NCBI GenBank assembly: GCA_963726255.1
Contig: CAVSBL010000002.1
Coordinates: 1,632,001 to 1,696,000, forward strand
Origin: Candidatus Bathyarchaeota archaeon
Lineage (GTDB): Archaea > Thermoproteota > Bathyarchaeia > 40CM-2-53-6
DNA: 64,000 nucleotides
Direction: 5' to 3'
Each line of letters starts with the position of its first letter. Positions within the stretch are counted from its first letter, which is position 1. Shown one piece after another: positions 1 through 64,000 of this stretch. The notes under the pieces were generated by a model. It was not told the origin of the DNA. It was given only the letters and a program-made list of their open reading frames with translations, and made no database searches. The translations under genes were made by a program, and so were the position numbers.

Positions 1-700
1 TGGGCCGACCAGCTTGGGCATATCTGCCGGCGTGCGCAGCGCCACACTGTTCTCCCCCGACCATGGAATCTGGGGTTCCTCCAACCACCCCGGCGCATAT
101 GGCGGCGAATGGACCGTCATGGTCGACTTTGTGAACTGGTCTACATTGACTAGCAACTACCCGCCCGTCCCAGCTCTCTTGCAAGGTGAGTCACCCTACT
201 TCTATCCATACAATCACCTCGGTCCGTACAGGCAAATGACGTACACCAAGATTTCGAATGCACCACAAGGCGGCGATGCTTCAGCTGAATTTGAACTCGA
301 TTTGAGGGGTTACGTTAGTGGACTAGTTCTAGGAATGGATTGGGACCAAGACGATAGGACGACGAGCTGGACTAGTATTACTTTCGCTGGACAAGGCGCA
401 AGTTTGTACTGGTACACGTGGGATGGGTGGTTTGATGGCTACCTTGACCCTGGCAGTTACCACGCAACCTTTACCGAGTGGACGAGCGCGAATCAGGGGC
501 ATCTGTCGCGCTCCCTAGAGCTCGCAGTGTCACAAGGCCAGGCGAACAGCATAACCAACATAATACTTGACGAAAGCAACATAGCTATCCCTGAGAGTCC
601 AGGCTTCTACGCATTATTGCTGACCACATTCACGGTTTTAGGGTTAGTATTGCATTTCGGCAGGAGACGTATAGGACAGCAGTCTAAGAAACTAGCCTAG
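1..700 (+). CDS. C-terminal part of a secreted/cell-surface protein with a PEF-CTERM-like sorting tail (5' end outside the window)
   Basis: W/Y/T-rich beta-type sequence ending IPESPG, a hydrophobic helix, then RRR. Confidence 0.7.
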   Translation, partial: GPTSLGISAGVRSATLFSPDHGIWGSSNHPGAYGGEWTVMVDFVNWSTLTSNYPPVPALLQGESPYFYPYNHLGPYRQMTYTKISNAPQGGDASAEFELDLRGYVSGLVLGMDWDQDDRTTSWTSITFAGQGASLYWYTWDGWFDGYLDPGSYHATFTEWTSANQGHLSRSLELAVSQGQANSITNIILDESNIAIPESPGFYALLLTTFTVLGLVLHFGRRRIGQQSKKLA

Positions 701-702
701 TC

Positions 703-1833
703 TTACATCGTGCGTTTCGAGAGCACAATAGCTATGGGCATCAGTACTAGGCTGCTTATGAGTAGGATGAGAAGGTCACTCCAAATAGCGTTTAGTCCAG
801 CACCCAGATAGATCAAACGCCGGAGGGCATCATTCCCATAACTCCATGGCAGGCTGTCCGCGATTGCCCTACCACCAGGCGCCAGCATGAGTGGAGAATT
901 CGTAGTTCCAGCTAGGGTGAACAGAGGAAAAGTCATTGCTATTTCAAGAACAGTGAGTGTAGCCGACCCTCGAATCCTTGCCGACAGTGTCAGGCCTAAT
1001 GATAATGTGAAGACAGCGATGAGGATGGTGGTTAGGAAGATTAGGATAAGGTTTCCACGAATAACGAGCCCATAAAGGCTGAAGATTACCAGCATCAACG
1101 CCGTCCTTAGGACCGTCAAGACAACTGTCGCAAACATCTTACCGGAATAGACAGCGAACAGACTAACTGGGGAAAGAGCTAAACGAGGAAAGGTACCACG
1201 CTCACGCTCCCGACTAATCGCGTTCACAATATCGTCGAATCCCCCAAGAATTGCAATCATCCCCAGAAAGCCTGGTAGAATCGAGTCACCGCTGGGAGGG
1301 CGCCCTGACAGAGGCCTTGTGATTACCTGAATTGGGGCCACCTTTAGTCCGAAGTTTACGCCTCCCTCACCGCGGCTTACCTGATTGACAAGGTCCTGTG
1401 CGCCTTGATTCACGGCGGCAGAAACGAATGTTGAAGAGGTCAACTTCGAATTATCCGTAGAGATTATGACAAACGCGTTCCCTGTAGCGAGTGCGACACC
1501 AAATCCTTGCGGTATGACTATGGCACCGATGACCTGAGCATTGGAGACCTCCTGGTATGCTTGAGCTTCGGTCTGGACCAATTGCGTTACCTGAATGAAA
1601 CGGGACCTGGTCAGTTCATTGATCAGAGCATTTGAGGCGGGGGTTCCGTCTAAGTCAGCAACTACGACTGGTACGTTATGGGTTGTAGCGCTGAATGCGG
1701 CTACAATGACGATGAAGATCCCAATCAGGAGGATAGGGAACATGATGGTTAGAACGAGCGACACGGGATCGCGACGGAGTTGCTTCAGTTCTTTTTCTGT
1801 AATGCTTACGGTGTCGAGGATGAAACTTTTCAT
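703..1833 (-). CDS. ABC-2 type exporter permease
   Basis: KELKQLRRDP N-terminus, RERERGT motif, multiple TM helices. Confidence 0.9.
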   Translation of the reverse strand: MKSFILDTVSITEKELKQLRRDPVSLVLTIMFPILLIGIFIVIVAAFSATTHNVPVVVADLDGTPASNALINELTRSRFIQVTQLVQTEAQAYQEVSNAQVIGAIVIPQGFGVALATGNAFVIISTDNSKLTSSTFVSAAVNQGAQDLVNQVSRGEGGVNFGLKVAPIQVITRPLSGRPPSGDSILPGFLGMIAILGGFDDIVNAISRERERGTFPRLALSPVSLFAVYSGKMFATVVLTVLRTALMLVIFSLYGLVIRGNLILIFLTTILIAVFTLSLGLTLSARIRGSATLTVLEIAMTFPLFTLAGTTNSPLMLAPGGRAIADSLPWSYGNDALRRLIYLGAGLNAIWSDLLILLISSLVLMPIAIVLSKRTM

Positions 1834-2996
1834 ATGATGAGCCGCTCCCGAGACAGGTGAAGCAGGACAAGGGCGAGTGCGTAGGACGCGATTATGGATC
1901 CAATCAAGTACTCAAGATCGAGCGTGAGAGTCAGCAAAGGCCTGCCGAGCAGAATGGTTCGCCTCAACGCGTCGAAAGCATAAGTGAATGGCAATAAGTT
2001 GCCTACCACCTGAGAGACGCCGACCAAGAGGTTGTTATCAATGATTAGGCCGCTGAAAGCGAAGAGGAAGAGTATCAGAAAGAATTCTGTGATAACCACA
2101 GCCCGCTGCCCCATCTTCAACGCTGCCGCCACGAAACCTATACCCATCGTAACTAGGGCAACGATCAAAGAGAGAGATAGCAGGGTGAGGAAATCTGTGT
2201 TCGGCCTCGCCCCATAACCAAGAATCGAGATTCCCAGAACCGTGAAAGTTCGAATGATGCTCAATAGAATGTCGAACATTGTTTTGCCCAACACTATTGA
2301 GCCTATAGGGATAGGTGAGACCAGAAGGCGTGCGTACGTTCCATCCTCTCGCTCCCGAGACATGCCCCCAGCGATCTCGTAGAAACCTGCAAAGATTTGC
2401 ACTATCGCGAGCACAATGGTCAGTCCGACATTGAAACCTGCGAAGACTGCCCCCTTACTGACGATTCCAACGCCAGCCACTGATTGCCGCTGCAACTGGC
2501 TTAAAATGGGTTGAACCTCGACGTTCGGGTCGAAATTCTGCACATAACCGGTGAGTGTGGCTTGGATCTGGTCGGAGACCCCTGGCTCGCTGTCATCCGT
2601 GTAGAGAACAACCTTTGCTTGACTCCCGCTGTTCAGATCGTTTTGAAATCCTTTCGGAACAACGATCACAGCATAGATGTACTTCGTTCCCAACTCGGCT
2701 ATCGCGGCTTGGTCATTGTAGCTTTGTATTAGATTATGGAAATCCGGCGAGCTAGTAAGGGTCTGCAGGAGGCGAATTGAAGCAATCGAGTTGTCGTTAT
2801 CTACGAACCCGATTGGGATACTAGCAGTTGGAGAGAACGTCGTGCCTGCTCCACCTTGACCAGCCCCTAGAGATACCGTGAAGAATAATGGCAAAACGAC
2901 GAGCGAGATGAGTATAGCGCTCCTGTTCCTGCGGAACTGACGAAACTCGTTCTCGGCAACGGCCAAGGAATCAGCGAGAAAGGTCACGAACGCCAT
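1830..2996 (-). CDS. ABC-2 type exporter permease
   Basis: REREDGT motif, extracellular loop, LPFTYAFDALRR; overlaps the next gene. Confidence 0.9.
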   Translation of the reverse strand: MAFVTFLADSLAVAENEFRQFRRNRSAILISLVVLPLFFTVSLGAGQGGAGTTFSPTASIPIGFVDNDNSIASIRLLQTLTSSPDFHNLIQSYNDQAAIAELGTKYIYAVIVVPKGFQNDLNSGSQAKVVLYTDDSEPGVSDQIQATLTGYVQNFDPNVEVQPILSQLQRQSVAGVGIVSKGAVFAGFNVGLTIVLAIVQIFAGFYEIAGGMSREREDGTYARLLVSPIPIGSIVLGKTMFDILLSIIRTFTVLGISILGYGARPNTDFLTLLSLSLIVALVTMGIGFVAAALKMGQRAVVITEFFLILFLFAFSGLIIDNNLLVGVSQVVGNLLPFTYAFDALRRTILLGRPLLTLTLDLEYLIGSIIASYALALVLLHLSRERLII

Positions 2997-3014
2997 CTGA
3001 GAATCGACTGCATT

Positions 3015-4013
3015 CTATGCTTTCTGTCCTGCACCTTCAAGAAATCTGTCGATTTCCTCTTCGCCACCGGTTAACGCAATGAACGCTTCTTCAAGCGTTG
3101 GGTCCTTCGTGTTAATCGTCCTAATCTTGGCTCCAACATTAAGTAGCGCGCCAGCAACTTCCTCGGCAAGCGTCTCTGTTCGTTCACAGCTGATTAGAAG
3201 CTTCGAATCTACATACTTAACATTGCAAACGTGGTTCATTCCCTTAAGCTTGAGTTTCACCTTATCGAGCTGAACCTTCGATAAATCGGGAGTTTCGACT
3301 TCCACCATCGAGAGTTCGCTTACACTATGCTTCAGCTCATTCGGAGTGCCAACCTGCACCAACCGTCCCGCGAACATGATACCAACCCGGTCACAAATCT
3401 TCTCGGGCTCACTCATGTAATGAGTTGTCCAAATTACTGTGACACCTTCATCGCATTGTTTCTTCGTGAATTCCTGAAGGGCGATTGCTGATTGGGGATC
3501 GAGGCCGGAAGTCACCTCATCAAGGAACAGCACTTGAGGTCTGTGAAGCAAGGCAGCGCATATCATCGCCTTTTTCGCCCACCCTGTAGAGAGTGCACCC
3601 ACTAGTCGAGTTGCCTTTTCTCTGAAAGCGAACATATCCATCAGCTCTCGTATGCGTACCTCCGCTTTGGGACGCGGAATCTCGTAGAGCGTGCTCAGCA
3701 ACTTGAGGTTCTCTTCAATCGATAAGTCCTTGTATAGAGAAACTCCCTCAGAGACCACACCTATCTGCCGTCTGACCTCGGCCGCTTGCTCGCGAATGTC
3801 ATATCCTACAACGCTGGCCGTTCCATGTGTCGCTTCAATGAGAGTACAAAGCAGACGGACGGTAGTGGTTTTTCCCGCGCCATTCGGACCAAGCAGACCA
3901 AACAGCTCTCCTTTCCTAACATCCACATTTAAGCCGTCTACTGCAGTGAAACGACCGAACATTTTCGTCAAAGCCTTTGTTAGGATGGCTACTTCGGGCA
4001 TATCGATCATCAT
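3015..4013 (-). CDS. ABC exporter ATP-binding subunit (DrrA-like)
   Basis: Walker A GPNGAGKTT, LFLDE Walker B, TTH, C-terminal PTLEEAF. Confidence 0.95.
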   Translation of the reverse strand: MMIDMPEVAILTKALTKMFGRFTAVDGLNVDVRKGELFGLLGPNGAGKTTTVRLLCTLIEATHGTASVVGYDIREQAAEVRRQIGVVSEGVSLYKDLSIEENLKLLSTLYEIPRPKAEVRIRELMDMFAFREKATRLVGALSTGWAKKAMICAALLHRPQVLFLDEVTSGLDPQSAIALQEFTKKQCDEGVTVIWTTHYMSEPEKICDRVGIMFAGRLVQVGTPNELKHSVSELSMVEVETPDLSKVQLDKVKLKLKGMNHVCNVKYVDSKLLISCERTETLAEEVAGALLNVGAKIRTINTKDPTLEEAFIALTGGEEEIDRFLEGAGQKA

Positions 4014-4058
4014 TCAGTTCGGAATGCTGAGGGAGAGCAATGAAGCGAGCTTTTGAGG

Positions 4059-4610
4059 TTATTGCTTCGCGTGCCATTCAATCTCTCGCTTACTCTCCCT
4101 GTGATTTGCTAACCGAGCCATTACGAAGAGCAGGTCTGAGAGGCGATTCATATACGGGAACAATTGTTCGTTTACCGGCTCTGCCCTGCTGAGGGCAATG
4201 ACTCGTCTCTCTGCACGTCTGGCTACCGTTCGCGCATTATGGAGCAATGCCCCTGCCACACCGCCCCCGGGAAGGATGAATGCCGTTAGCGGCTGCAGTT
4301 CGGCTTCAAATCTGTCGATTGTATTTTCCATTCCAATGACCTTCTCCTTCGAAATCTTGGGAACGTTGCGCTGCTGATGCTCCGCTGTGGAAGCCAAATC
4401 GGCCCCCACTACGAATAGATCGTTCTGCAATTCCGATAAGAGATCATCGAGTTCGCGGTCGTGTATAAATGCCCTTGCGATTCCAAGGACTGAATTAAGT
4501 TCGTCCACGCTCCCGTAGGCATCAACACGCAAGGAGTCCTTGGGAACCCTAGCCCCGCCAACGAGACCAGTCTCACCTTTGTCGCCGGTTCGCGTGTATA
4601 TCTTTGCCAA
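4059..4610 (-). CDS. pduO: ATP:cob(I)alamin adenosyltransferase, PduO type
   Basis: KIYTRTGDKGET, GSVDELNS, ARRAERR, NRLSDLLF; start placed at TTG 4610. Confidence 0.93.
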   Translation of the reverse strand: MAKIYTRTGDKGETGLVGGARVPKDSLRVDAYGSVDELNSVLGIARAFIHDRELDDLLSELQNDLFVVGADLASTAEHQQRNVPKISKEKVIGMENTIDRFEAELQPLTAFILPGGGVAGALLHNARTVARRAERRVIALSRAEPVNEQLFPYMNRLSDLLFVMARLANHRESKREIEWHAKQ

Positions 4611-4686
4611 TTTCGAGTACTCGCCATTAAAAGGGGCAGGACAGCAATTTAGGGGCGTTGGTGCGCACCGGCTGAGGAGAGTCGAA

Positions 4687-5559
4687 TTGAAGATAGGCGT
4701 ACTCTTGGACGAGCCTGAGATCATCCCTGGATTTGATTACACATTCTATGAGGTGAAGCCATCGAGCGGCAGAATAAATCAGCCTCTTCCGAAAGCGTGG
4801 AACGTCGTGAATTGCTTCGCCGATAACACGATCACTCAAACTAAACCTGAGCTTGTAGCCACATCGAAGGGAGAGCGAGCAGCGAGGGGGACCCCCAAGC
4901 ACTTTCTATGGGATTGGATTTGCCCCTCCCGCGCTGAATATCGCGATTACTGTTTGAAAGTGATTCAAGATGTCGCACGCCACGAAATTGATGGAATTCG
5001 TCTGGATAGTGTGTGCTTCCCAAGGGAAAACTACTGTGACTGCCCCAATTGCACAGACCTGAGTAGAGAAAGCGACATGGATTTCATAGAATGGCGATCT
5101 AGTCAAATCGAGTCTTTCATTCGCACCGTGCGGGAGAGCATCACATGCAGTCTGGGTCTAACGTTGGAACCCGACCCATGCTATGGAAAAGAAAGATTCG
5201 GCTTGGACCTAGAGAAAATATCGGAATATGTCGACTTCCTTTCCACACCGCTCTACATGGACTACTCGATTGTCTATTGGCTGGACATAATCGCAAACTG
5301 TTTTCGACGCAAGATATCGAAGCCTTACTTCATTGAACTCTACGCAGGGCATCCAAGAGCACCCACAAAACATCTCGTATCCGCATTGGCTGTGGCTTCC
5401 GGGTTCGCTGACTGCGTCGTTCTCTCGACGTATGAGGCGAAAATCGCCAAGGACCTTCAACGGGAGATGATGCAGAACAAAGAAGTCACGACGTTCTTCG
5501 AAGAGCGGGAATGTGCCGCCATGTTGGAGGTTCTGAATCGATGGCGGGAAATTCTCTGA
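4687..5559 (+). CDS. Putative glycoside-hydrolase-like TIM-barrel protein with Cys cluster
   Basis: WICPS..EYR, DGIRLDSVCFP..YCDCPNC resembles GHL10/DUF187-like proteins; start placed at TTG 4687. Confidence 0.5.
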   Translation: MKIGVLLDEPEIIPGFDYTFYEVKPSSGRINQPLPKAWNVVNCFADNTITQTKPELVATSKGERAARGTPKHFLWDWICPSRAEYRDYCLKVIQDVARHEIDGIRLDSVCFPRENYCDCPNCTDLSRESDMDFIEWRSSQIESFIRTVRESITCSLGLTLEPDPCYGKERFGLDLEKISEYVDFLSTPLYMDYSIVYWLDIIANCFRRKISKPYFIELYAGHPRAPTKHLVSALAVASGFADCVVLSTYEAKIAKDLQREMMQNKEVTTFFEERECAAMLEVLNRWREIL

Positions 5560-5606
5560 TGGTATTACTGCTTGTTGGTTCAACGCACATTTTTGTACGC
5601 TGTAGC

Positions 5607-5614
5607 TTTAAATA
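5607..5614 (+). promoter_or_regulatory. TATA box of the trp operon
   Basis: TTTAAATA about 50 nt upstream of ATG 5665; GAGGA SD-like at 5653-5657. Confidence 0.6.
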
Positions 5615-5664
5615 AAGTAGTGTTGTGAAGTATGAAGCATCACGTCACTGCAGAGGAAGCATAA

Positions 5665-5721
5665 ATGGGGTATAGCCTTTGGGCGGCAGGCCCAACAACT
5701 AACGGCGCAAACAGAGCATAG
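5665..5721 (+). other. trp leader ORF MGYSLWAAGPTTNGANRA (18 aa, one Trp), overlapping the trpE frame
   Basis: ATG 5665 to TAG 5719-5721; CTT 5677-5679, TGG 5680-5682. Confidence 0.55.
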
Positions 5722-7072
5722 GCTGAAGCTTCAGAAGTTTCGGTACTCGACGAACCCCCTGCAAACTTTTCTTGCGCTCAGCAATCAAAGCGAATACTGT
5801 TATCTGCTCGAATCTGCTGAAGGCCCAAGAAAACTCGCGCAGTATTCTTTCATTGGGTTCTCCCCTGAAAAAACCGTCGAGGTGAAGGATGGCCGTTATA
5901 CGGAGACAATCTCCCGAGGAGAATCCACGACAGTTCAAACAGACGATCCATATTTGCCGCTTCGGAAAATACTGGCTGAGAATTTCACAAGATATCATGG
6001 GTTCAGATTCGTAGGTGGCCTAGTGGGCTACTTCTCCTACGATGCAATTCGCTATTTGGAATCTTTACCCAGTAGAGCCCGCGATGACCTTAGACTTCCG
6101 GACTTCGAGTTTGGAGCCTACGACGATGGAATCGTATTCGATCACTTGGCAGGTCAAGCCTACTATTACTGGTACAAGAATAATCGGTTGAGAGAGATTG
6201 AACGGCTTCTGGCCTACAAAACAACGCCAACGACTCTGATTGTTGAGAACCCGCGAACAAACTTAAAGCGAGAGCACTTTGAATCGATGGTGGGCGAGGC
6301 TAAGCGTTACATTAGAGCCGGCGATATATTTCAGGTCGTACTCTCAAAACGTTTTGAATTTGCGTTCAAGGGCGACCTTCTCAATTTCTACAAAGTATTG
6401 CGGGAGATCAACCCCTCGCCGTACATGTATTACCTGAAAATGAAAGACCGTGCGATAGTGGGCTCAAGCCCCGAGATGCTCGGTAGAGTTGACAAAGGTC
6501 GTGCAGAAACCTTTCCAATAGCCGGCACGCGCCCTGTCGGCAAGAACGATAGAGAAGACCAACGCTTGGCTGATGAACTACTGAAGGACCCGAAAGAACA
6601 AGCCGAACACATTATGCTCATCGACCTAGCAAGAAACGATCTTGGAAAAGTCTGTCAGTTCGGAACGATTGAAGTCCCGGACTTCATGACCGTCCAGAAA
6701 TACAGTCACGTCCAACACATAGTCTCAAGAGTTTTAGGCCAACTGCGGCCCGATTGCGACGCGCTGGACAGTTTCAAAGGAATCTTTCCAGCCGGCACAG
6801 TCTCCGGAGCGCCGAAGAAGAGAGCGATGGAAATTATCGAGGAGTTGGAACCGTCTCGCAGAGGACCATACGCTGGTGCAGCCGGCTATTTCTCGTACAA
6901 CGGCAACTCAGATTTCGCAATTACCATCAGGACCCTAGTCGCCGATGGAAACAAGGCCTACGTGCAGGCCGGGGCAGGGATCGTCGCAGACTCTCAACCG
7001 ACACGAGAATGGTTCGAAACAGAACACAAGGCCAAAGCACTCATTCACGCCTTGAAAGTTAGTGGAATCTGA
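5665..7072 (+). CDS. trpE: Anthranilate synthase component I (start unresolved: +1 shift from ATG 5665, CTG 5723, or an indel)
   Basis: Frame is open upstream of GTG 5882 and encodes YLLESAEGPRKLAQYSFIG; GDIFQVVLS, NPSPYM, EHIMLIDLARND, PAGTVSGAPK. Confidence 0.95.
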
Positions 7073-7073
7073 A

Positions 7074-7655
7074 ATGAAGGTATTGGTCATAGATAATTTC
7101 GACTCGTTCGTATATAACCTCGCCCAATATGTTGGACAATTAGGAGCCGAACCTGTCGTCTACCGAAACAACCAAGTCACATTGCGTGAAGTCGAACAAT
7201 TGGAACCAGACAGGATAATCATCTCGCCAGGCCCCGGCCGACCTGATGATCGCAAATACTTCGGAATTTGCTCAGACATCATAAAGAAATTCGGCCCACG
7301 CGTGCCAACTCTTGGAGTATGCTTGGGGCATCAAGGTATTGCGTATACTTTCGGCGGGTCGATAGTGCCCGCGAAACAGCTCATGCATGGAAAGACTAGT
7401 TTGATCGAGCATGAAAACAATGGGTTGTTCAAAGATGTTGAAAACCCTCTGCGCGCAACAAGATACCATTCACTTGTTTGCTCAAGGAAGAATTTTCCGA
7501 AGTGCCTAGAAGAAACCGCAACCTCAACTGACGACGGCGAGATAATGGGATTGAGACATCGAGAGCATCCCATTTATGGCGTCCAGTTCCACCCCGAATC
7601 CATCTTGACTTCTGAAGGCCTAAAGATCATGAAGAATTTCCTGGACGGACCCTGA
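7074..7655 (+). CDS. trpG: Anthranilate synthase component II
   Basis: IDNFDSF, SPGPG, GVCLGHQ, RYHSL, QFHPES. Confidence 0.96.
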   Translation: MKVLVIDNFDSFVYNLAQYVGQLGAEPVVYRNNQVTLREVEQLEPDRIIISPGPGRPDDRKYFGICSDIIKKFGPRVPTLGVCLGHQGIAYTFGGSIVPAKQLMHGKTSLIEHENNGLFKDVENPLRATRYHSLVCSRKNFPKCLEETATSTDDGEIMGLRHREHPIYGVQFHPESILTSEGLKIMKNFLDGP

Positions 7656-7657
7656 GA

Positions 7658-8719
7658 TTGATTAGAGAAGCCATTCAACTGTTAGTGGACCGGAAGGACT
7701 TGCCCTTCGAACTCGCGCAGCAATCAATGCGAGAGATTATGGTGGGAGAAGCAACACCCTCTCAGATCGGTGCGTTCCTAACATCGCTTCGGATGAAGGG
7801 GGAAACTGTTGAAGAAATCACTGCCCTCGCTATGGTAATGCGTGATAATGCCGTTCGAATAAACCCGCATGTGAGCGGAAGGACGGTTGACACTTGTGGG
7901 ACAGGGGGAGACCGGTTGAAAACATTCAACGTGAGTACCGCAGCTGCCCTTGTCGCAGCCGGTGCGGGCGTAGCTGTTGCAAAGCACGGAAACCGTTCGG
8001 TCACCAGTAAATGCGGCAGCGCAGACGTTTTGGAAGCGATTGGGGTCAATCTGAACGTTCCACCCTTAACGGTTCAGAGAGCAATAGAACAGGTAGGGAT
8101 TGGTTTCATGTTCGCGCCCGCATTCCACCCGGCAATGAAGAATGCTATTGTTCCACGACGGGAGATAGGGGTTCGAACGGTTTTCAATATCCTCGGCCCA
8201 CTCACAAACCCTGCCAACGCGAGTGCGCAAGTCCTAGGAGTCTACGACCCAAAGCTTGTTGAGCCCATGGCACAGGTGTTGCAGAAACTCGGTACCGAAG
8301 AAGCCATGGTAGTCCACGGCGTCGAAGGCCTGGACGAAATATCAACCATAGGCAAAACTAAGCTTGCATGGTTGAAAGACGGACAGACCACGAGCAGAGA
8401 AATCACCCCGCAAGACCTGAACCTCAAGCAAGCTCGACCCAACGAAATTTCCGGCTTTGACATCAACCAAAACGCCAAGCTGCTCGTTCACATAATCAAT
8501 GGCAGCGAGGATAGGCTCTCGACAAGGCTTCAGATGGTTCTTGCAAACGCCGCAGCTGCAATCGTGGTTGGAGGAAAAGCACACGACTTAGCAACTGGTG
8601 TGGAAGTCGGCCGCGAGGCCATTGCAAGTGGAAGGGCGTACGAGAAGCTGAAGCAGCTGATCGAAATCACGAACGGCGACGAGTCCAAACTTGAAAGGAT
8701 AGAATCACAAAATGCCTGA
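7658..8719 (+). CDS. trpD: Anthranilate phosphoribosyltransferase
   Basis: DTCGTGGD, FNVST, KHGNRSVTSKCGSAD, GPLTNP. Confidence 0.97.
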   Translation: MIREAIQLLVDRKDLPFELAQQSMREIMVGEATPSQIGAFLTSLRMKGETVEEITALAMVMRDNAVRINPHVSGRTVDTCGTGGDRLKTFNVSTAAALVAAGAGVAVAKHGNRSVTSKCGSADVLEAIGVNLNVPPLTVQRAIEQVGIGFMFAPAFHPAMKNAIVPRREIGVRTVFNILGPLTNPANASAQVLGVYDPKLVEPMAQVLQKLGTEEAMVVHGVEGLDEISTIGKTKLAWLKDGQTTSREITPQDLNLKQARPNEISGFDINQNAKLLVHIINGSEDRLSTRLQMVLANAAAAIVVGGKAHDLATGVEVGREAIASGRAYEKLKQLIEITNGDESKLERIESQNA

Positions 8720-9485
8720 CATCCTAAGCAAATTAGTTGAAGATGCCAAAAGAAGGATCAGCAGTGGATACTACGAGATTGAAGAGACTACAAGACACCA
8801 ACCCATTAGCCTCACCCGCGCACTAAATTCAGCTCACAACAATGCCATAATCGCAGAGATCAAACCCATTTCACCCGCGCTAGGCCCCCTACGTCCAAAC
8901 ATTGACCCAGTCGATGCAGCCATCAAGCTAGCCAGAGGCGGCGCGGTAGCCTTATCGGTTCTAACTGAACCCGACAACTTTGGCGGCAAAATAGATTACT
9001 TGAGAAGAATCAGAGAGAAGGTGGACCTTCCCCTCCTTATGAAGGACATAATCGTTCACAAAGCACAGATTCAGGCTGGCAGGGAATCTGGCGCCGACTG
9101 TGTACTCCTCATAGAATCAGTATTCTCAGCACACCACGCGCCCCTTGAAAGTCTAATTCAATACGCACACCAGAACCAACTGGAAGTTCTCCTAGAAGTT
9201 CACAGCGAAGAAGAGCTGGAAAGGGCTCTGGTAAGTGAGGCGGACATCATTGGTGTCAACAACAGAAACCTCGCGACCCTCGAAACCGACCTCAACACGA
9301 CTGCACGACTTCTCAACAGAGTTGATGAAAAGTGTGGAAAGGCGCTCATAAGCGAGAGCGGTTTTGAAAACGCAAGGGACATACGCAAGTTGAAGTCAAG
9401 GCCAGTGGATGGTTTTCTGATAGGCTCTTCAATTATGCTCTCAGAGGACCTGGAACGTAAGGTCCGGGAGTTCGTACTTGCCTAA
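8712..9485 (+). CDS. trpC: Indole-3-glycerol phosphate synthase
   Basis: IIAEIKPISP, SVLTEP, LEVH, GVNNRNL, SESG. Confidence 0.96.
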   Translation: MPDILSKLVEDAKRRISSGYYEIEETTRHQPISLTRALNSAHNNAIIAEIKPISPALGPLRPNIDPVDAAIKLARGGAVALSVLTEPDNFGGKIDYLRRIREKVDLPLLMKDIIVHKAQIQAGRESGADCVLLIESVFSAHHAPLESLIQYAHQNQLEVLLEVHSEEELERALVSEADIIGVNNRNLATLETDLNTTARLLNRVDEKCGKALISESGFENARDIRKLKSRPVDGFLIGSSIMLSEDLERKVREFVLA

Positions 9486-9496
9486 GGAAGACGACA

Positions 9497-10141
9497 ATGC
9501 GAGTCAAAATCTGTGGCTTGATGCGACCGAAGGATGTGAGGTTTGCTTTGGATAGCGGCGCAGATGCCGTCGGTGTCGTTGTAGCCAGCCCATCTTCCCG
9601 AAGAAACTTACCATTGAACCAAGCACGAAAGTTGATGAGAACGGTTCCAATCTTCGCCATGAAGGTGGTGGTCACCTCCGCAAATGATGGGAAAATCCTG
9701 CTCAGGATTTGCTCCAGTCTTAGGCCTGACGCACTACAGCTCCATCAACACCAGCGGGAGCTAGTACGATCGATTAGGCGAAAACATCCTGAAACCAAGC
9801 TCATTCTTGCCACAGCGATTAGTGGCCCTTCTGGATTGCGGCAGGCATGTATGGCATCGGGGTATTCAGATGCTGTTTTGGCAGACTCACCCAACCATGA
9901 CGGGATGGGTGGCACAGGCCGAACTCATGACTGGAACCTCACGGCAACTCTTCGCGACAGGATATACCCTCATCCCTTAATCCTGGCGGGGGGGCTAACT
10001 CCAAGCAATGTTCAAACGGCCATCAAAAAGGTCAGGCCATTCGCGGTAGATGTTTCAAGCGGCGTGGAGAAGACAGTGGGAGTTAAGGACCCACGTAAAA
10101 TTCGGGACTTCATAATGAGAGCAAAGGAGGACATGAATTGA
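9497..10141 (+). CDS. trpF: Phosphoribosylanthranilate isomerase
   Basis: [26 protein letters not shown]. Confidence 0.96.
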
Positions 10142-11337
10142 CACAGGAACATTCGCACGTTGTCGATGGCAAGTTCGGGAAGTATGGCGGCCGCTTCGTT
10201 CCGGAGACGCTAATGGGTGCTCTCATCGAGCTGGAAAAGGAATATACACGGCTGAAGAACGACCCGGAATTCAAATCTCAACTTTCTTATCTTCTCAAAG
10301 AATTCGCAGGGCGTCCTACACCCCTTTACTACGCTGCGAACTTGACCCGAAAAGCCGGCGGCGCGAAGATATACATCAAACGTGAAGACTTGGCGCACGG
10401 CGGCGCACACAAGATCAACAACACGATTGGGCAGGCACTTCTCGCGAAACGAATGGGAAGAAACCGGGTCATAGCGGAAACTGGCGCTGGTCAGCACGGC
10501 GTTGCAAGCGCCATAGCGTGCGCGGCGCTAGGCCTCAAGTGCGAGGTCTACATGGGTTCCGAAGATGTGGAACGACAGAAACTAAACGTCTTCCGCATGA
10601 ATCTTCTAGGAACTAAGGTCCATTCGGTTCACTCAGGATCGAGGACGCTCAAGGATGCGATAAACGAAACCTTCCGAGATTGGGTATCGAACGTTGAGAA
10701 CACTTACTATCTGCTTGGTTCAGTAGTGGGCCCCCACCCATACCCTACCTTAGTAAGAGATTTTCAGAGCGTTATCGGCCTAGAGATCAAAGAGCAGATT
10801 CTGCAGAAGGAAGGACGCCTGCCGGATGCGATAGTTGCCTGCGTGGGCGGGGGAAGCAACTCGATGGGCGCGTTCTATCCTTTCATTGAAGACACGCAAG
10901 TGGCATTGCATGGTGTGGAAGCCGGCGGCCTAGGCCTTGCGTCTGGAAAACACGCTGCAACATTGTGCGCTGGACAGGAAGGCGTCTTTCACGGAATGCT
11001 TACCTACATCCTTCAGGATGAGGACGGTCAAATCCAGTCAACACACAGCATCTCAGCCGGCCTAGACTACCCAGGAGTTGGCCCAGAACATGCATACCTG
11101 AAGGCTACCGGACGTGCTCAATACACTTCGGCAACGGATCAACAAGCCGTGGAAGCCTTCATGGAACTAAGTCGGCTTGAAGGCATCATACCAGCTCTCG
11201 AATCCGCACACGCCGTACATTACGCAACGATTTTGGCGTCGAAAATGAAGCAAGACCAGCTTGTAGTGATCAACCTCTCGGGACGCGGAGATAAGGACGT
11301 TAATGTTGTCGCCAAAAATCTGGGCGTTAAGATATGA
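10138..11337 (+). CDS. trpB: Tryptophan synthase beta chain (TrpB1)
   Basis: [37 protein letters not shown]. Confidence 0.98.
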
Positions 11338-12149
11338 CGAGAATCTCAGAGTTATTCGCTCAATTGAAGGAGAGTGGCGAAGGTGCACTCATAGCCTACC
11401 TGACAGTAGGATACCCAAACCTTAGACAAACCCCTCGCCTAATCGGAGCACTGATCAAAGGTGGGGCAGACATCATCGAACTTGGAATCCCATTCTCGGA
11501 TCCGATCGCGGATGGGCCAACGATTCAGAACGCTACCACGCGTTCCTTGGAGAGCGGCGTTAGGCCCCTCGACGCTTTAGAGATAGCTCGAACAGTCCAC
11601 GAGAAATACGACACGCCCCTTGTTCTAATGAGCTACTTCAACCCCATATACCGAGTTGGATTACAGAAATTTCTGACCTTGACAAAGAATTCCGGGATAT
11701 CGGGAATTATTGTTCCTGACCTCCCGGTAGAAGAATCAAAAGATTACAAGAATGAATGCGTTTCAACCGACATCGACACCATCTTCTTGGCATCGCCCTC
11801 CACTCATCCGGACAGGCTTAAGCAGATTCTGGCTCAGACCTCGGGTTACCTCTACCTGATTTCACTATACGGTGTCACGGGTGTCCGGTCGTCAGTTGCT
11901 GAATCAGCTCTGACTCTGATCAGGAAATACCGCGGTGCAATGGCTGGTTCCGTCCCCCTCGCAGTGGGGTTTGGAATCTCTACACCCGACCACGTTAGAG
12001 CAATGATCCATGCCGGAGCAGATGGTGCGATCGTCGGCAGCGCATTCATTGAGATAATCAGGAAGAACCAGCGGAACCCGATTCATGCAGCCAAAAAATT
12101 GGAGAACATGACCAAGGCCATGAAAAAAGCAACTTTAGGATCCAAATGA
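11334..12149 (+). CDS. trpA: Tryptophan synthase alpha chain
   Basis: [39 protein letters not shown]. Confidence 0.97.
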
Positions 12150-12150
12150 T

Positions 12151-12870
12151 TCATACAGTGCCTAACTGCTGCGAGTCTAGGAAACGACGAATCCTGAGAA
12201 AAACTGCGTCAATCATAGCCTCGGTTAGCTTCCCGGTTTGAGTGTTCTGCCGGCTCGGGTGGTAAGACGCCGCAAGAGCTGGATATGGCTCCGGAAGCTG
12301 GTAGAAGGCGGCATGATGAAACTGCAACCCCTTGACCTTGAGCTCTTGCTCTCTAAGGAACCTTAGGTACGTGTCGAAGGCCACTCGCCCTAGAGCTAAA
12401 ATGACTTTGACGTTGGTGAGTAGCCGTAACTCCTGTGTCCAGTAACGCTCACATGTGCGAATCTCTAAGTGGGTTGGTTTATTCTTTGGTGGAGCGCACC
12501 TTACAATCGCGGTCATGTATGCGTCCAGTAGCTTGAGGTCGTCGCCCCGTCTGTTCGATGTCGGCTGGTTAGAAAAGCCGTGCCGGTGCAATGCGGCAAT
12601 TAGAAATTGGGCCGAACCATCTCCCGTGAACATGCGCCCGGTCCTATTCCCGCCATGCGCTGCTGGAGCTAGGCCGAGGATCATAAGCCTGGCACGCACG
12701 TCCCCGAAACCCGGCAGCGGTTTGCCCCAATAATCCCAGTCTACGTACTGTCTGCGTTTTTTCTTGGCAACTAGCCTGCAATATCTACGTAGCCTTGGGC
12801 AGAGCTCGCATGAGACGACTGCTGAGTTAAGGTGGCTAAGCGACTTGAAAGCAACCCGGCGGTCTTGCAA
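12151..12870 (-). CDS. Uracil-DNA glycosylase family 5 (UdgB-like, Fe-S)
   Basis: CELCPRL, GLAPAAHGGNRTGRMFTGD, RCAPPKNKP, YHPSRQNT. Confidence 0.92.
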   Translation of the reverse strand: MQDRRVAFKSLSHLNSAVVSCELCPRLRRYCRLVAKKKRRQYVDWDYWGKPLPGFGDVRARLMILGLAPAAHGGNRTGRMFTGDGSAQFLIAALHRHGFSNQPTSNRRGDDLKLLDAYMTAIVRCAPPKNKPTHLEIRTCERYWTQELRLLTNVKVILALGRVAFDTYLRFLREQELKVKGLQFHHAAFYQLPEPYPALAASYHPSRQNTQTGKLTEAMIDAVFLRIRRFLDSQQLGTV

Positions 12871-12897
12871 TTCTTTGACCGTTAGATTAGGAGAGGC

Positions 12898-13383
12898 TTA
12901 GAGGTTTTCCCCGGAGAGGCTATAGACTACTGTTATTCCTTGGTATTGGTCGCCACCGAAGTATGTTAGGGTAAGCGGCAGCCATCCGGTCCAATTCATG
13001 GGGAAATGAATTTCGAAGTATCCGTTGTCGCTAGTTGACACGGCCTGGGTTCGGTAGTTGCCTTGCAGGTAGTAGTGTGCGTAAACCTTCGCTCCCGCCA
13101 CGGGTTGCCCCGACATTGTCTCAAGGTATCCTTTAACCCCCACCGCCACCCCCTTCTCGGTGATGGCACTCACGGAGGCGAACATGACACCCTGTCCCTT
13201 GCTGGATAACGGAGAGGTTGGTAATGTAACGAATTCTGAGGGTGGAAACTGGGATGTGGGGCCCACTGTCACCAAGGCCCAAGCAGATATTATCACGAGA
13301 AAGACGACGATGACCAGAGCAACTAACCCCTCCACGGGGAGGCCCCGGCGTTTCGTTTGTTCCGCCTCATCATTGCTAGCCAT
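12898..13383 (-). CDS. Membrane-anchored protein with Ig-like/carboxypeptidase-regulatory-like domain
   Basis: N-terminal TM helix; GQPVAGAKV...TSDNGYF...YFGG. Confidence 0.6.
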   Translation of the reverse strand: MASNDEAEQTKRRGLPVEGLVALVIVVFLVIISAWALVTVGPTSQFPPSEFVTLPTSPLSSKGQGVMFASVSAITEKGVAVGVKGYLETMSGQPVAGAKVYAHYYLQGNYRTQAVSTSDNGYFEIHFPMNWTGWLPLTLTYFGGDQYQGITVVYSLSGENL

Positions 13384-13538
13384 CGCAGTACACCTCAGCG
13401 GATTCTAAAATCGCCCTGCAAAGTCCTCAGGAGAGTTAAAGTCTTTCCGGCGATTTGCACCGCAGCAAGAATTCGACTTTTGATTGTGTGCACAGATTTA
13501 TTTATAGCGAGAAGGATGCAGGGGCGGAGTTTGCAAGA

Positions 13539-15191
13539 TTGTCTGAAGCTACGGTTCCCGTTCTCATTCTGAAGGAAGGAGCAACCCGAAGCCGCGGTCG
13601 GGACGCTCAACGGAACAACATTTTAGCGGCAAAGATCGTCACTGAAACAATCCGCACGACCCTCGGCCCACAAGGCATGGATAAGATGCTAGTATCAGGC
13701 ATGGGTGACGTCGTGATTACGAACGACGGGGCTACGATCATGAAGGAGCTTGACGTTCAACACCCCGCCGCCAAGATGCTTGTTGAAGTCGCGAAAAGTC
13801 AAGATAACGAGGTCGGCGATGGTACAACGACTGCCGTTGTTCTCGCCGGAGAACTGTTGACGAAAGCTGAGAAGCTCCTTGACCAAGAAATCCATCCAAC
13901 AGTCATCGTCGAAGGTTACAAGAAAGCCTCAGAGAAGGCGCTAGAAATTCTCCAGAGCCTTGCCATTGATATTCAACCCAGCGACGAGAACACGCTCAAG
14001 CTCGTAGCAATGACCTCGATAAGCACCAAAGCAACTGTCGGCACAAGCGAACATTTAGCATCATTGGCCACTAAGGCCGTAAGTCAAATCATTGAAGAGC
14101 GGGACGGCAAGACCACTGCCGACATAGACAGGATCAAGGTCTTGAAGAAGAAGGGGGAGAGCTTGGAGCAGTGCGAACTCATCAGGGGCATCGTTGTTGA
14201 CAAAGAAGTCTCTCATCCACAGATGCCAAAGCAAGTGAAGAACGCAAAGATAGCACTTCTCAACGCGAAGCTTGAGATTGAGAAGACTGAATTTGATGCC
14301 AAAATCAACATCAACTCACCCGACCAGATGAAACGCTTTCTCGACGAGGAAGAGAATATGCTCAGGGGCATGACGGATAAGGTCAGCGGAAGCGGTGCCA
14401 ACGTAATATTCTGTGAAAAAGGCATCGATGACTTAGCCCTCCATTTCCTTGCCAAGAAGAACATCATGGCTGTGAAGAACATTAGCAGCAACGACATGGA
14501 GAAACTGGCAAAAGCTACCGGCGGAACAATACTTGCCAGCACCAAGGACATCGCTTCAGACACCCTTGGTGAGGCGAAACTTGTAGAGGAAGTCAAGATT
14601 GGAGACGATAAACTTGTGTACGTTCGCGACTGCAAAGACCCACGTGCGGTAACCGTCGTTATCAGAGGCGGCTCGGAACATGTCGTTGACGAAGCTGAAC
14701 GCTCTTTCCACGATGCCCTCTGTGTGGTCAGAAACGTAGTGGAGGACCACAAGATAGTTGCAGGCGGAGGCGCACCTGAAGCTGAAACAGCAAAACAGCT
14801 GCGAGAATTCGCCGTGAAAGTAGGAGGCCGCGAACAACTCGCCATCGAAGCCTACGCTGAAGCGCTAGAGGCGATTCCGCTTACAATAGCAGAAAACGCA
14901 GGGCTCGACCCAATCGACATAATGGTTGAACTCAGGTCGAAACATGCTGAAGCTGGAAACAAATGGTACGGCGTCCAAGTAAAGACTGGAAAAATCGCCG
15001 ACATGCTAACGGACAATGTGATTGAACCGCTCAGGGTGAAACTACAAGTCATCAAGTCCGCAACAGAAGCTGCTAGCATGCTCCTACGAATAGACGACGT
15101 CGTCTCTTCGAAAGGCACGAAGGAAAGCGGACCGCCGGGCGGAGGAATGCCGGGTGGTATGCCTGGCGGAATGCCACCAGGCATGATGTAG
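13539..15191 (+). CDS. ths: Thermosome (group II chaperonin) subunit
   Basis: [35 protein letters not shown] tail; start TTG 13539 after a TTTATA box. Confidence 0.97.
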
Positions 15192-15265
15192 CCGATTCCG
15201 AGGCCGCGCGACACCACGAAAATCAGTCACTCTCCAACTCTGCCTAGGTCTATTCTCCGACATGC

Positions 15266-15664
15266 GTGGTTGAATTGGCAACCAAACTGACTGAAAAGGT
15301 CGTCAGGTTCATCGACGGAAAGAATTTTGCTTTTCTCGCAACTCTCCTGCCAGATGGATCGCCCCATGTCACACCGATGTGGGTCGACCATGAAGGCGAT
15401 ACGATCCTGATGAACACGGCAATCGGACGCGTTAAGCAAAAGAACTTGGCCAGAGATCCCAGAGTTTCAATAGCCATCGCAGATTCGAACAACCCATACG
15501 ACAGAATAATTATACATGGTCGCCTGGTAAGCCAAACCGAGCAAGGCGCAGATACGCACATCGATAAGTTAGCAAAGAAGTACACAGACGCGAACAAATA
15601 TCAAAAGACATCACCAAATGAGAAACGAATCATCCTCAAAATTGAGCCGCTGCAGATTCTCTGA
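15266..15664 (+). CDS. PPOX-class (putative F420-dependent) split-barrel oxidoreductase
   Basis: LATLLPDGSPHVTPMW, KQKNLARDPRVS, IDKLAKKY. Confidence 0.85.
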   Translation: MVELATKLTEKVVRFIDGKNFAFLATLLPDGSPHVTPMWVDHEGDTILMNTAIGRVKQKNLARDPRVSIAIADSNNPYDRIIIHGRLVSQTEQGADTHIDKLAKKYTDANKYQKTSPNEKRIILKIEPLQIL

Positions 15665-15689
15665 GTCAAATTAAGACCGCAGGTCAACC

Positions 15690-16832
15690 TTGCCCTCTTT
15701 CTCTGGTTCCCCATCTTCCGTCGAGATTCTTCAAAGGCTTACAGAGTTTCCTACGTATGAAGAATCTGGGATGAGGGCATGCTCTGAATTTCTCTCCGGC
15801 GAGCTAGATAGGCTTGGGTTCAAAGCCAATGTCGATAAGTTGAACAACGTCTACGCGGAAAAAACATTTGATCACGGCGAAGCTACTTTCCTCGTCAACA
15901 GCCACTTCGATACGGTTCCACCCAACCCCAGATGGGTGAAAGACCCACTCCATGCTTCCTTGGAGGGTGACCGGCTCTATGGCCTTGGAACTTCAGATGA
16001 CAAAGCTAGTGTCGCCTCAATCCTCTACGTACTTGGAAAAGTCGAAGACTCCCGGTTCCGCAAACTCGAATTATTGTTCTCCAATTACGAAGATAACAAC
16101 ACCATTCTAGATGGCGAGACTTGGCTAGGCACTCCCTACTTTCTAACCCACAACCACTTGGAATCAACTTTCGGAGTCAACGTTGAGGGAACTGTCGATA
16201 ATGACATTTTCATGGTCTCTTTGGGGTGTGGTGGGCGAGTAGGTTTCAAGGTCACAACCTTAGGGAAGGAAGCCCACTCCTCCGACCCGAGACAGGGACG
16301 AAACGCAATCTACGATATGATGAAGGTAATTGAAGCCTTGCGAAAGTTGCCACCCGCCAGAATGATTCTGGATGAACATGAGGCCTATACGGAACTAAAC
16401 GTGAGCATGATCAAAGGCGGGGTCGCGATAAACATCGTTCCGGGAGACTGCGACATAACTTGTGAACGGCGCGTTCTTCCGAACGAGGACTGGGACACGG
16501 TTAAGGCACAAGTCGATAAGACACTATCCGAGTTGCGAGGCATCCAATTCAAGGTCGAGTACAACAAGCCCCAGCGATCGTACCTTATCGACCGTAAACA
16601 CCCAGCGGTTACGTTGGCTAAGGAGAGCGTCACGAGGGCGGTGGGATATTCGCCAAGATTCCGAGTTGAATCAGGTAGAACCGACTCCATCTATTTCGAT
16701 CAAATGGCAGGCATAAAGACCGTGATTCTCGGGCCTGGTGAAACCGCCCACATAGCCGACGAGTACGTCAATGTTCGAAGGCTTGAGGAATTCAACCAGA
16801 TACTATACCATATGTTGTCAACGGGAAGCTAG
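15690..16832 (+). CDS. M20 family metallopeptidase/deacylase
   Basis: SHFDTVP, GLGTSDDK, GKEAHSS, AHIADE. Confidence 0.88.
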   Translation: MPSFSGSPSSVEILQRLTEFPTYEESGMRACSEFLSGELDRLGFKANVDKLNNVYAEKTFDHGEATFLVNSHFDTVPPNPRWVKDPLHASLEGDRLYGLGTSDDKASVASILYVLGKVEDSRFRKLELLFSNYEDNNTILDGETWLGTPYFLTHNHLESTFGVNVEGTVDNDIFMVSLGCGGRVGFKVTTLGKEAHSSDPRQGRNAIYDMMKVIEALRKLPPARMILDEHEAYTELNVSMIKGGVAINIVPGDCDITCERRVLPNEDWDTVKAQVDKTLSELRGIQFKVEYNKPQRSYLIDRKHPAVTLAKESVTRAVGYSPRFRVESGRTDSIYFDQMAGIKTVILGPGETAHIADEYVNVRRLEEFNQILYHMLSTGS

Positions 16833-16838
16833 TCTGCT

Positions 16839-17276
16839 TTAGCAGTAGTTTCGGTCCGAACCAGCTGGAGCAATCTTCTGATCTTGGGATTCGTATAGGG
16901 TTGGGTTGCCTTTTACACAGAGGAAGACGAATGGCTCGTCCCATTCATTGCTAAATTGGTGAACTGCTTTTGATGGAATGAAAATCGTATCACCCTCCTG
17001 CATTGGCTTCAGCGGACCAGCCTCCTTCGATTGCCTGAGCATCCCCCTACCACTTAGGACGTAAACTTGGTGTTCGTATGCATGTTCATCTAGCGGTGTG
17101 TAACCGCCCTTCTCTACGGTATACAACCGGAGGGCGAAACGGTGCGACCCATGTCGTTCGTCGATCAGGTACCTTACTTTTACCTTTTCAGCGCCGTCTT
17201 TCGCTAGGTCTTCAACTTGGACGCTGAATGCGTTTACGGTGAAAATCTTCTGTTCCTTTGCGGTTTCTTGAACCAA
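16839..17276 (-). CDS. Cupin domain protein
   Basis: TPLDEHAYEHQVYVLSG, GDTIFIPSKAVHQFSN. Confidence 0.85.
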   Translation of the reverse strand: MVQETAKEQKIFTVNAFSVQVEDLAKDGAEKVKVRYLIDERHGSHRFALRLYTVEKGGYTPLDEHAYEHQVYVLSGRGMLRQSKEAGPLKPMQEGDTIFIPSKAVHQFSNEWDEPFVFLCVKGNPTLYESQDQKIAPAGSDRNYC

Positions 17277-17429
17277 TTTGACCTCGCCTATTTGATTACC
17301 ATCCTACGAGGGCGCGTGCTCGCCCTCAGATCGTATTTAGGTTTGCGCACTAACCCTGAGGCATCTAGACCATTAAGCGAAGGCTTACAAGGAATCATAC
17401 TATTCTCCAAGACATTTCTGTGAGGGGCT

Positions 17430-17609
17430 ATGTCAACCGAGAATGATTCGGAAAAGGGAAAGTGGAGGTTCTCGCATGCCAGTGCCTACAGTGACAACGT
17501 ATGCGAAACATTCACCGATGAAAAAGGCAAAGTCCACTACAGGTGGCTGTATCCAGATGGAAAAATGGAATATATCTGTGCCTGCCACCGCTTCCTGAAC
17601 AAGTTTTAG
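17430..17609 (+). CDS. Small hypothetical protein (59 aa, C-terminal CxCH)
   Basis: Own translation MSTENDSEKGKWRFSH...YICACHRFLNKF; GAGGGG SD-like upstream. Confidence 0.55.
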   Translation: MSTENDSEKGKWRFSHASAYSDNVCETFTDEKGKVHYRWLYPDGKMEYICACHRFLNKF

Positions 17610-17660
17610 TAACCTTACCAGCCTTCGCGGCTGCAGAGAAGATTTGGAAATTCTGGCCGA

Positions 17661-17780
17661 TTATCGAGTTTGACTAGTTCGGCTTGGTTTTCGGCTCGAC
17701 TTCACTCGTTTTCTGAAACGTTGCTTTCTTTTCTGTCGCTTGCGAATTCTGTAACCCGGTTTACCCAGTCGATGCGGCAT
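17661..17780 (-). CDS. Small very basic protein (39 aa)
   Basis: MPHRLGKPGYRIRKRQKRKQRFRKRVKSSRK...; AGGAG upstream. Confidence 0.45.
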   Translation of the reverse strand: MPHRLGKPGYRIRKRQKRKQRFRKRVKSSRKPSRTSQTR

Positions 17781-17830
17781 GCCAATCCTACTCCTGTATA
17801 CTTCTTTCCCCAAATTGAAGCAATCGCTAT

Positions 17831-18259
17831 ATGGCTTTCGTACATCTCGCATTGCCAGAGAAGAGGGATAGGATCGTGTCGGTTGAAGAACTTTCAGGCA
17901 AGGGCTCGCCGGCTTGCCAAGAAGCATTCGCATACCTGAGGGAGCAAATGAATTCGGATCAAAACGTTTCTGAAAGCGTGGAATACGAACCGCTCAAAGA
18001 GACCGAGGCGCCGAGCTACAACGTCAGAGAAACTCCTCGGGTGCGAGCCTTCTTCGGCGAGAAGCTCGAACTATTCCTCTTTATACCGGAGAAATCTGTG
18101 GTGGCTATCAAATCTGATGCGTCAGTTCCTGAGGCCCTGAGGGCATGGGTTGACAGGGCACAGCTTGGGGGGATGAGCCGCCTTCTCAGGGTTCAACTCG
18201 CAACGAAAAAAGACGTGGAAGTCTTGATGCCTCTCATCAAAGCCGTGACACGTCAGTAG
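17831..18259 (+). CDS. Hypothetical protein
   Basis: 142 aa ORF with globular-protein composition; start uncertain. Confidence 0.6.
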   Translation: MAFVHLALPEKRDRIVSVEELSGKGSPACQEAFAYLREQMNSDQNVSESVEYEPLKETEAPSYNVRETPRVRAFFGEKLELFLFIPEKSVVAIKSDASVPEALRAWVDRAQLGGMSRLLRVQLATKKDVEVLMPLIKAVTRQ

Positions 18260-18272
18260 GTCAGATACTGCA

Positions 18273-18653
18273 TCAGAACGTCTCGTTATATGTCCGAATG
18301 AACTCTTCGTCGACTACCCCTGAAACAACCTTCTCTGAACCATCGGGTAGTACGACGCTTAAGCCAGCTGCATGGTATGGCAATTCGAACCTCTCCAACT
18401 TCGCTGGATCGTCAGTTTCGTAAATCTTAATCCACTTACCGCCTTCTTGACGGAAGCAGTAAATCTTCTCTACCCTCCTCTCCCCGATTCCCCCAATCCG
18501 ACCGCCTGCCGCTCCTGGTGCGCTTGCGGGTAGTTGGAGAACGTAGACGCAGTTCCTTCCTTGATTCTCACGCAGGTCAATGTGAGACTCAGCAACAAAG
18601 ATTCGCCTGCTTTTCTCACTGGCTAACTGAGTCAGTTCCTCGAGAGGAGTCAG
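18273..18653 (-). CDS. Hypothetical protein (126 aa) with CTG start, missing from the ORF track
   Basis: Own translation (M)TPLEELTQLASEKSRRIFVAESHIDL...GAAGGRIGGIGERR...ELPYHAAGLSVVLPDGSEKVVSGVVDEEF; in-frame TGA five codons upstream. Confidence 0.7.
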   Translation of the reverse strand: MTPLEELTQLASEKSRRIFVAESHIDLRENQGRNCVYVLQLPASAPGAAGGRIGGIGERRVEKIYCFRQEGGKWIKIYETDDPAKLERFELPYHAAGLSVVLPDGSEKVVSGVVDEEFIRTYNETF

Positions 18654-18704
18654 AGCTATCGCCCTTCAGAGAGAAGGATTATTGAAAAACCGCTAATTGG
18701 AAAT

Positions 18705-19252
18705 CTACGTCGTAGGCGGTTTAGCCGCACTCTGAAGAACCCTGAGAGCACCAGTCTTTCTGTTCAGGGAGAGCTGTTTCTCACCCCTAAAACTGCCAAC
18801 CCTCGCATCTTGGACTTCGACCAAATCTCCCTCCGAAATTGTAGGAATCTGGTTGTTCCATACGGCAATGGGAATTTCCCCAGTGCCGTCAGAGAGTGTG
18901 ACAGAGCACACTAGGAGTGGGTTTCCGTCTTTTGAGGTCACGGCTCTAACCTCCGATTTCTTGACAACTTGAGCTTTGAAGGAAACTCCTCGTGTTCCGA
19001 ATTTTAGGCCACTGATTTGCCTCTCCCCCCAGAGTTGAGCCGCTGTGATTCATCGTGGTTTTCCTGATCAAAGCTGGATAGTTCCTCAGGCAGCCGTTTC
19101 AGTTTGCTGATTGAGTCATTTGGAATCTTTGCTTGCGCTAGTGGCTTGCCATCAACGGAGAACATGTATGTTGAAGATGCTTCCTCCCGGTTTCGCAGCT
19201 CGATGTAGAACTTTCCACACCGGGCTTTTCCGCGTTCGCGTGCGGAGACCAT
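18705..19252 (-). pseudogene. OB-fold (RPA/SSB-like) protein broken by a 1-nt frameshift in a G6 run
   Basis: One more G at 19025-19030 joins the ORFs to give ...GERQISGLKFGTRGVSFKAQVVKKSEVRAVTSKDG...LSDGTGEIPIAVWN. Confidence 0.75.
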
Positions 19253-19474
19253 GGCTGAGTACAGGACGGGCGTTGTGAGGTTGTGCTTCCTTGCGAGTTG
19301 TAGTAAGTAGACTAGGTCCCTATCTAGCCCTCGCGTTTTTGGCAGGTTCCTTAGCTCGATTATGAGTGTTCAACTCCTCACCAGTATGGCGGCATAGGTT
19401 ATAAAGCGCCCGAAAAATAAGTCCAAATTGGACGTGCTCCTGGCTCGTTCTAGGGCATATATTTCCTGCCGGGT

Positions 19475-19858
19475 TCACTTTGTGAAGTCCCGTTTGTCGA
19501 CATTGACATTTATGCTCTTCAGGTAGGTAGGCGCATTCGCCCCTGTTCCGGCAAGGGTGAATTGACCGTCCACGTAGAATTTGAAGTGAGCATCCTTGTT
19601 TTCGCATAAGTAAGACATTGATATTTCGCCTGGCCGACCACGGTTACTGCTTTCATGCCGGATGGTTATGTTTTTGTCCCGTTCGGCAAACCAGGATTCA
19701 ATCTCTTTACGCATGGTCGGTTCGATTGAATCGAATGGCATTCCTTTGTGTTCCTTTTCGAATTTATCGGTAAGGGCCTTTCTGCACTCTTTGCTCAGCG
19801 TGGCCATATAGACGAAAGTCTTCTCAACGAGTTGCCGTCCGGATGGAGAGTCAGTCAT
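19475..19858 (-). CDS. Hypothetical protein
   Basis: 127 aa ORF, GAGGT SD, co-oriented with neighbours. Confidence 0.7.
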   Translation of the reverse strand: MTDSPSGRQLVEKTFVYMATLSKECRKALTDKFEKEHKGMPFDSIEPTMRKEIESWFAERDKNITIRHESSNRGRPGEISMSYLCENKDAHFKFYVDGQFTLAGTGANAPTYLKSINVNVDKRDFTK

Positions 19859-19872
19859 ATCGCAATACCTCT

Positions 19873-20280
19873 CTAGCGTGGCTTTCTCTTCTGGAAGTAT
19901 CGCCTTAAGGGATCCCAGTACGCGTCAACCCAGCCTTGCCGGTAGTTTCTGGCTTGGCTGGCTGGTACGTTTGATTGCACCATCGTCAACTGCGTGCCAC
20001 CCTTCTTCTGCTTGAACGATAGATTGAGGATTGAAGGTGAATAGCCTTTTGGCCATTCAGTGGTCTTCCAGAGTTGAATTATTAGTCTCCCCTTCTGCAA
20101 TTCGAGATTCTGTCCACTGATGTACCCGTCCCATGCACTGAATTTTCCGCCAACCTTGGGGTTGGATGTTGCCTTGGAACCAGTAAACGCTGCATGCATC
20201 TTCGCGTCCATGAACGCGTTATAGACTTCAGCTGGCTTGGCAGGTATGAATTTCGTCTGCTTTATCGTGGTGACTTTCAT
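19873..20280 (-). CDS. SRPBCC/AHSA1-like domain protein
   Basis: PAEVYNAFMD, GGKFSAWDGYISG, QGWVDAYWDPL; start ATG 20280. Confidence 0.88.
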   Translation of the reverse strand: MKVTTIKQTKFIPAKPAEVYNAFMDAKMHAAFTGSKATSNPKVGGKFSAWDGYISGQNLELQKGRLIIQLWKTTEWPKGYSPSILNLSFKQKKGGTQLTMVQSNVPASQARNYRQGWVDAYWDPLRRYFQKRKPR

Positions 20281-20740
20281 GAGTGGTTCAATTCTGATTA
20301 GTTGAGAGAATTCATTAAAGCATTCGGAGAACGCATGCATAGTCGAACTGGTACATAGTTGAGACGGTCGATCGCTACCTGATCGCTGCATCCTCTTCGG
20401 CAGGAGCTGCATCACTCACTTTGGGTTTGGTTGTTGGAAAATTCGCCGCAGAACACGGTAGCGCCAATGGCTACGCGACCGCCGTCATCCTTTCCGTGAT
20501 CGGCGTCGTCCTCTTGCCCACGATCATAGTGAGGAAGCTGCTTGTGGATTACTGGTAGCAATTTAGTGCCAGCTCGACAGATGTTAGGCTTGAGTGGTCC
20601 GAACGAGTAATTGTAGGCGGAGACTTGCCTAGGACTCTGGGTTGCGTGCACGCTTGGAGGTACCCCCCAGGGGGGTGACTCAGTTTTCTGAGTCAGACGG
20701 GGCTGATTTTGCGGTTTTCTGGTTGTGTCTGCAAGTGTAG

Positions 20741-20847
20741 TGGTACCAAATGGTCCCACCCTTCATCGGGTGGTCCCACCCCTGATGGGGGGGTGGTTTA
20801 ATTTTGTGTGGAAAACAGGTTACTTTAACGCGTTCGTGATTAGGCGG
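20741..20847. repeat. Palindrome-array element, copy 1
   Basis: TGGNNCCA at 20741, 20751 and 20771, CCACCC/GGGTGG stems; similar to the reverse complement of 62805-62916. Confidence 0.7.
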
Positions 20848-21040
20848 TTACTACTCGGATGATTGGCCGGGCGAGTGATTACGCGGTTCAACAATCAATA
20901 GTACAGATTCAAGGGTTTGCATGTTGCATGCAAGCACTGGGTCAAGGGGGAGGCATATTCTGCATGCTGACTGACATGCCTCTGCCTCATCTTGATTACG
21001 CTTAAGTTGTGGACGCGTAACACACGCTGTTCGGCGTCGC

Positions 21041-21235
21041 ATGATGTGTCAATGTGGATGTGTTGGATACGCGCAATGTCCCCACCCGTATTACTTTTGG
21101 CAATTCTCCGGACCCGCTGCCGCCTACCCTGGCAACGCATACAACTTTCCCTACTACGCCTTCTCACCAAGAACCGGCTACGGAATCTTGCCATCGGGAA
21201 TTTACCCATTCGCTGTAGCAGTTCTGCCGTTCTAG
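21041..21235 (+). CDS. Small Cys/Tyr/Pro-rich protein
   Basis: MMCQCGC...PYYFW...YPGNAYNFPYY; CTTAAG TATA-like at 21001. Confidence 0.5.
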   Translation: MMCQCGCVGYAQCPHPYYFWQFSGPAAAYPGNAYNFPYYAFSPRTGYGILPSGIYPFAVAVLPF

Positions 21236-21269
21236 CCTCGCGGAATTTGGCCGCTCGGCCTTTCCTTCT

Positions 21270-22385
21270 TTACTTCATAATCGTGACGATATCACGATCA
21301 TGAACGATATGATCCATTCCGACGCGTTGTGGGCTGAACCTGACACTAGTTCCTGAAACCAGAGCATACTTTGCTTCGCCGAGTTTCTTGTGGATTTTTT
21401 CGCAGACGTCGGAAACGGTTGAACCAGCCGTCACTATGAGCGGTTCCGCGAAATCAGGAGAACCGTTCCGCGGTTTCAAGTAGACTTTGATTAACCTCAA
21501 CTGGTCATAGATAGCTTTCTTCAGCTCATCTAGGTTCACGTTTCGGTCGGCGGAAATAGGGATGAGATCGTCACCTATCCGCTTCTTGGCCTCAGTCACG
21601 TACTTTGAGCTGACCAAGTCGATTTTGTTCAAAACGCTAACTGAAGGAACATAACGGCGATTTCCTGCCACTACGTCAATGAGTTCGTCGTCGGTGACGT
21701 CTTCTCTGATAATGATGTTACCGTTGTTGATTTTGTATATGTTCAGGATTGCGCGCGCAGTTGACTCGGTTAAGTGGGTTAGGTTGCAGGCCGTTGTTAT
21801 GCCGAGTCCCCCCTGAGAGGCACGGTTGATGGTCACGTTTGGTGGCCTAGTGTTGAGCCGGATTCCCATTTCATAGAGCTCTTTCTTCAAGACGCTGATT
21901 TGATCGGGTTGGAACACGTCCAAGATTAACAGGATTAAGTCGGCGTTCTTTGCAACGGACAGGACTCTCTTGCCCCTACCCGAGCCAGTCGCTGCACCCG
22001 AAATGATCCCGGGCAAATCGAGAATTTGTATCCTAGCGCCTTGGTACTCCATTAAGCCGGGGACGACGGTCAGGGTTGTGAAGGCGTATGGGCCGACCTT
22101 GGACCTGGCGTTTGTGAGCCTGTTTAGGATGGTAGATTTTCCTACGCTTGGTAGGCCAATGAGGACGACGGTGCAATCGCCGCCTTTCTTTAGCTCGAAG
22201 CCCGCCCCGCCCTGCTTGGACCCCTGTGCATGTTCTTGTTCGGCTCTGAGTTTCGCGAGCTTCGCCTTCAGCAGACCAATATGGTGTTCAGTGTGCTTGT
22301 GAACCTGGGTTCTCTTCATCTCCTCCTCTATCGCCCGAATCTTCTCCGGCACACCCAAGTCAAAAGGCTCCAAACTCAATGGCAT
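21270..22385 (-). CDS. drg: DRG-family Obg-like GTPase with TGS domain
   Basis: HKHTEHHIGLLKAKLAKL, GLPSVGKS, YAFTT, DLPG, NKID. Confidence 0.95.
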   Translation of the reverse strand: MPLSLEPFDLGVPEKIRAIEEEMKRTQVHKHTEHHIGLLKAKLAKLRAEQEHAQGSKQGGAGFELKKGGDCTVVLIGLPSVGKSTILNRLTNARSKVGPYAFTTLTVVPGLMEYQGARIQILDLPGIISGAATGSGRGKRVLSVAKNADLILLILDVFQPDQISVLKKELYEMGIRLNTRPPNVTINRASQGGLGITTACNLTHLTESTARAILNIYKINNGNIIIREDVTDDELIDVVAGNRRYVPSVSVLNKIDLVSSKYVTEAKKRIGDDLIPISADRNVNLDELKKAIYDQLRLIKVYLKPRNGSPDFAEPLIVTAGSTVSDVCEKIHKKLGEAKYALVSGTSVRFSPQRVGMDHIVHDRDIVTIMK

Positions 22386-22428
22386 AGCCGAATAAGCAAT
22401 AAACCGAATGGTGCAACCCTAGCCTACA

Positions 22429-23481
22429 ATGACTGAGCGGATGGTTGCCGCTAGGCTGCACAAGATCGGCGGAAAGCTTAGCATCGACCGTGTAAGAGTG
22501 CCTACGATTGGCGATGATGAAGTTCTCGTTGACGTTAGGGCAAGTGGGATCTGCCACTCTGACATTAACTACCGAAACGGAATTGCTCCCGTAGGGAAGC
22601 TCCCGATAACTCTCGGCCATGAGATTGCCGGCGTCATAGCGAGAACGGGAACGAAAGTAAAGGGACTAAGAGTCTGCGACAGAGTTCAGGTCCATTACGT
22701 TGCCAGTTGCGGTAGATGCATTTACTGCAAAACTGGGCGTGAGAATTACTGCGTACGCTACCAAATGATTGGGAAGGACATTGATGGTGGTTTCGCTGAA
22801 TACGTGAAGGTTCCGGCGAGAAGCATTCTGAAACTTCCCAGGCAGTTGCCGTTCGAGCAAGCTGCGATAATGGGTTGCGCCGTCCCAACCGCCTACCATG
22901 CCCTTAGGCGGGGAAGAGTGGCACCTGGGGATACGGTGGTAGTATTCGGGGTTGGCGGCCTTGGCTTGCACGCAGTTCAACTAGCTGGTAAGGTCTTCAA
23001 GGCTGGATTGGTTATCGCCGTAGACATTCATGATTGGAAGTTGAAACTGGCAAGAAGTTTTGGGGCGAAGCAGACGGTAAACGCCGCCAATCAAGATGCC
23101 GTAGAAACCATCAGAAAAATCACGGACGGGAGATTTGGGGATGTCGTGTTGGATTTCGTGGGACATACCAAAACAATCGAACAAGCAGTTTCGTCAGTGG
23201 GCATGGGCGGCAGAATGGTATTGATTGGCATAGGGGCGAAATCGATGCAACTCTCCCCCTACCGCACCCTGATCGGGAAGGAGATGGAGCTTGTGGGAGT
23301 TGACGACCACCTTAGAACGGAACTTGTGCAACTAATCAAGCTTGTAAGAACCGAAAAAATAGACCTCTCCAGGTCAGTAACCCACACTGTAGCGCTTGAG
23401 GATATCAACCGTGGATTTGAAATTCTCGAGGCGAACCGCGAAAACGTAATCCGAATAGTGGCAATCCCGAACGCTGTCTAA
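22429..23481 (+). CDS. Zn-dependent alcohol dehydrogenase (MDR family)
   Basis: GICHSD, GHE, CGRCIYC..C, GVGGLG. Confidence 0.93.
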   Translation: MTERMVAARLHKIGGKLSIDRVRVPTIGDDEVLVDVRASGICHSDINYRNGIAPVGKLPITLGHEIAGVIARTGTKVKGLRVCDRVQVHYVASCGRCIYCKTGRENYCVRYQMIGKDIDGGFAEYVKVPARSILKLPRQLPFEQAAIMGCAVPTAYHALRRGRVAPGDTVVVFGVGGLGLHAVQLAGKVFKAGLVIAVDIHDWKLKLARSFGAKQTVNAANQDAVETIRKITDGRFGDVVLDFVGHTKTIEQAVSSVGMGGRMVLIGIGAKSMQLSPYRTLIGKEMELVGVDDHLRTELVQLIKLVRTEKIDLSRSVTHTVALEDINRGFEILEANRENVIRIVAIPNAV

Positions 23482-23482
23482 T

Positions 23483-23980
23483 CTATCGCAAGTTCTTCTG
23501 AGAGCTCATTTTCTTGCATGCAAGCATAACGGCTTGCACTTGTTGTTGATACCCCGTGCATCTACAGAGGTTGCCTGAAAGATACCTTTTGATTTCTGCC
23601 TCTGTGAGGTTCGGTTTCATCTTAACTATCGCGGAAGCGGTCATTATCATTCCCGGAATGCAATACCCACACTGCGCTGCGTCGAGTTCGATGAATGATT
23701 CTTGAACTGGGTGGAGCGTTGTCTCTGTGCCTAAGCCTTCGATTGTTGTAATCTCATGCCCATCCGCTTGTGGGGCAAGAACTAGGCATGAGGTGATTGG
23801 TTTTCCGTCTAGTAGAACTGTGCATGCGCCGCACTCTCCTGTGTCGCATCCCTTCTTGACACCGGTTGTGCCCATTTCGTCGTGTAGAAAATCGCAGAGA
23901 GTGAGATTCGGCGCTATTTTCTTATGAACTTTCTTCGAGTTGACCGTACAGGTTACTTCAACCATAGTTTCAACTTTCAT
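23483..23980 (-). CDS. 2Fe-2S subunit of xanthine-dehydrogenase-family enzyme
   Basis: GCDTGECGAC, QCGYCIPG, GNLCRCTGY. Confidence 0.95.
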   Translation of the reverse strand: MKVETMVEVTCTVNSKKVHKKIAPNLTLCDFLHDEMGTTGVKKGCDTGECGACTVLLDGKPITSCLVLAPQADGHEITTIEGLGTETTLHPVQESFIELDAAQCGYCIPGMIMTASAIVKMKPNLTEAEIKRYLSGNLCRCTGYQQQVQAVMLACKKMSSQKNLR

Positions 23981-23982
23981 TC

Positions 23983-24876
23983 TTAGTTCGCCCTCGCTAA
24001 GCTCACGGTTTTGCTGATTGTTCTCTTTGTCAAAACATAGACTAGATGCCGCCGATAATCCGCGCCAGCCCTGACATCGGAGATGGGTTTACTTTCCTTC
24101 GCCGCCAATTTCGAAACACTTTCGATCGTTTCTGGACTGATTGGGCTTCCTGTGAGTTTGGAAGAACTCTCCTTCGCCAAAATTGGGGTTGGGGCAACCG
24201 CGCCTAAGGCTATCCTGCTGTCTCCAAAGCGATCTGACCGAATTTCAGAAGCCACGGCAACCGATACGACTGAAATAACGTTCTCGTTGCGTTTAGCAGA
24301 CCGCATCCAGTAACTAGAGATACCATCATTTATCGGAATCTCAATAGAGGTAATTATTTCGTCGGGACGAATCGCGGTCTTCTTCACGCCCGTAATGAAG
24401 TCCTCAACAGGCATTTCCCTTTTCCCATGCTTGTTCCGCAGGTGGACTTTAGCGCTGAGGACTATGAGGGGTGGCGCTGTGTCTGCGGCTGGGGAACCAT
24501 TAGCGAGGTTAGCTCCTATCGTTCCCAAGTTTCGTATCTGGTACGTGCCCACCTGCGACGCGGCTTCGCTCAACGCTCTGGCGTAGCGCATTACAGTCGG
24601 GTTTGTTTCAAGCTCGGTGTACGTAGTCATCGCGCCAATTTTCAAGCTGTTCTTCGAGGTTTCTATTCCCGTAAGTTCTCTCCGTACATGATTCAGGTCA
24701 ATTATTACTTCCGGGCTGATCATGCGTTGTTTAAGTGCAATCGTAAGGTCTGTTCCACCGGCGAGCAGCCTCGCCTTTGAACCGTATTGGCTTAACGCGT
24801 CGAACAGCTCGTTCAGGCTATTTGGCCTAACATAATCGAAGGGTGCAATCGGGGCGAGGTACTGGAAGGATTTCAA
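23983..24876 (-). CDS. FAD-binding subunit of xanthine-dehydrogenase-family enzyme
   Basis: LAGGTDL, QIRNLGTIGANL, SPAAD, PISDVRAGADYR. Confidence 0.94.
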   Translation of the reverse strand: MKSFQYLAPIAPFDYVRPNSLNELFDALSQYGSKARLLAGGTDLTIALKQRMISPEVIIDLNHVRRELTGIETSKNSLKIGAMTTYTELETNPTVMRYARALSEAASQVGTYQIRNLGTIGANLANGSPAADTAPPLIVLSAKVHLRNKHGKREMPVEDFITGVKKTAIRPDEIITSIEIPINDGISSYWMRSAKRNENVISVVSVAVASEIRSDRFGDSRIALGAVAPTPILAKESSSKLTGSPISPETIESVSKLAAKESKPISDVRAGADYRRHLVYVLTKRTISKTVSLARAN

Positions 24877-27168
24877 TTATCGACCATCCCTAGCGCTCAA
24901 AGCCATTCTGACTCGTTCCGGCGTGTACGGGAATTCTCTGACGGGGAATCCTAATGCGTTGTAAACAGCGTTCCCTACGGCGGCCGCAACTGGTTCGATT
25001 GGTGGCTCGCCTATTCCTTTCGCGCCGAACGGGCCGTTTTCAATGTCTGGTGCCTCGACGAGTATTGGTTTGATTGATGGAATGTCGGCAGCAGTTGGGA
25101 TGTAGTAGTCTAGGAATGAGGCGTTCATCATTTTGCCATTATCGATAATCAGTTCTTCCATGAGCGCGTATCCTAGGCCTTGAACAACGCCGCCGTAAAT
25201 CTGGCTCTTGAACTGGGTCGGGATTAATACTGTGCCTGAATCGTGGGCGGCCACGTAGTTCAGTACGTCAACTTTTCCAGTTTCAGTGTCCACTTGAACC
25301 TCCGCAACGTGAACGGCCCAAGAATAGGATTTCCAAGGCGACCCTTCGCCTTTCTCAGCGTCCCAGTTGATGCCCGTCGCGCGGTTCCACGCTTCTTCCC
25401 TTAACTCAAGGCCTCTTCGTCTACAATCACTAACCAACTGATCAAAGCTCAGCTTCTTGCCTGAGGAAGGATTCCTTATGCTATCGTCGTCCCAAACGAG
25501 GTCCTCAGGTTTGCAAGACAGGGACTCTGCTGCTACCTTCGCCATCTTGTCTTGGAGTTGTTTTGCGGCCATGTAGATCGCTTTCCCACCCATCACGGTG
25601 CTTCTCGAGGCGACCGTTGGCCCTGAGTCCAGGGCTCGACCTGTATCTGCCATTTCGACATCAATTCTAGTTCTTTTCAACCCTAGAACCCTGGCTACGA
25701 TTTTGACGAAACCAGTGTAGATTCCTTGACCGTACTCTGTCATTCCGGTTCTTACTTGGATGGTACCGTCCTCCGCGACTTGAACAATGCCGGACCCAAC
25801 GTCTACTCCGAGCGGCCCTAGGCTTGTCGGGTGAATCATACATGCCAATCCTATGCCGCGACGCATTACGCCAGTCTGGCCTGTGGAGTAGGAGGCTCTC
25901 TTCGTTTTCCAAGATGATTCTTCCGCCGCCTTCAGCAAGCATTCTTCGAGGCCGACGCTACTGCTCAGTAGTTGTCCAGTTGCTGTTATGGTTCCAACAC
26001 GCAAAATGTTCTTTTTTCTGAATTCGAATGGGTCCATGTGAAGTTGCTCTGCAGCTTCATCCATTTGGAGTTCAGCGGCGAAGAGTGCTTGAGGTTTTCC
26101 AAATCCTCTAAACGCGCCCATCGGAACCTTGTTCGTATAGGCTACGATACCGTCAACGTACACGTTGGGTACATCGTAAGCGCCTGCGACCAGGCAGACT
26201 GATTGGAACAGTACGCGAGAACTTAGGGACGCGTAAGCGCCGCCGTCAAGCACGACCTTAGCCCTAACTGCGGTGACTTTGCCATCCCTCGTCACCCCCA
26301 TCTCTCTTTCAAACCTGATGGGGTGCCGTTTTGGGTGAAAGATTGTGGATTCTTTTCTTGAGAAAGCAAGCAGCGCAGGTTTCTTGGTGAGGTAAGTGGC
26401 TAGGGCGGCTCGCACGCAAACTTCGTCTGGCGCGTCCTCCTTTCCTCCAAACGCTCCGCCGGTTGGCGCGAGGACTATCCGCACATTTGGTACGGCTTTT
26501 CCAAGAACTATCTTGACCGCTTTCTCTACTGCGAAGGGACACTGTAGTGAACCGAGGACGGTGATGCCCTCCTGTGTGGGGTAGGCTAACGCGGCTTCCG
26601 TTTCCAAGTACGCTTGTTCTTGGATTGGCGTTTGGTATGTTCCTTTGATTATGATATCGGCTTGGCGGAATCCTTCTTCGACGTTGCCTTTCTTGACAAA
26701 GTAATGGTCGAGCAGGTTGCCTTTCTCATGAAGCTTAACAGCGCCGTCTCGTAAAGCATCCTCCGGTTCAAAAACGGCCGGGAGTGATTCATAATCCACC
26801 TTCACGGCTTGCGTGCCAAGTTCTGCGGCTTCCGGTGTTTCCGCAATGACCATTGCTACAGCATCGCCGATGAATCTCACTTTCTTGTCGCAGAAGAGCG
26901 GTTGGTCTTGGATGAAGAAGCCTACTTCATTCGCGCCCGGAACATCCTTAGCAGTTACGACTTTGACAACGCCGGGTACCTTTTCGGCGGCCGATACGTC
27001 CATTCCCTTAATTGTGGCATGAGCATGGGGCGATCGAACTATCCTCAGGTATAGCACTTCTTGGTCGATCATGTCTGTGGTGTATCTGGTCTTTCCGAGA
27101 ACTTTCTCTAATGCGTCAACACGCGAAAGCTCTTTCTTCGACTGCTCTACGGGTGCAAGCGTCTGCAT
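24877..27168 (-). CDS. Molybdopterin-binding subunit, xanthine dehydrogenase family
   Basis: GGAFGGKE, AFRGFG, GQG, TVASRS, GAKGIGEPP; no CO-dehydrogenase AYxCSFR; ATG 27168 after GGTGAG. Confidence 0.94.
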   Translation of the reverse strand: MQTLAPVEQSKKELSRVDALEKVLGKTRYTTDMIDQEVLYLRIVRSPHAHATIKGMDVSAAEKVPGVVKVVTAKDVPGANEVGFFIQDQPLFCDKKVRFIGDAVAMVIAETPEAAELGTQAVKVDYESLPAVFEPEDALRDGAVKLHEKGNLLDHYFVKKGNVEEGFRQADIIIKGTYQTPIQEQAYLETEAALAYPTQEGITVLGSLQCPFAVEKAVKIVLGKAVPNVRIVLAPTGGAFGGKEDAPDEVCVRAALATYLTKKPALLAFSRKESTIFHPKRHPIRFEREMGVTRDGKVTAVRAKVVLDGGAYASLSSRVLFQSVCLVAGAYDVPNVYVDGIVAYTNKVPMGAFRGFGKPQALFAAELQMDEAAEQLHMDPFEFRKKNILRVGTITATGQLLSSSVGLEECLLKAAEESSWKTKRASYSTGQTGVMRRGIGLACMIHPTSLGPLGVDVGSGIVQVAEDGTIQVRTGMTEYGQGIYTGFVKIVARVLGLKRTRIDVEMADTGRALDSGPTVASRSTVMGGKAIYMAAKQLQDKMAKVAAESLSCKPEDLVWDDDSIRNPSSGKKLSFDQLVSDCRRRGLELREEAWNRATGINWDAEKGEGSPWKSYSWAVHVAEVQVDTETGKVDVLNYVAAHDSGTVLIPTQFKSQIYGGVVQGLGYALMEELIIDNGKMMNASFLDYYIPTAADIPSIKPILVEAPDIENGPFGAKGIGEPPIEPVAAAVGNAVYNALGFPVREFPYTPERVRMALSARDGR

Positions 27169-27429
27169 GAACTCACCGAAATGGTGACGCACTATCTGAC
27201 CGTGTTTTATTTAACGTAACCCTCGACCGAAACATGATGTTCGAACATAGTGCGCCCAAACGTCTACCCTAGTCATACTCGGAAACTGGTGATAGTTCTC
27301 AATGTCATGTTGGCTCGATGGACCTCATCGATTATACACACCCTGCAGTCCATCAGGCCGTTCTGTGAATTCAACGTCACACGTTAATAACGGACAAACA
27401 TGATCCTCAAGTGAGAGCTAAGAGTTGGA

Positions 27430-27711
27430 TTGAATTCTGTCCTAGTCAATGTCAACGCGTTCGGTTTGTGGCAGATGCTTCTAGGGACGAAGAGGCGTCA
27501 GGTGAAAACGAGTGGAACTACTCTTCGGGACCTCATCGATACGTTGAACGGGCTCTCTACAGGGAAACTTGTGAAGGAGGTTCTCGTCGCTGACGGTGAC
27601 TTGGATCCTAAATTCAAGATCTTCGTGAACGGGAATGCGACCAATAGCCTATCCACGAAACTGGCTGACGGAGACGAAGTTCTGCTGTTCGGCATAATTG
27701 ATGGAGGCTGA
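27430..27711 (+). CDS. MoaD/ThiS/SAMP ubiquitin-like sulfur carrier
   Basis: IFVNG, LADGDEV, C-terminal GG. Confidence 0.88.
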   Translation: MNSVLVNVNAFGLWQMLLGTKRRQVKTSGTTLRDLIDTLNGLSTGKLVKEVLVADGDLDPKFKIFVNGNATNSLSTKLADGDEVLLFGIIDGG

Positions 27712-27721
27712 CTGGGCTACC

Positions 27722-28681
27722 TCACGAGAATGAGGGCAGCAAATCCATCCCGAATCTCTCAACCTGCTTCTCAATTTCGCTAAGTTGAACTACTGCAGGC
27801 ATCAAGACTAACTCCTGAACTCCCGCCTTCGAGAAGCGTTCAATCATCTCTGCGCAATCCTTGGACGTGCCTGTGATCGCACTGTTCGGTGTGGCTTCGC
27901 TCCACGCAGGAAGGTCGCAATATTTTGCAATATATTCAGTGGCGACTCGTTTTGCTTCCGTACCGTTTGCACCCATTCTTATCGGGACCATGTCGCAATT
28001 TCCAAACGTGTTGGCCGCTTTCCCAGCGGCCTGGGCGCTGTCGAGAACTTTCCGCCAGCTTCTTCCGAAGCTCTCAGGAGTGTAGAAGTAAGATATCCAA
28101 CCGTCAGCGAGTTTTCCAACTCGGCGCAGAACAGTGTCAACATAACCGCCCATCCATAACGGCGGATGTGGTTTTTGTACTGGTTTCGGTTCCATGTTTA
28201 CGTTCTTGAAAGTATACTGCCCATACGTCCCATTCACGTTGTTCTCCGTCCACAAGCGTTTCATGACCTGCATATTCGTCTGAAGGGTTCGGCCGCGGGA
28301 ATCAAATGGGTAACCGCACGCTTGAAACTCGCGCTCATACCAACCGGCGGCAACACCTAGCGTGACCCTTCCTTCGCTCAGGTTATCGAGAGTGGCTACC
28401 TGTTTCGAAAGGACGACAGGGTTCCTGATTGAGAGTACAAGTATGCCCGTTCCAAGCCTCACACGCTTCGTAGTTGCGGCAACAGCCGTTAACGTGGTCA
28501 AAGAGTCGTGAACGGGGAAAACATTCTTCGAACCCAGTAGTATGTGATCCCACACCCAGATTGAGAAGTAGCCTAACTCTTCCGCTTTGATTGCGTGTTC
28601 TACCAAATTCCGTGGGCTTATTGATTCCCCGGGTGCGACATAGTTCTGCAAGGCCAAACCAAATCTAATCTTCACCATCAC
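27722..28681 (-). CDS. LLM-class flavin/F420-dependent oxidoreductase
   Basis: AEELGYFSIWVWDH, RLGTGIL, PKPVQKPHPPLWMGG. Confidence 0.92.
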   Translation of the reverse strand: MMVKIRFGLALQNYVAPGESISPRNLVEHAIKAEELGYFSIWVWDHILLGSKNVFPVHDSLTTLTAVAATTKRVRLGTGILVLSIRNPVVLSKQVATLDNLSEGRVTLGVAAGWYEREFQACGYPFDSRGRTLQTNMQVMKRLWTENNVNGTYGQYTFKNVNMEPKPVQKPHPPLWMGGYVDTVLRRVGKLADGWISYFYTPESFGRSWRKVLDSAQAAGKAANTFGNCDMVPIRMGANGTEAKRVATEYIAKYCDLPAWSEATPNSAITGTSKDCAEMIERFSKAGVQELVLMPAVVQLSEIEKQVERFGMDLLPSFS

Positions 28682-28693
28682 TGCGACCTCGAA

Positions 28694-29962
28694 TTACGCT
28701 ATTCCGCACCAATCCAGGATGGTTAGCGCGTAGACCTTTGTCGCCGCTATCACATCATCGATCTTAGCATACTCGTTTGTTGCGTGCATTTGGTCCGTGG
28801 GGCCTGGTCCGAATATTACGGTCGGTGTGTTTGCATATTTGTTAAGAAATCGTATGTCTGCTGCGCCAGTTCTACCGCTGATATTTGGTTGTACCCCTAA
28901 GGCTGTTTGGTAGGCGGACTTCAGGGATTTCACGATATCATGATCGACCGGAATTTCTGACGGTTCCGCGAAATACCCGGTGTACTTGATTGTAGGAGGG
29001 TTGTCCTTCAGCCATGGGTCGGATGACGTGGATGATTCCAGGTGTTCTGCAAAGCCCTTCTTGACTCTGTCAGAGTCTTCTCCGGGAACAGTTGCCATGC
29101 TTCCCTTAAGGAGGCATGAGTCAGGGAACGCACTTGGGTATGATCCCGCTTGGAATACTCCGACGAGGCATGGGATTGTTTCTCTAATGTTTGGGTAGAG
29201 GGGATGGGTAATTATTTTCATGCGTCCTTCTTGAAATTCGGAGACCGCCCTCACAACTAAGTAGCCCTTGTCGATTGCGTTCACGCCTTCCCACTGGCGC
29301 TGAATTCCCGCAGGTTTGCCTTTGATGTGGATTTCATACCATATTCGACCGATGCAGGCTGGTTGAACGTTCATGCTGCTTGTTTCGCCGCTGATGCCAG
29401 CGTCCGCCGTGTAGCCGCGCATGATCGCTGCTAAGGTTCCGTTTCCGCTTAATTCCTCATCAACCGTGTATTCGAGAATTACGTCTCCTTTCAGTTTGAT
29501 GCCAGACTTGATGATGGCGTGCATGGCCATCGTGTAAGCAGCTAGGCCAGCTTTCATGTCGGACGCGCCACGCCCGAAAATCTTGCCATCTCTGACTGTT
29601 CCAGCCCATGGATTGGTTTGCCAAGCGTCCTCGGATCCGGCGGGAATCACGTCAACGTGTCCGTTGAACAGTAGTGAGCGGCCTGAACCATTTCCCTTGT
29701 AACGGCCAACTACGTTCGGTCTGTTCTTGTAGTCTCGTTCAACTGGAACATATCCCGGATGGCGTTTCAGTTCATTGAGGTCGGGTTCCCAGACATCTAC
29801 TGCAATTCCTAAGCGCTCTTTCAGCCAATTAGAGATGAATGCCTGAATGCCCTTCTCGTCACCCGTCACACTGGGATATGAAATAAGTTCACGGAGGAAA
29901 TCGACGATTTCCTTGCTGCTCTTATCGATGTGTGAGAGAACATTTTCGCGTGGTTTGGACAT
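28694..29962 (-). CDS. ArgE/DapE-like M20 deacylase
   Basis: NGHVDVIP, GRGASDMKAG, VDEE, MHATNE. Confidence 0.9.
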   Translation of the reverse strand: MSKPRENVLSHIDKSSKEIVDFLRELISYPSVTGDEKGIQAFISNWLKERLGIAVDVWEPDLNELKRHPGYVPVERDYKNRPNVVGRYKGNGSGRSLLFNGHVDVIPAGSEDAWQTNPWAGTVRDGKIFGRGASDMKAGLAAYTMAMHAIIKSGIKLKGDVILEYTVDEELSGNGTLAAIMRGYTADAGISGETSSMNVQPACIGRIWYEIHIKGKPAGIQRQWEGVNAIDKGYLVVRAVSEFQEGRMKIITHPLYPNIRETIPCLVGVFQAGSYPSAFPDSCLLKGSMATVPGEDSDRVKKGFAEHLESSTSSDPWLKDNPPTIKYTGYFAEPSEIPVDHDIVKSLKSAYQTALGVQPNISGRTGAADIRFLNKYANTPTVIFGPGPTDQMHATNEYAKIDDVIAATKVYALTILDWCGIA

Positions 29963-29967
29963 TTAAA

Positions 29968-30750
29968 TCAACCGCCCCTTAACATGACCTTCCCTGGATC
30001 GATGGCCCTCAGCACGTTGAGTTCGTGTCGTGTGGGTGGGGTCGTTATTTGCAGGTTGCTTGCGATAGGGAGGTCAAATCCCGTGTTCTCCTGTACGTAA
30101 CGAGATTCGACGCCTCTGTGCACTGCTTCAAGGACAAGCCTCTTTGTCGTTGGGTCAAACCCCATTATTCCCAGGTCCGTTACCACCTTGTAAGGTCCCC
30201 CAAAAATCAGGCCGGCGGTGCTTCTTGAATTGTCCCCTGCCAAGAACCCCGGGCTTGTAACGAAATCGACTTTCTCCACGAATCTGCGTTTCTCATGAAT
30301 TACGCTGATGATCACGCGAGTTGCTGAAGAGGCTATGTCGTTCGCTCCTCCGCTTCCTGGAAACCTAACCTTCGGCTTCTCAACACTTCCAATCAACGAG
30401 GTGTTAATGTTCCCGAATTTGTCGATTTGTGCTGCGCCTAAGAGTCCGTAATCTAGGAAGCCGCGTTGCTGGTAGAGGAATATGTCCGTAATGCTGCAGA
30501 ATGCCATAGCCTTTCGCCCAGCTCGAACCTCATTCGTGGAGAGAGGCATTTTGCCCCGTTTCAGCTCCGGTGCAATTATTCCGCCTTCGAATATGATTGA
30601 CAGGTTCGGGCTGTGGGTGAGCTGGGCCAGTAATGCTGCTGCCATCGGTAGGCCTATGCCAACGAACACCGTCTTCTTGTCCTCCAATAGTCTCGACGTG
30701 ATGACGGCCAGCAATTCTGCCTTCGAGTATTCGGCTTTACTTGAGGGCAT
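29968..30750 (-). CDS. CoA-transferase beta subunit (GctB-like)
   Basis: VGIGLP, IFEGG, AQIDKFGNIN, PGSGGAND. Confidence 0.9.
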   Translation of the reverse strand: MPSSKAEYSKAELLAVITSRLLEDKKTVFVGIGLPMAAALLAQLTHSPNLSIIFEGGIIAPELKRGKMPLSTNEVRAGRKAMAFCSITDIFLYQQRGFLDYGLLGAAQIDKFGNINTSLIGSVEKPKVRFPGSGGANDIASSATRVIISVIHEKRRFVEKVDFVTSPGFLAGDNSRSTAGLIFGGPYKVVTDLGIMGFDPTTKRLVLEAVHRGVESRYVQENTGFDLPIASNLQITTPPTRHELNVLRAIDPGKVMLRGG

Positions 30751-31729
30751 CTCGCATATTCTTCCTCAATTTGCTTAGTCTAGTCGGCCCGATTTTAGTG
30801 AGAAAGTTCTGAAATGATTTGGTTCCGTATACAAATTCCTCTGCGTACTCTTTGGCGCCCTCGATTCCTTTTTCGTTTGTCCGCTCTGCGAATTTCGCGA
30901 AGTGATCAAAATCTGCTTCGTACAAGCCCCAGCATTCGCTTGGGTAGGATCCATTAGGAACCTTGACAACCGCGTCGACACAGAAGAATGGAATTGTCGT
31001 CATGTCCGGTTGTTTTCGGAATGTTGTCGAATCGACGACTTTTTCAACGGTTACAATTACTCGTTCGGATGCTCGAGCAATGTCTTGGTCCATGAACTCG
31101 TAGCCGCCAATATGCACGTTACCCGCTTCGTCCGCCATCTGAGCGTGGATGATACCAACATCTGGGTAAAGAGCCGGCACAAGCAGCATTCTCTCACCCG
31201 AGTAGGGACAGGTCATACTTTTCACGTCGCTTGCTTTCTCGAGGTCAGTTCCGAGCATAGAGAACGTGGGTAGAAAAGTAACTCCCATGGCTGCGGCCCT
31301 GTATCGAAGCCCGAGTGACAGGTGGCTCCACTCTTCAAAAGTAACAAGCTGCCGCTCAACCGCTGAACGCATTACCCTCGAGATTCCCCAAGCATAACCT
31401 ATACTCCACCAACTGGTAACCACTTTTGTCAGCAGTGCCGCTCCGAGAAGTAGGTCAGCTTCCATTCCAACGAGGCTTCTCGACAGCGTTAGGCCTCCAA
31501 TTCGCTGGCGTATGATTTCATGGATGGCAGCGGTCGGCGTTCTTGAGTAGAGGCATCCGCCGATCGCGATGTGGGAACCTTCATTCGCAAATCGTCTAAC
31601 TGCTTCGCCGAGCGTCATTATCTTTGATTGACGTGACTTGATTTTCTCCTCAATCTTCCGCCTCTTTTCTTTGAGGTCAAGCGTGTAGCGCGATGTCACT
31701 GTGTTCAACAACGCTCCAATTCCCCCCAA
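30737..31729 (-). CDS. CoA-transferase alpha subunit (GctA-like); start uncertain
   Basis: HEIIRQ, EEWSH, RYRAAAMG, PDVGIIHAQMAD. Confidence 0.88.
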   Translation of the reverse strand: MGGIGALLNTVTSRYTLDLKEKRRKIEEKIKSRQSKIMTLGEAVRRFANEGSHIAIGGCLYSRTPTAAIHEIIRQRIGGLTLSRSLVGMEADLLLGAALLTKVVTSWWSIGYAWGISRVMRSAVERQLVTFEEWSHLSLGLRYRAAAMGVTFLPTFSMLGTDLEKASDVKSMTCPYSGERMLLVPALYPDVGIIHAQMADEAGNVHIGGYEFMDQDIARASERVIVTVEKVVDSTTFRKQPDMTTIPFFCVDAVVKVPNGSYPSECWGLYEADFDHFAKFAERTNEKGIEGAKEYAEEFVYGTKSFQNFLTKIGPTRLSKLRKNMRDALK

Positions 31730-31821
31730 TTAATTCGCCGAAAGCAGAAAACAATGTTGGTTCTAACGAGTCTTTGGCAAGTGTTATATCGCAATTGAGA
31801 GCAATGCAAACCAGGATAAAA

Positions 31822-33126
31822 ATGTCAACGAAACAAGGAACGAAAAAAACACTTGCTATAGTTGTCGCCGCAATCGTACTCCTAGCGGTCGTGGGTGGAG
31901 CGTACTACTACACGACTACGACAACACCAATGCAACAAACATCAACAATGCAGGAGTCAATGACCACACCAGTGACGTCTGCTGCTGCACAACCGATCAA
32001 GGTCGGTTTAATCACCCCGCTAAGCGGGATCTACGCTCCTGACGGGATGCAAGTTCAACAGGGTGCCCAAGTTGCCGCCGATGAGCTCAACGCGGCTGGC
32101 GGAATCATGGGCCGACCAGTCCAAATCTTCGCACAAGACGAAGGCGCCAAGACCTCGGACACAGTTAACGCAGCACAAATTCTCGTCAACCAACAACAGG
32201 TCAACTTCATGATGGGGCCGTACTTCAGTGGAGACGTGAGAGCAGTGCTACCAATAACAACCAGCGCCAAAATGGTCCAGATACTCACCGTATCAAGCCT
32301 AGACGCGTTAATGGTGCCACCTGAGAATCAATACCTATTCCGAGTGACACTACCCGACAGCGGCTACGCGGTGATGGCTCTTGCCTGGCTGAACATGATA
32401 CATGCAAAGTCGTTTGTCTACGAAGCGGAAGACTACGGATACGCACACGAAATCGGAGGCTTCCTCACTAACCAGAGCGCCAGCGCAGGCATGACAATGC
32501 TTTCAGCGGATTACTTCCCAGACACAGCCACCGATTACTCATCAGCGCTAAACAAGATTGCAACACTCAAACCAGACGGCGTTGTAGTCGTCATGGAAGG
32601 AACTAACGGCATTGACTTCCAGAAGCAATACGGAGCGAACCCAGCGGTCAACAAGATAGCCATCTTCCACCTCGAAACGTTGCTGATATTGCCGACAAAT
32701 GCGCAAAGCATCAACACAGCCGTCCCCAACGGAGTCAACGATGTCTTCGTTGGACCAATCAGCACAATAACCAGTCAGACAGCCGCCTTTATGCAAACCT
32801 TCCAGCAGAAATACGGCATAGGTGCGAGCCACTACGCCATGGACGGTTATGATGGAGTAATGATACTCGCGAACGCCGTTACCAAGGCGGGCAGCACCGA
32901 CTCTGACGCGGTAGCAAATGCGTTAACATCAACTGACTATACAGGTCCAGGCGGACACGTTGTATTCCTAGGCAACCACAACCCGACTGTCGGTCCAGGA
33001 TACTTGACCGGCACGATTTACCAGATCACAGTGACGGGCAGCGATATTCACTACAACATTGTTTGGCCATCAAATGTAGCAAATGCTACTGCAGTGAACC
33101 CGGCGACTGGACAACCTTACAGCTGA
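31822..33126 (+). CDS. Liv-type ABC substrate-binding protein, membrane anchored
   Basis: TM helix and Thr linker, IKVGLITPLSG, NAAGGIMGRPV, GYDGV. Confidence 0.9.
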   Translation: MSTKQGTKKTLAIVVAAIVLLAVVGGAYYYTTTTTPMQQTSTMQESMTTPVTSAAAQPIKVGLITPLSGIYAPDGMQVQQGAQVAADELNAAGGIMGRPVQIFAQDEGAKTSDTVNAAQILVNQQQVNFMMGPYFSGDVRAVLPITTSAKMVQILTVSSLDALMVPPENQYLFRVTLPDSGYAVMALAWLNMIHAKSFVYEAEDYGYAHEIGGFLTNQSASAGMTMLSADYFPDTATDYSSALNKIATLKPDGVVVVMEGTNGIDFQKQYGANPAVNKIAIFHLETLLILPTNAQSINTAVPNGVNDVFVGPISTITSQTAAFMQTFQQKYGIGASHYAMDGYDGVMILANAVTKAGSTDSDAVANALTSTDYTGPGGHVVFLGNHNPTVGPGYLTGTIYQITVTGSDIHYNIVWPSNVANATAVNPATGQPYS

Positions 33127-33185
33127 CAGCGAACAACAGCACATATAGCTACCTTCCTCCTTCCCTTTTTTCTTGCGTGTACCAA

Positions 33186-34085
33186 GTGTCAGCTTCACCC
33201 CTGCTAGGACTCTACCTTTCGCTCATTTCCGGAATAAGCTACGGCCTCATAATCAGTCTACTAGCCGGCGGGCTATCGCTGATCTATGGGGTCATGAACA
33301 ACGTTAACACCTCACACGGCGCCTTCTACATGATGGGCGGCTTCCTAACTTTCTTCGCTGTAAGCAGCCTCCATCTCCCAATCGTTGTTAGCGTTGTATT
33401 CGCGTTTACAGCTGCTTTCGTCATCGGCTTAGTTTTTCTCTACGTTTTGATCCCGAAGAAGATGTGGGTGTCAAGCGACCCTGACTCACAGAACACCGTG
33501 ATGATCCTGTTCCTTGCACTGGCACAGGTGCTCCAGCAAGGAGCTTTCATAGTCTACGGAGGAGGATCTCTTGCCATTCCAAGAATAGCCTTCGGAAACG
33601 TTCTCGCCCCTGGCGGCGTATTCATATCGTATCAGACCCTAATCTCAATCGCCATCTCTTTGCTCTGTTATGTGGGGCTATTCCTTTTCCTGCGCGATAC
33701 CAAGATCGGAAAGGCAATCCGAGCTTTCTCTCAGGACAGGGAATTGGCTGAATCCATGGGCGTTCGAGTAAGCACAATAGCATTGATGTCGTTCGGGCTT
33801 GGCGTATCCCTAGCCGCATTGAGCGGCTCGCTTCTATCTTCAATTTACAGCATTACTGCGTCGACTGGATGGAATGAGTTGGTGATAGCTTTCGTAATCG
33901 TCACTTTTGGTGGAATTGGAAGTATATCGGGCAGTTTCCTTGGCGGGTTAGTCTATGGCATAATTTACTCGATTACGCAGTTCTTCTTTCCAGCATATTC
34001 GTTCATCATAGCCCTCGTTCTCATTTACGTCGTACTAGTCAACAAACCGACCGGCATACTCGGCGAGATCATTGAAAGAGCTTGA
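33186..34085 (+). CDS. Liv-type ABC permease (LivH-like)
   Basis: GLSLIYGVMNNVNTSHG, GKAIRA..QDRELAESMG, GGIGSI. Confidence 0.9.
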   Translation: MSASPLLGLYLSLISGISYGLIISLLAGGLSLIYGVMNNVNTSHGAFYMMGGFLTFFAVSSLHLPIVVSVVFAFTAAFVIGLVFLYVLIPKKMWVSSDPDSQNTVMILFLALAQVLQQGAFIVYGGGSLAIPRIAFGNVLAPGGVFISYQTLISIAISLLCYVGLFLFLRDTKIGKAIRAFSQDRELAESMGVRVSTIALMSFGLGVSLAALSGSLLSSIYSITASTGWNELVIAFVIVTFGGIGSISGSFLGGLVYGIIYSITQFFFPAYSFIIALVLIYVVLVNKPTGILGEIIERA

Positions 34086-35046
34086 GTCTGCCGACTTTAG
34101 GTCGGTGTTCAACGGCATCAAACTAAAGGATGTTAATCTTGTAATACTTCTCGTAGCGCTAGTCCCTAGCATTCTAATTCCTTTCACAGGCCTCCGATAT
34201 TTGCAATTCATTATGATGTACTTCTTTGCCTACGCTATCTACACGGCCAGCTGGGACCTTCTCTACAGCTACTCAGGCCAGCTCAGCTTGGGCCAGGCGC
34301 TACCTTTCGGTTTAGGCGCCTTCTTCACACTCATGCTCACCCAAGTGGTTAAACTACCCCTGATACCGTCTGCGGTACTGGGCGCCTTGGGGGCAGCAGC
34401 AGTTGGAGGGGGCATCGGTGCCACCACAATCAGGCTCAAACCAGGGTACCAAGGCATAGCCATACTCCTCTTCTCGCAAGTACTCTACTGGCTTATGCTG
34501 ATAATATACGGCGAAGAAGGGCTGTCGATCTCCAGCGCCACGCCGCTTAGCCAGACAACGATGTACGTTTCGGGCATCGTCATTTTCGGGCTCGGGATGT
34601 TCGCAGTGTATTTGATTCAGAATTCCAACTACAAGCTGAAACTCTTGGCAATTAAGGGAGACAATTTAGCAGCGAATGTGTGCGGTATCAACGTTCCACT
34701 TCACAAAGTAATCGTTCTTTTCTTAAGTTCCCTTTTTGCAGGAATAGCTGGAGCCTACTATGGCATTTTCACTTCGCACGCCGATTTCACAGTGTTCGCA
34801 GTTCCAAACTCTTTCCTGCCAATCGGTATGGCAATCGTTGGAGGTGTGGGTTTCCTAGGAGGACCGATAATCGGTAGCGCGATCATAACTGTACTCATCA
34901 ATATTCTTCCAATTTGGTATTCGTTGGCCATAACCTACTTCGTATACGGAATCGTGGTCATTGCAATCCTGAGATTACGGCCTACAGGTATACTTGGGTT
35001 GTTCCAGCGGAAGATGCAGAGGAGCCCTGCAGTTGCTAAGAGTTGA
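34072..35046 (+). CDS. Liv-type ABC permease (LivM-like)
   Basis: YSGQLSLGQ, GINV..HK, GGPIIG. Confidence 0.9.
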   Translation: MKELESADFRSVFNGIKLKDVNLVILLVALVPSILIPFTGLRYLQFIMMYFFAYAIYTASWDLLYSYSGQLSLGQALPFGLGAFFTLMLTQVVKLPLIPSAVLGALGAAAVGGGIGATTIRLKPGYQGIAILLFSQVLYWLMLIIYGEEGLSISSATPLSQTTMYVSGIVIFGLGMFAVYLIQNSNYKLKLLAIKGDNLAANVCGINVPLHKVIVLFLSSLFAGIAGAYYGIFTSHADFTVFAVPNSFLPIGMAIVGGVGFLGGPIIGSAIITVLINILPIWYSLAITYFVYGIVVIAILRLRPTGILGLFQRKMQRSPAVAKS

Positions 35047-35725
35047 ATCAATAGAAAAAAAGTTCGGCGGGCTGACAGCGTTAAACAAAGTCAGCGTGCA
35101 TGTCGAGAAAGGCAAAATATACGGTTTAATCGGACCAAACGGTTCAGGGAAGACGACGCTTCTCAACCTAGTAACAGGCGTCCTTAGACCGAACGCGGGC
35201 AAAGTTTACCTAAACGATACCGATGTAACGGGAAAATCGCCCCACTCAATAACTAAGCTGGGTTTGGGAAGAACATTTCAGATTCCGAGAGTCTTCTCAG
35301 AACTGACCGTGGAAGAGAATATTCTAGCCGTTAGACGAAACTCCATCTCAAAAGCTCGAATAGGAGAAATATTGGACCTCGTTGACCTCAACGAGTTACG
35401 GGATGAAAAGGCGAAAACGCTAGGATACGGGCAAAGGAAACACCTGGAGTTGGCGAGGGCCATCGCCTTGGACACAGAACTGCTATTTCTAGATGAACCG
35501 ATGGCCGGGTTGGATAAGTCGATGATTGGGGCAATTTCAAAGCAAATCAGGATCCTGAACAAGCAAATGGGGAAAACGCTAGTAATAATCGAGCACAACC
35601 TCGAGGAATTGATGCAACTCACTGATTATGTATTCGTTCTTGACCACGGCCAAAAGATCGAGGAAGGCGAACCAGACACAATCAGGAGTAGTAAGATTGT
35701 ACACCACGCCTACTTCGGAGAGTGA
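35033..35725 (+). CDS. Liv-type ABC ATPase (LivG-like)
   Basis: GPNGSGKTT, RTFQ, LDEPMAG, IEH. Confidence 0.92.
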   Translation: MLRVESIEKKFGGLTALNKVSVHVEKGKIYGLIGPNGSGKTTLLNLVTGVLRPNAGKVYLNDTDVTGKSPHSITKLGLGRTFQIPRVFSELTVEENILAVRRNSISKARIGEILDLVDLNELRDEKAKTLGYGQRKHLELARAIALDTELLFLDEPMAGLDKSMIGAISKQIRILNKQMGKTLVIIEHNLEELMQLTDYVFVLDHGQKIEEGEPDTIRSSKIVHHAYFGE

Positions 35726-36429
35726 TACTGCTGCTCAAAGTTGAGAATATTCACGCGGGCTATTCAGGCTCCGAAGTCCTGCACTCCATCAACCTTGAAG
35801 CGCGAGATGAAGAGATCACCATTCTGATAGGTCCTAACGGAGCAGGGAAGTCTACGCTGCTCAAAACGATTATAGGATTGGTTACACCAACCGCTGGAAA
35901 ACTCCACGCGGAGGGAAAGGAGATCACTCACGCAAGCACTGCGGAGATCATCAAACTCGGAATATCATACTCGCCACAAGGAGCAACACTCTTCCCAAGC
36001 ATGACGGTGAAAGAAAATCTTGAGATGGGACACTACACCCTCTCAGACAAGGAATCGTTGAAATCGAAACTCAACGAAGTAGGCGAAACCTTTCCTATTC
36101 TCAAAGCCAGGATGAAACAGAAAGCAGGTCTCCTAAGCGGCGGCGAAAGACAAATGTTGGCGATCGGAAGAGCGCTGATTTCCTCACCCAAACTAATTCT
36201 TCTTGACGAACCGTCATCCGGACTAGATGTAGGTAAGCAAGCGGTCATATTCGAAAAACTAGTGGAACTGAACAAAAGTGGAATAGCAATTCTCTTGGTA
36301 GAACAAAATGTGGAAAAAGCACTCAAGATTGCGGACCAAGCCTACCTCATGTCTAGTGGACACATGAAATTCAGCGGCGAGCCCGCACAATTGACAGAAA
36401 CGGTTCTGTCCAGCGTATTCGGTCAATGA
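35722..36429 (+). CDS. Liv-type ABC ATPase (LivF-like)
   Basis: GPNGAGKST, LSGGERQM, LDEPS, VEQN. Confidence 0.92.
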   Translation: MILLLKVENIHAGYSGSEVLHSINLEARDEEITILIGPNGAGKSTLLKTIIGLVTPTAGKLHAEGKEITHASTAEIIKLGISYSPQGATLFPSMTVKENLEMGHYTLSDKESLKSKLNEVGETFPILKARMKQKAGLLSGGERQMLAIGRALISSPKLILLDEPSSGLDVGKQAVIFEKLVELNKSGIAILLVEQNVEKALKIADQAYLMSSGHMKFSGEPAQLTETVLSSVFGQ

Positions 36430-36465
36430 TTCGCAGAAAATTCACAACTCGAACCCTCAGGCCAA

Positions 36466-37641
36466 TCAGAGGCCAGCGAAAGCCGCGGCCGCCTTCTGGT
36501 CTTTCAAGCCATGGCCCGTAATTACACAGACCACCGTCTCCCGAGGCGTCAGTAAGCGAGCTTTCCTAGCCTTCAGGAGTCCAGCGACGGACGCTGCGCT
36601 TGCGGGTTCCGCGAAAATTCCTTCGTGGTTAGCGAGTAAACGTTGTGCGGCAGTTATTTCTTCGTCTGAGGCTTTGATTATAGCTCCTCGGGATTCTCTA
36701 ACCGCTCTCAGAGCTTTCTTCCAGCTTGCGGGAGCCCCAATTCTTATTGCACTTGCGATGGTCTCGGGATTGGGCCAAGGAATAACCTTCTGTCGATTCT
36801 TGGCGTAAGCGTCTGCTAACGGTGCAGCACCGGATGCTTGCACCCCTATCATTCGTGGAACCCGTGCCGTTAATCTTGTGCGCTTTAGCTCTTGGAAACC
36901 CTTCCAGATGGCACTGATGTTTCCAGCGTTCCCCACGGGCACGATAACGACATCCGGTATCCTTCGTCCCAGTTGCTCCCAAACCTCAAAGGCCAGTGTC
37001 TTTTGCCCTTCCAGCCGGTAGGGGTTTAAGGAGTTCACCAAATAGAGCCCTCTTCGGCCTGAAGTCATCTTCCTTGCTCGTTCAAGCGCCTTATCGAAAT
37101 TCCCTTCAACCTGACATATCTTCGAACCATGAACCATCGCTTGGAGAAGTTTGCCCATTGCGATCTTACCCTTTGGAATGAGCACAATCGCCTTCAGACC
37201 AGCTTTAGCAGCGTAAGCAGCCATGGATGCTGACGTGTTGCCGGTTGAAGCGCAGAGAACGGTATCGGCCCCTATCTCGACAGCCCTACTTATCGCAACG
37301 GTCATTCCTCTGTCTTTGAACGAGCCCGTTGGGTTTTGGCCATCGTTTTTGAAGTAGACTTCGGACATGCGTAGGCTTCTGGCCAATCTTTCTGATTTTG
37401 ATAATCCTGTTCCGCCTTCGGCGATACTGATTGCATTTGCCAAGCTGACCGGAAGAATTCTGTGGTACCGCCAGACTGAGAGGGGGCCCGGAGAGTGTAG
37501 GGATTCACGGAATTTTCTGCTCAATGAGTCGTAATTATAGACGATGTGGAGCAGGTCTCCGCATGCTGGGCATGCATAGATTGGGATTTGGGCTGGGTTG
37601 AATATCCTTGAGCAGCCGATGCATTGAAGGCGATGCTTCAT
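36466..37641 (-). CDS. thrC: Threonine synthase
   Basis: NPTGSFKDRG, ASTGNTSAS, PVGNAGN, TGHGLKD. Confidence 0.93.
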   Translation of the reverse strand: MKHRLQCIGCSRIFNPAQIPIYACPACGDLLHIVYNYDSLSRKFRESLHSPGPLSVWRYHRILPVSLANAISIAEGGTGLSKSERLARSLRMSEVYFKNDGQNPTGSFKDRGMTVAISRAVEIGADTVLCASTGNTSASMAAYAAKAGLKAIVLIPKGKIAMGKLLQAMVHGSKICQVEGNFDKALERARKMTSGRRGLYLVNSLNPYRLEGQKTLAFEVWEQLGRRIPDVVIVPVGNAGNISAIWKGFQELKRTRLTARVPRMIGVQASGAAPLADAYAKNRQKVIPWPNPETIASAIRIGAPASWKKALRAVRESRGAIIKASDEEITAAQRLLANHEGIFAEPASAASVAGLLKARKARLLTPRETVVCVITGHGLKDQKAAAAFAGL

Positions 37642-38664
37642 GTGCGCGCCTTCGCTGTCGATTTCAGAGTTGCGCCTTTGACTGAAGGCTTCGTTATGAA
37701 TACCTCTTCAACATTGTGTCCGAGCGAGTGCAGCCGTGTGGAAACTTGCTCGATCGCGCCATCGATAAGGCTACCCTTTCTCTTTCTGAGTGACTTGTTG
37801 TTCTCAGATAGACTGTACCAGAGCGCGCGCGACGGCCCCGCTCCACTGATCGTTTCCGCGACATGGAATTCTTTCAGCAGTATCTCTTTCTCTTCACGCA
37901 GGAACTTTGAGTCCACTCCTCTTCCGTAGGACCCAGCCTCGGCGCGAGTTGGTTCGACAAAGCTGTCCCATGGGAGTGTCTGTATGATTGTTCTGATATC
38001 AGATTTGGCGAAGGCCGCGGAGATTCTTGCTACATAACCCATGTTTCTCACATACTGCTCTCTTGAGACTGTCTCGGGCAACACTTGCCTCGTTGCTTCG
38101 GTAGACGCCTTCTCTATGTTGGGCACAACCACTGCAACCCCCAAGTCCGATGGCGGGCGAAGCGTCATTATCTGGGGTTCTTTGGTCAGTGGATTCCGGA
38201 ATATGATGTTGAATCCTCCGAGAGCTGAAGCAGCTACATTGTCCATGTGATGTGATGGCTCCGCAGGCCGCGGCCAGATGGACCACAGCCTGCATGTCTA
38301 GTCCGAGAGTGAAAAGGCGATTTGCGCAAAGGACCGCGCCCACCGCTTCAGCCCCTGAGAGGCCCAAGCCCTTGCGGGGCGGAATCCCGACATTGACTTC
38401 AAGCACACATGCCTCTGGTACCCCAAACTGCTGGTTGAGGACTTTCAGAGCTCTTGCCCCCGCGTGCAATGCCGGGTCTGTGGTTACAATCCTTGCATAT
38501 GGACCTGTAACGCGGACTAACCCTAACCCCGAATTGGACTCCGACAACGTAACCTCTATCGTAGGCTTCTGCAGCGAGATGGAATGGACATCGAAACCAG
38601 GGCCGAGGTTGGCCACGGAGGCCGGAACCTTCGCTGTCACCGGCCCGTGAACATAATGCCGCAT
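37638..38664 (-). pseudogene. thrB: Homoserine kinase broken by a frameshift near 38261-38270
   Basis: PASVANLGPGFD and PPRKGLGLS in one frame; AEPSHHMDNVAAS and ISGAGPS in the +1 frame. Confidence 0.85.
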
Positions 38665-38786
38665 CGCTAATCGTCCTCAAACAGAAAACTTGCTTGAGTC
38701 ACTTTTGATTGCGTCACTTTTCTGACTTTCTTACTCTCCTGCTGACGAACTCCTTGAAGACCTCGCTTATCCACTTACCAGTAGAA

Positions 38787-38957
<171 letters not shown>

Positions 38958-39038
38958 ATAAGCCATGGCTTTACCCCGCACGGTAACTCACGGTAGGCCT
39001 AAGACGACATAAAGCTAATGCCAGAAATTACGGTTGAG

Positions 39039-39419
39039 TCAGCCCTTGAGCTGTCTCTTCGAGCTCCAGAATGTTATCCCGCCCATCAGCAACGCGAGAA
39101 TTACAACTACAAATCCGTTGGCCTCATGTGAGAGAGCTAGGTTGTCGGCCCCGTTGAACAGTTGATAGCCGAGACCTGCTTGCGCTAGAACTACGATAGT
39201 AAGAATGATGATCGTGAGCTTCGAATACAAAGTCGCAGCCTTCGCCCGGAAAGCAATGACAGCGAGTGCAATTACCAAGACTAAACCGGCAATTCCAAGC
39301 AGAATGTGAATTCCAACGAGCGCATCCATGCCGCCAGCCACAACAAAACCCAAGATAAGCTGAATTACCGCGCCGACCAAAACAATCGTCCCAAGGATTG
39401 GAACAGGCTTCAAAGCCAA
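39039..39419 (-). CDS. Four-helix membrane protein with His in TM segments
   Basis: Hydrophobic 126 aa; GIHILLG, SHEANG. Confidence 0.7.
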   Translation of the reverse strand: MALKPVPILGTIVLVGAVIQLILGFVVAGGMDALVGIHILLGIAGLVLVIALAVIAFRAKAATLYSKLTIIILTIVVLAQAGLGYQLFNGADNLALSHEANGFVVVILALLMGGITFWSSKRQLKG

Positions 39420-39594
39420 TCCCTCACAGAGCTCGAGCGCGGCGTCTACATCTTTAAGCTTGGCGGCTAGACAATCAAATTGCGAGCGCTAAAATCCGTT
39501 AGCGGCATGCTGGCTCACACTCTTCAATTCACAAACGTGTTACGTCGTCCCACCCCGTAAACCATTAATATTCATAGAACTGCAAACCGCTGCA

Positions 39595-39661
39595 GGGAGA
39601 GTCTGCTACCTCTTCTCTCCGGGATGGAGAGCAATTGAAGGCTTTATGGCAGTGCTCTCCC
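39595..39661 (+). ncRNA. Candidate hairpin small RNA
   Basis: Nested stems GGGAGAG/CTCTCCC, CTGCTA/TGGCAG, CTCTCC/GGAGAG; ATTAATA box 24 nt upstream. Confidence 0.45.
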
Positions 39662-39823
39662 GAGAAACTTCGTTGCTAAAATCGACTCTGCATCCGATGC
39701 ACTCGGTCCGTATTGGTTGAAATGTAGCCTATTCGCGGGCCAGATGATGTCATTTCAGCTTGCATAATGGCTCCATTCCAATGGCTCCGCTATGCAATCA
39801 CCATAGAGAAGCACACGCCAGGT

Positions 39824-40093
39824 CTATGCCCAGGTGTAGAAAACGCGCCGAGCCGGGTAGTAAACTGGGGCGTAGTATGCGGGGTAGTATCCAGGGTAGC
39901 CTGCGTAGGCTGGGTATGGATACCAGTACCAAGGCCTCATGGTGTATGCGGCAGCTGCGCCGAATCCCAAACCTGCGATGGCTCCCACGCCTAAACCTAT
40001 GCCTGCGCCTGTCAAACCAGCCGCTGTGTAACCTACCGCTCCGCCTGCTGCGGCTCCAAGCAACGCTGCGCCTGCGAGAAGGAATAGTACCAA
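39824..40093 (-). CDS. Glycine-zipper membrane protein with Tyr/Pro-rich tail
   Basis: GxxxG repeats then WYWYPYPAYAGYPGYYPAYY. Confidence 0.7.
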   Translation of the reverse strand: MVLFLLAGAALLGAAAGGAVGYTAAGLTGAGIGLGVGAIAGLGFGAAAAYTMRPWYWYPYPAYAGYPGYYPAYYAPVYYPARRVFYTWA

Positions 40094-40201
40094 CTCTAAT
40101 CCCTATAGATTCGTTGCGCTACGCGCATATAGCGTTTTACTAAAACACCGAGTGAACCTGACGAAAAGGCGGGAAATGATAGGAATACGTGAGGGGTTTG
40201 A

Positions 40202-40591
40202 TCACGCGAAGGGTCCTACGCCTTCGGTGATCTTGATGGCTTGCACTGGGCATTGGATTTCGCATGCCCGGCAGAAGATACAGTCCCGCTCTCGGACCGG
40301 GTCGGCCTTCCAGCGGTCTAGCAGCGTTTTGCCGCTGTCGTTCGGAGTCTGCTTGTCAATCTTCTCTTGCTCAGCAGGAAAGTCCATTTTGTCGAAGACG
40401 TTTACTGGACAGACTGAGATGCAGATGCCGTCGGCGATGCAAATGTCGAAGTCAACCGCGACAGCGACGCCGTGCACACCGTACTCTTTGCTTACGCCCT
40501 CTTTCCACCGTACTTCATGGCCTTCGTGATCTTCCTTCTTAGGCCATTCATTTGGGAAGGAGGCGTCGTCAATTATGCGCCTTTCAGTCAT
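40202..40591 (-). CDS. Zinc-containing-type dicluster ferredoxin
   Basis: N-terminal HEGH...VHG extension, CIADGICISVCP, KADP, CIFCRACEIQCP. Confidence 0.9.
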   Translation of the reverse strand: MTERRIIDDASFPNEWPKKEDHEGHEVRWKEGVSKEYGVHGVAVAVDFDICIADGICISVCPVNVFDKMDFPAEQEKIDKQTPNDSGKTLLDRWKADPVRERDCIFCRACEIQCPVQAIKITEGVGPFA

Positions 40592-40773
40592 CGATTACAC
40601 CATTCGCGTTGCGGGAAGGTTAGGATGAATTAAGAAGATTTGCGTGTCACAACCGAACCTGACAATAGCCCCCCCGTGAAAGCCCCTCCCTCTGAAAACA
40701 CTCCTTAATGACTTCAACTGGACCCCTCTCTTTCCTGAGTTCGACGTCTGTCGACTGCTTCAACCTTCCGAAT

Positions 40774-40950
40774 TCACCTAATGCACGCAAACTTCGAAAG
40801 GCAACTGGGACAGACGCAATCTTTCGCTTGCGTCTTCAGCTTCGCCAACGCCGCCTCGCTCAAGGATAGATCGGTGCACCAACATTCTGCGCCACCCATT
40901 CCACATGGGAAGACGACCCCGCAAATCTCACATTGAAGAGTTCGGGGCAT
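40774..40950 (-). CDS. Cysteine-rich CWC family protein
   Basis: CEICGVVFPCG...CWC...DCVCPSCL. Confidence 0.8.
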   Translation of the reverse strand: MPRTLQCEICGVVFPCGMGGAECWCTDLSLSEAALAKLKTQAKDCVCPSCLSKFACIR

Positions 40951-41039
40951 GGTGCTCACTTCTAGAAGGATTGATGTGCAATATTTCAAGTAGTCCCATC
41001 GGATATGGCGGCTCAGAGATTGGATTGGGTGATACGATT

Positions 41040-41657
41040 CTGAGAATTGTCTCATTTCTACCCAGCGCTACAGAAATCGTGTATGCGCTCGGGCTTGGAG
41101 GCGAACTCGTTGGAGTGTCGCATGAATGCGATTTCCCTAGTGAGGCGAAGGAAAAACCCAAGATGATTGAACCTGCATTTGATACTAGGCAGCTGGAAAG
41201 CGAGAGAATCGACCAACTGGTAATTGACTATACGAAGCGCGGAGAGCGATTGTACAGAATACGACTAGACGAATTCAGACAAGCGAAATCAGACCTAGTC
41301 ATCACGCAGGAACTATGTGACGTGTGCGCAATTGGAACGGAAGACGTCCTGGCCGCAGTGAACCAGCTTGAGAAACCAGTGAAAGTTGTCTCACTCAACC
41401 CGCACTCACTGAGCGATGTGGAAGACGACATCAGGAGCGTAGCGAGAGCCGCTGGTCGCCCTGAAAGGGCTCAGCAACTAATCGCTGAGCTCAGAACGAA
41501 AACAGGGACGATTGGAAAATTGACTGAGAAGGCTCAGAAGCGCCGGGTCTTTTGCGTTGAATGGTTAAAACCTATCATGAATGCAGGACATTGGGTTCCT
41601 GAGATGGTCGAATACGCCGGGGGATTCGACAAGCTTGCCGAGCGCTTACTGACTTAA
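41040..41657 (+). pseudogene. BtuF-like cobalamin/iron-chelate binding protein, apparently C-terminally truncated
   Basis: RIVSFLPSATE, VSHECDFP, TQELCDVCA, EWLKP..AGHWVPEM, then an early stop; CTG 41040 after GGTGAT. Confidence 0.7.
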
Positions 41658-41842
41658 AGTCCACGGTCGGGTGGGCGTTCGAGCGGCTGAGGTTCACGCT
41701 CGATCGGATGCCATGGAATAGTCAAAGAGGGTTCGAAACGTATTGAACCGTAGGCGAATGTTGCTTTCATTCTTTCTGCACCTAGCGTAACTATGTGAGC
41801 CTTGCTCCATAATGACTGGTAAACGGTGAACCTGGTCAGAAC

Positions 41843-42442
41843 TTAATTGGCGACCGGGGCCGGGTTTGTAGGCTGCACCATTTCTTCGGCAATTTTCGTT
41901 ATGTGGTCGAAGAGTTGGTAGGCCGCAGCGATCTGTTCCGATTCACTCTGCTTCGTGTACGAATCAGCGCCTATGGTTATCTTGCCGCCGCCGATTCTGG
42001 CCTGAAGTTGCATTCGGCCGTCTTCGCTGATCCAACTCATGGAAAGCTGGTTGCCATCGTGCGAGTAGCCGAGCCAACGGAAGTTACTGAACCACCTGCC
42101 CCTAAGCTTCTGGAACAGAACGGTTACGTCAACTTGACTGGGCAAGTATGCGTCGATTATGGGTTTAGCTAACGCTTGGTTAGTTTGAACTGCAAATGAG
42201 TAGGCGTTTCCCGTTCCCTTAAGTTTGTATCCTTCCGGAGACCGCTCGATCACGCGTGCTTCTTCTAGGCGCTTGAGAGTGCGCGTGAGGGTTTCCTGGT
42301 GCAAGCCCAATCTTCTTCTCAGGCCTTGAAATGAGAAGTGGGCATTCTGCTCACTTACCAGTAGCTTCAAGACCTCGCGCTCACGTTCGTCGAGGTCGAA
42401 TTCTTCAAAGTCCGGATTCAACTCGATACTTGGCGCTAACAA
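41843..42442 (-). CDS. Winged-HTH DNA-binding protein
   Basis: FSFQGLRRRLGLHQETLTRTLKRLEE...GY. Confidence 0.8.
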   Translation of the reverse strand: MLAPSIELNPDFEEFDLDEREREVLKLLVSEQNAHFSFQGLRRRLGLHQETLTRTLKRLEEARVIERSPEGYKLKGTGNAYSFAVQTNQALAKPIIDAYLPSQVDVTVLFQKLRGRWFSNFRWLGYSHDGNQLSMSWISEDGRMQLQARIGGGKITIGADSYTKQSESEQIAAAYQLFDHITKIAEEMVQPTNPAPVAN

Positions 42443-42583
42443 GGTTGACCGTCGTAGTTCGCAGACCGCCTTATATTGACTAGTTCCAACTGTTGAGTAA
42501 ATCGATTAACTTTTAAGTAAATTCCATGCATACGGTACGATTCGAGGCTAGCTAGCTCGAAACGTTTCGAGGTGAAGCGTAAG

Positions 42584-42622
42584 GTGGCAAAAGGCCACAA
42601 AAAGAAGAAAATGAAGAAATAA
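42584..42622 (+). CDS. Candidate 12-aa Lys-rich micropeptide MAKGHKKKKMKK
   Basis: GAGGTGA SD at 42569-42575, TTTTAAG box at 42511, T-tracts downstream. Confidence 0.4.
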   Translation: MAKGHKKKKMKK

Positions 42623-42750
42623 GACGCTAAATGTAGCTGAACAGCGTTTTTCCACGTTTTTTATCGATTATTTTTTTCAATGATTTTCCCCCTACCAAAA
42701 ACCATCATAGGGCCTTCCTTACTGGATTTGAACTGGAGGTTACAGACAGG

Positions 42751-43533
42751 ATGAAGATTGCGGCGGTCAAGGTATTCTTCTTCGACCTCGACGGCGTACT
42801 CTCCGTGGGCAAAGAGAATCCGCGCTACTTAGGAGGCCGGGAAGTTCTCAACAAAATCAAATCCCAAGGAAAGAGATCCTTCATTCTAACAAATGATTCA
42901 ACCCACACTCGCCATGAGATTCATCAAAACCTAGCGACGCTAGGTTTCACATTTGAGCTAGAAGAAATTCTCACTTCGAGTTTTCTTACCGCAAACTACC
43001 TGACCCAGAAGTATGGAAAAGCATCATTCTTCTTGATTGGTGAGAATGGTTTGAAGCGTGAGCTTGAAGCAGCCGGACACCAAGAGAAGCATCAGAACCC
43101 TCAGGTCGTAGTAGTAGGCTTAGACAGGGGGTTGACATATGAAAAGCTGGACGATGCGTTACGGTCCCTGAGGGGAGGTGCGCAACTGGTCGGCAGCTAT
43201 GGCGGGGCGGTCTACATGAATGACCACGGCCCCGCGCTATCTGCTGGGCCAATAATCAAAGCACTAGAGTACGGCTCTAGTAAGAAGACCGTCATGATCG
43301 GTAAACCATCGCCACGCATGTTCCGACTAGCCCTTCGCTTAGCGCATGAGAAACCGTCCAACGCGGTCATGATCGGAGATCAGATAGAAACTGACCTGGT
43401 GGGCGCCCATAGGGCTGGTGTTTACACAGTTTTGGTCCTTACTGGAGTTGAAAGCCGCGAAACCATCAGCTCGTCGAAAATTAAACCGGATTTGGTAATT
43501 CAAACCGTTGATAACCTCTTGACGTACCTGTAA
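42751..43533 (+). CDS. HAD-IIA (NagD-like) hydrolase
   Basis: FDLDGV, LTND, IGKPS, IGDQIETD, VLTG. Confidence 0.92.
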   Translation: MKIAAVKVFFFDLDGVLSVGKENPRYLGGREVLNKIKSQGKRSFILTNDSTHTRHEIHQNLATLGFTFELEEILTSSFLTANYLTQKYGKASFFLIGENGLKRELEAAGHQEKHQNPQVVVVGLDRGLTYEKLDDALRSLRGGAQLVGSYGGAVYMNDHGPALSAGPIIKALEYGSSKKTVMIGKPSPRMFRLALRLAHEKPSNAVMIGDQIETDLVGAHRAGVYTVLVLTGVESRETISSSKIKPDLVIQTVDNLLTYL

Positions 43534-43671
43534 CCAAAGTCTGGCACGGGGCTTACATTTTCCAGAGCTGGAATAGAATTAGGCCAACCATCGACGCGAG
43601 AGTAATCATAACGCTTAAGACTGCCGCACCCTTGTTGAGGCTTTACCGTTTGAACAGAAGTAGACTTGAAA

Positions 43672-44238
43672 ATGTCAGAGGAACAAGGACAAGCAGCCGG
43701 CGTTTCGGCACCACCTGTAAAAGTTAGCGAACTTGGCGCCTACTCAAAGCAAGTCAACACAACCGTCAAAGTCGTCCAGAAGGGCGAAGCAAGAGAAACC
43801 GTTTCTCGACAGGACGGAACAACACACCGCGTGTTGGACGCACTTGTTGGAGACGACACTGGCACAATCTACATGACCCTGTGGGACGACAACATAGACA
43901 AAGTCAACGAGGGTGACACAGTCAACGTCAAGAACGGGTACGTGCGACCGTTCAAGGGTTCGATGCGATTGAACATCGGCCGTTACGGTACCCTAGAACC
44001 AGCAGAAACCCCCCTCGGCGACGTGAACACACAGAACAACCTATCCGACAAGGTCGTTGAAGAAAGACCCTACCGCTCCTTCGGAGGCGGCGGAAGAGGC
44101 TACGGAGGCGGCGGAGGTTACGGCCGCGGTGGCGGAGGCTACGGGCGCGGCGGCGGTGGTGGCGGCGGCGGGTACGGTAGAGGCCGGGGCAGAGGCGGCT
44201 ACGGCGGCGGCAGAGACCGCGGACGCGACCGCTACTAG
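43672..44238 (+). CDS. ssb: Single-stranded DNA-binding protein (single OB fold, Gly/Arg-rich tail)
   Basis: VGDDTGTIYMTLWD, NGYV, LNIGRYG, RGG tail. Confidence 0.9.
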   Translation: MSEEQGQAAGVSAPPVKVSELGAYSKQVNTTVKVVQKGEARETVSRQDGTTHRVLDALVGDDTGTIYMTLWDDNIDKVNEGDTVNVKNGYVRPFKGSMRLNIGRYGTLEPAETPLGDVNTQNNLSDKVVEERPYRSFGGGGRGYGGGGGYGRGGGGYGRGGGGGGGGYGRGRGRGGYGGGRDRGRDRY

Positions 44239-44310
44239 AAACCGGATTTGCAGCAGACCGCTGCGGAAAAACTCCTACAATCTTTTTTCTTTTAGTCTTC
44301 TCGGCCTAGC

Positions 44311-44526
44311 TCATCTTGACAGCATTAGGATGAGTTCGCGAAGTTTCTTTGGAAATCTTTGACTGTGAATTCGGTAACCTTTCTCGCGTAGAATCTTGCC
44401 CAACCTTAACGAGCCTGCCCAAAGTTCTTCCTTCGTCGTCCAGCAAATCCGTTCGTCCTGAACAAACCAAACCTCGTTGTCGCTAGCGATAACGTCGACC
44501 CCGTCAATCTTCCGGCGTAGGCCCAT
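44311..44526 (-). CDS. Small hypothetical protein
   Basis: 71 aa ATG ORF filling the gap between ssb and the ParB gene. Confidence 0.55.
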   Translation of the reverse strand: MGLRRKIDGVDVIASDNEVWFVQDERICWTTKEELWAGSLRLGKILREKGYRIHSQRFPKKLRELILMLSR

Positions 44527-44612
44527 TGATCCCTAATCCCTACACTCCAATTCCCTAAACAGAACAATTTAAAATTGTATACTGTACCGTAAACTAGTGT
44601 AGGGTACCCTTT

Positions 44613-45485
44613 ATGGCTGCCATGACGGACCTTGAAACCGTAAAACTATTCGTTGGCGAATCGAACGTTCGCAAATCGGTAGGAGACATAACCGAACTGA
44701 AACTGTCGATTCAAGAGAAGGGAATCCTAGAACCACTGCTAGTCAGGCCGCTCAAGAATAGGTTCGAAATCGTTGTCGGGTCGAGAAGGTATGAGGCCGC
44801 GAAGTCGCTTGGCCTGAAAAAAGTGCCCGCTATCATAAGGCCGATGAGTGACACCGAAGCGCTTTCTCTCTCACTCGTCGAGAACATTCAAAGGAACGAT
44901 CTTGAGCTTGAGGAAGAGGCGGAAGCCGTTCTCAAACTTATGAAACTCGATCCGAAACGGTTTGCAAACGCGAAGGCTGTTGCAAAAGTGATCGGCCGGT
45001 CCGAGAACTCAATCCGCGAGCTGCTGGATGCGTACGAGCTCACCTTCAAACTCAGAGCTAGGGGGATGGACATCCATGCTGCCAGAGCTCCGTCGGACGA
45101 GCAGAGGAGACGCGCGGAAGCAATCCCGCTAGCGCACACTGAACTAGTCGCTCGCGCTTTGAAAACAGCTGAGGTGAGAAGGCTTTCGAGCCGAGATTTT
45201 GATCGCAAGGTGCCAGAGATAGTTAGGGCGATCGCCCCCCTACCCGAAGAGGATGCCCGTAAGGTTGTTGATCGTTTCAAAATGTTCCCTGAGAAAACGA
45301 TAGAAGCAATCAAAGAAGAAGCGCTGGCGAAACAAACTGGGGTCTCGATCAAAGTCTACTTCGCGCCCAGAATCGGGCGGGCCCTTAATCAAGCGGCTGA
45401 AGAACGCGATATCTCAGAAGAAGAGTTAGTCTCAATCGCAGTTGAAGAATGGCTCGTTTCAAAAGGATACCTGAAATCAGTCTGA
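44613..45485 (+). CDS. ParB/Srx N-terminal domain protein
   Basis: SIQEKGILEPLLVR, GSRRYEA, SLVENIQRNDL...EEA, HTH-like segment. Confidence 0.88.
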   Translation: MAAMTDLETVKLFVGESNVRKSVGDITELKLSIQEKGILEPLLVRPLKNRFEIVVGSRRYEAAKSLGLKKVPAIIRPMSDTEALSLSLVENIQRNDLELEEEAEAVLKLMKLDPKRFANAKAVAKVIGRSENSIRELLDAYELTFKLRARGMDIHAARAPSDEQRRRAEAIPLAHTELVARALKTAEVRRLSSRDFDRKVPEIVRAIAPLPEEDARKVVDRFKMFPEKTIEAIKEEALAKQTGVSIKVYFAPRIGRALNQAAEERDISEEELVSIAVEEWLVSKGYLKSV

Positions 45486-45515
45486 GAACGCTTCCACCGT
45501 TCGGGCTATGACTTC

Positions 45516-46157
45516 CTAGAGCGACGGAAGAATGTAATGCGTGACGAAGTAAAGCAAGACGAAATATACAGCGAGCAACCCGATCGAAATCAACAAGTTT
45601 CTCTTCCACTGCACGCTCCAAGCTATGCCCAGCGGTAGCCCAAGTGAGAACCCGATGATGTGCGATATGTAGGCTACATTACTCTGCTGTTGGTAGTAGA
45701 CCGCCAACCCGTTGTAAAGGAAGTACAGTATGGCAACTAACCCCACAGGCATGAACAGGAGCCAAGACCACCTCAAAGGTTTCATCAACATTACGACGGC
45801 AGTCAACGTGAAGATTGCGGCAGAAGCTCCGACGAAACTTGTACCAGGCGGAAAGAAAGGGATACTCAACGGAAAACTAAGTATGCCCCCGAGGAAGAAA
45901 GCAGTAAGCATCTGACGTTTGGAGTTTGTCACACTCTCCAACGTATTTCCGAAAACGTACAGAAAAATCATGTTTCCCAGTATGTGAAGGATGCTAGCGT
46001 GGACGAAGATCGCTGTAACGAGCGTCCAAACTCTTCCCTCTTGCAGATTAGTAAGACTGAAAGCAAGGTAACGGTCCACATCAGCGGGACTCATCGCAGT
46101 CCAGGCGTAAAGAGTCACCACAACGCAAATCAGAATGAGAATGTTTGTGGCACGCAT
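45516..46157 (-). CDS. Rhomboid intramembrane serine protease
   Basis: HILGNM, GASA, SHIIG. Confidence 0.9.
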   Translation of the reverse strand: MRATNILILICVVVTLYAWTAMSPADVDRYLAFSLTNLQEGRVWTLVTAIFVHASILHILGNMIFLYVFGNTLESVTNSKRQMLTAFFLGGILSFPLSIPFFPPGTSFVGASAAIFTLTAVVMLMKPLRWSWLLFMPVGLVAILYFLYNGLAVYYQQQSNVAYISHIIGFSLGLPLGIAWSVQWKRNLLISIGLLAVYFVLLYFVTHYILPSL

Positions 46158-46218
46158 GGCTGACAACTCCGCCGTAGCAAATCCACAGCCCATCACTCAA
46201 AAAGCTAACCCAAGCCTC

Positions 46219-46899
46219 ATGTCAGAAACGCTCCTCGTGATCCCGACTCTTAACGAAGAAGACGCGATCGAAGGACTGCTGGCCGAATCACGCGCATGCG
46301 GTTTCAAGAACATAATCGTGGTCGATGGTAAAAGCACTGACCGAACGAAAGAAATTGCAGAAAAAGCCGGCGTCAAAGTCATCATACAGGATTTCGGCAA
46401 AGGCAAGGGGTGCGGCATCCGAACCGCAATGAGAGATTTTCTCCAAAGCACAGCCAAGGTACTTTGTATCATAGACGGTGACGGGACGAACGACCCGTCG
46501 TGGCTCACAAAGATGATGACAATTGTCGAGAACGATAAGGCAGACGTGGTTCTAGGTTCGAGGACTCGTGGTCCGAGGGATGCTCATTCGATGCCCTTGG
46601 TAAGCCTCGCATCCAATGTCACGGTTTCATTCTTACTCGGGGCCAAGTTCCGGCGTCTGTTTACAGATGTTCAAACCGGGTACTGGGTATTCACTAGGGA
46701 TTCAGTTCAGCGAATCTACCCCGAAATTCATTCAACGGGATTCGAAATTGAATTGGAACTCTTCGTCACACTCTTCAAAGAAGGCCTCCGGGTACAAGAG
46801 ATTCCGGTCGGCTTTAGGCTGCGCAAAGGAACAACCAAATTCAGTTTCGGGATGCGCATCAGGAACTTATACTATGCATTCAAGTTCCTTGCATCATGA
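46219..46899 (+). CDS. GT2 glycosyltransferase (DPM-synthase-like)
   Basis: IPTLNEE, VDGKSTD, DGDG, DVQTGY, FEIE. Confidence 0.9.
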   Translation: MSETLLVIPTLNEEDAIEGLLAESRACGFKNIIVVDGKSTDRTKEIAEKAGVKVIIQDFGKGKGCGIRTAMRDFLQSTAKVLCIIDGDGTNDPSWLTKMMTIVENDKADVVLGSRTRGPRDAHSMPLVSLASNVTVSFLLGAKFRRLFTDVQTGYWVFTRDSVQRIYPEIHSTGFEIELELFVTLFKEGLRVQEIPVGFRLRKGTTKFSFGMRIRNLYYAFKFLAS

Positions 46900-46998
46900 A
46901 GTGCAGCTCAGACAGAATGTTCGATGGTCAGAGCGGCCAGTTTCGCAGGATAAAGAAAAGCTAAGTTCAGCGGCTACCATTCATCGCGCAGAACGAGT

Positions 46999-48588
46999 AT
47001 GACCTTGAGGATAAAGACCACCCTACTGAGCGTTTACGATAAGACTGGTATTGTTGATTTCGCTCGCGGGCTCCGCGAATTAGGAGTAGAATTGCTGTCA
47101 ACAGGCGGGACAGGAAAATTGCTGTCTGAAAAAGGAATTGCAGTCCGTGATATTGCAGATTACACCGGCTTTCCCGAAATTCTGGACGGCCGCGTTAAGA
47201 GCCTGCATCCGAAAATTCACGCTGGCTTACTATTTAGACGTGGCATAGCAAGCGACCGCGATACCATCGACAAGCTGGGAATCATGCCGATCGATATGGT
47301 TGTCGTGAACCTATATCCGTTCGAGAAAGTCGCGGCACAATCGCCTAGCTTGGACAATGCCTTGGAAAACATCGACATTGGTGGTCCTACAATGATTCGG
47401 GCAGCTGCGAAGAACTATCAGAGTGTGGCTGTAGTAACCGACCCGGCTGATTATTTGCAAGTTCTCGCCGAACTCAGGGGCAACAATGGAAATCTCTCTG
47501 AGAAGACTAGCTCGCAGTTAATGCTCAAGGCTTTCGAACGCACAGCAGCTTATGATGCCGCGATTTCATCATTCTTCCAAACCAGAGCGCGGAATGGTGT
47601 GCGCAGCGAATGGCCCGCCCCTCGAAGCCTAGTATTGAATTTCGAGAAAATCCATGACTTACGCTACGGTGAGAACCCGCACCAGAAGGCTGCAGTCTAC
47701 CGCAACCGATACGAGAACGATTGCATAGCTTCCTCCCCCATGGTAGCGGGCGAGAAAGAGCTAAGCTACACAAACATACTCGACGCCGACGCTGCTTACA
47801 GCTTGGTAGCCGAACTCGGGGGCATCGTTGCCACAGCCATAATCAAACACACGAACCCTTGTGGCGTTGGAAAAGGGAAGACACTGGCGGAATCATGCCG
47901 CAAAGCTTTGGAAACTGACCCTGTCTCATCCTTTGGCGGGGTTTACTCATTCACAAGGCCAGTCGACATTGAAACTGCCAATCTGCTCAGCGACAAGTTT
48001 GTCGAGCTGGTTCTAGCGCCAGGGTTCGAAGATGAAGCCCTGCGTGTTCTTTCGGCAAAGAAGAATCGACGCATTCTTAACATTTCAGGGCAATTGAATG
48101 CTAACAGGAAGGAATCGGGAACCCAGAAAAACTTTCGTTGGATCCACGGCGGCATCCTTTACCAAGACCAGGATGAACAACTTATTGACGAACAAAACCG
48201 GAAAACCGTAACGAAACGGCAGCCGACTCCTAGCGAGTTGGATGCCCTTCTGTTTGCGTGGAAAATTGTGAAGCATGTCAAGTCGAACGCCATTGTACTA
48301 TCCACACCAGAGCAACTTGTCGGAGTGGGAGCAGGACAAATGAGCAGAGTTGACTCGTGTAAAATCGCACTGATGAAAGCGCAGGACGCGGGGCTAAATG
48401 TTAAGGGAACCGTTATGGCATCGGACGCCTTCCTTCCATTCAGGGACTCCGTTGACTTGATGGGCAAAGCAGGGGTAACTGCAATCATTCAACCTGGCGG
48501 TTCGATACGCGACCCCGAAGTAATACGGGCAGCAGACGAGTTCGGAATGGCGATGCAGTTCACCGGCATAAGGCACTTCGTGCACTAG
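46999..48588 (+). CDS. purH: Bifunctional AICAR transformylase/IMP cyclohydrolase
   Basis: SVYDKTG, GRVKSLHP, IDIGGP, LRYGENPHQ, KHTNPCG, GQMSR, RHF. Confidence 0.97.
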   Translation: MTLRIKTTLLSVYDKTGIVDFARGLRELGVELLSTGGTGKLLSEKGIAVRDIADYTGFPEILDGRVKSLHPKIHAGLLFRRGIASDRDTIDKLGIMPIDMVVVNLYPFEKVAAQSPSLDNALENIDIGGPTMIRAAAKNYQSVAVVTDPADYLQVLAELRGNNGNLSEKTSSQLMLKAFERTAAYDAAISSFFQTRARNGVRSEWPAPRSLVLNFEKIHDLRYGENPHQKAAVYRNRYENDCIASSPMVAGEKELSYTNILDADAAYSLVAELGGIVATAIIKHTNPCGVGKGKTLAESCRKALETDPVSSFGGVYSFTRPVDIETANLLSDKFVELVLAPGFEDEALRVLSAKKNRRILNISGQLNANRKESGTQKNFRWIHGGILYQDQDEQLIDEQNRKTVTKRQPTPSELDALLFAWKIVKHVKSNAIVLSTPEQLVGVGAGQMSRVDSCKIALMKAQDAGLNVKGTVMASDAFLPFRDSVDLMGKAGVTAIIQPGGSIRDPEVIRAADEFGMAMQFTGIRHFVH

Positions 48589-48780
48589 AAAGTGAGAACG
48601 AGGCGGACGGATTTCCAGTGGAACACTGGCATCACCTTTCAACATCGCGATAACAAAATCACCTTAGGCGGCCTAGCTCTACGTGTTGACGCATGTGAAT
48701 CAAAGACTCCGCCAACCGTCAGTCTCTAGCAGAACGAATCCGAAGAAAGGGACACAATCGTGTTAAAAATGGCTTTTACG

Positions 48781-48790
48781 TTCACGTGAA
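48781..48790. promoter_or_regulatory. Palindrome TTCACGTGAA directly upstream of purC
   Basis: Perfect 10-bp palindrome between TTTTAC and ATG 48803. Confidence 0.35.
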
Positions 48791-48802
48791 TATTAACAAA
48801 AC

Positions 48803-49531
48803 ATGTCAGTTTCTATCCTTTCGTCAGGTAAAACGAAGACTGTTTCGCCTGCCGACCAACCTAACCAAGCGATTCTAACCTTTCGGGACGATGTTACTGC
48901 TGGTGACGGCAAAAAGCACGATATTCTTCCCGGAAAAGGCAAGATTAATGCGGCGATAACCGCGAAACTCTACGGAGTTTTCACGGAACATCAAATTTCA
49001 AATCACCTTCTCAAGCAACTTGACGATGTTCGTCTCCTCGTTACGAAGCTGGAAATGATACCAGTAGAAGTTGTCTGCAGAATTCGCGCAGCCGGCCACT
49101 TCATAGGTATTGGAAAGCTCTTCAAGAACGGCGACAAGCTCCCGTTTCCTATTGTTGAGTTCTACTTGAAAGATGACTCGCTCCACGATCCAATGCTAAC
49201 TGACCAGCATCTCAAGCTCCTCCAACTTGCCAACGATGACGAAATTGAAGAAATCAAGCAGGTCACACTGAAGGCCGCGACCGTACTAGAGAAGTTCTTC
49301 GATGAAAGAGGAGCAATTCTCGTGGACTTCAAACTCGAATTCGGGCGGGATGCCAACGGCAAACTCTTGGTCGGTGATGAACTAAGCCCAGATTCTTGGA
49401 GGCTTTGGGACAAAGAGACTAAGGAAATCTTGGACAAGGACAGGTACCGCAAGGATCTGCCTGGAGTTTTCGAGCTAGGGTACATGGAACCCTTCAGGAG
49501 AGTTTGTAGTGGAACAAACATTCTCAGTTGA
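48803..49531 (+). CDS. purC: SAICAR synthetase
   Basis: GKTK, FRDDVTAGDG, IPVEVV, DFKLEFG, DELSPDSWRLWD, LDKD. Confidence 0.96.
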   Translation: MSVSILSSGKTKTVSPADQPNQAILTFRDDVTAGDGKKHDILPGKGKINAAITAKLYGVFTEHQISNHLLKQLDDVRLLVTKLEMIPVEVVCRIRAAGHFIGIGKLFKNGDKLPFPIVEFYLKDDSLHDPMLTDQHLKLLQLANDDEIEEIKQVTLKAATVLEKFFDERGAILVDFKLEFGRDANGKLLVGDELSPDSWRLWDKETKEILDKDRYRKDLPGVFELGYMEPFRRVCSGTNILS

Positions 49532-49769
49532 GATAGTCATATCCAACAAGCCACGGGCCCGAGACCCTGAGGGGGAGACCATAGAACGTGACTTAATCCA
49601 CAAGGAAGGATTCCATTCAGTGAAGGAAGTCCGGACAGGCAAACTGCTAATGGTTAAGGTCGAAGCATCAAACGAGGACGAGGCAAGGAACAAAGCCCTC
49701 CAAATGTGCAACGACCTGAGACTGTACAACCCAGTCGCGCACGCATTAAACGTGAGAGTTAGGCAATAG
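49509..49769 (+). CDS. purS: FGAM synthase subunit PurS
   Basis: DPEG, VRTGK, NPV; operon position. Confidence 0.92.
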   Translation: MEQTFSVEIVISNKPRARDPEGETIERDLIHKEGFHSVKEVRTGKLLMVKVEASNEDEARNKALQMCNDLRLYNPVAHALNVRVRQ

Positions 49770-49771
49770 AC

Positions 49772-50440
49772 TTGAAGGTCGCGGTAATTCAGTTTCCGGG
49801 AAGCAACTGTGACCGTGACACTCTACACGTTCTCAGGAACGTGCTGAGTCTCGATGCGGACCTCATTTGGCACAACGATTTCAATGATTCATCATATGAT
49901 GCCGCGGTTCTACCCGGCGGGTTCAGCTTCGGCGACCACCTGAGAGCCGGCATTATCGCAGCCCACTCACCCGCAATCGACGCAATAAGGAAAATGGCTG
50001 AAGATGGAAGACCGGTTATTGGCATTTGCAACGGCTTCCAAATCCTGGTTGAAGCTGGCCTCATTCCGGGGGCACTGTTGCGTAATTCATCGTTGAAGTT
50101 CGTGTGCAAGTGGATGAACCTGCGTGTGGAGAGGAGCCGGACAGCATTCACCAACTTGTTTGAAGGAATTCCGCAGATCAGGATGCCCATAGCCCACAAT
50201 GAGGGGCGTTTCTTTGCTGAAGACGAAGTCCTTGACCACTTGGCAGGCGAAGGGATGGTTGTCATAACATATGCCGGCGAGAACCCTACGGGAACATCCC
50301 GCAGTATAGCTTCACTCTCTAACAAAGAAGGAAACGTCGTTGGCATGATGCCCCATCCGGAACGGGCAAGTGACCCCGCACTTGGTGGAACGGATGGGTT
50401 GAGAGTTTTCAAGTCAATGGTAGAGTGGATCAGATGCTAG
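49772..50440 (+). CDS. purQ: FGAM synthase glutaminase subunit
   Basis: FPGSNCD, PGGFSFGD, GICNGFQ, MPHPER. Confidence 0.96.
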   Translation: MKVAVIQFPGSNCDRDTLHVLRNVLSLDADLIWHNDFNDSSYDAAVLPGGFSFGDHLRAGIIAAHSPAIDAIRKMAEDGRPVIGICNGFQILVEAGLIPGALLRNSSLKFVCKWMNLRVERSRTAFTNLFEGIPQIRMPIAHNEGRFFAEDEVLDHLAGEGMVVITYAGENPTGTSRSIASLSNKEGNVVGMMPHPERASDPALGGTDGLRVFKSMVEWIRC

Positions 50441-52632
50441 TAGGCGAACTGGAAACTACACTTACGCCGGAGGAGATGGGGTTCGCGCGCCAGCAGCTGG
50501 GAAGGGAGCCGAACGGCCTCGAATGGGCTATGATAGACGCTGAATGGAGTGAGCACTGCAGTTACAAATCATCAAGACACGTGCTCGCGACGCTTCCGAC
50601 ATCGGGTAGGAACGTGCTGGTTGGGCCTGGATATGATTCAGGCGTTGTGGACATTGGTGACGGTTATGTTGTAACGATTCACATTGAGAGCCACAATCAT
50701 CCTAGCGCTGTCGATCCTTACGGGGGAGCGGCCACGGGAATAGGTGGCGTTGTTCGTGACATTCTCTGCATGGGCACGACGCCGATCGCATTCCTCGACG
50801 CTCTGAAGTTCGGTGAGATAGCCGAGAGTGATCATTCAAAGTGGATCATGAAGAATGTGGTTCGGGGAATTGCGGATTACGGTAACTGCATCGGTGTGCC
50901 AACAGTCGCCGGCGAGGTTGAATTTGATACTTGCTTTGAAAGAAACTGCCTAGTGGATGTAGCTTGTCTGGGAGTTGGAAGAAAAGAAGAACTCCTGTTG
51001 GCCCAGGCAACCCACATTGGTGACGGTGTCTATCTGATTGGCGGTTCCACAGGCCGAGACGGAATTCACGGAGCAACATTCGCGTCCAGAACCCTCGGAG
51101 CGGACCCAGATCAAGATAGGTCAGCCGTTCAAATCCCGGATCCTTTCACAAAGAAGCTAATCATCGAAGTGTCGCTGGAAGCTGCCCGTGCTAGGATTCT
51201 TAGGGGCTGTAAGGATCTGGGTGGGGGCGGATTAGCGACAGGTCTCTCTGAAATAGCCGACAAAGGCGGCACGGGCCTCAACGTGTACCTGGAGAAGGTC
51301 CCTATTCGCGAAGCCGACATGACCCCCATTGAGGTTTTGATCTCAGAATCCCAAGAAAGAATGCTCTTTGTCGTCAAAGAGGGTTCTGAGGAAGTTTTGG
51401 ATGGCATCGTCCGGAAGTATGGCGTGGGTAGTGCCCGCATAGGCGAGGTCACATCAACCGGCAGAATCATGGTTTTTCGCCGTAAGGAACAACTCGCGAA
51501 CCTTCCCACACCTCTACTCGCAAACGCGCCAACAATCCGCCGAAAGGGTCGCATGCCACGTCTACGAAACCTTGAACCAGCACCTGCGCATTCCAGCGAT
51601 CTTGGACAGAGCCTTTTGGGCGTATTGGCTGCGCCCACGATTGCGAGCAAGGATTGGGTGTTCCAGCAGTATGACCATGAAGTCGGAATCGGAACTATGG
51701 CAAAACCCGGAGAGGCAGACGCGGCCGCGCTGAAACTGCCCAACGGAAAATACGCTGTCGTTAAGGTAGATGGAAACGCACGGTTCTGCGACTTGGACCC
51801 GTACGTTGGTGCCGCCAGTGTTCTGGCTGAATGCTGTCGCAATGTTGTGGCTGTAGGAGCGGAACCAGTAGCTTTCCTCGACCACTGCCAGTTCGGTGAC
51901 CCCAATGACGAGGAGATATTCTGGGCGTTCTCAAGGGCAATCGAAGGCATAGCTGACTTCGCTAGAGCCTATCCCTTGCCATGTGTCGGCGGCAAAGTCA
52001 GTTTCTACAACCAGGAGGAACAAAACCGCAAGGCGATCAAATCATCTCCGGTCATCAGCGTACTTGGTCTGATTGAGAAGGCCAACCGTCTCACTAAAAT
52101 GGGGTTCAGAGATGATGGCGAGGTCGTAATCATCGTGGGCGAAACGAAACCTGAGCTCGGTGGATCAGAATACTATCACACCTTAGGATGCGTCGGCAGG
52201 GAACCTCCCTCATTAGATTTCGAACTTGAAGTTCGCACTCAGAGAAGTGTCCTAGAATGCATACGGGATGGCCTTGTCACCGCTTGCCATGATGTTTCAA
52301 AAGGCGGCTTAGGAGTTGCCGTCGCTGAGATGGCTATCGCTGGCGGCAGGGGGGCATCAGTCGATTGCGCACCCCTCTACACCAAGAAGATGCATTCCGA
52401 CGAACTCTTGTTCTCGGAGACGAATTCAAGGTTCATCATAACTACCAAGGATCCTTCTCATGTTTCAGAAACACTATCGACGGCGAATGTTCCCGCGATT
52501 GTTGCAGGCACAGTTGGGGGTAACTCACTGCACTTCGGGCTGGGCCACAGCCGACTGGATTTTTCGTTAGAGACGCTCCGCAAAGCATACATGGATTCGC
52601 TGCAGGCGATTCTGGAGCCTTGGCAGAAGTAA
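50425..52632 (+). CDS. purL: FGAM synthase subunit PurL
   Basis: WSEHCSYKSS, ESHNHPS, SESQERM, GGKVSFYN. Confidence 0.97.
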   Translation: MDQMLVGELETTLTPEEMGFARQQLGREPNGLEWAMIDAEWSEHCSYKSSRHVLATLPTSGRNVLVGPGYDSGVVDIGDGYVVTIHIESHNHPSAVDPYGGAATGIGGVVRDILCMGTTPIAFLDALKFGEIAESDHSKWIMKNVVRGIADYGNCIGVPTVAGEVEFDTCFERNCLVDVACLGVGRKEELLLAQATHIGDGVYLIGGSTGRDGIHGATFASRTLGADPDQDRSAVQIPDPFTKKLIIEVSLEAARARILRGCKDLGGGGLATGLSEIADKGGTGLNVYLEKVPIREADMTPIEVLISESQERMLFVVKEGSEEVLDGIVRKYGVGSARIGEVTSTGRIMVFRRKEQLANLPTPLLANAPTIRRKGRMPRLRNLEPAPAHSSDLGQSLLGVLAAPTIASKDWVFQQYDHEVGIGTMAKPGEADAAALKLPNGKYAVVKVDGNARFCDLDPYVGAASVLAECCRNVVAVGAEPVAFLDHCQFGDPNDEEIFWAFSRAIEGIADFARAYPLPCVGGKVSFYNQEEQNRKAIKSSPVISVLGLIEKANRLTKMGFRDDGEVVIIVGETKPELGGSEYYHTLGCVGREPPSLDFELEVRTQRSVLECIRDGLVTACHDVSKGGLGVAVAEMAIAGGRGASVDCAPLYTKKMHSDELLFSETNSRFIITTKDPSHVSETLSTANVPAIVAGTVGGNSLHFGLGHSRLDFSLETLRKAYMDSLQAILEPWQK

Positions 52633-54092
52633 AGGAAAGCTGCGGCGTCGTCGGAGCCATAAAAAGCGGCTCGGACGTGTCCCACAACATTTGGCTTGGG
52701 CTATTGGCTTTACAGCACCGCGGGCAGGAAGCATGCGGGTTCTATACATTCGACAAGAAGAAGTTCTATCATCGAAAACAACTGGGGCTTGTCGGCAACT
52801 TTGAAACTTTCAACGGACTGAAGGGTAGTCTCGGAATAGGGCATGTCAGATATTCCACTGTAGGTCAGCCAGCAAACGAAGAAACACTTTGTGACCCACA
52901 GAAACTGGAGGAATTCGCGCAACCCTACTTCTCCGACCGGCCGAAAGGTGGACTTGCCCTCTGCCATAACGGCAACCTCGTCAATTTCTCACAGCTTTGC
53001 ACTGACTTGCGTTCAAACGGAACATTCCTTTCGGCAACCTGCGACGCAGAAGTCATGCTAAAGACCTTATCCGAAGAACTTTCCAGCGGTGTCGACGTTG
53101 AGAAGGCGGTCATGAATTGCGTCTCGAGATTCGAAGGCGCTTACTCCACGCTCGTTTTGACAGGGAATGGTGAGCTAATCGCCTTCAGGGACCCTGAAGG
53201 TTTTCACCCACTCTGCTTTGGGGAGGCCGATGGACTCTTTATGTTCGCCTCAGAAACCGTTGCCTTAGACATCAATGGTATACATGACCACTCGAACGTG
53301 AACCCTGGAGAGCTAGTGATTGCGCGGGAAAACGAGCCACTAGTCAGAAAGCAGCTCAAAGCACAGAACAATCACGCGCGGTGCATGTTTGAGTACGTAT
53401 ATTTCAGTCGACCAGATTCGACAATCGACGGTAAGGATGTGTACCTGGTCCGGGTCAAGCTAGGCAGAAACCTTGCGCGCACTTACAAGACACACGCAGA
53501 TGTGATTGTCCCAGTCCCTGATACTGCACGCCCTGCAGCAGAGGGAATATCACGAGAGACCGGGATCCCAGTTTTCGAGGGCCTGATCAAGAACAGGTAC
53601 ATCGGTAGAACATTCATCATGCCCAACCAAGAGGGGAGGGATAACGCGGTTAGGCTGAAACTCAACGCGGTGCGGGCTGTTGTAGAAGGCAAGAACATTC
53701 TCTTAGTAGACGACAGCATCGTCCGCGGCACGACGATGAAGAAGATTGTGAACTTGCTCAAGGAAGCGGGTGCAAGCCGCGTCGAGGTCTGGGTCACATG
53801 CCCACCCATCAAATCCCCGTGTTTCTACGGGATTGATATGTCAACTCATTCCGAACTAATTGCCTCATCAAAATCGGTGGAAGAAATCCGCCGAGCGGTA
53901 GGCGCTGATGTAGTCTGCTACCAGACCTTGGATGGGTTGTTGGATGCGATAGGCTTTCCAAAGCAGGAAACTTGCCTCGCATGCCTGACAGGTGTTTACC
54001 CGACCCCTCTGGCCCAATCACTAGCCGATGAAATGCGGCCGAAAACTGATGATCAGTATGCTAATGCTACGCCCTGGAAGAGGGAGACTTGA
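52620..54092 (+). CDS. purF: Amidophosphoribosyltransferase
   Basis: ESCG, QHRGQE, HNGN, FEYVYFSRPDS, VDDSIVRGTT. Confidence 0.97.
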   Translation: MAEVKESCGVVGAIKSGSDVSHNIWLGLLALQHRGQEACGFYTFDKKKFYHRKQLGLVGNFETFNGLKGSLGIGHVRYSTVGQPANEETLCDPQKLEEFAQPYFSDRPKGGLALCHNGNLVNFSQLCTDLRSNGTFLSATCDAEVMLKTLSEELSSGVDVEKAVMNCVSRFEGAYSTLVLTGNGELIAFRDPEGFHPLCFGEADGLFMFASETVALDINGIHDHSNVNPGELVIARENEPLVRKQLKAQNNHARCMFEYVYFSRPDSTIDGKDVYLVRVKLGRNLARTYKTHADVIVPVPDTARPAAEGISRETGIPVFEGLIKNRYIGRTFIMPNQEGRDNAVRLKLNAVRAVVEGKNILLVDDSIVRGTTMKKIVNLLKEAGASRVEVWVTCPPIKSPCFYGIDMSTHSELIASSKSVEEIRRAVGADVVCYQTLDGLLDAIGFPKQETCLACLTGVYPTPLAQSLADEMRPKTDDQYANATPWKRET

Positions 54093-55477
54093 CTAGGGTA
54101 CTGCTTGTTGGGTCTGGAGCAAGGGAACATGCCATCGCTGTAGCACTCGCGAAATCGCCGAATGCCGACTTGTATGCGGCCATGAGCACTAGCAATCCCG
54201 GCATAACGAAACTTGCAAGAGATGCAACAATCCTACAGATCAGTGACGCGCAAGCTGTGTCGGATTACGCGAAACAAGTTCACATCGAATTGGCTGTAAT
54301 CGGCCCCGAGGCGCCGCTCGTTAATGGAGTGGTGGATTCCCTTACGGAGCAGGGCATTGCATGCGTCGGACCAACACAAAGGCTCGCTCTCTTAGAGGGA
54401 GACAAGAGTTTCTGCCGGAACCTTCTGAGCAAGTACGGCATAGCGGGTAACCCCCTATTCCGCGTCTTCACGGAACCCGATTCCGCCGAAGCATTTCTAA
54501 GGACCGCGGGGCCCGTCGCGATAAAACCTGCTGGGTTGACCGGTGGGAAGGGAGTCAAAGTTACAGGGGAAGATCTTCCAAGTAAGCAGGATGAGGTGGC
54601 TTATGCTAAGGAGATTCTCCGAAACAAGATTGGCGGTAGTCAGCGGCTCGTAATTGAGGAGCGGCTCAATGGTGAAGAGTATTCACTCCAAGCCTTTGTC
54701 GACGGTCATGACGTGCACCCCATGCCCATCGTTCAAGACCATAAACGTGCATACGAAAATGATACTGGGCCAAACACGGGCGGTATGGGCAGTTACAGCG
54801 ATCGAGACCACTTACTCCCGTTTGTTTCACCGGAAAACTTCGAAGCAGGCTCTAGAATAATGACCGATGTCATTCGTGCACTGAATAAGGAGACTGGTGA
54901 AGAGTACAAGGGGTTATTGTACGGTCAATTCATGTTAGCTCGAAGCCTGCACGAGGAGAAGCCAAGCCCGAAACTCATCGAATTCAATTGCCGTTTCGGC
55001 GACCCGGAAGCCATGAACGTCCTGCCAATACTCTCTGAGGAAACTGACTTCATGGAGGTATGTGAGCGCATAGCTGAGGGGAGTTTGAAGTCGAAATACT
55101 TCTCATTCCAGCCTAAGGCTACTGTTTGCAAGTATCTCGTCCCAGTCACCTATCCCGACCATGTTGCTGCTCCTCAAATGGTGGATGTTGACGAGGAAAC
55201 ATTTGGGCAGAATGCGCGCCTCTTCTACGCTAGCGTGGACGTGAAGAATGGTTGCATAACCACTACGGGGTCTCGGACGTTAGCCGTCGTGGGGATAGCT
55301 GAGACGATAAGGGAAGCGGAACAAATAGCTGAAGGCGCGACGGCAAATGTTCAAGGCCCGTTGCGCCACCGCCATGACATTGGGACAGAAGAGTTGATTC
55401 AGAAGCGTATCGAGCACATGAAATCTCTCGGCGCAAGTACATCAACCGCAAGCTCACCTGAAATGGGGATAGCATGA
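54089..55477 (+). CDS. purD: Phosphoribosylamine-glycine ligase
   Basis: GSGAREHA, GPEAPL, QDHKR, GPNTGGMG, EFNCRFGDPE. Confidence 0.97.
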   Translation: MTRVLLVGSGAREHAIAVALAKSPNADLYAAMSTSNPGITKLARDATILQISDAQAVSDYAKQVHIELAVIGPEAPLVNGVVDSLTEQGIACVGPTQRLALLEGDKSFCRNLLSKYGIAGNPLFRVFTEPDSAEAFLRTAGPVAIKPAGLTGGKGVKVTGEDLPSKQDEVAYAKEILRNKIGGSQRLVIEERLNGEEYSLQAFVDGHDVHPMPIVQDHKRAYENDTGPNTGGMGSYSDRDHLLPFVSPENFEAGSRIMTDVIRALNKETGEEYKGLLYGQFMLARSLHEEKPSPKLIEFNCRFGDPEAMNVLPILSEETDFMEVCERIAEGSLKSKYFSFQPKATVCKYLVPVTYPDHVAAPQMVDVDEETFGQNARLFYASVDVKNGCITTTGSRTLAVVGIAETIREAEQIAEGATANVQGPLRHRHDIGTEELIQKRIEHMKSLGASTSTASSPEMGIA

Positions 55478-56231
55478 ATCGCTTGGCGGTCTTCGCATCG
55501 GGCCGTGGCTCTAACTTCAGGGCCATTGCAGACCACGCCCGGCTCGAAGTCCTTGAAGATGTTGAGCTCAGTCTGCTGGTCACAAACGATCCCAAGGCGC
55601 CAGCGATTCAGATCGCCCAAGAATACTCCGTTCCTTACGTCATCTTGGAAGGAGTTTTCGGGAGGAAATTCGCTACAAAACAGGAGAAGGAGAATGCCCG
55701 AAACGAATTCGACAAAAGAGTCTGCGGGGTACTTGAGCAGCACCGTATCAACCTCGTGGCCCTGCGGGCTTCATGCAAGTTCTAGGACGTACGATGGTCG
55801 AGGCGTACAGGTTTCGTATCATGAACATTCATCCCGCGAAGGACATGGTGAGGTTCGGCGGTCCGGGTATGTTCGGCGAACGCGTTCATGCCGCCGTGCT
55901 TCAGGCGGGTGAGAATGAGTCAGGTTGCTCAGTGCATTACGTTGATGAAAGTGTAGACGGCGGCCCAATCATTCTCCAGAGCACTGTCCCAGTCAAACCG
56001 GACGATACGCCTGAATCCTTGGCAGGCAGAATATTGGTGCAAGAACATCGGACTTATTCAAAGGCGATTCAACTCCACGCGGACGAACGAATCGCTGTGC
56101 ATGATGGGAAAGTTGTAGTTGATTGGGGCAGAAACTGGGAGGACCGGTGGAATCGAAGGCAAGAAGCCTTTATCCAACATCAAGCTGAACAAGCTTCAAA
56201 CAAAGAGCTGTTGCTCGAGCATCCAACCTGA
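55474..56231 (+). pseudogene. purN: GAR transformylase with a 1-nt deletion near 55764
   Basis: ASGRGSNF in the first frame; NIHP, SGCSVHYVD..VDGGPII in the second; one extra G restores LAGFM. Confidence 0.9.
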
Positions 56232-56245
56232 GGAACGTGTGCACC

Positions 56246-56641
56246 TTGGCTGATGTTGCCGTCTCAATAGTGATAGGGTCAAAAAGCGACTCGGAAGTCG
56301 CTAAACGCGCAGAGCAAGTCCTTGACTCGCTGGGAGTAACACATGAGACCCAGGTCATCTCAGCCCACAGGAATCACAAGGAACTGGACGAGTACATCGC
56401 CTCAAGCAAAGCCAAGGTATTCATAGCGATCGCTGGCCTTGCAGCACACCTGCCTGGCTACATAGCCTCAAGAACTGAGCGGCCCGTCATCGGTGTCCCA
56501 GTCAACAAAGCACTGGGCGGCTTGGACGCACTCCTTTCCATCGTGCAAATGCCTCGTGGAGTCCCGGTATGCGCGGTGGGAATAGATGGAGCTGAGAACG
56601 CCGCCTACCTCGCTAAGAGAATTCTCGATGTTTCGAAATGA
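56246..56641 (+). CDS. purE: AIR carboxylase/N5-CAIR mutase
   Basis: [28 protein letters not shown]. Confidence 0.96.
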
Positions 56642-56650
56642 GAGTGCGCC

Positions 56651-57670
56651 ACGTCGCCCCGCACATATGCTGAAGCAGGTGTTGACGTAACCCGGGTTTC
56701 GCAAATCCAGAAAGGCATCGAAACAGCGCTGTCGAAAACCTTCCAAACTCGAAGGGGAAAACTGGGGCGAGTTCTTGGAATTCGTGAACACTATGCGGCT
56801 CTGATAGAAATCAGCCAAGACTATGCGCTAGCATTACACACTGACAATGTTGGGACAAAGGTTCTTGTTGCAGAAGCTTGCGCGAAGTACGACACGGTCG
56901 GAATAGATTGTGTCGCGATGAACGTGAACGACATAATCTGCGTCGGCGCCGAGCCGCTTGCCATGGTTGACTATTTGGCGCTCGAGAAACCAAGGCCAAG
57001 AGTTGTCGCGGAAATAATGAAAGGACTGCAAAAGGGCGCGCGCGAAGCAGGTGTCGCAATAGTCGGGGGTGAGACCGCAATCGTTCCTGACCTTGTGCGA
57101 GGCTTTGACCTGTCGGGGACCGTGGTTGGCATCGTGAAGAAGGACAGCATCATTACCGGCGAGCAAGCTGAACCTGGAGATGCTGTTCTTGGATTGGCAA
57201 GTAGCGGCATCCATAGCAACGGCCTGACTCTGGCGAGAAAAACTCTACTGGTTCCCAGAGCGGACCCGAAGATTGTGAGAGAATTGATTCGCCCTACAAG
57301 GATCTACGTTAAGGAAATCTCTAGGCTGCTCAGATCGAACTTGGAGATCCATGGATTGGCGCACATAACGGGAGGGGCTTACTCTAAACTGAAGAGGATC
57401 GGGCAACGGGCGAAGGTCGGATTTCAATTAGATAACCTACCGGAACCGCCTTGGGTATTCAAGACGATTCAATCTAGGGCACGTGTCTCGGAGCGGGAGA
57501 TGTACCGCACGTTCAACATGGGAATCGGCTTCTTAGTAATCTGCCCTAGGCAAGCTGCAAGACAAGCTAGAAACCTGCTCCCTGGATTCAGACAGATTGG
57601 TCACGTGACAAGTTCGAGGGGAGTCACCGTCAGGGCGAGCGGCAAGGAATTCTCGGTCATCAAATACTAG
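56651..57670 (+). CDS. purM: AIR synthetase (start unresolved)
   Basis: Frame open from 56642: TYAEAGVD...HTDNVGTK...AMNVND, GGETA, SSGIHSNG, HITGG, FNMG. Confidence 0.95.
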   Translation, partial: TSPRTYAEAGVDVTRVSQIQKGIETALSKTFQTRRGKLGRVLGIREHYAALIEISQDYALALHTDNVGTKVLVAEACAKYDTVGIDCVAMNVNDIICVGAEPLAMVDYLALEKPRPRVVAEIMKGLQKGAREAGVAIVGGETAIVPDLVRGFDLSGTVVGIVKKDSIITGEQAEPGDAVLGLASSGIHSNGLTLARKTLLVPRADPKIVRELIRPTRIYVKEISRLLRSNLEIHGLAHITGGAYSKLKRIGQRAKVGFQLDNLPEPPWVFKTIQSRARVSEREMYRTFNMGIGFLVICPRQAARQARNLLPGFRQIGHVTSSRGVTVRASGKEFSVIKY

Positions 57671-57673
57671 AGC

Positions 57674-58426
57674 TTAGACGGAGCGTTCGATGGCCAGCGC
57701 ATAGAGTCCCGCTCCGGCTAAGATGAACACAGCGGAGAACACTAAGAGTTCCATCCAGCTGAACAAAGTTACTGGCGGAGTTCCCATCAGGTAACCTCTC
57801 AGAAGATTTGAGATTGCGCTGAGAGGGTTGGCTTCCGCGAAAACGACTAGGGCCCCACCGAAAAGCTGTTGAAGAACTGTTATCGGGTAGAAGACTGTGC
57901 TGCAGAAAATCAGTAGCAGGTAGATCAGGCTTCGTGCCGTTGTAAATCGTTCGAAACTCCTCAAGATGACCGCTAAGCTGATTGCTAGGCCTGAAATCCC
58001 CATGCCGAGTAGGAACATTGCAAATATGATTAGCCCTAGTTGTGGAATCGATGGAAACGTTAGAATCCACATCGCCAAGACAAGAAGGGAGATTGCGTAG
58101 ATTAGCCCCCTGAGGCCGCCCGCTATCATGCGCCCGATAATAAGCTCGAAACGTCTAACTGGCAGGCTTAGAAGGTACTGGTTGTAGCCTCGTCTAGTCT
58201 CATTGTTCACTTCTCTACCGATCACGAAGGCGGCGGCAAACAGGCCGACGGCAACAATTCCCGGCGCTACGAATTTGAAGTAGTCGAACGAAACCATCTG
58301 CGTGTAAACAACCGCCATGATGAGCAAATCTGCAAGGTTCATGCTGATCAGGCCAGCCGTGAAAAACCGGTACTTGAAGAAAGTTCGGAAGTCGTGCTCT
58401 ATTATCGCTTTCAAGCCGGTTAACAT
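57674..58426 (-). CDS. ABC-2 type permease
   Basis: FVAPG, STVFYP, ANPLS. Confidence 0.88.
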   Translation of the reverse strand: MLTGLKAIIEHDFRTFFKYRFFTAGLISMNLADLLIMAVVYTQMVSFDYFKFVAPGIVAVGLFAAAFVIGREVNNETRRGYNQYLLSLPVRRFELIIGRMIAGGLRGLIYAISLLVLAMWILTFPSIPQLGLIIFAMFLLGMGISGLAISLAVILRSFERFTTARSLIYLLLIFCSTVFYPITVLQQLFGGALVVFAEANPLSAISNLLRGYLMGTPPVTLFSWMELLVFSAVFILAGAGLYALAIERSV

Positions 58427-58430
58427 GGAA

Positions 58431-59189
58431 TCATCTCCAGTTTCCCCCTTCGAGATTCCGTTCGTAAATCATCACTCCGGCGAAGTTGAACGTCATGAGG
58501 AAGATTACTAGAACAATCAATGCAACCGCCGGATTTGCTAGGTAGCTGATGTCGAAGTTCAGTGACCAGCGGAAGAGGTCTGCGGCATAGCTGAGTGGAT
58601 TGAACTTTGACAGGGCCGCTATAGGGCCTGGCATGAAGGCCTGCGGGTACAGAGCTGTACTCAGTCGAACGATGAATGCGTCAAGTGCTCCCATTATGAT
58701 GTCGAACTTGTCTCCAGACCTCAATCCAACCGCTAGAGTGATACTCAAACCTGAAACGCCGAACGCAAACCCGTAGAGAGCTACTAGTGCAGTCAAGATT
58801 TTCAGGGGATCCAAGACCCCGATGAAGAACAGAAAACCTGCAATGATAGGGGACATGAAGATGAAGCTCCTAAGCCCACCAGCAAGAGACCGCCCGAGTA
58901 CTAGCTCACGACGCGTTATCGGTAGGCTCAGAAGATATTCCACGAAGCCGTCGTCAGCTTCGTCGTATATTTCGTACCCTGTAAAGATTGCTACAGAGTA
59001 CATGGTCATCACGATGACGCCCATCGCGTAGTAATTGTAGTAGTTTGGCATTACGACAACCAGCCGCGACACCGCAAGGCCGAAAATTCCAATTTGGACG
59101 ATGACGAAGAACCAACGCATAATCAGTATACTTTTGTGTCGAACCAGTGAGCGCAGATCGCGTTCGATCACGAGGAGTATCTTGCTCAC
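58431..59189 (-). CDS. ABC-2 type permease
   Basis: LSTALYP, FNPLSYAADLFR. Confidence 0.88.
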   Translation of the reverse strand: MSKILLVIERDLRSLVRHKSILIMRWFFVIVQIGIFGLAVSRLVVVMPNYYNYYAMGVIVMTMYSVAIFTGYEIYDEADDGFVEYLLSLPITRRELVLGRSLAGGLRSFIFMSPIIAGFLFFIGVLDPLKILTALVALYGFAFGVSGLSITLAVGLRSGDKFDIIMGALDAFIVRLSTALYPQAFMPGPIAALSKFNPLSYAADLFRWSLNFDISYLANPAVALIVLVIFLMTFNFAGVMIYERNLEGGNWR

Positions 59190-60151
59190 GGTGAAGCCAC
59201 ACTGGGGGTTGCTTGCGATTCTTCCAGGACGGTGCCGGCGTAATGAAAGAAGACATCGTCTAGGGAGGGTTCTTTCATGTTGATCGAGTTGATTCCGACG
59301 CCAAGGGTGGAGAGGAGTTGCATTATCTTGGGCAGCATCTTCTCTGCTCGGTTGAGGTAGATGCGCATGTGAGTTGGTTCTACAATTGCAAGGTCGACGA
59401 TTCCAGCTATACCCTTCAGCTCAGCCACCGCCCTGTTCTCAACAGGTGCTTCGAGCTTGATGTCGATGACATCACCCCCGGGTATACTGTCTTTGAGGTT
59501 TCGCGGCGTGTCGCATACCCTGAGTCGGCCATGGTACAATATTGCTACTCGGTCGGAAAGCCGGTCTGCTTCGCCGAGCTCGTTTGTGGCCAGAATGATT
59601 GTGGAACCCTCATCGCGTAGGGAACGAATCTTCTCCCATATCTGGTACTTGCCAGCAATATCGATTTGAGCTGTAGGTTCATCCACGATGGCGACCTTTG
59701 GTTTCTGAATGAGCACCTTGGCGACTTCGACCCGTTTCTTCATTCCACCGGATAATTCATTGGCGAGTTTCTTTCTGGCGTCCCAGAGGTTAAACTCCTT
59801 AAGAATTGCCTCCACGGCGTGCCTTGGGTTCTTGACGCCGCATACCTTTGCATGCCAGTTCAAGATTTCCCAAGGGGTATTCATCCACAGGAGTTTCGCT
59901 TCTTGAAAGGCGATTCCAATCATTTCTCTTGCTTCGTACGGCCTTTTGCGAATGTCGTAGCCTCCGACTTCTGCGGTGCCCTCGGTCGGTTTGATTATTG
60001 TTGACAACATCATTAGGATTGAACTTTTCCCAGCACCGTTGGGGCCGAGTAATCCGAGAATCTCCCCCTCCTGGACATCCAGGTTCAGGTGGTCCACTGC
60101 CAGCGTCGACCCGTACCTTTTAGTCAGCCCAATAATGCGCACTATAGCCAG
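59186..60151 (-). CDS. ABC exporter ATP-binding subunit
   Basis: GPNGAGKS, LSGGM, DEPT, EPSLDDVF; CTG 60151 follows GAGGTG. Confidence 0.93.
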   Translation of the reverse strand: MAIVRIIGLTKRYGSTLAVDHLNLDVQEGEILGLLGPNGAGKSSILMMLSTIIKPTEGTAEVGGYDIRKRPYEAREMIGIAFQEAKLLWMNTPWEILNWHAKVCGVKNPRHAVEAILKEFNLWDARKKLANELSGGMKKRVEVAKVLIQKPKVAIVDEPTAQIDIAGKYQIWEKIRSLRDEGSTIILATNELGEADRLSDRVAILYHGRLRVCDTPRNLKDSIPGGDVIDIKLEAPVENRAVAELKGIAGIVDLAIVEPTHMRIYLNRAEKMLPKIMQLLSTLGVGINSINMKEPSLDDVFFHYAGTVLEESQATPSVASP

Positions 60152-60384
60152 AGCGAAACACCTCGAAGGGAGTTCGAAAAACCTCAGCCTAAGGAGTTGA
60201 ATTTACGCATAGCGAAAGTTTTCATTAAACAAAATTAATGGGGCCCTTTCTTCTTCTTACCAAGGGCGTTTACGTCGGTTTCACTCACAGGAACGCGCAA
60301 GCAGTCATAAAAGACATGTCCAAACCGCAAATCCATTCTGAAGAGATTAGCGCTCCCATCCAAGCCTGAATTCCTGCGCAACCC

Positions 60385-60975
60385 CTAACGCTTCGAGACA
60401 TACTGGTTGCCTCTTATGTGGAACCTCCACAGAAGATCTGTTCCACGACTGATTCCCACACGGGCAGACCTGGTAATCTCGAATTGCGTCTCGTCGGCGT
60501 CTGCAACAAAAAGGGGGCCCGGCTTCGTCATATCCACCTCATTGAGTGCTCTGTCTATGCCTAGGGCTTTCGTTAACTTGCCTGGCCCGTTGGTTAGGTT
60601 TGGGTCCGAAACATTCGGCCGTAGGCGCCTCATGGCTTGCAATCCCTCAACGGGTTCTACTGCTCGAATCAATACGGCGCCAGGTGTGCCAGTTGCCTGT
60701 GTGGTAATGTTTAGGCAGTAGTGGTTTCCGTATGTGAAGTAGATGTAAGCGTGGCCTGGTTCTCCGAACATTGGGGCGTTCCTGGGCGTCGGTCCGCGAA
60801 AGGCATGGCTCGCTGGATCATCCAGACCTCGATAGGCCTCAACCTCTACGATCCTCCCGCCCATTCTACTCCTACCCCTGACTCGTACCAAACGTTTGCC
60901 GAGGAGACACTTTGCGACCCTTACTGTGTCACGTGCGTAGAACTTGCGTGGAAGCACCCGTAGCTTCATGGCCAT
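60385..60975 (-). CDS. mpg: DNA-3-methyladenine glycosylase (MPG/AAG type)
   Basis: IVEVEAY, DPASHA, YIYFTYGNHYCLN, AVLIRA, NGPGKL, RVGIS. Confidence 0.94.
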   Translation of the reverse strand: MAMKLRVLPRKFYARDTVRVAKCLLGKRLVRVRGRSRMGGRIVEVEAYRGLDDPASHAFRGPTPRNAPMFGEPGHAYIYFTYGNHYCLNITTQATGTPGAVLIRAVEPVEGLQAMRRLRPNVSDPNLTNGPGKLTKALGIDRALNEVDMTKPGPLFVADADETQFEITRSARVGISRGTDLLWRFHIRGNQYVSKR

Positions 60976-61078
60976 CCCTGAACCGACGTCTCTCCGGGAG
61001 TACTTATTCAAGGGAAAACTTAACTGTAAACCGCCGATTTGGCGGGTCGAATCAATTTAGTCTCTGGTTAGCGGGATT

Positions 61079-61630
61079 ATGGACAAGAATAGAATGCAGG
61101 CACTGACGAAGTCGCTCCTCGAAGAGATTGGTGAGAACCCCAGGCGTGAAGGGCTCCAGGATACTCCGAGGCGCGTCACCGAAATGTATGCTGAACTGAC
61201 TGAAGGGTATTCCATGAACCCTAAACAAATTCTTGCGAGGGAATGGAATGAGGTCAGCGGTATGGTCGTGGCGAAGGAAATCAGCTTTTTCTCGTTGTGT
61301 GAGCATCATTTGCTTCCATTTTATGGGAAGGTACACATTGGCTATATTCCTTCAAAGGCCGTCGTGGGGCTTTCGAAACTGGTGAGGTTGGTGGATTGCT
61401 TCAGCAAGCGGCTTCAACTCCAGGAGCGTATGACAAAACAGCTTGCGGACGCCCTAAACGAAAACTTACACCCGCGCGGCGTCGTCGTGGTTGTTCAGGC
61501 CCGACATTTGTGCATGGAAATGAGGGGCGTAAAGAGCGGCGCTGACATCCTCACGTCGGAGATCCGCGGCCAGTTTGAGAAATTTGAGACAAGGAACGAG
61601 TTCTTCAACATGCTACGCAAGGAGGTTTAG
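61079..61630 (+). CDS. folE: GTP cyclohydrolase IA
   Basis: REGLQDTPRRV, SLCEHHLLPF, GLSKL, RLQLQER, HLCMEMRG. Confidence 0.96.
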   Translation: MDKNRMQALTKSLLEEIGENPRREGLQDTPRRVTEMYAELTEGYSMNPKQILAREWNEVSGMVVAKEISFFSLCEHHLLPFYGKVHIGYIPSKAVVGLSKLVRLVDCFSKRLQLQERMTKQLADALNENLHPRGVVVVVQARHLCMEMRGVKSGADILTSEIRGQFEKFETRNEFFNMLRKEV

Positions 61631-61635
61631 GCAAG

Positions 61636-61971
61636 CTGTCCTCTGCCCAGCCCGATATTGCACGCCTATACCGGCGTGAGTTCGCCTCAGCGCACATAAT
61701 CGCTGGACACCCACGCTGCGGCCGGTTGCACGGGCACAACTACCAGCTTCTTGCGAAGGTCTACGGGAAGAGTGATGAATGGCTAGACTTCGAGGACATC
61801 AAGAAGCAAGTGGACCAATTCATCGACGAGAAGTATGACCACCATGACATTGGAAACATGTCGTGTGAGAAATTGGCACGGCAGTTACAAGAACAACTCA
61901 GTATCTTCTTCAAGACCACCGTCAAAATTGAGCTATGGGAGACTGGAAAGTTCGGCGTCGAGACGGTGTAA
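61636..61971 (+). CDS. queD: 6-carboxytetrahydropterin/6-pyruvoyl-tetrahydropterin synthase
   Basis: FASAH...CGRLHGHNY, DH, SCE, WET; CTG start after GGAGGT. Confidence 0.9.
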   Translation: MSSAQPDIARLYRREFASAHIIAGHPRCGRLHGHNYQLLAKVYGKSDEWLDFEDIKKQVDQFIDEKYDHHDIGNMSCEKLARQLQEQLSIFFKTTVKIELWETGKFGVETV

Positions 61972-62008
61972 AAAAGACTACAAACTCGGCAATCTTTGGG
62001 ACCCTGGC

Positions 62009-62428
62009 CTAGTACTTTTCTACTTCTCCGCGTACGTGTCCTGCCTTCAGTAGGGCGAAGTGGTGTACGTCCGTTGGGACCCGAAGCTTCCCCGTGTTAT
62101 GGATATGCTCGATCTTCTGGAAAGCTTCCCGGTCAACGTCCTTATCGAAAGTTAGTTCACCACTGTTCTCCAGATGAAAGTTTCCGAGCTCCTTATGCAG
62201 GCCCATGATGTCGGCCTTGGACAGAAGGACGGAGCCGGCGATCACTAGCTTCTTCGTGTCAAAGACGTCCTGGCTTTCCGATGAAGATTCCTGCATATAC
62301 TGCTGCAAGGCCTCGTTTACGAGCTCAGCCACGTTCTTGCCCTGTTGTCTAGCTTTTGCTATCACGCCGTTGTAGATATCCCGGTCCAACCCGCGAATCA
62401 AGACAGCATTGTTTCCCATGATAGCCAA
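62009..62428 (-). CDS. Hypothetical protein with N-terminal ribbon-helix-helix-like domain
   Basis: IRGLDRDIYNGVIAKARQQGKNVAELVNEALQQY. Confidence 0.7.
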   Translation of the reverse strand: MAIMGNNAVLIRGLDRDIYNGVIAKARQQGKNVAELVNEALQQYMQESSSESQDVFDTKKLVIAGSVLLSKADIMGLHKELGNFHLENSGELTFDKDVDREAFQKIEHIHNTGKLRVPTDVHHFALLKAGHVRGEVEKY

Positions 62429-62587
62429 CTCACAAGGTTACTGTGCTTAATCTGATATCCAGCTTACATTGATTACATAGCTTTCTTATAAATCTTGTTA
62501 ATTCTTTTAACACCCTTAACATGTAGTACATGCTTGCCTCGTTTGCTTCGGCAAACAAGGCACACGGGCCAGAATGAAAAGAAGGAA

Positions 62588-62764
62588 ATGAAATTGGTCG
62601 AAGACCTCGAAAAGTTACTGTTCGAAGAAATCCCCGAGATGGAGACCCCGAGAATCAGGAGATGCGAATGGTGCCACGAACCGCTCCCAAACGACCGCTA
62701 TCACCTGAAGATCTGCCCCCAGTGCAGAAAAGACTCCATAGCCACTTTCATGAAAGTACATTAG
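62588..62764 (+). CDS. Small zinc-ribbon protein
   Basis: CEWC...CPQC. Confidence 0.6.
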   Translation: MKLVEDLEKLLFEEIPEMETPRIRRCEWCHEPLPNDRYHLKICPQCRKDSIATFMKVH

Positions 62765-62804
62765 GGCGAAGAACCCGCACCGATTCCGCTTAGCATCCCT
62801 TAAC

Positions 62805-62916
62805 ATGGGTGGTGCCACCCGAAGTGAGGGTGGTGCCATTTGGTGCCATGCGGGGCGTTTTTTCTCCACCTCGATTACGGACGAGTAAAGTATTCTCCCC
62901 CCAAAATTACACCACC
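62805..62916. repeat. Palindrome-array element, copy 2 (inverted)
   Basis: TGGTGCCA at 62810, 62831 and 62841; reverse complement resembles 20741-20847. Confidence 0.7.
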
Positions 62917-63010
62917 TACTTCCCTTCGCCGCCCCTTTAGCCAAAAGGCTACACATATTGAACCGCACATTCAGCTTACGGAACATAGTTCGCGCTTTGG
63001 GGTTAGGAAT

Positions 63011-63664
63011 TTGGTTAGGGCGCTAGTGCTTCTTTCTGGAGGCATCGATTCCGCAACTGCGCTCTATTTGATCAAGCAGGAGACCGATGACGTCTATTCC
63101 ATGAACATGATTTACACGCAATCTTATGACAGTGAAGCGGAAGCATCGAAGAAACTCGCAGCCGTTGCCCAGGTGAAAGAACATTTCAGTGTTTATCTAC
63201 CATTTTTCAAGCATATTGAAACGCGCTACCACCCCGCCCCTTCCTCTGAAATCTCGTCCGCGTATGTGCCTGCCCGAAACATTGTCTTCTATGGAGTTGC
63301 CGCAGCCTACGCCGAAACCATAGGCGCCACTAGGGTAGTGTTCGGGTCAAATGCCGACGATTCTAAGGAACTTCCAGACGCCAGCCCAGAGTTCATCCGA
63401 CTCATTAATGAGTTAGTTCGTGCGGGAACCAGGTCCGGCCGGGAAGGGCCACGAATAGAAATCGTCAACCCACTGATCAACTACAACAAGGTTGAGGTGC
63501 TCAAGCTCGCGCTCAAGCTTAAGGTTCCGCTTGAACTGACTTGGAGCTGTTACGAAGATTTGCCCGCCCCGTGCGGAAGATGCCGCGGTTGCCATATGAG
63601 GCGGAAGGCGTTCGACGCGATCGGCATCCCCGACCCGTTGAGCGCATGGAGCCAGCTGAAGTAA
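63011..63664 (+). CDS. queC: 7-cyano-7-deazaguanine synthase
   Basis: LLSGGIDS, YVPARN, TWSCY...CGRCRGC..R; start TTG 63011. Confidence 0.94.
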   Translation: MVRALVLLSGGIDSATALYLIKQETDDVYSMNMIYTQSYDSEAEASKKLAAVAQVKEHFSVYLPFFKHIETRYHPAPSSEISSAYVPARNIVFYGVAAAYAETIGATRVVFGSNADDSKELPDASPEFIRLINELVRAGTRSGREGPRIEIVNPLINYNKVEVLKLALKLKVPLELTWSCYEDLPAPCGRCRGCHMRRKAFDAIGIPDPLSAWSQLK

Positions 63665-64000
63665 TTCGCGGCGAATAATTTCGCCGACCAGGCGCAAGCC
63701 GCGCGACTCCCAATCAATAAAAGTCTTTTCAACGACCAACCGAGTTGGAGGATGGTGTGTTACTCGTTTTCCAGTCGAAGTTCCCGAAGGCCGTTGAGTA
63801 CGGCAATGCATTTCAGCAATCGGCCCGTACAATTTTTTATACAATTCTGTCGAAAACTATTAAAGTGCAATAGGGTGACTACAGAGAGCTTCCACTTTCT
63901 AAGAGGTAAGAGCAAATTGGTATCCCACGTTGAACCCTCAACCAATGAGGTTCCTTCGAGACTGAGAATCACCCAAATAAGAAAGCGCGATGGGCGCATC

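What the first reader, a model, noticed from the sequence alone, without database searches (positions are those of the whole stretch)
5665..5884. Candidate tryptophan-sensing +1 ribosomal frameshift at the start of trpE
Seen: the trpE frame is open from 5636 and encodes the conserved LLES...YSFIG segment, but has no ATG/GTG/TTG before 5882. The SD-preceded ATG at 5665 reads ATG GGG TAT AGC CTT TGG and stops at 5721. Slipping the P-site tRNA from CTT (5677) to TTT (5678) skips the only Trp codon and lands in the trpE frame (GGG CGG CAG...). Established: the E. coli prfB cassette is AGG GGG UAU CUU UGA C, a CUU-U +1 slip driven by a slowly decoded A-site codon and an internal SD. Here it reads AUG GGG UAU AGC CUU UGG, with one extra codon and Trp in place of the stop. 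Inference: low Trp-tRNA would increase shifting and so produce anthranilate synthase on demand, a translational alternative to attenuation that I do not know to be described for a trp operon. Alternatives: a spurious extra base (GGG instead of GGGG gives an ordinary MGIAFGRQAQ...), or initiation at CTG 5723 just after the leader stop.
Basis: partly seen in the sequence, partly recalled or inferred. Interest (0 to 1): 0.85.

Follow-up and report, generated by a model that had tools for sequence, protein, structure and literature searches.

The report
Conserved +1 frameshift at trpE start
The first gene of this archaeon's tryptophan operon can only be made if the ribosome slips forward one base at a tryptophan codon six codons after the start, and the same arrangement is kept in well over a hundred related genomes, so it looks like a built-in sensor that makes the enzyme when tryptophan runs short.

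Summary
ATG 5665 opens an 18-codon frame (stop 5719-5721). The trpE frame lies +1 to it and has no ATG/GTG/TTG before 5882. CTT-TGG sits at 5677-5682.

Contigs from three studies show no indel here.

The cassette (start codon, 9 nt, NTT-TGG, with TTT in the trpE frame) is present in 109 of 122 TrpE loci of the window's class, covering 36 of 41 genera. It is also present in 27 of 40 sampled loci from other classes of the phylum, including 14 of 14 from ammonia-oxidiser genomes. It was absent from about 73 bacterial and other archaeal loci.

- The spacer between start codon and conserved TrpE body takes 12 different lengths, all keeping the +1 relation.
- 51 of 109 loci have no canonical in-frame start.
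- In several lineages a stop closes the trpE frame immediately 5' of TTT, which pins the shift to NTT_T.
- Codons 1-4 form a Shine-Dalgarno-like stretch, as in prfB.

Best reading (about 0.7): a programmed +1 frameshift in which a slowly decoded Trp codon raises TrpE synthesis when charged tRNA-Trp is scarce. The frameshift is strongly inferred from comparison. Trp sensing is inferred only from logic. I found no published description.

The parts
5583..5598 (+). Conserved promoter-upstream element: two TGTACA-like boxes. A candidate operator, separate from the frameshift.
   Evidence: Genus-weighted consensus ATGTACATTTTTGTAC at -24..-9 from the TATA box in 46 loci / 19 genera. The window matches 14 of 16 positions.
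5607..5614 (+). TATA-like box TTTAAATA of the trp operon promoter
   Evidence: Ends 50 nt 5' of the ATG. A TATA-like box is found within 90 nt in 90 of 109 class loci, at a median distance of 44 nt.
5652..5659 (+). Shine-Dalgarno sequence serving ATG 5665
   Evidence: The logo shows a purine/G-rich block at -13..-9 from the start codon. Its predicted duplex with the 16S 3' tail averages -7.25 kcal/mol. The 16S tail was read.
5665..5667 (+). Start codon of the zero frame, and so of TrpE synthesis
   Evidence: The start codon is ATG in 101, GTG in 4 and TTG in 4 of 109 cassette loci, always 12 nt 5' of the NTT codon.
5667..5674 (+). Internal Shine-Dalgarno-like stretch (GGGGUAUA here; consensus RGGKAUC). 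Candidate stimulator of the shift.
   Evidence: Positions 4-12 are conserved although none were required by the search. The duplex of nt 1-12 with the 16S tail averages -7.8 kcal/mol, against -3.1 for control 12-mers. In other classes the means run from -5.9 to -13.8.
5677..5680 (+). Slip site CTT_T: the P-site tRNA moves from CTT to TTT
   Evidence: Codon 5 is CTT in 52, GTT in 38, ATT in 12 and TTT in 7 of 109 loci. In L113, L114, L116, L127, L121, L222, L226-L228 a stop in the trpE frame lies immediately 5' of TTT.
5680..5682 (+). Zero-frame A-site codon TGG, the only Trp codon of the short frame: the proposed sensor
   Evidence: Every locus that needs a shift has TGG here, except L123, which has TAG. 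Only 2 of 109 zero-frame ORFs hold a second Trp.
5665..5721 (+). Zero-frame ORF (18 codons + TAG), the product of ribosomes that do not shift
   Evidence: Lengths across loci run from 7 to 51 aa, median 17. The sequence after Trp is not conserved: in the spacer 19 codon differences are synonymous and 190 non-synonymous.
5681..5722 (+). Linker read in the +1 (trpE) frame after the shift, starting with Gly GGG
   Evidence: The +1 A-site codon is always GGN. The spacer takes 12 lengths (37-70 nt from start codon to the conserved body), all keeping the frame. In this frame 72 codon differences are synonymous and 138 non-synonymous.
5723..7072 (+). Conserved body of trpE (anthranilate synthase component I), stop codon included
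   Evidence: Pfam Anth_synt_I_N 4.4e-33 and Chorismate_bind 2e-100. The frame from 5681 gives 463 aa with no stop and 2 Trp.
5679..5695 (+). Local hairpin UUGGGC-N5-GCCCAA that includes the Trp codon. Specific to this genus; role unknown.
   Evidence: Present in 13 of 16 loci of the genus, with compensatory changes. There is no class-wide signal: the mean of genus mean z-scores is -0.08.
7062..12149 (+). trpG-trpD-trpC-trpF-trpB-trpA, tightly packed behind trpE
   Evidence: ORF coordinates. Pfam finds GATase, Glycos_transf_3, IGPS, PRAI, PALP and Trp_syntA. Four of the six junctions overlap, so translational coupling is plausible (inference).

Best explanation
TrpE is made by a programmed +1 ribosomal frameshift.

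Proposed steps:
1. Ribosomes start at ATG 5665, served by its own Shine-Dalgarno sequence, and read four more codons.
2. With CUU (5677-5679) in the P site, the A site holds UGG, the Trp codon.
3. If Trp-tRNA arrives promptly, the ribosome stays in frame and terminates 13 codons later at 5719-5721. No TrpE is made.
4. If Trp-tRNA is scarce, the A site stays empty and the P-site tRNA re-pairs one base downstream on UUU. This may be helped by pairing of the 16S 3' tail with the Shine-Dalgarno-like stretch in codons 1-4. GGG (Gly, 5681) is then read and translation continues into trpE. Through the overlapping junctions it probably continues into the rest of the operon.

The device would act as a feedback loop set by charged tRNA-Trp.

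Shown here: the anatomy, its conservation, the place of the shift, and which frame is coding downstream of it.
Inferred: that the shift happens, the role of the Shine-Dalgarno-like stretch, and the response to tryptophan.
For: 1. Not an artefact. Contigs of 4 runs from 3 studies cover 5640-5735 with substitutions but no indel.
2. Conservation. The strict cassette is in 109 of 122 class loci, 16 of 18 families and 36 of 41 genera. It is also in 27 of 40 hand-picked loci from other classes. Among 78 loci from a general TrpE scan it is in 3, all labelled Nitrososphaerota or Thaumarchaeota.
3. Frame linkage. All 110 bare motifs have TTT in the trpE frame, and 12 different spacer lengths are all 1 mod 3.
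4. Need for a shift. 51 of 109 loci have no ATG/GTG/TTG in the trpE frame from its upstream stop to 30 nt into the conserved body. 48 of 109 have a stop in that frame inside leader codons 2-5.
5. Place of the shift. A stop lies immediately 5' of TTT in L113, L114, L116, L127, L121 and in L222, L226-L228.
6. Loci without the cassette have ordinary in-frame starts: 11 of the 13 class loci lacking it. L085 is a 'pre-shifted' form in which leader codons 1-5 are fused in frame.
7. Coding frame in the spacer. Codon differences are 72 synonymous / 138 non-synonymous in the trpE frame, against 19 / 190 in the zero frame.
8. The ATG is a real start. A Shine-Dalgarno block lies at -13..-9. In the AmoA-positive family the TATA-like box ends 22-23 nt before the ATG in 14 of 14 loci. 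That is the spacing PMC6028130 gives for leaderless archaeal genes (passages).
9. Internal Shine-Dalgarno-like stretch: -7.8 kcal/mol against -3.1 for controls.
10. The sign of regulation is right. The sensor codon names the end product of the pathway whose first enzyme it gates.
Against: - There is no direct evidence for the trans-frame protein, and none for a response to tryptophan.
- 58 of 109 class loci do have some canonical start codon in the open part of the trpE frame. All 14 AmoA-positive loci have a GTG 9 nt 5' of TTT. In those lineages sequence alone cannot exclude ordinary initiation.
- Within motif positions 4-13, differences between close relatives fall mostly on trpE-frame third positions (16, against 7 and 5). 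That would also fit reading of that frame through the leader. I attribute it to the Shine-Dalgarno-like pattern, but this is not proven.
- As far as I recall, stimulation of +1 shifting by Shine-Dalgarno pairing has been shown in bacteria, not in archaea.
- There is only one Trp codon, and it sits at codon 6, where short peptidyl-tRNAs may drop off (recalled).
- ARAGORN found no tRNA-Trp gene (35 tRNAs in all), so nothing can be said about its supply.
Confidence: 0.7

Rival explanations
1. A programmed +1 frameshift occurs at NTT_T but is constitutive. It would fix a low, set ratio of TrpE synthesis, or act as a throttle, and the Trp codon is kept only because UGG is a slowly read codon followed by G. 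There is no tryptophan sensing.
For: All the anatomy and conservation fit equally well. G17 and G18 also form the invariant +1 Gly codon GGN, so their conservation need not be due to Trp. One locus, L123, has TAG instead of TGG.
Against: UGG is invariant in all other loci that need a shift, and it stands in front of the one gene that commits chorismate to tryptophan. The Gly lies in a poorly conserved linker, so protein function does not explain GG. A constitutive shift brings no evident benefit over an ordinary weak start.
Confidence: 0.15
2. The short frame is an ordinary upstream leader ORF. TrpE is started separately, by re-initiation or at a non-canonical codon in its own frame, for example CTG 5723 or an Ile codon inside the leader.
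For: In this genus the zero-frame stop lies 4 nt (12 of 16 loci) or 10 nt (4 of 16) before the codon homologous to 5723. 58 of 109 loci have some canonical start in the open trpE frame.
Against: - The codon at 5723 is CTG in 29 of 109 loci and a canonical start in 18 of 109. Otherwise it is CTA, TTA, ATA, CCA, TCA and others.
- The Ile position is GCT, ACT or GTT in L037, L048, L049.
- Zero-frame stops range from 7 to 51 codons.
- A free-standing leader would not need a fixed frame, yet 110 of 110 motifs and 12 spacer lengths keep it.
- The spacer is under coding constraint in the trpE frame right from the slip site.
Confidence: 0.08
3. The conserved nucleotides are a binding site for a regulatory protein or RNA (an operator or riboswitch-like element), not a recoding signal.
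For: The conservation is at nucleotide level, and the varying positions do not follow the zero-frame codon pattern. A separate conserved palindrome-like element does exist upstream of the TATA box.
Against: - No thermodynamic structure signal: mean z-scores run from -0.26 to +0.10 over four windows in 109 loci.
- No Rfam family: the only match has E 1.4.
- A binding site does not explain the strict frame linkage, the missing trpE start codons, or the in-frame variants that lack the motif.
Confidence: 0.04
4. An assembly or sequencing error, or a decaying pseudogene.
For: Nothing beyond the bare appearance of a frameshifted gene start in a metagenome-derived genome.
Against: No indel in contigs from three studies. 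The same arrangement is found in 109 + 27 independent assemblies. The trpE frame is intact for 463 codons, inside a complete trp operon.
Confidence: 0.01

Closest known systems
Bacterial prfB (release factor 2) autoregulatory +1 frameshift
   Same: - A Leu CUU codon in the P site slips to UUU.
- The zero-frame A-site codon is slowly decoded, and its decoding rate reports the level of the regulated product.
- A Shine-Dalgarno-like stretch lies a few bases upstream.
   Different: - The sensor is a sense codon (Trp), not a stop codon.
- What is sensed is a charged tRNA, not a release factor.
- The organisms are archaea.
- The site lies at codons 5-6, directly after the start codon, whereas as I recall the prfB site is about 25 codons in.
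- The P-site codon may also be GUU, AUU or UUU.
Eukaryotic ornithine decarboxylase antizyme +1 frameshift
   Same: A metabolite-responsive +1 shift that closes a feedback loop on a biosynthetic pathway (recalled knowledge).
   Different: Antizyme senses polyamines at a stop codon, with a downstream pseudoknot and nascent-peptide effects. It makes an inhibitor, so high product raises shifting. Here low product would raise shifting and make the enzyme itself, and no downstream structure is conserved.
Yeast Ty1 +1 frameshift and 'hungry codon' shifting in E. coli
   Same: A +1 slip of a P-site Leu tRNA while the A site waits for a scarce aminoacyl-tRNA at a sense codon (recalled). This is the nearest mechanistic analogue.
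   Different: Ty1 uses a constitutively rare tRNA to set a fixed product ratio. Hungry-codon shifting in E. coli is an error seen under starvation. The 2016 review PMC5009743 (passage) says that no examples are known of such shifting making functional trans-frame proteins for starvation conditions.
Bacterial trp leader peptide (trpL) transcription attenuation
   Same: A short ORF with Trp codon(s) ahead of trpE uses ribosome speed at Trp codons as the sensor of charged tRNA-Trp.
   Different: Attenuation acts on transcription through alternative hairpins and a terminator, uses tandem Trp codons, and leaves trpE with its own start codon. Here there is one Trp codon, no conserved structure, and no separate trpE start in 51 of 109 loci.
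Archaeal transcriptional regulators of trp genes (TrpY of Methanothermobacter, Tar of Thermococcus)
   Same: According to PMC6737238 (passages), these are what is known about regulation of archaeal Trp synthesis. Like the Tar site, the conserved element at 5583-5598 lies upstream of the BRE/TATA region.
   Different: They act on transcription through DNA-binding proteins. The frameshift cassette is translational. The two layers could coexist here.

Membership tests
Programmed +1 ribosomal frameshift (prfB-type cassette) | Two overlapping frames in a +1 relation, with the downstream frame lacking its own start | tested here: met
   Window: no ATG/GTG/TTG in the trpE frame between 5636 and 5882. 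51 of 109 loci have none up to 30 nt into the conserved body, and 48 of 109 have a stop in that frame inside the leader.
Programmed +1 ribosomal frameshift (prfB-type cassette) | A P-site codon whose tRNA can re-pair in the +1 frame | tested here: met
   NTT followed by T in all cassette loci: CTT 52, GTT 38, ATT 12, TTT 7. tRNA-Leu(GAG) and tRNA-Val(GAC) genes are present in the genome.
Programmed +1 ribosomal frameshift (prfB-type cassette) | A slowly decoded zero-frame A-site codon | tested here: inconclusive
   The codon is always TGG, and TAG once. Whether it is slowly decoded cannot be tested: no tRNA-Trp gene was found by ARAGORN and there are no kinetic data.
Programmed +1 ribosomal frameshift (prfB-type cassette) | A Shine-Dalgarno-like stimulator a few bases 5' of the shift codon | tested here: met
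   Predicted duplex with the genome's own 16S 3' tail averages -7.8 kcal/mol, against -3.1 for control 12-mers. In other classes the means run from -5.9 to -13.8. Its function as a stimulator was not tested.
Programmed +1 ribosomal frameshift (prfB-type cassette) | Conservation of the site and the frame relation across species | tested here: met
   109 of 122 class loci. 110 of 110 motifs in frame, with 12 spacer lengths. 27 of 40 loci in other classes.
Programmed +1 ribosomal frameshift (prfB-type cassette) | A trans-frame protein demonstrated | not testable with these tools
   No proteomic or ribosome-profiling data are at hand. The one RNA-library contig (X20) only shows that the stretch is present.
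Transcription attenuation by a trp leader peptide | Alternative terminator/antiterminator hairpins after the leader, tandem Trp codons, and a separate trpE start | tested here: not met
   No structure signal. A single Trp in 107 of 109 leaders, and no separate start in 51 of 109 loci.
Leader ORF with termination-reinitiation coupling | A start codon of the downstream gene at or next to the leader's stop, with a conserved stop position | tested here: not met
   Leader lengths run from 7 to 51 codons. The codon after the stop in this genus is CTG, CTA, TTA or TTT.
Known RNA families (Rfam 15) | A match at the family's gathering score | tested here: not met
   Over 5400-6000 there is a single match, at E 1.4: a nematode snoRNA at 15.8 bits against a cut-off of 48.

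The most novel reading that the evidence does not exclude
This would be an ancient, phylum-wide translational feedback loop for tryptophan. A single 'hungry' Trp codon at position 6 (4 to 8 in some lineages) of the trpE message makes ribosomes slip +1 when charged tRNA-Trp is low, and only then is anthranilate synthase made. It would be the first natural case of hungry-codon frameshifting used as a regulatory switch, and a further way of controlling amino-acid biosynthesis beside repressors, attenuation, T-boxes and TRAP. It appears to be shared by the ammonia-oxidising archaea and their sediment-dwelling relatives.
Probability: 0.6. Interest if true: 0.92.

Novelty: new variant of a known kind. 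Interest (0 to 1): 0.88.

Why it matters
1. Regulation of tryptophan synthesis is a textbook theme. In archaea, PMC6737238 (passages) says little is known beyond TrpY, and itself adds Tar. This would add a purely translational mechanism.
2. The 2016 review of frameshifting states that no natural example is known of hungry-codon shifting producing a functional trans-frame protein (PMC5009743, passage). This would be one, with a clear physiological logic.
3. The cassette is found in genomes carrying AmoA (14 of 14 sampled). These are the ammonia oxidisers, which as I recall include cultured strains and are abundant in oceans and soils, so the hypothesis can be tested at the bench.
4. Gene callers mis-start or truncate trpE in these lineages. 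In the window, the longest conventional ORF starts at 5882 and lacks about 53 conserved residues. Pathway-completeness tools may therefore flag a false defect.
5. It would extend to archaea the idea that Shine-Dalgarno-like pairing inside a coding region can drive +1 shifting.

Tried and rejected
Sequencing error: rejected (conservation).

Start at CTG 5723: rejected.

Near-cognate start at the Ile codon inside the leader (ATA/ATC): rejected, because that codon is GCT, ACT or GTT in L037, L048, L049, and in other lineages the frame is closed by a stop just after it.

Shift directly after the start codon (ATG_R): rejected for the same reason. A stop lies immediately 5' of TTT in nine loci.

Transcriptional slippage: rejected on general grounds. 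The T run is only 3-5 bases. No RNA reads were available to test this directly.

Downstream stimulatory structure: no class-wide signal. There is a genus-specific hairpin only.

Rfam: nothing.

Second cassette elsewhere in the genome: none found.
- The pattern with RGG at codon 2 and any A-site codon gave 5 candidates. Only trpE lacks an upstream in-frame start.
- A looser scan gave 29 candidates with nothing convincing. These were judged without homology checks.

RNA evidence: the one RNA-library contig (X20, 297 nt, 5443-5735, 21 substitutions, no gap) begins inside the upstream gene and comes from a related strain. It shows neither a transcript start nor expression.

tRNA-Trp: not found by ARAGORN, which found only 35 tRNAs. 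These archaeal tRNA genes probably carry introns. No conclusion is drawn.

Organism name: not established.
- AmoA was found in 0 of 301 genomes of the class, against 26 of 201 in the phylum sample, all in one family.
- AmoC was found in 0 of 5 genomes, but no control genome rang in that search.
- CdhC was not found in the window's own genome.
- The nearest public contigs are labelled Nitrososphaerota or Thaumarchaeota by their submitters.
- The class is therefore a non-ammonia-oxidising relative. 'Bathyarchaeia-like' is only my guess.

I used these as an outgroup.

Literature: nine full-text searches found no description of a frameshift in trpE or of Trp-sensing frameshifting. Passages read in PMC5009743, PMC3711429 and PMC13759103 do not mention one. 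Supplementary tables, for example the frameshift-gene clusters of PMC3711429, could not be seen and might list it. Subscription journals are not covered.

The protein database searches, structure prediction and complex prediction were not used, because the question did not need them.
Full report
OBSERVATION.
- ATG 5665 is preceded by GAGGAAG (5653-5659).
- It opens ATG GGG TAT AGC CTT TGG ..., which ends at TAG 5719-5721 (18 codons, one Trp).
- The trpE frame lies +1 to it. It is open from 5636 (TGA 5633-5635) and has no ATG, GTG or TTG before GTG 5882.
- From 5681 this frame runs 463 codons without a stop.
- Pfam finds the N-terminal anthranilate synthase domain from residue 11 counted from 5723, followed by the chorismate-binding domain.
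- Behind it lie trpG, D, C, F, B and A, tightly packed.
A conventional ORF starting at 5882 would lack about 53 conserved residues, including the LLES...YSFIG segment.

NOT AN ERROR. Contigs of four public runs from three studies were laid on 5300-6300. One run may be the source sample. All cover 5640-5735. Related strains differ by substitutions (for example at 5637, 5649, 5652, 5662), but no inserted or missing letter is reported.

CONSERVATION IN THE WINDOW'S CLASS. TrpE was found in 28 of 41 close relatives and in 121 of 301 genomes drawn from the class.

I collected the 5' region of 122 TrpE loci (L002-L027 and L032-L127). The following were left out:
- two fragments without an N-terminus (L028, L029);
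- two distant paralogues (L030, L031);
- rows whose match did not reach the first 25 residues (G046, G298, G247, G049, G095, G244, G212, and the C-terminal piece of G133);
- the low-identity second matches.

I defined a strict cassette as a start codon, 9 nt, then NTT TGG, with TTT in the trpE frame and both frames open where needed. It is present in 109 of 122 loci, 16 of 18 families and 36 of 41 genera.

Of the 13 loci without it:
- 11 have an ordinary in-frame ATG/GTG/TTG at or shortly before the conserved body;
- L121 has the cassette with the start codon 18 nt upstream instead of 12;
- L123 has CTT TAG in place of CTT TGG.

FRAME LINKAGE. Ignoring open frames, the bare motif occurs 110 times within 150 nt of the TrpE N-terminus in these loci. 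All 110 have TTT in the trpE frame and none falls in the other two frames. The distance from the start codon to the conserved body takes 12 values between 37 and 70 nt, all equal to 1 mod 3. Many indels have therefore been tolerated only in multiples of three. A free-standing leader ORF would not need this.

A canonical start is lacking in many loci. 51 of 109 have no ATG/GTG/TTG in the trpE frame from its upstream stop to 30 nt into the conserved body. 48 of 109 have a stop in that frame inside leader codons 2-5, often the TGA of ATGA.

WHERE THE SHIFT MUST OCCUR. In one family (L113, L114, L116, L127, L121) the trpE frame is closed by TAG or TAA immediately 5' of TTT. The same holds in L222 and L226-L228 from other classes. 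The zero frame ends as early as 7 codons. The only conserved element in that interval is N-TTT-GG.
- Codon 5 is CTT (52), GTT (38), ATT (12) or TTT (7). In each case the P-site tRNA keeps two or three pairs after moving one base.
- The next +1 codon is always Gly GGN.
- L085 is a natural 'pre-shifted' form in which leader codons 1-5 are fused in frame to the rest. L221 has likewise lost the cassette and has an in-frame ATG.
- L010 has an in-frame ATG two codons upstream of the motif.

WHICH FRAME IS CODING AFTER THE SITE. I compared 37 nearest-neighbour pairs with equal spacer length. Between the slip site and the conserved body, codon differences are 72 synonymous / 138 non-synonymous in the trpE frame, but 19 / 190 in the zero frame. 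Differences by trpE codon position are 83, 87 and 136. The spacer is therefore a weakly constrained linker read in the trpE frame. The zero-frame peptide after Trp is not conserved.

START SIGNALS AND THE INTERNAL SHINE-DALGARNO-LIKE STRETCH. A genus-weighted logo shows a purine/G-rich block at -13..-9, a Shine-Dalgarno sequence for the out-of-frame start codon. It also shows strong conservation of positions 4-12 (consensus RGGKAUCGY), none of which the search required.

The genome's 16S rRNA ends in ...GGATCACCTCCT. Predicted duplex energies with this tail:
- nt 1-12 of the cassette: mean -7.8 kcal/mol;
- the upstream Shine-Dalgarno region: -7.25;
- control 12-mers from the trpE body: -3.1. 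Only 4.4% of controls reach the cassette's median.
In some lineages the match is perfect over seven or more bases (GGTGATC, -13.8). The cassette thus carries an internal Shine-Dalgarno-like element ending 2-5 nt before the shift codon, the arrangement known from prfB.

This also offers an explanation for a puzzle. Within positions 4-13, differences fall mainly on trpE-frame third positions (16, against 7 and 5). That pattern mimics coding in that frame, even though the frame is closed by stops in 48 loci.

BEYOND THE CLASS.
- AmoA was found in 0 of 301 genomes of the class, but in 26 of 201 genomes of a phylum sample, all in one family. The window's organism is therefore a non-ammonia-oxidising relative of the ammonia oxidisers.
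- TrpE was found in 107 of those 201 genomes.
- I picked 40 5' regions from other classes by hand. With the start codon allowed 3-30 nt upstream, 27 carry the cassette.

| Family | Loci with cassette |
|---|---|
| AmoA-positive family (f35) | 14 of 14 |
| f58 | 5 of 5 |
| f48 | 4 of 4 |
| f41 | 1 of 1 |
| f53 | 1 of 1 |
| f42 | 1 of 1 |
| f47 | 1 of 2 |
| f39 | 0 of 7 |
| f50 | 0 of 4 |
| f59 | 0 of 1 |

The three families without it have ordinary in-frame starts. The position of the start codon varies between distant lineages, so Trp is codon 4 in f48 and codon 6 or 7 in f58. The Shine-Dalgarno-like stretch keeps its distance to NTT-TGG.

In the AmoA-positive family the TATA-like box ends 22-23 nt before the ATG in 14 of 14 loci. 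PMC6028130 gives 22-24 nt as the spacing for leaderless archaeal genes and assigns all 11 Thaumarchaeota it analysed to the leaderless group (passages). This makes the ATG the likely 5'-terminal start. The in-frame GTG four bases downstream, present in all 14 loci, is part of the GGTG of the Shine-Dalgarno-like stretch and is a less likely start.

In a general TrpE scan of species genomes, 78 of 80 loci could be examined. Three carry the motif, and all three are labelled Nitrososphaerota or Thaumarchaeota. None of the roughly 73 bacterial and other archaeal loci does.

OTHER TESTS.
- Rfam finds nothing here.
- Four windows around the site show no excess folding energy in 109 loci: mean z-scores run from -0.26 to +0.10.
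- A hairpin pairing UUUGG with a downstream CCAAA-like stretch is seen in 13 of 16 loci of the window's genus, with compensatory changes (window 5679-5695). It is not seen class-wide.
- Within the window's genome the cassette is unique to trpE.

MECHANISM. The best-supported reading is a programmed +1 frameshift at CUU_U with UGG in the A site.

Shown by the sequences: the two frames, the missing start, the place of the shift, the coding frame downstream, the start signals, and the Shine-Dalgarno-like stretch.

Inferred from established knowledge of prfB, Ty1 and hungry-codon shifting (recalled, not from a call):
- an empty A site lets the P-site tRNA re-pair on UUU;
- anti-Shine-Dalgarno pairing close to the P site favours this;
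- the rate therefore rises when charged tRNA-Trp is scarce.
The sign fits feedback control. Plenty of Trp gives termination after 18 codons. Scarcity gives TrpE and, through the overlapping gene junctions, probably the whole operon. TrpE itself needs only two Trp residues.

RIVALS.
- A constitutive shift without sensing (0.15) fits the anatomy. It leaves unexplained why the codon is invariably Trp in front of this particular gene.
- A separate leader ORF with unconventional initiation of trpE (0.08) is contradicted by the frame linkage, the variable stop positions and the non-start codons at 5723.
- A protein- or RNA-binding site (0.04) does not explain the frame relations.
- Error or pseudogene (0.01) is refuted.

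AGAINST MY READING. There are no protein or expression data. 58 of 109 class loci and all 14 AmoA-positive loci have some canonical start codon in the open part of the trpE frame. Shine-Dalgarno-driven +1 shifting is, to my recollection, unproven in archaea. A single sensor codon at position 6 may be a blunt sensor.

KNOWN OR NEW. Nine full-text searches found no report of a frameshift in trpE or of tryptophan-sensing frameshifting.
- The 2016 review of frameshifting says, of hungry-codon shifting that makes functional trans-frame proteins, that 'no examples are known' (PMC5009743, passage). It lists only a few archaeal cases.
- The main text of the GeneTack survey does not mention trp genes, and it covered one thaumarchaeal genome (PMC3711429). 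Its supplementary tables could not be seen.
- PMC6737238 (passages) states that little is known of Trp regulation in archaea beyond TrpY, and adds the activator Tar.

VERDICT. Observation confirmed. Interpretation supported by comparative evidence, with the frameshift itself likely (about 0.85) and the tryptophan response plausible but untested. Overall 0.7 for the full mechanism; interest 0.88.

Noticed in passing
window 5583-5598 (and 9-24 nt 5' of the TATA box in related loci): A conserved element with consensus ATGTACATTTTTGTAC (two TGTACA-like boxes) sits just upstream of the trpE TATA box in 46 loci from 19 genera. The window matches 14 of 16 positions. It looks like an operator for a transcription factor. 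Its position recalls the Tar site upstream of BRE/TATA in Thermococcus (PMC6737238), and from memory only, the TrpY boxes of Methanothermobacter. A transcriptional layer may act alongside the frameshift.
   Followed up: partly
window 5679-5695: A hairpin UUGGGC-N5-GCCCAA includes the Trp codon and the first +1 codons. It is present in 13 of 16 loci of the genus, with compensatory changes such as GGAC/GUCC in L007. It is not conserved class-wide. A ribosome at the slip site would already have unwound it, so its role is unclear.
   Followed up: partly
L123 (G263, second trpE copy) and L122 (first copy): One genome holds two trpE genes. One has an ordinary in-frame ATG and no cassette. The other has ATG GGT GAT CCA CTT TAG, a stop codon where all other loci have TGG, which makes it look even more like prfB. 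An in-frame GTG is also open in that copy.
   Followed up: no
L223-L225, L231 (family f48); L226-L229, L251 (family f58): These are variant cassettes. One has a two-codon-shorter leader, ATG TGY CTT TGG, with GGGG just before the ATG. Others have TTG or ATG starts 15-18 nt before the slip codon. The Shine-Dalgarno-like stretch, not the start codon, keeps its distance to the slip site.
   Followed up: partly
window 5719-5725 and the homologous place in the genus: In the window's genus the zero-frame stop is fixed 4 nt (TAG, 12 of 16 loci) or 10 nt (TGA, 4 of 16) before the conserved TrpE body. The His/Arg codon overlapping the TAG ends in T wherever that stop is present. This may be chance linkage to the conserved residues, or selection for early termination.
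   Followed up: no
G000 contigs C2:1161164 (+) and C3:4546 (-), outside the window: Two identical stretches (TTGAAACCATTTTGA) lie ahead of 452-codon open frames whose first canonical start is 33 codons downstream. They may be a repeated mobile-element gene with a T-run/TGA site.
   Followed up: no
whole genome G000: ARAGORN finds only 35 tRNA genes and no tRNA-Trp or tRNA-Ile. Several of those found carry predicted introns. The genome has no AmoA and no CdhC.
   Followed up: no
window 5582-5626: In run X4, contigs of much higher depth (up to about 58, against about 4 elsewhere) match only 5582-5626, the conserved promoter stretch, and then run on into unlike sequence (tables 2, 3, 7, 8). The promoter element seems to be shared by other, more abundant organisms or loci in that sample.
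   Followed up: no
window 4059-4724 (-) and 4540-5559 (+): The neighbours upstream of the trp operon are a cobalamin adenosyltransferase (PF01923, 6.1e-62) on the minus strand and a 339-aa protein with a weak glycosyl-hydrolase-like DUF4015 match. The two ORFs overlap on opposite strands over 4540-4724, so the TTG start at 4540 is probably too far upstream.
   Followed up: no
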